The translations under genes were made by a program, and so were the position numbers. The notes beneath the pieces were generated by a model, which was given only the letters and a program-made list of their open reading frames with translations, ran no database searches and had not been told where the DNA came from. Shown one piece after another: positions 1 to 16,805 of a stretch of DNA of 16,805 nucleotides. Source of the stretch: a virus (lineage: Duplodnaviria > Heunggongvirae > Uroviricota > Caudoviricetes); the IMG/VR virus record IMGVR_UViG_2974602345_000001, positions 141,332 through 158,136 of that record. The stretch is one strand, 5' to 3'. How positions within the stretch are numbered: the stretch's first letter is position 1; every line of letters begins with the position of its first letter.

Positions 1-1416
1 CTGGACTTCAAGGAGTCCATTGACGCCTACACCTCGATGCTCAAGAATGAGTATCTTCACACCATCCCTGAGCGAGTGATTGCAAACAAAGAACTGCTGA
101 TCAAGCACTCCAAGCAGTTCTTCCAGTCACTCGGTACTGAGAAGTCGTTCCTGTTCAAGATCCTCTATGGCGAAGATGTTGAACTGTACTATCCAAAGAC
201 TGACATTCTGCGTGCGTCAGACGCCCACTGGATCGACAACGAAAGTATGATGTATGTGTCGAACAGCGGTAACGTGAACAACTTCCTGTACCGCCGAATC
301 ACCCAGAAGCGTGAACTGGCTGCGTTTCCAGGGCAGTATGAATACGCCTATGCCACTGTCAACCGTATCATCAACCGCTATGCAAACAAATTCAACTTCG
401 CCGAGTTGTACCTGACTGATATCCAAGGCGAGTTCAAGCTGACTCACCCTGTGACGGTCGATGACGTAAACGTGGAGTGGATCCTGCCCATCGCTGACTC
501 TGTCGAGATCAACTCGCCAGGGTTGAACTATGTGGCTGACAACACGATGACTTGGGCGGGCGACAGTCACTTTGAACTGGTGTTGACTGCGACTGAACCT
601 GGCTACATCGACACTCGATACACAACTCTGTTCAACGCCGACGAGCTGACCGTTAGTATCAACGGCGCTACGGTGTCAAATTTCACGTATGACGGCAAGA
701 CTGTTCAACATCCGGACATTCTACCGAGTGTGGACGTAACCGTGCGATGGCCGGTATACAAAGGCTTCATCATTGTTAGCTCAGTCGATGCTCTGGGCGG
801 CATTCTTGATGTTGCTCTTGTTGATACGCCGTTCGGTATCGTCACGCCTCAGCTGCTCCAAGCGGATGAGGGTGGTTCAGGGGGTAGTGTAACTCTCATT
901 CCTTCGGTAACTCGAAAGATTGACGGCTACTTCATGACAACTGACAGCTTCCTGTCAAGCGACAAGATGCTTCAGGACTCTGAGTACTACCAGGACTATT
1001 CGTACGTCATCCGTGCAGGTATCGACGTTGAGAAGTATCGTGACATCGTGCTGCAGGTTCTTCACCCCGCTGGCTTGAAGATGTACGGTGAAGTGAACAT
1101 CATCGAGTTCATCAAGCTGATCATCCGTGATGAAAGCTTCGACATCATTGTCAACTTCGCCGGTGAGATTGAGTTCTTGTCAGCCGTTCCGCTGTACAAC
1201 CGGTATGGGTTCGTTGAAGACTTCAAGCACGCCCAGACGTCTGAAACTTACAAGGTGAATGACTTCAAGCACATGGTTGTCGGCGATGTGATGACCAAGT
1301 TCAACAAGCCGCTGAACTATCACTTCTCCAACATTGAGTACAACGAGGGTCCGTACTCTGACCCGACCTATGTTGATGATGATTACGTTGTGGATGCAAT
1401 CTACCACACCGGCTAA
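1..1416 (+). CDS. gp7: Baseplate wedge subunit, T4 gp7-like (5'-truncated by window)
   Basis: Frame is open from base 1 (LDFKESIDAYTS precedes the track Met at 37). LIKHSKQFFQSLGTEKSF..ILYG near the start and LSSDKMLQDSEYYQDYSYVIR...VLHPAGLKMYGEV near the end match motifs I recognise in gp7-like wedge proteins of T4-superfamily phages. Position directly upstream of RBP genes fits. Confidence 0.75.
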   Translation: MDFKESIDAYTSMLKNEYLHTIPERVIANKELLIKHSKQFFQSLGTEKSFLFKILYGEDVELYYPKTDILRASDAHWIDNESMMYVSNSGNVNNFLYRRITQKRELAAFPGQYEYAYATVNRIINRYANKFNFAELYLTDIQGEFKLTHPVTVDDVNVEWILPIADSVEINSPGLNYVADNTMTWAGDSHFELVLTATEPGYIDTRYTTLFNADELTVSINGATVSNFTYDGKTVQHPDILPSVDVTVRWPVYKGFIIVSSVDALGGILDVALVDTPFGIVTPQLLQADEGGSGGSVTLIPSVTRKIDGYFMTTDSFLSSDKMLQDSEYYQDYSYVIRAGIDVEKYRDIVLQVLHPAGLKMYGEVNIIEFIKLIIRDESFDIIVNFAGEIEFLSAVPLYNRYGFVEDFKHAQTSETYKVNDFKHMVVGDVMTKFNKPLNYHFSNIEYNEGPYSDPTYVDDDYVVDAIYHTG

Positions 1417-1419
1417 ATA
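1412..1419 (+). promoter_or_regulatory. Putative T4-type late promoter (GCTAAATA) overlapping the gp7 stop codon
   Basis: TAAATA core, with TAA at 1414-1416 being the gp7 stop. It lies 33 nt upstream of the TSP1 ATG, matching the 34-37 nt spacing of the three CATAAATA copies. Confidence 0.6.
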
Positions 1420-1452
1420 ATCAACAGAGACCCATTACCAAGGTTAAACAGA

Positions 1453-3435
1453 ATGACGGCAGATAAGACAAAGGTAGTTCAGCGTGGGATCAAAGGGTCG
1501 AAACTGACCCACCCTGAACTAGATGGTAACTTCCAGGAGCTGGTCAACGTCATTGACGATGTTGCAGCTATTCCAAACACATTTGCGACCATTGCTTCGC
1601 TTGAGGTTGTAGAGACGGCTCTCCAATCAAAAACAGAGCAGACTGACATTGATCAGTCCATTGATGCACTTGAAACCAACCTTAGTGCAACTGATGGTGC
1701 AACGCGGGTGGGTCACGGGGCTGGTACTGTAGCAGCAGCACTCGATGCAGTGACTGACGTTACTGACTCGCTGACGTCGGACACTGGATCTGACGTCGTC
1801 AAGATCCGCGGGCGAACTATCACTGAGCGCTTTGATGACGCCCTTAACGTTCTTGACTTTGTTCAAAAGCCCTACACGGATACATCAAAGCATCAAGCGG
1901 GTATTGTAGCAGCAATTGCAGCCGCCAAGCTTCAAAACAAAGAACTGTATTGGCCTATGCTGCTCACTAGCACTGAAGCGTTGGCTGACTTGCATACAGT
2001 TCGTCATCGTGGTCCTGGTGGAATTGTAGCTGGCTCTGACACGTTCTACGTTGACCCAACACCTACACAATCAAACAAGCTGTACATGGCCCCTAGTGGC
2101 ACGGGTGATGGTATCACCAGCGCACGACCGTTGAATGGGTTTACTGGTACAATAAGCGTCCTTCAGCAGTATGCACCTCTTTGCACTCGTTGGGATGTTG
2201 TGGGTTCGGCGGGCACTTACATTGAGACTGTGGTTATCCCCGACTGGATTGCAATCGGTCGCAGCTACCTTGCGTTCACCTTCCCTGCACCAGTGGGTGA
2301 TCGTGCAGAGCCCGCTACCTACCCTGCAATCCTGAGTGGTAGCGGCTTGACTGCACTGCAAGGCTTCCTGTCAGGTCTTGGTAACCGGATCAGTATCAGC
2401 AACCTCGCCGTCAACAACTGGTACGATTCAGCACTGACAAACGTCAACCAGGTGCGTCGTGGCTTGAGTGTAAGCTCAGGTAGCTTTGTCTACCTTGTCA
2501 ACTGCGCAATGACAAACAACGGCTTGGCAAACGTGTCTGCTCTACCAGGTGGTACTGCTGTAGTCACAGGTGGCGTATACGATGGCGCTCGGTACGGCTT
2601 CGACAACACAGGTGGCCGCTTGTCGTTCAGTGCTACCACTACCACATACTCGGTAGTTCGAAACGCACTGGAATACGGCCTGTATCAGAAGCACGATTCG
2701 TCTACAGTGATGGACTACACTGAGTTCAGAAACTGCGGTAAGATTGCAGCTGCGGTAAGCTACGGTGCAGCTATCTTCGCGTACAAGTCGAACGCATCCG
2801 TTGACACCCGTGGCGTGAAGTTCTACGCCAACAACATCTGCTGGAACGTCCGTGGCGGCTTTGTTGCTGACAACCCTGGTATTCCTGATGTGTACGGTAC
2901 TGGTGCTGACGCCAACGCTCGCCGTTATCTGTGCCGTGGCGGTGGTCGTGACGACATCGACACCTATGAAACCAACTCAGTGAATGACATCACCAAGCGC
3001 TTTGGCGGTGGTTCGACTACCAGTGCAACCGATGTTCTGTTGCTTGATGCGATTGCTACTACCCGTGAAGGCTACCTGGCCAACACTGACCAATGCTTGA
3101 AAATGCAGCTGTTCTGCCGTGCCCAAACGGGTGACGCGCTGATCACTCCTCTGCTTCGCCATGCAGGTGGCACTGTTTCACTGGGTACCTATCGCATTAC
3201 TGCAGGCAAGTACGGTGAGATTCGTCTGGTCATTCGACCAACCAGTGGACAGACTACCCTCCAAGTCAACTTTGCGTGCACAGACGCAATTCAAAACTTG
3301 GGTGCAGCAGTTGGTCAGATCATCTCATCTACTGTGGACTTGAAAACTGTCAGTCTGTCAGTCGAGGTCAATGGTCGCGCAGAGGGCGGTGGTACGGCAT
3401 CTTTGATGACATGTATCGTAGAAAAGAGCGGTTGA
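1453..3435 (+). CDS. Tailspike/receptor-binding protein 1 (anchor-type N-terminus, beta-helix-like body, C-terminal beta-sandwich-like domain)
   Basis: 660 aa. N-terminal KGSKLTHPELDGNF motif typical of phage tail-fibre attachment segments, GA..VGHG neck, ALNVLDF pectate-lyase-3-like start, G/N/T-rich repetitive beta body. RBS AAGG upstream. Confidence 0.8.
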   Translation: MTADKTKVVQRGIKGSKLTHPELDGNFQELVNVIDDVAAIPNTFATIASLEVVETALQSKTEQTDIDQSIDALETNLSATDGATRVGHGAGTVAAALDAVTDVTDSLTSDTGSDVVKIRGRTITERFDDALNVLDFVQKPYTDTSKHQAGIVAAIAAAKLQNKELYWPMLLTSTEALADLHTVRHRGPGGIVAGSDTFYVDPTPTQSNKLYMAPSGTGDGITSARPLNGFTGTISVLQQYAPLCTRWDVVGSAGTYIETVVIPDWIAIGRSYLAFTFPAPVGDRAEPATYPAILSGSGLTALQGFLSGLGNRISISNLAVNNWYDSALTNVNQVRRGLSVSSGSFVYLVNCAMTNNGLANVSALPGGTAVVTGGVYDGARYGFDNTGGRLSFSATTTTYSVVRNALEYGLYQKHDSSTVMDYTEFRNCGKIAAAVSYGAAIFAYKSNASVDTRGVKFYANNICWNVRGGFVADNPGIPDVYGTGADANARRYLCRGGGRDDIDTYETNSVNDITKRFGGGSTTSATDVLLLDAIATTREGYLANTDQCLKMQLFCRAQTGDALITPLLRHAGGTVSLGTYRITAGKYGEIRLVIRPTSGQTTLQVNFACTDAIQNLGAAVGQIISSTVDLKTVSLSVEVNGRAEGGGTASLMTCIVEKSG

Positions 3436-3438
3436 CCC

Positions 3439-3465
3439 AAAGCCCTCCTAGGAGGGCTTTTCTTT
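3439..3465 (+). terminator. Intrinsic terminator after TSP1
   Basis: Perfect 22-bp palindrome AAAGCCCTCCTAGGAGGGCTTT (3439-3460) followed by TCTTT, 3 nt after the stop codon. Confidence 0.9.
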
Positions 3466-3471
3466 GACTAT

Positions 3472-3479
3472 CATAAATA
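3472..3479 (+). promoter_or_regulatory. Putative T4-type late promoter CATAAATA
   Basis: 7/8 match to the T4 late consensus TATAAATA, 37 nt before the TSP2 ATG, conserved in three cassettes. Confidence 0.8.
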
Positions 3480-3516
3480 GACGCATATACGAATTGTCTT
3501 CAAGAGAAGGACTGAC

Positions 3517-5292
3517 ATGTCAATTATCAAGGTTAACCAAATTCAGGACATCGAGGGCGAAAACGGGATCAACGTCAGTGATCTTGTAAGTAAGATTACC
3601 CTCGCCTCGAGTACCGGATCTTCACAGATTGGTCACGGTGTAGGTACTGTTGAAGATGCGTTGGATGCTGTAAAGAGTGTTACTGACTCACTCACATCCA
3701 GTACAGGATCTAACTCAATCATGTACAAGGGTAGGTCAGTTTCTGATCGATTGGGTGATAGTGTAAGTGTAAAGGACCATGGTGCCGTAGGTAACGGGAC
3801 GGATGCAACTGCAGCGTTCAACGCTGCTCTGGCTGTCAGCTCGTCTGTGTATGTACCTGAAGGTGTGTACTTGATCGGAGACGTTGAGCTGAACGGTAAA
3901 CGTTTGTACGGTAATGGCACCATACTCAAGAAATCAACAGCGCAGCAATCCATCATTGTGAAGGGTAACGGCTCTGAAGTGATTGGCTTGAAGTTCAAGA
4001 GCCAATCTGCCAACGGACAACCTAACACTGACATTCGGCTTGGAGATGGTGCCAAAAACGTTCGCATCAAAGGGAACCACTTTGCGGGTAGAACCTACAG
4101 TGCAATCTACGGTGCTGACGACACTACAACGACGCTCTACACCAACCCAGTAGACGGTGTTGTAATTGAAGGTAACGTGTTTGATGCAGAGGACAAGGTG
4201 AACAACCTCAGGTATGCTCGCCACATCTACCTGCGTGAGGTTAAGAACCTGGTTGTTACGGGCAACTTGTTCAGAAACAGCTCATTTGACTCTATTCGTC
4301 TACGGGGCAGGAACGGGTACTGCATCATAACATCCAACAACTTCACCGACATTGGTTTGTTCCCGCCACCTGACGACCAAACCCGCGATGCGGTTGATAC
4401 ATACTGGGGCGGCGATCTGTTGATTGTGTCAAACAACACAATTAGCGGGGTTGGATACATTGGCTTGGACTTGAAGAACTCGGCCCGTAGTGGTGTTGAT
4501 GATGCTGGAGTTGTGGGTGAACGTACTCGTCAGTTCATAGTAACAGGGAACATCATTGACAAGACTTGGATGGCAGGTATTGTTATCTCTGGTGATGACT
4601 CATCTACTCTGCCACTCCATAGTTGCATTGTCCATGGTAACATTATCCGCAGGTTTAACCAGTCAGCCACTGGTACCGGTACTGGCCAATCAGGGATAAA
4701 CATAAAGGCGTTGGCTCGCCATGTGAAGATCTCAACGAACATCATCCAGGAGGGTAATGCTCGTGGCGTGTTTGTTGAGGGGACGACTGCGTACTTGGAC
4801 CTTGTGTTCAACACGATCATCAACAACGCTGAGGCTGGTGCTGTATTGACTGATGTTCAAGACATGAAGATCATCGGTAACACTATGGCCCAAGACACAA
4901 ACGTTCCGAATAGCGGTCAGCAGGCAACAGGGTTGATTGTGTCAAACCCATCCAACCTCGCTAAGACTATGATCATGGCGTTCAACACGTTCAAAGACAA
5001 CGGGACGTTGCAAGTGTCTCTGAACCCGTCAGGGAACAGGTTTACCGGGTTTGCACAAATCATTGGTAACATCGAGTCGGGCCCAGGAAAAATGTCTGAC
5101 AGCTACCCTAGAACAGGGCACTCGAGGCGTATCATGCACGGTACTGCGATTCCAACTTCAGCAGACGGAACCTTTGAAGTGGGTGACATTCTGTACAACG
5201 TTGCACCCGTTGCTGGTGGGTTCATGGGCTGGTCTTGCGTTACTGCTGGGTCACCTGGCACGTGGAAGACGTTCGGTGCCATCAGCGCTTGA
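3517..5292 (+). CDS. Tailspike 2, right-handed beta-helix depolymerase-like
   Basis: 591 aa. VSVKDHGAVGNGTDATAAFNAALAVSSSVYVPEGVY (Pectate_lyase_3-like), repeated IxGN/VxNN beta-helix rungs (IEGNVF, VTGNLF, VSNNTI, VTGNII, VHGNII), C-terminal PT..GTF.VGD..YN..P..G..GW.C...GSPGTW motif. RBS AAGGA. Confidence 0.9.
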   Translation: MSIIKVNQIQDIEGENGINVSDLVSKITLASSTGSSQIGHGVGTVEDALDAVKSVTDSLTSSTGSNSIMYKGRSVSDRLGDSVSVKDHGAVGNGTDATAAFNAALAVSSSVYVPEGVYLIGDVELNGKRLYGNGTILKKSTAQQSIIVKGNGSEVIGLKFKSQSANGQPNTDIRLGDGAKNVRIKGNHFAGRTYSAIYGADDTTTTLYTNPVDGVVIEGNVFDAEDKVNNLRYARHIYLREVKNLVVTGNLFRNSSFDSIRLRGRNGYCIITSNNFTDIGLFPPPDDQTRDAVDTYWGGDLLIVSNNTISGVGYIGLDLKNSARSGVDDAGVVGERTRQFIVTGNIIDKTWMAGIVISGDDSSTLPLHSCIVHGNIIRRFNQSATGTGTGQSGINIKALARHVKISTNIIQEGNARGVFVEGTTAYLDLVFNTIINNAEAGAVLTDVQDMKIIGNTMAQDTNVPNSGQQATGLIVSNPSNLAKTMIMAFNTFKDNGTLQVSLNPSGNRFTGFAQIIGNIESGPGKMSDSYPRTGHSRRIMHGTAIPTSADGTFEVGDILYNVAPVAGGFMGWSCVTAGSPGTWKTFGAISA

Positions 5293-5295
5293 CTC

Positions 5296-5322
5296 AAAGC
5301 CCTCCTAGGAGGGCTTTTCTTT
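5296..5322 (+). terminator. Intrinsic terminator after TSP2
   Basis: Same 22-bp palindrome as 3439-3460 (5296-5317) plus T-rich tail. Confidence 0.9.
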
Positions 5323-5328
5323 GACTAT

Positions 5329-5336
5329 CATAAATA
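5329..5336 (+). promoter_or_regulatory. Putative T4-type late promoter CATAAATA
   Basis: Same motif as 3472 and 7329; 34 nt before the TSP3 ATG. Confidence 0.8.
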
Positions 5337-5370
5337 GAACACATAGTGCATTATCATAGAAGGGCATGCA

Positions 5371-7290
5371 ATGTCAATCACCAGAACTAACACGTTGGCT
5401 GATGTGAATGGTAACAACTCCATTAATGTCAGCGAACTGGCGAGTAAAGTCGTCATGAGTGCGCCTGAAGGTGCATCAAAGATCGGGTACGGCAATCGAA
5501 CTCAAGAGCAAAAGAACGGTGACGTACTCTCAGTTCGTGATTATATCACAACCGCAGTCAACGGCGTGACCAGCAACCAGGCGGGCATTGTTGCAGCCGT
5601 TGCAGCTGCTAAGTCTTCAGGAGCAAGTCTCCATTGGCCTGCCGGCACATATGTGTCCACCGCAAGTATTCCTGACTTCCACTCAGTTCGCCACACAGGT
5701 CCTGGCGTTGTAAAACGCGGTACAAACCTGTTCAGCATCAGTCAGTTTGACTCAGCAATGAACACGCTGTTCGTTAGCACTTCCGGGTTGACTACCAATG
5801 ACGGCCTTTCATCGACTGAGGCAATGCTTAGCCCTAACGCTGCCGTTAACCTGTGGGGTGCAAAGTACGCTGCAACTGCATGCGGGCCATGGAAAATCAA
5901 AATCGCAGCAGGTACCTACTTTGAGAGTATCATTGCTCAAGGGTACCAGTCAAACAAAGAGATTTTCCTTGAGGGTGAGTATGACGCAGTCAACCAGGTC
6001 CCACTCACGATCATGGATGGCTCTGTTGGAGCGACAAACAGTGGGATCATCTTCACTACCTACGGGTGGGTGAACTGCAAATGGATACTTTGCCAAAACT
6101 TCACTACCGTTGGCGCAGGCGGTTTCAACATCGGCAACTATGGTCGCATGACTATTGACACTTGCCATGCGTACAACAACAACCTGGTTGGCTTCAGTGC
6201 AGCTCAAGCAGCTGACTTGCGCATCATTGGTCGTTGCTATATCAAGCCGTCAGCAAACGGCACTGGTGTTACCTACTACCGGCAGTGCACAGGTAGCTGG
6301 TCTGATGCCACGGGTGAGATCATTATCGATGGTTTCAACAACGCAGCGACCACTGGTGTTCTGGTTCGTGACAACTCGTATGTGGTTGCAGGGTGCAAAC
6401 TGACGGTCCGGAACTGCACATCGCAAGCAGTTTGGTTGCGTCGCCATTCGTACCTTGAAGTGCGTGATTACGAGATCACCAACAACAACATCGCGTTCGA
6501 CCTGCGTGACTTGTCCCTGCTTGCACCAAACGGCGGCACTCAAGTTCTGACGGGCAACACTCAAGATTATGCTTACAAGAACTTCTCACTGCCATGGGAC
6601 ACTGCTTCAAACATGGCTATTGGTGCAGATGGTCCATCTGTTCAAGCACCTTCTGCTGGTAACTACGCACTGGTAGTTTCAGGCAAAAGCCAAGTGGGCC
6701 AACAGTTCCTGACTGATGCATCAACTTCAACGATCAACATTGATTTCAACAAGAAAGGCAGTTTGGTCTACGCGCAAACTGACAACACTTTGCGGATTGC
6801 GCTTAACAGTGCAGACGCTTATCGCTTTGCAGCTTCAGTGTTCTACCCTACTGTTGACAACGCAAAAACACTGGGTGGTTCATCATTCAGGTGGTCAACC
6901 ATCTACGCCGGTACTAGTACTATCAACACCTCGGATGAAACCGCTAAGCAGCAGATCAAGCCGATTGACGACGCGTGTCTGCGCGCATGGGCCAACGTTG
7001 AATACGTCCAGTACAAATTCAACGACGCAGTTGAAGCAAAGGGCGATGGTGCTCGTTGGCACTTCGGTCTGATTGCTCAGCGCGTCAAGAAGGCGTTTGA
7101 GGATGAAGGTCTCAATGCGTTCGACTACGGTCTGCTCTGCTATGACGAGTGGGACGAACAGCCGGAAGAGGTTGACGAAGAAGGTAACATCATCCAAGCA
7201 TACCTTGCAGCGGGCAGCCGTTACGGCATCCGTTACGAGGAAGCGCTTGCACTTGAGTGCGCCTATCTGCGTAGTCTGTTGAAGAAGTAA
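5371..7290 (+). CDS. Tailspike/tail fibre 3 with C-terminal intramolecular chaperone (Peptidase_S74-like autocleaving domain)
   Basis: 639 aa. PTVDNAKTLGGSSFRWSTIYAGTSTINTS|D (Ser521 at 6931-6933) followed by WHFGLIAQRV..AF..EGL...DYGLLCYDEW and RYGIRYEEAL, classic endosialidase-type chaperone motifs. Beta-helix-like middle region. Confidence 0.9.
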   Translation: MSITRTNTLADVNGNNSINVSELASKVVMSAPEGASKIGYGNRTQEQKNGDVLSVRDYITTAVNGVTSNQAGIVAAVAAAKSSGASLHWPAGTYVSTASIPDFHSVRHTGPGVVKRGTNLFSISQFDSAMNTLFVSTSGLTTNDGLSSTEAMLSPNAAVNLWGAKYAATACGPWKIKIAAGTYFESIIAQGYQSNKEIFLEGEYDAVNQVPLTIMDGSVGATNSGIIFTTYGWVNCKWILCQNFTTVGAGGFNIGNYGRMTIDTCHAYNNNLVGFSAAQAADLRIIGRCYIKPSANGTGVTYYRQCTGSWSDATGEIIIDGFNNAATTGVLVRDNSYVVAGCKLTVRNCTSQAVWLRRHSYLEVRDYEITNNNIAFDLRDLSLLAPNGGTQVLTGNTQDYAYKNFSLPWDTASNMAIGADGPSVQAPSAGNYALVVSGKSQVGQQFLTDASTSTINIDFNKKGSLVYAQTDNTLRIALNSADAYRFAASVFYPTVDNAKTLGGSSFRWSTIYAGTSTINTSDETAKQQIKPIDDACLRAWANVEYVQYKFNDAVEAKGDGARWHFGLIAQRVKKAFEDEGLNAFDYGLLCYDEWDEQPEEVDEEGNIIQAYLAAGSRYGIRYEEALALECAYLRSLLKK

Positions 7291-7293
7291 ACC

Positions 7294-7322
7294 AATCCCG
7301 CCCTAACCGGCGGGATTTCTTT
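7294..7322 (+). terminator. Intrinsic terminator after TSP3
   Basis: Stem AATCCCGCC (7294-7302) / GGCGGGATT (7309-7317), 6-nt loop, then TCTTT. Different hairpin from copies A/B. Confidence 0.85.
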
Positions 7323-7378
7323 GACTATCATAAATAGACGTATATGAATTATCTTCAAGAGAAGGACTGTCATGTCAA
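7316..7378 (+). repeat. Intergenic cassette copy C (promoter + leader)
   Basis: TTTCTTTGACTATCATAAATAGACG...GAATT.TCTTCAAGAGAAGGACTG.CATGTCAA is near-identical to 3459-3523. Confidence 0.9.
7329..7336 (+). promoter_or_regulatory. Putative T4-type late promoter CATAAATA
   Basis: Third identical copy; 35 nt before the TSP4 ATG. Confidence 0.8.
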
Positions 7379-9351
7379 CAGTTAACGTCAACAAAATCGC
7401 TGAGCGGACCGGCACAAACCCGATCAGCGTGAAGGACATTGCCAACAAGGTTACTTTGGCTGCGTCTGATGGTGCATCAAAGATCGGTTTCGGTTCAGGC
7501 ACCGTAGCAGATGAGCTGGTTAAAATCAAGGATACCTTGGTAACGCTTGAGGCGAACATCTGGAACTATGCGTCGCTCATCACAGAAAAGCCTTCATTGC
7601 TCGACCCTACCACTTGGGACTGGACTCCAGCTTTCCAAGCTGCTGCCAACCAGGGTGGGTCACTGTACGTCCCATCGTCGACTTACATCATCAGTCACGT
7701 ACAGGTGCCTAAGTCGTTCTTCATCCACGCAGCTGCAGGCACTGTGTTTTTCCAGAAGAACAACACCATTGTAGCCAAGACTCACTGGACGCCTGGCGTT
7801 GGTATGTTTGAGCTGTCGACTGATGGGATCAGCTTTGGCGTTGATGGTTTTTGGACGTTTGACGGTAACTCGGCAAACCAGGTTCAAATTGAGCCAGCAG
7901 GTACGTTCGTCAAGTGCATGCCGTTCAACCCTGCTACCAACACGAAGCCGACCACCATTGAACTCCACAACGGTACCTTCATCAATGGCTCTTACAGCTA
8001 TGTGATTGCGCGTGGTGATGCACTTCTGCGTCGGTTCGTGACAAAGGTCCACCTGCATAACTGCACCATGTATGACACCCTCTACGGTGTCGGTAAGGGT
8101 GACCCTGCTACTCCGTCGGCTCTTGGGTTCTCGCCTACCTATGTCATGGCTCTCGACTATGTGATCCTGACCACGCACAACCTGCGTATGTTCTTCGAGA
8201 AGCCGGTCAGCCTTGGTAAGTACGCAGCCACTGGTGTTCTGGGCACCTACTACGGTCAGGACTACGCCAACTCGGGCCAAGCACTGATCATGCTCGAAGG
8301 TATCACCTACTGCAAAGGCATGGGTCGGGGTGGTGTGAACTGGGACGGCGATCCACTGGGTCTGAACGGCATTGGCGTAATCGACGTCTACGGCAACGGT
8401 GATACTCTTCACGTTGAGCACGTTGTAGCTGAAGACTGCCACGTACAGGTCATCCGTGCAAAGGCATCGCTGAACAAGTTTCACGTTGGCAAGTTCGACC
8501 TGAATAACTGTGATGGCGGTATCCAGGTGTCTCCGTCGAGCACTGGTCCTGCAACTACCAGCGTTTACATCGGTCCAGGTGAAGCGACTGCATGCGCTGT
8601 GCCTATTGTTGAAGTAACCGGCACCACTACTTCTGACACCATTCAGAAGGCGGTTATTAACGGCGTATTCGTTAAGGGCGGAACAAACCCCAACGCTCGT
8701 ACCGCTGTAGGCTCTATCCACGTGAGAAACGTGATTGACGTGGCGATCAACGACGTCACTGTGCGGAACTGCCCTCTGTACGGTATCAGTGCAGTTGACA
8801 TCACTCGACTGTCCATCACAAACCCTGCCGTTCGAAACGTGGTTGGCGGTGTTGGTATCTGGATTTCAGGTGGTGTTGACATTGATATCAAAGGCGGTAC
8901 TGTTGCAAGTGCAACAGCTGGTGCAGCCATCAACATGGCAAGCGTCACGGGTGATATCCGTGTTGACCACGTTAAGACTTCGGGCACAAAGGACTACTCG
9001 ATTCTCATCAACAGCGCTTCAGCCAAGTCTGTCGTGATTGTGAACTGCCGAGCGGAGACTGTGTCCGACCTCAGCCGTGGTTATTACTCAGCTGTCGGGT
9101 TTGACCTGCTGGCGGGTAACAAAATCATCTCGGGCGTCACTACTCCGTGGGTCACACCAGCTGGCTTCCGGAACATCATTCGTGACAACTCGTGGGATCC
9201 ATACTTGGGTTGGGGTGGTGCAGCTGCTCCTACTACAGGTACCTACAACCGAGGCGACATCCTGCTCAACCAGTTCCCAACATCAGGGACACCAACTGGT
9301 TTCAGGTGCACCGTTGCAGGCTCACCTGGTACATGGGAAGCCTTCACCTAA
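7372..9351 (+). CDS. Tailspike 4, beta-helix depolymerase-like
   Basis: 659 aa. DWTPAFQAAANQGGSLYVPSSTYII start of a pectate-lyase-like domain, V/I-rich beta-helix rungs, C-terminal APTTGTYNRGD...GSPGTW motif homologous to TSP2. RBS AAGGA. Confidence 0.85.
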   Translation: MSTVNVNKIAERTGTNPISVKDIANKVTLAASDGASKIGFGSGTVADELVKIKDTLVTLEANIWNYASLITEKPSLLDPTTWDWTPAFQAAANQGGSLYVPSSTYIISHVQVPKSFFIHAAAGTVFFQKNNTIVAKTHWTPGVGMFELSTDGISFGVDGFWTFDGNSANQVQIEPAGTFVKCMPFNPATNTKPTTIELHNGTFINGSYSYVIARGDALLRRFVTKVHLHNCTMYDTLYGVGKGDPATPSALGFSPTYVMALDYVILTTHNLRMFFEKPVSLGKYAATGVLGTYYGQDYANSGQALIMLEGITYCKGMGRGGVNWDGDPLGLNGIGVIDVYGNGDTLHVEHVVAEDCHVQVIRAKASLNKFHVGKFDLNNCDGGIQVSPSSTGPATTSVYIGPGEATACAVPIVEVTGTTTSDTIQKAVINGVFVKGGTNPNARTAVGSIHVRNVIDVAINDVTVRNCPLYGISAVDITRLSITNPAVRNVVGGVGIWISGGVDIDIKGGTVASATAGAAINMASVTGDIRVDHVKTSGTKDYSILINSASAKSVVIVNCRAETVSDLSRGYYSAVGFDLLAGNKIISGVTTPWVTPAGFRNIIRDNSWDPYLGWGGAAAPTTGTYNRGDILLNQFPTSGTPTGFRCTVAGSPGTWEAFT

Positions 9352-9352
9352 C

Positions 9353-9381
9353 AAAAAGCCCTCTCACGAGGGCTTTTCTTT
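9353..9381. terminator. Bidirectional intrinsic terminator between late (+) and early (-) arms
   Basis: AAAAGCCCTC (9354-9363), loop TCAC, GAGGGCTTTT (9368-9377). A-tract on the left and T-tract on the right, between convergent genes. Confidence 0.9.
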
Positions 9382-9588
9382 GAGCTCAATGAGCCGTTGC
9401 TCAGGGTCGTATGTGTAGGCTTCAGGCCACTTGCCAGGAACCAACTTCATCTTGGTCCTGTATGGCATCTCAAGCTCTTCAGCGTGGCGCAGCAAGCGAT
9501 TGACCTCCATGCCTATACGCAGTGGGTCTTGGTTGCACAAGTCCACGATGCGGTTGAGGACCGCCACGCTGACCCGATACGACTTCAC
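9364..9588 (-). CDS. Hypothetical phage protein (74 aa)
   Basis: GTG start overlaps the previous stop (GTGA). The stop codon lies in the terminator loop. Confidence 0.7.
   Translation of the reverse strand: MKSYRVSVAVLNRIVDLCNQDPLRIGMEVNRLLRHAEELEMPYRTKMKLVPGKWPEAYTYDPEQRLIELKEKPS
9368..9383 (+). repeat. Truncated cassette copy D
   Basis: GAGGGCTTTTCTTTGA is identical (16 bp) to 3452-3467 and 5309-5324. Similarity stops just before CTATCATAAATA. Confidence 0.75.
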
Positions 9589-9887
9589 TTCCGAGCATCC
9601 GCATAGTTCGTCAGCTGAAGCATCTGCACATCAGAGCAATAGAAGTACGAACCGCACAACAACGCACCCGACTTGGAATCAGACAGCTTGCCGACGATGT
9701 TGGTGTCAGCATCACGAGGAATAGGTGCGATGTGCGCGTTGATGATGATCATACGATCACCAGCCAACTTTTGAATCAGCCAGTCCCTGATGTTCAGGAG
9801 CAGGCGTTTGGACTTCATGGGCACAATCTTGCCAGAACCTGCTGGTGGCTCTTCACGCATGTCGATGTACTTGATTTTGTCGCTCAT
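9585..9887 (-). CDS. Hypothetical phage protein (about 100 aa, MSDKIKYIDM...)
   Basis: Start moved from the track (9980) to ATG 9887, 1 nt after the upstream stop and preceded by AAGGA. Confidence 0.7.
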   Translation of the reverse strand: MSDKIKYIDMREEPPAGSGKIVPMKSKRLLLNIRDWLIQKLAGDRMIIINAHIAPIPRDADTNIVGKLSDSKSGALLCGSYFYCSDVQMLQLTNYADARK

Positions 9888-9888
9888 G

Positions 9889-10479
9889 TTACTCTTCCTT
9901 TTTGAGGTGCATTGGGATAATGAAGTCGCGGCACTTGATGCGCTTGAGCTCACCGTTTGGCATTGTAACGTCGAGCTCATCCATTTTCAAGCCCATATCA
10001 TCAGGGCTGTTGCCATAACCATGGCACTTGCGCGCAACCTTGACAGGATGGCCGTCCCAGGTGCCTTCGTCAACCAGCAGCTGACTGCTGAAAGACACAG
10101 TGTAGGTGAGCTCAGGGATCTCTTCATCCATGTCAGCCAGCGGTGGGTTGAACTCCTCCTCACCCTCGAGTGACTTGATGAAGTCCTTTACCTTCTGCGC
10201 AGCTTCAAGACTGACGAACTCAATCTCTTCATCAGACTTGCGCCCACGCTGACTGCTGGTTGCTACAGGCTCGTCATCCATGAAGTAGACGCGATAGCCT
10301 ACCCAGGTGTCAGTGCAGTACCAACGGATGAGGAAGTAACCTTTGACACGCCTTTCAAACTCATCGTGCCAGCCCATTCGATCATCGAGGCCTAGCACAC
10401 GGCTGAAATCATCGATGTCTGCACTAGACGAGTTGCGCTCAGAACGGTCAACCTTGTGGATCAGTTCACTGAGTTTCAT
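9889..10479 (-). CDS. Conserved-looking hypothetical phage protein (196 aa)
   Basis: ATGA overlap with the upstream gene. Globular composition with W-Y-C-T-D-T-W-V-G / DDEPVA..SQ..RKSDE motif that I recall from uncharacterised phage proteins. Confidence 0.85.
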   Translation of the reverse strand: MKLSELIHKVDRSERNSSSADIDDFSRVLGLDDRMGWHDEFERRVKGYFLIRWYCTDTWVGYRVYFMDDEPVATSSQRGRKSDEEIEFVSLEAAQKVKDFIKSLEGEEEFNPPLADMDEEIPELTYTVSFSSQLLVDEGTWDGHPVKVARKCHGYGNSPDDMGLKMDELDVTMPNGELKRIKCRDFIIPMHLKKEE

Positions 10480-10724
10480 TGGTACTGCCCTTCCTTGAGA
10501 TAGCCGGCGGCGACTGCACGTTTGTGTGCTTCGACCAGCTGTGGTGCTTTGGTTTGATGACTGGCTGACTGATAATCGCCATGGATGCCATAACGGCTTA
10601 CCAGAGTCCAGAACCTGCCTTCTTTGTCAACTGGCGGATGGTAGTACAGGTCCTCGCCGTTGAAGGTGCCCAAGAACCTGCAATGATCGCAGTCGTGCTC
10701 ATGCAGTGGCTTTTCGTTCGACAT
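10476..10724 (-). CDS. Small His/Cys-motif phage protein (82 aa, HEHDCDHC)
   Basis: Likely start ATG 10724 with GAGG RBS (track start 10802 lies deep inside the upstream gene). HxHDCxxC..FLG..DLYY motif. Confidence 0.75.
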   Translation of the reverse strand: MSNEKPLHEHDCDHCRFLGTFNGEDLYYHPPVDKEGRFWTLVSRYGIHGDYQSASHQTKAPQLVEAHKRAVAAGYLKEGQYQ

Positions 10725-11136
10725 GCTCAACCTCATGTGGTTTGTAATAGACGTCACTGCCTGCACCATCACGGCGAACCCACAATGTACCGTTAGGTTC
10801 AATGTACTTCACCACACCGCGAAACCCAGCATGGAATCCACAGGTAGGAGAACCTTTGACACGATCACCTACCTCGAACTTAGGCGGTTGTACGCGAGGT
10901 TTCCAGTTACCATACCACTCAGGCGGAGTTGGCTGGTTAGTCACGTGGCAATTGATAAAGTTTTCACCGCAACGTTTGCACGGATCAGTCAGCTTGACAG
11001 TGATACTCCGTACACTCATTTTCGTGTGAGCTTCACTACCACAGCCCTGACACTGAACGTAGGCGTACATTGAAGGTTCAGGTTCAGGTTTGTTCTGCCC
11101 ACAAAACAGCTTTTTGATCAGTTGAAACAGCTTCAT
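10699..11136 (-). CDS. Zinc-ribbon plus SH3/KOW-like domain protein (145 aa)
   Basis: CQGC...CKRC pairs, Pro-rich linker, then FEVGDRVK..F.GVV..WV.RDG..YY..HEVE. TGATG coupling. Confidence 0.8.
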   Translation of the reverse strand: MKLFQLIKKLFCGQNKPEPEPSMYAYVQCQGCGSEAHTKMSVRSITVKLTDPCKRCGENFINCHVTNQPTPPEWYGNWKPRVQPPKFEVGDRVKGSPTCGFHAGFRGVVKYIEPNGTLWVRRDGAGSDVYYKPHEVEHVERKATA

Positions 11137-11396
11137 CAGTAGCCTCGGCTCTTGATCAGTTTGGCGTCTTCTTCACCACGCGACGACAGGTTCAGGGTTT
11201 CGCTCATGCCCCAGCACTTGACGCCGTCAGTGAAACCTGCAGCTACAGGAGTGCGAAACACACGGCGCCAGTCACCCCAAGTCTGGTTCTTGATGCGACC
11301 CACGACTTCAGCCATGCAGTCGTGGTTGATCGACTCGTCGAAAATTACGATGGTTTCTTTTGCAGTGAGGTCTTCCATCATTACGATATATTTCAT
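11136..11396 (-). CDS. Hypothetical phage protein (86 aa)
   Basis: Coupled to both neighbours. MKYIV...IF...INH..MA...PVAAGF...C.G.SETL.L.SR..D..LI pattern that I recall from uncharacterised phage proteins. Confidence 0.8.
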   Translation of the reverse strand: MKYIVMMEDLTAKETIVIFDESINHDCMAEVVGRIKNQTWGDWRRVFRTPVAAGFTDGVKCWGMSETLNLSSRGEEDAKLIKSRGY

Positions 11397-11397
11397 T

Positions 11398-11712
11398 TCA
11401 CAGCCCCTTGAAGAAGAGTTTGATGGCGAGTTTGATGTACAGGCGCCGGGTTACTTTCATGCGCGCTTTACGACCGATGCCCTTTTCGATGATCCCGCGA
11501 TTCACAAGCGCCTGCCACAGCGTTCTGACATACGGATCATACGAGTAGACGAAATCCATCACAGCAGCCCTGGCTTGGTCAACTTCGCTGCGGTTGATGA
11601 GCCCAAGGCTGTGCAGATGGCCGATTGCCACGCACATGAACCTCGAACGATGGGCACTGAGCCCATAGGTCCTGCACAGGGCCATAAAGATGACGCGACT
11701 AGGCTTTTTCAT
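11398..11712 (-). CDS. Basic hypothetical phage protein (104 aa)
   Basis: ORF fills the gap between the terminator and the next gene. Ends 1 nt before the next ATG. Confidence 0.75.
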   Translation of the reverse strand: MKKPSRVIFMALCRTYGLSAHRSRFMCVAIGHLHSLGLINRSEVDQARAAVMDFVYSYDPYVRTLWQALVNRGIIEKGIGRKARMKVTRRLYIKLAIKLFFKGL

Positions 11713-11727
11713 TTTCGATCCATCATT

Positions 11728-11753
11728 AAAAAAGGCTGAGCCGAAGCCCAGCC
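11728..11753 (-). terminator. Intrinsic terminator with cUUCGg tetraloop
   Basis: Minus strand reads GGCTGGGC-TTCG-GCTCAGCC-TTTTTT: 8-bp stem with one G-U pair, the T4-typical UUCG loop, and a U6 tract. Confidence 0.9.
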
Positions 11754-11769
11754 AACACAGGAAACCCAG

Positions 11770-12009
11770 TTAGGCTACCTTTTCGAGGAAGCGCTCTGCG
11801 GCGGCAGTGTGCTTGTGCGCAGAGCGATAGGTCACACCATCCAGCGCGATGTCGTAGTCTGACTCGATGTTGCCATGCTGGTAGTGAAACGATGCAGTGA
11901 TGACGCCAACCTTACCGACATGCTCGATGTCAGGGATAACCATCAGCTTGTCTGGTTGACCTACTGCATTGATGATGCGAACCTTGTCGCCAGCTTTGAA
12001 AATGCCCAT
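11770..12009 (-). CDS. Small SH3/KOW-like beta-barrel protein (79 aa)
   Basis: FKAGDKVRII...GKVGVI...YDIALDG...ERFLEKV. RBS GAGG, directly downstream of a sigma70-type promoter. Confidence 0.8.
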   Translation of the reverse strand: MGIFKAGDKVRIINAVGQPDKLMVIPDIEHVGKVGVITASFHYQHGNIESDYDIALDGVTYRSAHKHTAAAERFLEKVA

Positions 12010-12053
12010 GATACTTCCTCACGATGAGTTGTAAGTGCTGCTTCAGTGAGATC

Positions 12054-12083
12054 ATTGTACACCAAAGGTTTGTGCACTTACAA
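12054..12083 (-). promoter_or_regulatory. Sigma70-type early promoter (TTGTAA-18-TACAAT)
   Basis: -10 TACAAT (12059-12054), -35 TTGTAA (12083-12078), in an 88-nt intergenic gap upstream of a GAGG RBS. Confidence 0.7.
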
Positions 12084-12097
12084 CCCTGATTTACAAA

Positions 12098-12304
12098 TCA
12101 GTCAACACGACCGCCGTTTTTGTCAACCGCCTGGCGCATGAAGCTTTCAATGGTTGGATGTTGAGGCTCAACCATCGCAGCTTGACACAGGCTCAGGTAG
12201 TCGTTCCACACCGCCACGCAGTAGCGATGAAACGTGGTGTGTCCCTGCTTGTCATTGTTGAACTGAGCAAGCAGGTAGTTCTTCATACGATACGGTTTCA
12301 TCAC
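12098..12304 (-). CDS. Hypothetical phage protein (68 aa)
   Basis: GTGA overlap with the upstream gene. Confidence 0.7.
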   Translation of the reverse strand: MMKPYRMKNYLLAQFNNDKQGHTTFHRYCVAVWNDYLSLCQAAMVEPQHPTIESFMRQAVDKNGGRVD

Positions 12305-13077
12305 ATCCCCTTGATGGCGTCAGTGTTGAGTTTGTGGCTGGTAGCCAGGTCACACAGCATGACGCGCAGATCATCAGGGCCCATGAAGTTGTCATGCACG
12401 CCTTGCAGACCGGCAATCAGCCCTTTGTGAGTATCAGGCACCAGCTCACGGTCAATCAGAGCGTACCAGCCCGACATACCATGCTTGTCCATCTCAGGCT
12501 TGTACTCGTGGTCAGCGATCAGAGCACCTGCAGCGCACTTCATGCCGTTCTTGCCACGGTACACGCAGCGCACGCCGCCGTTGACATCAGTGCTCTGCTC
12601 CTTCTGAGTCAGCAGATGGACAGCCGCTTGATCGAAGACTTCCTGCGCAGTCTTGTACTCCAGGTTGGCCAGGGTGACCTTGTCGAGCACGTCAGTGTTC
12701 AGGCCAAACTCTTCCGCAGTCCGGTGCAGTTCACGCTTGAAGTTGATCGGTTCATGATCGTCGTGAACGTGCTGCAGTGCACGGATGAGGCGGTCATGTG
12801 GAGTAGATGGAACCAGCTTGCGAGTGATCAAGGATGGCCACGACGTGCCACGCACGGCATCCTCTTTGTCCATCTCAGGCTTGTATTCATCGTCGGCGAT
12901 CAGACAGCCTGCTGCGCACTTGGTACCGTTTTCACCACGATACATGCAGTCATTGATGGTAGTACCTTCACGCACTTTCTGAGCCTTGGCGTTCTGGTGC
13001 AGGAGGTGTGCGGCTACCTGATCGAAGACTTGTTGGGCGGTTGCAGCTGCGAGGTTAGCGAGAGTGATTTTCTTCAT
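12301..13077 (-). CDS. Protein made of two tandem copies of a ~127-aa Cys/His-motif domain
   Basis: TLANL...TAQ.VFDQ...HLL.Q...C.YRG.NG.KCAAG.LIAD.EYKPEMDK...LQ.VHD...LNTD occurs twice. A 20-bp identical DNA repeat lies at 12485-12504 and 12866-12885 (381 nt apart). Confidence 0.9.
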   Translation of the reverse strand: MKKITLANLAAATAQQVFDQVAAHLLHQNAKAQKVREGTTINDCMYRGENGTKCAAGCLIADDEYKPEMDKEDAVRGTSWPSLITRKLVPSTPHDRLIRALQHVHDDHEPINFKRELHRTAEEFGLNTDVLDKVTLANLEYKTAQEVFDQAAVHLLTQKEQSTDVNGGVRCVYRGKNGMKCAAGALIADHEYKPEMDKHGMSGWYALIDRELVPDTHKGLIAGLQGVHDNFMGPDDLRVMLCDLATSHKLNTDAIKGM

Positions 13078-13267
13078 TTTGACGCTCCATATCGAAATTG
13101 ACTTTCAGTTTAGACCCACGCCAGTGACTTTCTTCACAGCGCATGAGATCACGTTGTTGAATGTGTGCATCGCGGCACCAGTGTTTCAGTGCGTAAGACT
13201 CTACGCTGGATTCAGGGGTGATGACAATGGTGCCGTATACATCCATCTCAGCTTTCATTTTCAGCAT
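13055..13267 (-). CDS. Hypothetical phage protein (about 67-70 aa)
   Basis: ORF between neighbours. ATG 13258 has better RBS spacing (AAGGTG) than 13267. Confidence 0.7.
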   Translation of the reverse strand: MLKMKAEMDVYGTIVITPESSVESYALKHWCRDAHIQQRDLMRCEESHWRGSKLKVNFDMERQNEENHSR

Positions 13268-13421
13268 ACACCTTAGTAGAACACGCAGGGCAGAAAAGAC
13301 CTGAGTAGGTATTACCTTTCTTGGTGGTGTAGTTTCTGAACGTCCACCACCCTGTAGGTGCAGCGCCGAACTTGACTCGTTTCATGAGCAAGCAGTGGCT
13401 GCACATTCTATGCTCACTCAC
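13248..13421 (-). CDS. Zinc-ribbon protein, 57 aa (not in ORF track)
   Basis: Manual translation from GTG 13421 (GGAG RBS 6 nt upstream): MSEHRMCSHCLLMKRVKFGAAPTGWWTFRNYTTKKGNTYSGLFCPACSTKVYAENES. Two CxxC pairs; fills the apparent gap exactly. Confidence 0.8.
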   Translation of the reverse strand: MSEHRMCSHCLLMKRVKFGAAPTGWWTFRNYTTKKGNTYSGLFCPACSTKVYAENES

Positions 13422-13424
13422 GGG

Positions 13425-13637
13425 TCACTCCAGGAAGGCGTGTTCGTGTTGATCGGACGGTGCCTTGGGCATCTGCATCCAGTGCGAGTACCATTCAGTC
13501 CAGTTCTGGAGGTACTCAACACGGACCGTTTCCCACAAAGCGCGTTTGATGTGGAAGGCCAAAACCTCACGGCCATCAGCCTGGCTTGGCAGGACTTTAG
13601 AAACTTCGAAATAATACTGCTGTGGGTGCTTGATCAC
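13425..13637 (-). CDS. DUF551-like small phage protein (70 aa)
   Basis: GTGA coupling. C-terminal YSHWMQMPKAP resembles the THWMxLPxPP end of DUF551. Confidence 0.7.
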   Translation of the reverse strand: MIKHPQQYYFEVSKVLPSQADGREVLAFHIKRALWETVRVEYLQNWTEWYSHWMQMPKAPSDQHEHAFLE

Positions 13638-13873
13638 GACATTGCCTCTTCAGTAGATTTGATTGGGTTGTAGGTGTCGATCTCAGGACCGACGTAACGA
13701 ACAAAGAAACCGTTCATGGAGGTGGCAGCATACAGCGTACCACTCACCTTTTCAACAGGGACAGTCTTGCTAGCGCTGTCCATGAACAAACCATTGTCAC
13801 ATGCTTCCAAGCGGAAGACGATGTCCTTCAGGTGATTGACTTGGCCGACGGATGGAACGAACTTGAACTTCAT
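13634..13873 (-). CDS. Hypothetical phage protein (79 aa)
   Basis: Overlap coupling at both ends. Confidence 0.75.
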   Translation of the reverse strand: MKFKFVPSVGQVNHLKDIVFRLEACDNGLFMDSASKTVPVEKVSGTLYAATSMNGFFVRYVGPEIDTYNPIKSTEEAMS

Positions 13874-14040
13874 ACGCCCAGTTCCTTGGCAGACATGGTC
13901 AGCACGTCACCCAGGCTACGAGAACGCAGCAGGACCTCATCGCCATCTTTGACTTCCCAAAATCCTTCACGCTCGTTCTTTTCAACGGCGAAGCCTGCTT
14001 CGATAAGAGACGCTTGTACAGCAGCGGCATAGGTTTTCAT
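13870..14040 (-). CDS. Hypothetical phage protein (56 aa), first gene after early promoter
   Basis: ATG 14040 has GAAGGT 10 nt upstream. The track GTG 14058 lacks an RBS (alternative start). Confidence 0.7.
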   Translation of the reverse strand: MKTYAAAVQASLIEAGFAVEKNEREGFWEVKDGDEVLLRSRSLGDVLTMSAKELGV

Positions 14041-14082
14041 GATGTGTAGAACCTTCACAATGGTGTGTAACGCTGAAGTGGC

Positions 14083-14111
14083 ATACTACGACTTCAGCGT
14101 ATCACTGTCAA
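14083..14111 (-). promoter_or_regulatory. Near-consensus sigma70 early promoter (TTGACA-17-TAGTAT)
   Basis: Perfect -35 at 14111-14106, 17-nt spacer, -10 TAGTAT at 14088-14083, in an intergenic gap. Confidence 0.9.
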
Positions 14112-14119
14112 GCACTTAT

Positions 14120-14671
14120 CTACTTGATGCGGCGTTTGCAGGCTGTACATGCCGGGAAGTGGCCACCTTGGGTGATGCAGCGATCAGTACCAGGTGGACA
14201 TTCACAGTACTTGGGCGCCAGGAATGCAGTGATTCGATCACCCAAGTCAATGAGCTCAGCGTGAAGGGTGGAGCTTTCACACCGCCCAGCATCAGAATGC
14301 ACACTGCCCAGGGCTTCTTCTAGCAATGCACGCAGCTTGTTGTTCTCGTTGATGAGATCAACGTTGCGGCGCATGTACTCCATATGCTTATCGAAGCTTC
14401 CGATAGGATCTCCTTGCTGGCAAGGAGCCCTGAACAACGGAATTTGCGCAGGTGCGATCTGATTCAGTGTGGCGTCGATAGCCATTGGCGCCACACCTTG
14501 ACGGCGTACCAAGTAAGCTGGGTGGACCCACAGAGCAGGTTCACTACCAGACAAATATTGGTTGAGTGCATCAACACACTCGTTCCATCCTGTGACTATC
14601 AGTACTCCATCGTCGGCCAGGTTCTGAGTTGATTTCTTTTGCGGAAATTGGGTAGTGTTCATGGGCTTCAT
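14120..14671 (-). CDS. Hypothetical phage protein with coiled-coil and Cys-rich C-terminus (183 aa)
   Basis: ATGA coupling. GWNECVD motif, LINENNKLRALLEEAL heptads, C-terminal CEC...C...CTAC. Confidence 0.75.
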   Translation of the reverse strand: MKPMNTTQFPQKKSTQNLADDGVLIVTGWNECVDALNQYLSGSEPALWVHPAYLVRRQGVAPMAIDATLNQIAPAQIPLFRAPCQQGDPIGSFDKHMEYMRRNVDLINENNKLRALLEEALGSVHSDAGRCESSTLHAELIDLGDRITAFLAPKYCECPPGTDRCITQGGHFPACTACKRRIK

Positions 14672-15186
14672 GCCGGCATTACCATCCAGTGGGTGACTTT
14701 ACCCGCCATTGCTTCACCGCGGCTGTTCCACCAGATGAGACGTTCTTCATCGCTGAACAGCCGGTCTTGCAATGCAGCTACGACGATAGGCTTGGTCTGC
14801 CCTGGAGGAATGTACTTCACCAGCACTTCCACTTCGCGTTCAGGCATGCGTTCAGTGCAGTCGATCCACTCGAACTGACTACGAAGCTGAGCAACCGCCT
14901 TCTTGTAGTCCTCAAGCGACACGAACTCGCTTGGGTCCTGCGTGTACGGGCGGATGGTTTTTGGATTGTCAATGTCAATCCGTTCTTCAAGATCCTTGAG
15001 TGGGTGCGTGAAGAACGGATAGTCGCCGTCAGGCTTCAGCGAAACACTGATGTGAGGAATGCCCGTCATGGCAGTGTCGTCAGCGGCACAGCCATAGTCG
15101 GCCTTGGCAGCCTTGTAGACAATGGTGCCTTTGACGGCATCAGGGTTGATCTGACTATCAGTCAGCATTACGAAAGAACGGATCAT
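14668..15186 (-). CDS. Two-domain protein with C-terminal DUF551-like domain (172 aa)
   Basis: EWIDCTERMPE..VEVLV ... VTHWMVMPA is the DUF551 signature. The N-terminal YKAAKADYGCAADDT..TGIPHISVSL..DGDYPFFT domain has unknown function. Confidence 0.85.
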   Translation of the reverse strand: MIRSFVMLTDSQINPDAVKGTIVYKAAKADYGCAADDTAMTGIPHISVSLKPDGDYPFFTHPLKDLEERIDIDNPKTIRPYTQDPSEFVSLEDYKKAVAQLRSQFEWIDCTERMPEREVEVLVKYIPPGQTKPIVVAALQDRLFSDEERLIWWNSRGEAMAGKVTHWMVMPA

Positions 15187-15374
15187 CGTGATTTACTCCA
15201 GAATTCAGGGTCAGTGCGCTTGGCGATACCTTCCTTCAGCGCAATATAGGTGATGTTGCGGAAGCCTGCGAACATTTCTTCGCAGTCCTTGATGGCTTCA
15301 TCACGTGAGTTCGCAGACACTGTACCTGCCGTCTGTGAGCCGTTTACCGTGCGTTGGACGAGCGTGAAGATCAT
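15183..15374 (-). CDS. Hypothetical phage protein (63 aa)
   Basis: ATGA coupling at both ends. Confidence 0.7.
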   Translation of the reverse strand: MIFTLVQRTVNGSQTAGTVSANSRDEAIKDCEEMFAGFRNITYIALKEGIAKRTDPEFWSKSR

Positions 15375-15580
15375 GCTTTCACCTTCACGCAGGAGTAGAC
15401 TTTGTCAGTCTCAGCGTAATTACGATCAGCAGGGATGCGCGCGTTCTTACCAGCATCCATGCAGTCCTCGTAGGTAGCAAAGCCCGTGACCTGGGTCGTC
15501 GAAATGGCATTGCCACCTTGTGATGTTGCACCAAAGATGGCAGTGGTCAGGATCAGCGTAAACGAAAATGCGTCCATCAC
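15371..15580 (-). CDS. Small putative exported/membrane protein (68-69 aa)
   Basis: N-terminal hydrophobic stretch AFSFTLILTTAIFGA and two Cys (FATYEDC...SCV). Start GTG 15580 or ATG 15577. Confidence 0.7.
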   Translation of the reverse strand: MMDAFSFTLILTTAIFGATSQGGNAISTTQVTGFATYEDCMDAGKNARIPADRNYAETDKVYSCVKVKA

Positions 15581-15807
15581 TGCACCTTCAGCTCTACGAC
15601 ATCATTGGCGATGGCGAGAATTTTCTTCACCGTCGCGTTCAGATGTTTGTTGACGGCGCTGTTGTACTCGTGATACGTGCACGACTTGCCCTTAGGACTG
15701 ATGTAGGTAGGGTACAACAGGTCCCGACGCTGACTCCAGCTGTTCTTGTAGCGTTCGTGTGAATGAATCGCTGCTTTGATACGGTCTTCCTTACTGCGCT
15801 TTGCCAT
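15577..15807 (-). CDS. Basic hypothetical phage protein (76 aa)
   Basis: TGATG coupling with the upstream gene. Confidence 0.7.
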   Translation of the reverse strand: MAKRSKEDRIKAAIHSHERYKNSWSQRRDLLYPTYISPKGKSCTYHEYNSAVNKHLNATVKKILAIANDVVELKVQ

Positions 15808-16055
15808 CAGTGGATCTCCCTGCTGAGTTTGATGCGCTGAGACTTGCTCATCTTGAGCAGTTCATCAGCGAGTTCGTAGGCTTCCTGATCGCCATGCTGC
15901 GCTGCACGATTTTGGCAGTGGATGACATGGCCGTCATGGATGTTCTGGTCTTCCAGCACAATGTGCAACCAACCCCAGGACGGGTTAGCTGCATAGTATG
16001 CACGGAAGCGATCCTTGACCGCTTCGCTGACAGGTTTGTTGATTGGAGCGGTCAC
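15807..16055 (-). CDS. Hypothetical phage protein (82 aa; LHIVLED.N motif)
   Basis: GTGA coupling with the upstream missed ORF. WG.LHIVLEDQN..D.H...C helical motif. Confidence 0.75.
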   Translation of the reverse strand: MTAPINKPVSEAVKDRFRAYYAANPSWGWLHIVLEDQNIHDGHVIHCQNRAAQHGDQEAYELADELLKMSKSQRIKLSREIH

Positions 16056-16204
16056 TCGATCACCCCCAGCTGTTTGGCGCGTGCAGTCAGACGCGGAAGG
16101 CGCTTACGGATGCGCCAGTTAGCAGTGACGCAGTACAGGGCCCAATGACGCACAGAGCCGAACTGTTCGATGTACCAGGCGCGACGTTCTTCAACAGTGT
16201 TCAT
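16052..16204 (-). CDS. Basic 50-aa protein (not in ORF track)
   Basis: Manual translation MNTVEERRAWYIEQFGSVRHWALYCVTANWRIRKRLPRLTARAKQLGVIE. ATGA overlap upstream and GTGA overlap downstream, so it tiles the gap exactly. Confidence 0.75.
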   Translation of the reverse strand: MNTVEERRAWYIEQFGSVRHWALYCVTANWRIRKRLPRLTARAKQLGVIE

Positions 16205-16805
16205 TCCTCTTCACCTTGTTTGATAATCGATGCCTTGGACGGGCGGCTACCGAACGCGAAGAACTTGTCTTCGTCCGATGGCTTGATAGTTGCAGTGAAC
16301 TCAAGCTCCCAGCCCTTTTCAATAGTACCCAACGACGACGGCACAGTCAACCACACACGCCAGCCATCAACGGATTCGACGAGCATCTTGTACTCGTATC
16401 CGTATTGGCTTTCCTGGCACCTGGTGCTGATGACTTTACCCTTGACGACCATGCGGCCTTCGGGTGCGGGTTTGCAGTTGGCCTCCTGCTCCGCCTTGCG
16501 TTGTGCATCACGCTCGGCTTTGTTGGCGAGTTCCTCAGGAGCCTTCTTCACAGCATCCAAGCACTTGGCGAGGTATGCCCACTGTTTTTCAGACAGGTTG
16601 CCGTACTTGACAAGGTTGCGGATAATGCTGACGCCTGCCCAGTACTTGTCATCGAAGCCAAACACGACGCCATTGCCGTACAGGTCATCGAGCTCGCTGG
16701 CAATGCTGCCAAAGTGCCCGGGCAGGAACATCGACATAGCAACCTCAAGATCCAGCCCCATTTCCTCGATGAGACCTTCAGCCTTCAGCTTGCCCGCCTT
16801 GGCCT
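16201..16805 (-). CDS. Phage protein with C-terminal OB-fold-like domain (5' end beyond window)
   Basis: Frame stays open from 16761 to the window end (AKAGKLKAEGLIEE precedes the track Met). C-terminal GRMVVKGKVISTR..ESQYG..KMLV...GWRVW.TVP...KG.E.EFTATI...FAFGSRP has an OB-fold beta pattern. Confidence 0.8.
   Translation of the reverse strand, partial: AKAGKLKAEGLIEEMGLDLEVAMSMFLPGHFGSIASELDDLYGNGVVFGFDDKYWAGVSIIRNLVKYGNLSEKQWAYLAKCLDAVKKAPEELANKAERDAQRKAEQEANCKPAPEGRMVVKGKVISTRCQESQYGYEYKMLVESVDGWRVWLTVPSSLGTIEKGWELEFTATIKPSDEDKFFAFGSRPSKASIIKQGEEE

Follow-up and report, generated by a model that had tools for sequence, protein, structure and literature searches.

Tandem tailspike genes of Pseudomonas putida phage pf16 are separated by repeated terminator-late promoter cassettes: a candidate scaffold for reshuffling receptor-binding genes

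In phages with several receptor-binding proteins, the set of spikes decides the host range. The growth, shrinkage and reshuffling of spike arrays are, to our knowledge, poorly documented outside the Ackermannviridae and the jumbo Klebsiella phages. A possible precedent comes from the podoviruses SP6, K1-5 and K1E, in which a conserved intergenic region that contains promoter and terminator-like elements reportedly flanks interchangeable tailspike genes; Scholl and colleagues, in work dated 2001-2004, are said to have proposed this region as the site of host-range cassette exchange. Phages of this type belong to the T7 supergroup, use the promoters of their own RNA polymerase and have two spike slots, and we take the parallel as a lead only. 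Within the T4-type phages, PeSL cassettes, which combine a promoter with a stem-loop, are known from RB49/phi1, T4/PST and KVP40/nt-1 (PMC2839356, PMC4122927). They recombine across patches of less than 50 bp and yield circles at about 1e-5 per virion (PMC2839356), and they are described as "usually not" present in structural regions. Here we describe a structural locus of a T4-like phage in which units of predicted terminator and late promoter are repeated between spike genes.

Spike genes and their flanks

The window analysed is the last 16.8 kb of the 158,136-bp genome of P. putida phage pf16, a peripheral T4-like phage placed near the cyanophage and Schizo/Exo-T-even groups (PMC5587285). 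The pf16 genome paper reports a late sigma factor, gp98, leaves the spike array without description and enters the terminator motif found there as a possible promoter (PMC5587285). Four tandem spike genes, encoding 591-660 aa each, span positions 1453-9351 between a baseplate wedge gene and a convergent ORF:

1..1416, plus strand: baseplate wedge gene, 3' part (523 aa in full; Pfam Baseplate_wedge and PHROG baseplate wedge)
1453..3435, plus strand: TSP1, 660 aa; long N-terminal adaptor (aa 1 to ~102) followed by a tailspike body
3517..5292, plus strand: TSP2, 591 aa; beta-helix spike (Pfam Beta_helix, NosD)
5371..7290, plus strand: TSP3, 639 aa; spike or fibre (Pfam Peptidase_S74, End_tail_spike)
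7372..9351, plus strand: TSP4, 659 aa; beta-helix spike
9364..9588, minus strand: convergent 74-aa ORF, first gene of the reverse arm and right flank of the array

The wedge gene forms the conserved left flank; in all relatives, a homologue (35-86% identity) stands ahead of the variable locus. An earlier note on this DNA had drawn a parallel with the Ackermannviridae, a family to which this T4-like phage of the pf16 lineage does not belong. When searched by tblastn, the wedge protein matched 335 phage records, including cyanophages, Cr30 and similar phages, none of which belongs to the Ackermannviridae. The closest relative found, L064 (wedge 86% identical at the amino acid level, flanks ~80% at the nucleotide level), carries the 74-aa ORF at the matching place, in a region 79% identical to pf16 in nucleotide sequence. 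The window as a whole gave no megablast match in the phage collection, from which records of pf16's own genome were possibly left out.

All four genes are of the spike type, as judged by the homology of their bodies to known tailspikes. Beta-helix or S74-chaperone Pfam matches are present in three of the four, and TSP1 and TSP3 fall in PHROG tail spike/tail fiber families (TSP1 in the tail spike family). The closest matches to the bodies are tailspikes of unrelated Pseudomonas phages, mostly P. putida isolates. Residues 122-660 of TSP1 share 60.6% identity with the AF tail spike and 52% with that of phi15; among the studies cited by the pf16 genome paper is one whose title gives an EPS-degrading activity in AF tail spikes (PMC5587285), and the TSP1 body, on its sequence, probably resembles this EPS-degrading tailspike of a P. 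putida phage. TSP2 (aa 57-590) is 65% identical to a spike on a contig of an E217/PB1-like Pseudomonas myovirus, TSP4 (aa 29-658) is 46% identical to the tailspikes of the P. putida phages Bosely and Stalingrad, and TSP3, whose C-terminal end is an S74 intramolecular chaperone, partially matches (49.6%) the tailspikes of the P. putida phages Dolphis and Jeremy.

An N-terminal module of ~60 aa is common to the four spike genes, and TSP2 and TSP4 have both their N- and C-terminal flanks in common. Extra segments are shared by TSP1 with TSP3 and by TSP2 with TSP4. Duplication of a two-gene unit, with TSP1-TSP2 giving rise to TSP3-TSP4, was considered as the origin of the array and set aside, being weakly supported and in conflict with the relationships of the hairpins.

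Intergenic cassettes and their predicted late promoters

The spike genes are separated by cassettes of ~80 bp in which the predicted terminator of one gene is fused to the predicted promoter of the next:

1414..1419, plus strand: late promoter core TAAATA of slot 1, overlapping the wedge stop codon; 33 nt to the TSP1 ATG
3436..3516, plus strand: cassette A, with hairpin 1 (3439-3460), T-tract, core (3459-3481) and TAAATA (3474-3479)
5293..5370, plus strand: cassette B, with hairpin 1 (5296-5317), core (5316-5338), TAAATA (5331-5336) and leader type 2
7291..7371, plus strand: cassette C, with hairpin 2 (7294-7317), core (7316-7338), TAAATA (7331-7336) and leader type 1
9352..9384, no strand assigned: terminal, predicted bidirectional terminator D, hairpin 9354-9377, T-tract as in the other cassettes, without a promoter

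The core (18-23 bp) consists of the end of the T-tract, GACTATCA and TAAATAGA. In cassette A it is followed by leader type 1 with a Shine-Dalgarno sequence, to which leader type 2 of cassette B is unrelated; hairpin 2 of cassette C differs from hairpin 1, and the core next to it is the same. The folding energies of the four hairpins range from -14.8 to -16.3 kcal/mol (z -2.7 to -5.0), and a hairpin follows each of the four spike genes, in line with the proposal of the earlier note that every spike gene has its own terminator. TAAATA lies within 14 nt after the hairpin and is followed by a leader of 33-37 nt and the ATG. The near-constant promoter distance described in the same note is likewise borne out, with 33, 37, 34 and 35 nt between the end of TAAATA and the ATG for the four genes in order. 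Terminator D combines the stem of hairpin 1 with a different loop, into which the stop codon of the convergent 74-aa ORF falls; it folds on both strands (-15.3 and -17.3 kcal/mol) and is kept in L064. Between the wedge gene and TSP1 there is no terminator, positions 1400-1452 being without a stable hairpin, and the overlap of promoter and wedge stop codon recurs in L064 and in three further relatives (L005, L010 and L013).

The repeats noted earlier were recovered throughout. Cassettes A (3438-3481) and B (5295-5338) are identical over 44 bp, A and C have 25 bp in common, and a 23-mer starting at 3459, 5316 and 7316 is identical in A, B and C; terminator D retains 16 bp (9368-9383). The copies are spaced by 1857 and 2000 bp, 3857 bp in total. 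The leaders of A and C are nearly alike (30/35 positions match), as opposed to 21/35 for A and B, which is near the random level for the scoring used. No other exact repeat in the array reaches the length of these (44, 25 and 23 bp); the next longest is 18 bp. Across the 158-kb genome, the 23-mer occurs at the three array sites only, with up to 3 mismatches allowed, and the objection that the 44-mer could be a generic motif preceding late genes genome-wide therefore fails. Exact scans of viral and metagenome contigs with the 21-nt core gave no match, and a scan with the 17-nt terminator tail matched mostly unrelated contigs. Hairpin 1 and its tail occur once more in the genome, at position 75368, beside a GIY-YIG homing endonuclease gene (genome 74693-75310, minus strand). 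We also considered whether hairpin 1 of A and B is left over from the convergent 74-aa gene, as a remnant of its 3' end, an idea that is suggestive only; it agrees with the position of hairpin 1 as the terminal terminator in two other relatives, L065 and L066.

T4 late promoters lack a -35 element; a short A/T-rich -10-like element (TATAAATA) precedes the late virion genes at a fixed distance and is read with a phage gp55-type sigma factor. The TAAATA elements of the array have the features of this class and are predicted promoters on that basis. Genome-wide, TAAATA is present in 31 copies (~56 expected), 20 of which are followed at 20-50 nt by an ORF of at least 50 aa (13.6% for random positions), at a modal distance of 33-35 nt. 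The 6-nt TAAATA core is generic, unlike the 23-mer. A consensus scan of the plus strand of the cassettes found no sigma-70-type site; TTGACT within the core was considered as a sigma-70 -35 element and rejected, since no -10 hexamer with a final T lies 16-18 nt downstream.

Mosaicism, variation among relatives and its explanation

Comparison of the three pf16 cassettes with one another reveals different affinities on the two sides of the core. On the hairpin side, A is 96% identical to B and 60% to C; on the leader side, A is 86% identical to C and 60% to B; and the core itself is 100% identical in all pairs. Neither A nor B matches C on the hairpin side, and neither A nor C resembles B on the leader side. 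The cassettes are thus mosaics, whose left and right halves are discordant around the core.

A similar switch separates pf16 from L064, which has four spikes and the pf16 core before genes 2-4 (three copies). Cassette B' of L064 consists of hairpin 1, the core, a leader of the C type and a TSP4-type N-terminus, and the core at this junction is preceded by a body of the pf16 TSP1 type together with hairpin 1. Left of the core, L064 matches the A side of pf16 at 69/88 positions and the C side at 39/94; right of it, 97/116 positions agree with the C side and 75/117 with the A side, so that the nearest-relative switch falls across the 20-bp core. L064 therefore carries exactly the junction predicted for a crossover between A and C, without the 3857 bp, and the difference between the two genomes here is a core-bounded two-gene indel, either gain or loss. 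This A x C-type junction is one step among several rearrangements that separate pf16 and L064 at ~80% identity.

The gene number at the locus across the wider clade is 0, 1, 2, 3, 4, 5 or at least 6, and not the fixed four-gene order that the earlier note had named as evidence against its proposal. Individual bodies recur in other positions. The body of L064 gene 2, which lies in another slot behind another N-terminal module, shares 84.8% identity with residues 103-660 of pf16 TSP1; the body of L005 gene 1 is 84% identical to that of L013 gene 2; and L065 gene 5 and L066 gene 4, which are preceded by differing numbers of spikes, match at 90.6%. By these alignments, one spike body can occupy different slots. 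Bodies are also exchanged in place, as in L005 and L010, where gene 2 has a swapped body between flanks that are 97% identical. In three pairs (L005/L010, L005/L013 and L065/L066), the N-terminal coding region contains the left breakpoints, 44-110 nt in, and the right ones follow the stop codon by 4-11 nt, at the hairpin boundary. A breakpoint in the cassette core, as expected from the earlier note, is thus seen between pf16 and L064, but those of these three pairs lie outside the promoter core. L065 and L066 have a fixed core of their own that is analogous to that of pf16 but differs from it (T-tract, GAGC, TAAATA), more distant clade members at ~65% wedge identity have several array genes without such cassettes, and the 16-bp palindromic centre of hairpin 1 is kept exactly in pf16, L064, L065 and L066 (wedge identity 70-86%), with loops flipped between copies.

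We read the pf16 receptor-binding locus as a series of insulated late spike units that are reshuffled by crossover at a repeated scaffold, and we put the probability of this reading at roughly 70%. It draws on the anatomy of the locus, the mosaicism of the cassettes, the core-bounded two-gene indel, the presence of one body in different slots and the variable gene number, all of which can be read from the aligned genomes. If, as we infer, the promoters and terminators are active, each spike gene would be a self-contained late unit comprising a TAAATA promoter, presumably read by a phage gp55-like sigma factor, a ~35-nt leader with ribosome-binding site, the ORF and an intrinsic terminator. Since each gene would be insulated in this manner, adding or removing one would leave its neighbours undisturbed. 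The scaffold, composed of hairpin, core, leader and the start of the ORF over its first 40-110 nt (the shared N-terminal module), would provide homology to the recombination-dependent replication machinery of the phage, within one genome or between co-infecting relatives; this mechanism, too, is one that we infer. Repeats of 23-44 bp are at the low end of the homology used efficiently in T4-type recombination, according to Singer 1982 as cited in PMC2839356. Crossover at the core would add or remove whole genes, and crossover in the N-terminal module on the left combined with the stop codon or hairpin boundary on the right would replace the receptor-binding body, with bodies probably drawn from a shared pool of P. 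putida phage tailspikes. The earlier idea of a late-gene cassette for gaining, losing or swapping host-range modules accordingly stands at the evolutionary scale, by virtue of the mosaics, the L064 junction and the variation in gene number, but the cassette is not the only joint.

The strongest competing explanation, which we consider unlikely without dismissing it, holds that the cassettes are mere regulatory punctuation, repeated through purifying selection and old tandem duplication, and that turnover is driven by the conserved N-terminal coding module and by illegitimate joining where genes end, the cassettes merely being carried along. The breakpoints of the three pairs, inside ORFs and just past stop codons, are as it would have them, late promoters placed behind a terminator are common elsewhere in pf16, and L065 and L066 have fixed a different core of analogous composition. 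In addition, six cassettes from two genomes of ~80% identity carry the core (18-20 bp) unchanged, which points to selection on function and not just recent copying; under such selection, a shared core sequence alone is no proof of crossing over. However, the N-terminal coding regions of pf16 are only 51-67% identical and have no exact match longer than 18 bp; they therefore cannot sustain homologous recombination within a single genome, which the cassettes can. Punctuation also does not account for a nearest-relative switch located exactly across the core, both within pf16 and between pf16 and L064, nor for a hairpin 1 that is identical, loop included, after two unrelated bodies, an identity that terminator function does not need.

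We regard it as far less probable that a dedicated phage-encoded recombinase or homing-type nuclease recognises hairpin 1 and/or the core in the manner of an integron-style platform. The exact conservation of the palindromic centre in four genomes and the flipped loops would suit such a system, and the PeSL authors raised a like possibility for the PeSL stem-loops (PMC2839356). The candidate nuclease would be the GIY-YIG endonuclease, whose gene adjoins a hairpin 1 copy with the same tail, but this proximity may be coincidence. Within the array and next to it, no recombinase gene was found; cassette C and its L064 counterpart C' keep the same core with unrelated hairpins, and the breakpoints are spread over three kinds of site. 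Were a dedicated system to exist, the spike locus would be a targeted platform that captures and reshuffles host-range genes. Finally, the probability that the repeat arose by chance or from an error of assembly or annotation is negligible, given three or four copies in register with gene boundaries, the same array architecture in independently assembled relatives from other samples, and a pf16 assembly built from 1.93 million pairs of 300-bp MiSeq reads at very high coverage (PMC5587285).

Relation to known systems

The locus offers a cultivable T4-like phage that infects a laboratory host and whose four spikes belong to the pool of P. putida phage tailspikes, a scaffold with defined parts (hairpin, invariant core, leader and N-terminal module) and a natural relative, L064, with a core-bounded two-gene indel. 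The reading of insulated units reshuffled at this scaffold also predicts specific junction molecules that can be sought.

The Ackermannviridae (CBA120, Vi01, AV101; PMC8432352, PMC11414711) resemble pf16 in having tandem tailspike genes beside baseplate genes, conserved N-terminal modules with exchangeable receptor-binding bodies, and a spike set that fixes the host range. The likeness of the four tandem spikes with a common N-terminal module is one of layout only: the pf16 clade is T4-like, and its locus ranges from 0 to at least 6 genes, compared with up to four spikes in the Ackermannviridae. The word "intergenic" is absent from the Ackermannviridae literature consulted, in which a repeated intergenic cassette is accordingly not described as the joint.

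Module swapping in receptor-binding proteins, as documented for Klebsiella phages (PMC8262889) and as fragment shuffling (PMC10684548), corresponds to pf16 in that the left breakpoints end a conserved N-terminal module and in that bodies are common to unrelated phages of one host. The pf16 locus differs in its right-hand joint, which is also defined (stop codon, hairpin or core), and in a scaffold that is repeated along the array, a repetition that would allow changes of slot and gain or loss of whole genes.

The closest parallel is provided by the PeSLs. Both are units of stem-loop terminator and promoter that form direct repeats between genes of a T4-like genome; in both, the composite unit runs from terminator through promoter and ribosome-binding site to the ATG; and both have indel and replacement junctions inside the unit, in a hyperplastic region. 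They differ in promoter class, which is sigma-70-type early in PeSLs and of the late TAAATA type in pf16, and in the genes that they flank, namely small ORFans in one case and ~2-kb virion spike genes (591-660 aa) in the other. PeSLs are also numerous across early regions, whereas pf16 has three cassettes and a promoter-less fourth at one locus, and the homology unit of pf16 reaches into the shared N-terminal coding module. We therefore read the pf16 cassettes as a late-promoter, receptor-binding-gene variant of the PeSL concept, which would extend the idea from early ORFans to late virion genes, where the PeSL authors thought such cassettes rare.

The spike array and its cassettes

The window makes up the last 16.8 kb of the 158,136-bp virus record (52.65% G+C), which in size and composition matches Pseudomonas putida phage pf16, a peripheral T4-like phage whose genome is circularly permuted (PMC5587285). 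Among isolates, its baseplate wedge protein (window 1-1416) has distant homologues only (22-38% identity), which belong to cyanophages and to Caulobacter Cr30, Sinorhizobium, Stenotrophomonas and Xanthomonas phages. Because this search gave no match in the Ackermannviridae and the genome matches that of T4-like pf16, an assignment to that family is wrong. Four large ORFs, the tailspike genes TSP1-TSP4, follow the wedge gene.

Tailspike ORFs (window coordinates)
1453-3435, plus strand, TSP1
3517-5292, plus strand, TSP2
5371-7290, plus strand, TSP3
7372-9351, plus strand, TSP4

The earlier note had described a repeated terminator and late-promoter cassette before TSP2, TSP3 and TSP4 (A, B and C) and a shorter copy (D), and inspection of the sequence bore this out; D is a promoter-less terminator at the end of the array. 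Cassettes A (3438-3481) and B (5295-5338) are identical over 44 bp, D keeps 16 bp of the repeat plus the same stem, the copies are spaced by 1857 and 2000 bp, and TAAATA ends 33, 37, 34 and 35 nt before the ATG of TSP1-TSP4. Each spike gene also has its own predicted terminator; all four hairpins fold stably, that of D on both strands. A 23-mer is common to A, B and C, and 25 bp to A and C. Outside the cassettes, exact repeats in the array reach at most 18 bp, and the 23-mer was not found elsewhere in the 158,136-bp genome with up to three mismatches allowed. The shared repeat is thus confined to the array in pf16, and is not the generic late-gene motif that the note had considered.

TSP2, TSP3 and TSP4 carry beta-helix signatures, TSP3 an S74 chaperone domain as well, and TSP1 and TSP3 belong to PHROG families of tail spikes or tail fibres. 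TSP2 and TSP4 are homologous towards both ends and differ in between. The four proteins have a common N-terminal module (about 60 aa), and TSP1 has an additional 48-aa extension, found in relatives at the start of first spike genes. Each spike body finds its closest match among tailspikes of unrelated Pseudomonas phages, P. putida isolates for the most part: podovirus AF (60.6%) and T7-like phi15 (52%) for TSP1 aa 122-660, a spike that an E217/PB1-like myovirus contig encodes in its baseplate module (65%) for TSP2 aa 57-590, Dolphis and Jeremy (49.6%, partial match) for TSP3, and Bosely and Stalingrad (46%) for TSP4 aa 29-658.

A near-consensus sigma-70 promoter (TTGACA, 16 nt, GATAAT; 11/12 matches) at 5350-5377 on the minus strand overlaps the TSP3 start and points into the TSP2 3' end; it is listed, without a downstream gene, in the pf16 paper (PMC5587285). 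A convergent 74-aa ORF (9364-9588, minus strand) stops within the loop of terminator D, and the reverse complement of the A/B stem-loop (hairpin 1) would encode its same last residues, KEKPS and stop. In the reverse-strand arm, a 258-aa ORF (12301-13077, minus strand) is an internal tandem duplication (12485-12568/12866-12949 and 12602-12651/12992-13041; 81% and 70% nucleotide identity between the halves), and related units appear in relatives as separate matches.

Probable exchange at the cassette core

Cassettes A, B and C were each cut at the core, the central stretch that includes TAAATA, and the halves compared pairwise, with about 60% being near random under the scoring used. The core is identical in every pair (23/23). 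The left halves (hairpin and T-tract) agree at 96% between A and B and at about 60% for A-C and B-C, whereas the right halves (the leader from promoter to ATG) agree at 86% between A and C and at 60% between A and B. This discordant kinship rules out simple duplication followed by divergence and calls for one or more exchanges with a breakpoint in or beside the core.

The A x C crossover junction predicted by the earlier note is present in L064, a Logan contig with 86% identity to pf16 in the wedge protein and about 80% nucleotide identity in the flanks. L064 has four spike genes, the same terminator D and the convergent 74-aa ORF (19581-19805), and the pf16 core also precedes its genes 2, 3 and 4. 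In its gene 2, a TSP2-type N-terminus precedes the TSP1 body of pf16 (84.8% identity over 558 aa). Hairpin 1 and the core come next, then a leader that matches pf16 leader C at 91% and an ORF that agrees with TSP4 at 84% over its first 90 nt. In a three-way alignment, the L064 junction matches the pf16 TSP1-end/A side left of the core (69/88, versus 39/94 for the C side) and the C side right of it (97/116, versus 75/117 for A), with the 20-bp core identical in all three. Compared with this junction, pf16 is longer by 3857 bp (TSP2 and TSP3), a stretch with a direct repeat of the core at either end, and this may reflect a gain or a loss; the two arrays differ by further changes as well.

Since six cassettes in two genomes about 80% identical keep 18-20 nt of the core unchanged, this invariance argues for selection on function, not only recent copying. 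A promoter scan of the cassettes found no recognisable sigma-70 promoter in the GACTATCA segment, the core part between T-tract and TAAATA.

Hairpin 1, too, is conserved to an unusual degree: its 16-bp palindromic centre is exact in pf16 (three copies), L064 and the Logan contigs L065 and L066. In L065 and L066 the array ends with hairpin 1 as its terminator, which suggests that the internal copies, those in A and B, derive from the end of the array. Both contigs terminate exactly within it (L065:19696-19733, L066:20081-20117), as would be expected if the sequence were repeated or variable in those phage populations. An additional pf16 copy with T-tract and GACTA tail (L060:1045-1125, genome 75344-75424; 33 nt, one mismatch to A and B) has a 107-aa ORF (L060 1097-1420, minus strand) on one side and, on the other, an ORF for a Seg-like homing endonuclease of the GIY-YIG type (L060 394-1011, minus strand), the latter with its own putative TAAATA promoter. 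Elsewhere, hairpins with the same terminator stem have loops that are exact reverse complements, AACTAA/TTAGTT (L005:13357-13432 vs L010:13358-13432) and CTTACCA/TGGTAAG (L065:15238-15317 vs L065:17118-17205), a pattern that strand switching or an inversion inside the hairpin would be expected to produce.

Gene number and breakpoints in relatives

Protein-guided searches retrieved related loci that, as in pf16, have the wedge gene as left flank and the reverse-strand arm as right flank. A fixed four-gene order is not seen; gene number varies widely.

Genes between wedge gene and reverse-strand arm
0: L008, L009
1: L007, L049, L067
2: L005, L010, L070
3: L013, L069
4: pf16, L064
5: L068
at least 6: L065, L066

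Given this range, the spike locus is a hyperplastic region of mostly late receptor-binding genes. In L069 (11515-12773), a GH19 glycosidase and two small ORFs, not spikes, come after the wedge gene, each small ORF behind a repeated early-type cassette (a TTTACA-type promoter and a GTGTGAAG/CTTCACAC stem) that resembles the promoter-early stem-loop (PeSL) cassettes of T4-type phages.

The expectation that breakpoints lie in the cassette holds for the pf16/L064 core, but not for three other pairs. Between L005 and L010, whose flanks are 97% identical, the gene 2 bodies are unrelated; homology stops about 110 nt into the ORF and restarts 4-11 nt past the stop codon. L065 and L066 have one spike in common (90.6% identity), with two spikes ahead of it in one contig and one in the other; the boundaries fall 44 nt inside an ORF and 8-10 nt past the stop codon. 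The cassette repeated in these two contigs is their own, with an invariant T-tract, GAGC and TAAATA. The second gene of L013 carries the L005 gene 1 body (84% aa identity) after an additional first spike. Given these joints inside ORFs and past stop codons, the homology scaffold is wider than the promoter cassette: beginning at the hairpin, it takes in core and leader and extends into the N-terminal module, and breakpoints of three kinds are used at the locus. Swapping of N-terminal anchors and receptor-binding domains is well known.

Regulatory signals and known systems

TAAATA occurs 31 times on both strands of the pf16 genome, versus about 56 expected from composition; 20 of the 31 copies lie 20-50 nt upstream of an ATG opening an ORF of at least 50 aa (13.6% for random positions), with distances clustering at 33-35 nt genome-wide. 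It thus behaves like a T4-type late promoter with a shortened consensus, and we infer promoter and terminator activity from such signals. A late sigma factor has been reported for pf16, and only three perfect TATAAATA sites were recognised as late promoters (PMC5587285), whereas TAAATA marks about 20-26 candidates. The 'weaker promoter motif' of the same paper (13 instances; PMC5587285) is in fact a terminator hairpin with T-tract (TTTTCTTTGA). In pf16 it is common for a late promoter to come directly after a hairpin, each time with a different sequence; the signal parts are therefore generic, while the extended repeat is peculiar to the spike array. Several late promoters (genome 65263, 66091, 71136 and 82184, minus strand) contain TGATTAG directly after the terminator T-tract, with exactly 16 nt from TTGATT to TAAATA, and another of this type lies at about 30032 with a 2-nt offset; TGATTAG, which may be an upstream promoter element, is absent from the spike cassettes.

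The array anatomy and the comparative evidence are solid. The layout resembles the spike cluster of Ackermannviridae, and the array is not discussed in the pf16 paper (PMC5587285). Recombination is efficient in T4-type phages, in which PeSL cassettes recombine over patches of <50 bp and yield circles in about 1 in 1e5 virions (PMC2839356). By analogy, the 44-bp and 23-25-bp repeats would be expected to give rise, at low frequency, to deletions (1857, 2000 and 3857 bp) and to the corresponding duplications. PeSL is the nearest known concept: the pf16 cassette is alike in its composite stem-loop and promoter structure and in harbouring the junctions of indels that distinguish relatives. However, PeSL cassettes have an early sigma-70 promoter and occur in many copies flanking ORFans, unlike the pf16 spike cassette, and their authors found such units usually absent from structural regions. 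What is new is a stem-loop and promoter joint of the PeSL kind that here carries candidate late promoters in a spike array.

Follow-up and report, generated by a model that had tools for sequence, protein, structure and literature searches.

In other phages, second receptor-binding proteins are attached through conserved N-terminal docking peptides of 7-29 residues, among them KP32 gp38 (29 aa), G7C gp63.1, and the hepta- and undecapeptides of K1-5, K1E, and SP6 (Latka et al. 2019, PMC6872550). Klebsiella phages of the JD001 group set a precedent for anchoring without a gp10-like domain (PMC6872550). In phage 812, the single-copy arm scaffold, which is the gp7-equivalent, holds four trimers per wedge without gp10 domains, binding two tripod trimers, RBP1, and RBP2, with docking loops that fit trimer crevices; the arm comprises scaffold gp117, arm segment gp118, tripod gp119, RBP1, and RBP2 (PMC13433997).

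The window, by which we mean the whole 16,805-nt stretch of DNA analyzed here, is the receptor-binding end of the P. putida phage pf16, with two kinds of N-terminal anchor on four tailspikes (TSP1-4; Table 1). TSP1, anchored by a class A leader, is probably transcribed with the baseplate wedge genes and would therefore be the resident spike. TSP2-4 would be accessory spikes expressed from a triplicated cassette of terminator hairpin, 19-bp late-promoter-like box, ribosome-binding site, and 28-residue class B peptide, onto which enzyme bodies akin to spikes found in other P. putida phages seem to have been joined. Like the phages with docking peptides (KP32, G7C, K1-5/K1E/SP6), pf16 places a short N-terminal peptide on otherwise unrelated spikes in place of a large anchor, with bodies swapped at the peptide edge and several spikes widening host recognition. 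In those phages, however, the docking site is a T4 gp10-like domain of the first spike or of an adaptor, and no such domain is detectable in pf16. The pf16 peptide is also unrelated to theirs in sequence, and its carrier is a T4-superfamily myovirus.

Table 1. Features of the pf16 tailspike array (window coordinates).
Feature	Position	Strand	Details
gp7-like baseplate wedge/scaffold gene, 3' part	1..1416	+	full gene G000:141176-142747, 523 aa, begins 156 bases before window
TSP1 (pf16 gp213), 660 aa	1453..3435	+	phrog_27277, tail spike
Class A leader of TSP1 (aa 1-46), motif KGSxLTHxELDxNFxEL	1453..1590	+	relatives, IMG/VR, AF2
TSP1 coiled coil (aa 47-76) and neck (aa 77-120)	1591..1812	+	AF2 helices 43-80, 93-109; neck aligns with TSP2
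Terminator-like hairpin 3' of TSP1	3439..3460	+	9-bp stem then U run, -14.8 kcal/mol
19-bp box TTTGACTATCATAAATAGA, late-promoter-like CATAAATA, copy 1	3463..3481	+	ahead of TSP2
TSP2 (gp214), beta-helix spike, 591 aa	3517..5292	+	PF13229, phrog_21471
Class B anchor peptide of TSP2 (aa 1-28)	3517..3600	+	alignment
Terminator-like hairpin 3' of TSP2	5296..5317	+	
19-bp box, copy 2	5320..5338	+	ahead of TSP3
TSP3 (gp215), 639 aa, endosialidase-type C-terminal chaperone domain	5371..7290	+	PF13884, PF12219
Class B anchor peptide of TSP3 (aa 1-28)	5371..5454	+	alignment and Dolphis/Jeremy homology edge
Terminator-like hairpin 3' of TSP3	7294..7317	+	
19-bp box, copy 3	7320..7338	+	ahead of TSP4
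TSP4 (gp216), beta-helix spike, 659 aa	7372..9351	+	Stalingrad/Bosely tailspike homology
Class B anchor peptide of TSP4 (aa 1-28)	7372..7455	+	alignment and Stalingrad/Bosely homology edge
Terminator-like hairpin 3' of TSP4, closes array	9354..9377	+	then TTTCTTTGAG

The initial annotation of this DNA had described an ungapped alignment of residues 1-41 of TSP2, TSP3, and TSP4 with 13 invariant positions (M1, S2, N7, G14, N16, I18, V20, K26, G34, S36, I38, G39, and G41), and MAFFT reproduced it, extending the gap-free stretch to residue 45 and adding T44. This likeness is far above the level of chance: when 20,000 ungapped 41-residue triplets were sampled at random from TSP2-4, the richest had just 4 invariant columns, against 13 here. 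Mutual identity of the class B peptides is 44-51%. At the DNA level, the three coding stretches share no more than 54-60% of their bases, and 8-12 of the 19-20 residues common to each pair are encoded by different codons, so that the peptide is kept by protein-level selection and recent gene conversion is ruled out as its source.

No fourth copy of the peptide is present in the 158-kb pf16 genome, and searches of 1.84 billion representatives and a word-indexed collection returned only four other proteins. P0006 shares its first 16 residues with TSP2 and has a different body. P0127 comes from a different sample and is an allele of TSP3 that differs in its core and not at its ends; its residues 1-80 are identical to those of TSP3.

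Each TSP gene is followed by a hairpin. The genome contains three copies of the 19-bp box and no more, one each in front of TSP2, TSP3, and TSP4; TTTCTTTGAG, which follows the TSP4 hairpin, is a remnant of the box without its promoter-like part. TSP1 starts 36 bases past the stop codon of the gp7-like gene, and this gap contains no promoter box.

The spike bodies are mosaics, and there are alleles whose core has been swapped. Over residues 29-658, TSP4 shares 46% identity with the tailspike (842 aa) found in the T7-like P. putida phages Stalingrad and Bosely; on that tailspike, the match begins near residue 214. The homology of TSP3 to the Dolphis and Jeremy spikes begins at residue 33, and the neck that TSP2 has in common with TSP1 begins at residue 29. 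The breakpoints in TSP3 and TSP4 place the edge of the class B module at residues 28/29-33. Exchange points for spike bodies in a T4-like Pseudomonas phage would thus lie after residue 28 in TSP2-4 and at about residue 120 in TSP1. Where related spikes have a virion-binding domain of ~213 residues, pf16 has the class B peptide, which for this reason we take to be a virion-attachment element, most likely a plug for mounting borrowed sugar-cutting spikes on the tail.

The same position argues against the possibility that TSP2-4 are not virion parts at all but free depolymerases whose release produces the plaque halo, the peptide serving folding or trimer capping. Plaques of pf16 do show halos, and the pf16 paper took gp216 as a candidate diffusible EPS depolymerase. 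Virion-bound spikes make halos too, however; purifying selection acts on the peptide, which is also found on other spike bodies, and the genes lie in a structural module behind late-promoter-like boxes. We consider free release very unlikely.

TSP1 begins differently. As initially annotated, its N-terminus is a distinct 76-aa leader, with homology to TSP2 starting at residue 77 (49% identity between residues 77-135 of TSP1 and 29-87 of TSP2). Its body (residues 121-660) shares 61% and 52% identity with tailspikes of the P. putida podoviruses AF and phi15, respectively. The class A leader is also found on one or two genes directly after the gp7-like gene in the relatives L099, L102, L098, L025, and L020, and has 174 matches in IMG/VR. 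AF2 folded the leader with a pLDDT of 87-97 and a helix at residues 20-39, and modeled residues 1-140 of TSP1 as entirely helical. By hhalign, class A and class B anchors are unrelated. Judging from its occurrence, the TSP1 leader is a widespread anchor module typical of the phage group, and it may act as a general fibre attachment signal in cyanophage-like T4 relatives. The initial annotation had overlooked this breadth, and we found no description of the class A leader in the literature.

These features bear on the idea that TSP1 is itself the hub, with the TSP2-4 peptides plugging, for example, onto its 40-residue coiled coil, neck, or body in a G7C/KP32-like branching that dispenses with a gp10-like domain. 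TSP1 is the sole spike with the anchor of the phage group and the sole one made from the baseplate operon, its coiled coil exceeds that of the first spike of L099 by ~20 residues, and anchor-and-branch is the usual solution in other phages. The N-terminal build of TSP1 recurs, however, in the class A spikes of relatives lacking class B partners; from residue 121 its body is of the AF/phi15 tailspike type, its purely helical N-terminal region offers no platform domain, and the three sites of a threefold-symmetric trimer would all be alike. We regard a TSP1 hub as unlikely.

Sequence searches for the usual docking domains were negative throughout. PF07880 had no match in the pf16 genome or in five relatives, and phmmer with residues 1-340 of CBA120 TSP4, residues 1-170 of CBA120 TSP2, and T4 gp9, gp10, and gp11 found nothing in pf16; the N-terminal parts of all four CBA120 spikes gave no pf16 match at E < 0.1. 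No gp10-like or XD domain was found in TSP1-4 by Pfam or phmmer or in the AF2 fold of the TSP1 N-terminus, and none elsewhere in the genome by sequence searches. The class A HMM scored -0.1 bit against gp10, the class B HMM matched neither gp9 nor gp10, and an ESM Atlas lead (score 0.83) fell inside the range of chance matches. The initial reading that no docking platform would fit before the necks is thus upheld: in TSP3 and TSP4 the part in common with spikes of other phages begins after only 28-32 residues. TSP2-4 do carry the short conserved N-terminal peptide of anchor-and-branch systems. A gp10-like-hub system of the CBA120, G7C, KP32, or K1-5 kind was rejected for TSP1-4, which show no XD2/XD3 beta-jellyroll, and for the rest of the genome at the level of sequence searches. 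Short plug peptides are already known; in pf16, as far as sequence searches and the TSP1 fold reveal, they come without any of the usual docking domains.

CBA120 (Ackermannviridae) and pf16 both have four tandem tailspike genes adjoining gp6 and a short gp7-like gene, both encode strongly related VriC/DUF4815 proteins (E 4e-230), and both are without gp9-gp12. CBA120 differs in carrying AD-XD1-XD2-XD3 in TSP4, XD2-XD3 in TSP2, and D1-D2 heads in TSP1 and TSP3, none of which phmmer detected in pf16; an Ackermannviridae TSP complex was accordingly rejected. The heads also correct the initial annotation, which had given the CBA120 spikes seated on the platform short N-termini: CBA120 TSP1 and TSP3 dock via head domains of ~150 residues. 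Furthermore, CBA120 orf216 is without a beta insert of ~240 residues present in the pf16 gp7-like protein, and the vriC-like and gp8-like genes of pf16 lie 60 kb away. Compared with T4, pf16 has gp6, gp7-like, gp8-like, gp25, gp53, gp48, and gp5 homologues in T4 order, whereas gp9-gp12, which make up the T4 peripheral baseplate (gp7-gp10-gp11-gp12 and gp9), were not detected by sequence; neither anchor class bears a statistical resemblance to the N-termini of T4 gp9 or gp10.

The initial annotation had suggested a docking hub encoded outside the spike genes, and candidates for one exist. The 523-aa protein encoded upstream of TSP1, in the order gp25-gp6-gp7-like, is a wedge/scaffold protein of the T4 gp7 type: it matches PF23786 and phrog_26741/17744, its alignment profile matches residues 729-759 of T4 gp7 (E 3e-6) and KP1 gp7 (E 1e-7), and its model has T4 gp7 (5iv5) as the top Foldseek match and a VIA Z of 9.2 to phage KP1 gp7, with low confidence in regions 1-125 and 360-523. 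Its residues 241-304 resemble XD2 of CBA120 TSP4 (7rej/7rfv residues 186-250) at VIA Z 6.2-6.3, within the Z 5-6.7 reached by ~20 unrelated small beta-sandwiches, and this domain occurs too in relatives without class B spikes. The other two candidates are encoded 60 kb outside the window. One, gp124, is a homologue of DUF4815 tripod proteins (phage 812 tripod protein, E 1.8e-58; CBA120 VriC; PF16075), and the other, the gp8-like gp125, matches T4 gp8 (E 7.6e-6) and the phage 812 arm segment ORF64 only at E 0.039. Together, they represent the DUF4815 tripod and gp8-like arm segment protein of an 812/A511-type arm. Given that phage 812 likewise has a tripod protein, a gp8-like protein, and a gp7-equivalent scaffold, we infer an analogy between its arm and that of pf16, which differs in its Gram-negative host, in tailspikes that replace RBP1/RBP2, and in a much shorter scaffold, in which no docking loops were identified.

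On this analogy, we hypothesize, with about even confidence, that the class B peptides of TSP2-4 plug the accessory spikes directly onto a gp10-free baseplate rim. The three peptides of each spike trimer would dock on the rim formed by the gp7-like scaffold, gp8-like, and DUF4815 tripod proteins, much as docking loops of the single-copy phage 812 scaffold sit in trimer crevices. With mutual identities of just 44-51%, the peptides may match three sites that are related yet not the same. We note that, at 523 aa, the gp7-like protein is small for four spikes and tripods. A relative without class B spikes encodes gp7-like and gp8-like proteins of unchanged length and build, so that no pf16-specific socket is visible, and the search of the baseplate proteins for a repeated loop motif found none apart from a two-copy repeat in the gp8-like protein; all three points count against rim docking.

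Should the sites be of one kind, TSP2-4 would compete for them, the first arrival holding the site and virion populations being mixed. The single peptide family, whose 13 invariant positions could form the entire contact, is in keeping with such competition, as is the failure to find a three-fold repeated socket in the baseplate proteins. The divergence among the paralogues, set against the identity of P0127 to TSP3, fits slot-specific constraint instead, and every gene has retained a promoter box and terminator of its own; neither point is decisive, and we give competition a low probability. P0127 may simply derive from a very close relative, which weakens the slot-specific argument.

A further reading, which we put forward tentatively and think less probable than not, is a third route of the pf16 type, in which the single-copy gp7-like scaffold with its beta insert, the gp8-like protein, and the tripod would offer several sockets per wedge, class A and class B plugs addressing different ones, with neither a gp10-like hub nor a separate adaptor. 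If so, new spikes could be added as self-contained promoter-plug cassettes. We know of no baseplate structure for the phage group of pf16, for which both anchors are concrete targets. Four spikes are carried here without the gp10-like domains that now serve as the marker of branched systems, and surveys that seek only those domains would therefore miss systems of this kind.

The initial annotation had described an ungapped N-terminus shared by TSP2, TSP3 and TSP4, and this holds: residues 1–45 of the three spikes align gap-free, with exactly the 13 invariant positions listed there and T44 in addition. Among 20,000 random ungapped triplets from TSP2–4, none reached 13 invariant columns (maximum 4). 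The DNA coding for the 28-residue peptide, hereafter class B, is only 54–60% identical between the three copies, and different codons are used at about half of the residues that are identical between copies, so the peptide is old and held by protein-level selection rather than a product of recent copying. In the pf16 genome, class B is present in exactly three copies and the TSP1-type leader in one.

In the published description of pf16, a peripheral T4-like myovirus of Pseudomonas putida, gp213 (TSP1) is named a tail fibre and gp214–216 (TSP2–4) are regarded as possible depolymerases, with no mention of the N-terminus shared by the latter (PMC5587285). That TSP2–4 are free enzymes and not parts of the virion strikes us as very improbable. 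Megablast found no close relatives of the window among phage records, and the PDB returned no match when TSP1, TSP2 or the gp7-like protein was used as a single-sequence query.

Feature coordinates in the pf16 record (G000), in its window and in phage CBA120 (locus L177)
Feature	Position	Strand	Description
TSP1 (gp213)	window 1453–3435	+	ORF, 660 aa
Class A leader of TSP1	window 1453–1590
TSP2 (gp214)	window 3517–5292	+	ORF, 591 aa
Sigma-70-like site	window 5350–5377	-	antisense over TSP3 start codon
TSP3 (gp215)	window 5371–7290	+	ORF, 639 aa
TSP4 (gp216)	window 7372–9351	+	ORF, 659 aa
Fourth hairpin copy, then TTTCTTTGAG	window 9354–9385		past TSP4
gp8-like (gp125)	G000:82224–83537	-
733-aa ORF	G000:128293–130494	+	most likely spurious
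phrog_2426 protein	G000:128380–130413	-	677 aa, weak VWA match; opposite the longer, probably spurious 733-aa ORF
CBA120 orf216	L177 18485–19339		annotated "head closure Hc2"

The bodies of the four spikes, which are mosaics of one another, indicate where the anchors end. TSP4 residues 29–658 share 46% identity with a tailspike of 842 aa carried by Stalingrad and Bosely, which are T7-like P. putida phages. The similarity starts near residue 214 of that tailspike, so the class B peptide stands in for a virion-binding domain of ~213 residues. For TSP3, similarity to spikes from the P. putida phages Dolphis and Jeremy starts at residue 33, and TSP1 residues 121–660 are 61% and 52% identical to spikes of the podoviruses AF and phi15. 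Judged from these alignments, the 28-residue boundary is a real module edge. The claim that TSP1 differs from the other spikes over its first 76 residues was also borne out: TSP1 77–135 aligns to TSP2 29–87 at 49% identity, and because the match begins only at TSP1 residue 77, TSP1 carries a different 76-residue N-terminus.

We searched for both anchors beyond pf16. For class B, a word-indexed search returned a single additional protein (P0006), which agrees with TSP2 over the first 16 residues and has a different body, and a profile search run exhaustively over 1.84 billion representatives returned P0127, P0128 and P0130 as the only proteins from outside pf16. P0127, from another sample, is a metagenomic allele of TSP3 in which residues 1–80 and the C-terminal chaperone region are nearly identical and the beta-helix core is replaced, a clean core-only exchange between conserved flanks. 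Scans of IMG/VR and GTDB genomes found no further class B protein. By these searches, class B is rare, unlike class A, the leader of TSP1.

Relatives of the 523-aa gp7-like protein are numerous in metagenomes, P0008 at 87% identity among them, and in readable IMG/VR relatives the gene or genes directly 3′ of gp7-like encode the class A consensus M..I..R..KGSxLTHxE(L/M)DxNFxxL. Loci L025 and L020 have a single such gene behind gp7-like; L099, L102 and L098 have two, and L098 adds a third spike of a different type. None of these five loci has the class B peptide. Across IMG/VR we confirmed 174 class A leader matches, often on two adjoining genes. From this distribution, class A is the anchor typical of the phage group to which pf16 belongs, and it has the look of a fibre-attachment signal in general use among cyanophage-like relatives of T4. 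The AF2 model of class A shows a short turn and a helix, then a second, long helix (pLDDT 87–97). The two classes are unrelated (hhalign probability below 1%). A literature search by motif letters found no description of the class A leader, and a word search with TSP1 residues 1–50 retrieved TSP1 itself only. We note that, in loci L098–L175, this leader tops very different IMG/VR proteins of 82 to 912 aa.

No gp10-like platform is detectable, as the initial annotation had noted for the four spikes: PF07880 is unmatched in pf16 and in five relatives, and the model of TSP1 residues 1–140 consists of helices only, for which Foldseek gave unspecific helical matches. When all pf16 reading frames were searched with phmmer, neither T4 gp9, gp10 and gp11 nor the N-terminal regions of CBA120 TSP4 and TSP2 and the heads of TSP1 and TSP3 gave a match. 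A resemblance of class A to the gp9/gp10 N-termini, noticed by eye (NFxEL), was not significant; an HMM test gave no support to an ESM Atlas hint of a link between class B and PF07880; and the 733-aa ORF considered as a hub is most likely spurious, since the opposite strand codes for the phrog_2426/VWA protein.

As to the baseplate rim, upstream of the spikes lie genes for gp48, gp53, gp27-like, gp5, a DUF5675 protein, gp25, gp6 and gp7-like. The gp7-like profile matches T4 gp7 residues 729–759 (E 3e-6), by structure T4 gp7 is its top Foldseek match, and a separate structural comparison gives Z 9.2 to phage KP1 gp7. Its AF2 model is confident solely at a beta region, residues 130–360, which the 284-aa CBA120 counterpart, orf216, lacks. 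Within this gp7-like region, residues 241–304 resemble CBA120 TSP4 XD2 (Z 6.2), which we treat as a lead only because many unrelated small sandwiches score similarly. Perfect T4 late-promoter motifs precede the genes for gp124 and gp8-like gp125, which lie 60 kb from the spikes; the counterparts of these genes in phages DLP6 and vB_OspM_OC directly follow gp7. gp124 (1635 aa, with DUF4815) matches CBA120 VriC (E 4e-230) and the Staphylococcus phage 812 tripod protein (E 1.8e-58).

In phage 812, gp8-like dimers stiffen an arm scaffold equivalent to gp7, and this scaffold bears two tripod trimers, RBP1 and RBP2 per wedge; two docking loops, 28 and 40 residues long, seat in tripod-trimer crevices without involvement of a gp10 domain (PMC13433997). 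Because pf16 owns the same three rim protein classes (gp7-like, gp8-like and tripod homologue), we infer by analogy, as the most likely reading, that its spikes dock on the rim directly, with class A anchoring TSP1 and class B anchoring TSP2–4. Attachment of second spikes by short conserved N-terminal peptides of 7–29 residues is already established, and a Klebsiella myovirus group has an anchor protein without a gp10-like domain (Latka et al., PMC6872550). Compared with known peptide-docked spikes, pf16 belongs to the myoviruses of the T4 superfamily and has a rim of the Ackermannviridae/812 type; its array combines two unrelated anchor classes, each added spike comes with a promoter-plug cassette, and a gp10-like platform is not detectable.

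No pf16-specific socket was found in gp7-like or gp8-like, as both are built alike in relatives without class B spikes, gp8-like being of equal length in one such relative. Among gp6, gp7-like, gp8-like, VriC-like, gp53, gp27-like and gp48, we found no threefold repeated motif; the only internal repeat, in two copies, is in gp8-like residues 186–278, a tandem repeat of ~41 residues (..NPGxGY....I.G.G.GATATA...; score 59, shuffled sequences reaching at most 39). That TSP2–4 compete for one site seems unlikely to us. The gp8-like repeat also matches parts of giant cyanophage "virion structural protein" families. The "head closure Hc2" label of CBA120 orf216 and its families phrog_3465/460 looks wrong, since orf216 is homologous to the gp7-like baseplate protein, of which it is a short version (E 2e-5 against pf16).

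The gene arrangement separates TSP1 from the other spikes. The genome holds just three copies of a 19-bp box, TTTGACTATCATAAATAGA, one ahead of each of TSP2, TSP3 and TSP4; the box includes CATAAATA, one base off the T4 late-promoter consensus TATAAATA, which is itself found ahead of the capsid, gp124 and gp125 genes. TSP1 starts 36 bases after the gp7-like gene with no such box between, which places TSP1 in the baseplate operon; TSP2–4 are self-contained add-on units. TSP2–4 might instead dock on TSP1, an arrangement we think improbable relative to direct docking on the rim. The sigma-70-like site (TTGACA, 16 bases, GATAAT) matches 11/12 consensus positions; such sites are not more numerous in the region than in shuffled sequence. 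A GC-rich hairpin and U run lie 3′ of every TSP gene, and past TSP4 the hairpin is followed by the start of the box only, which lacks the promoter-like portion and resembles the stump of another cassette.
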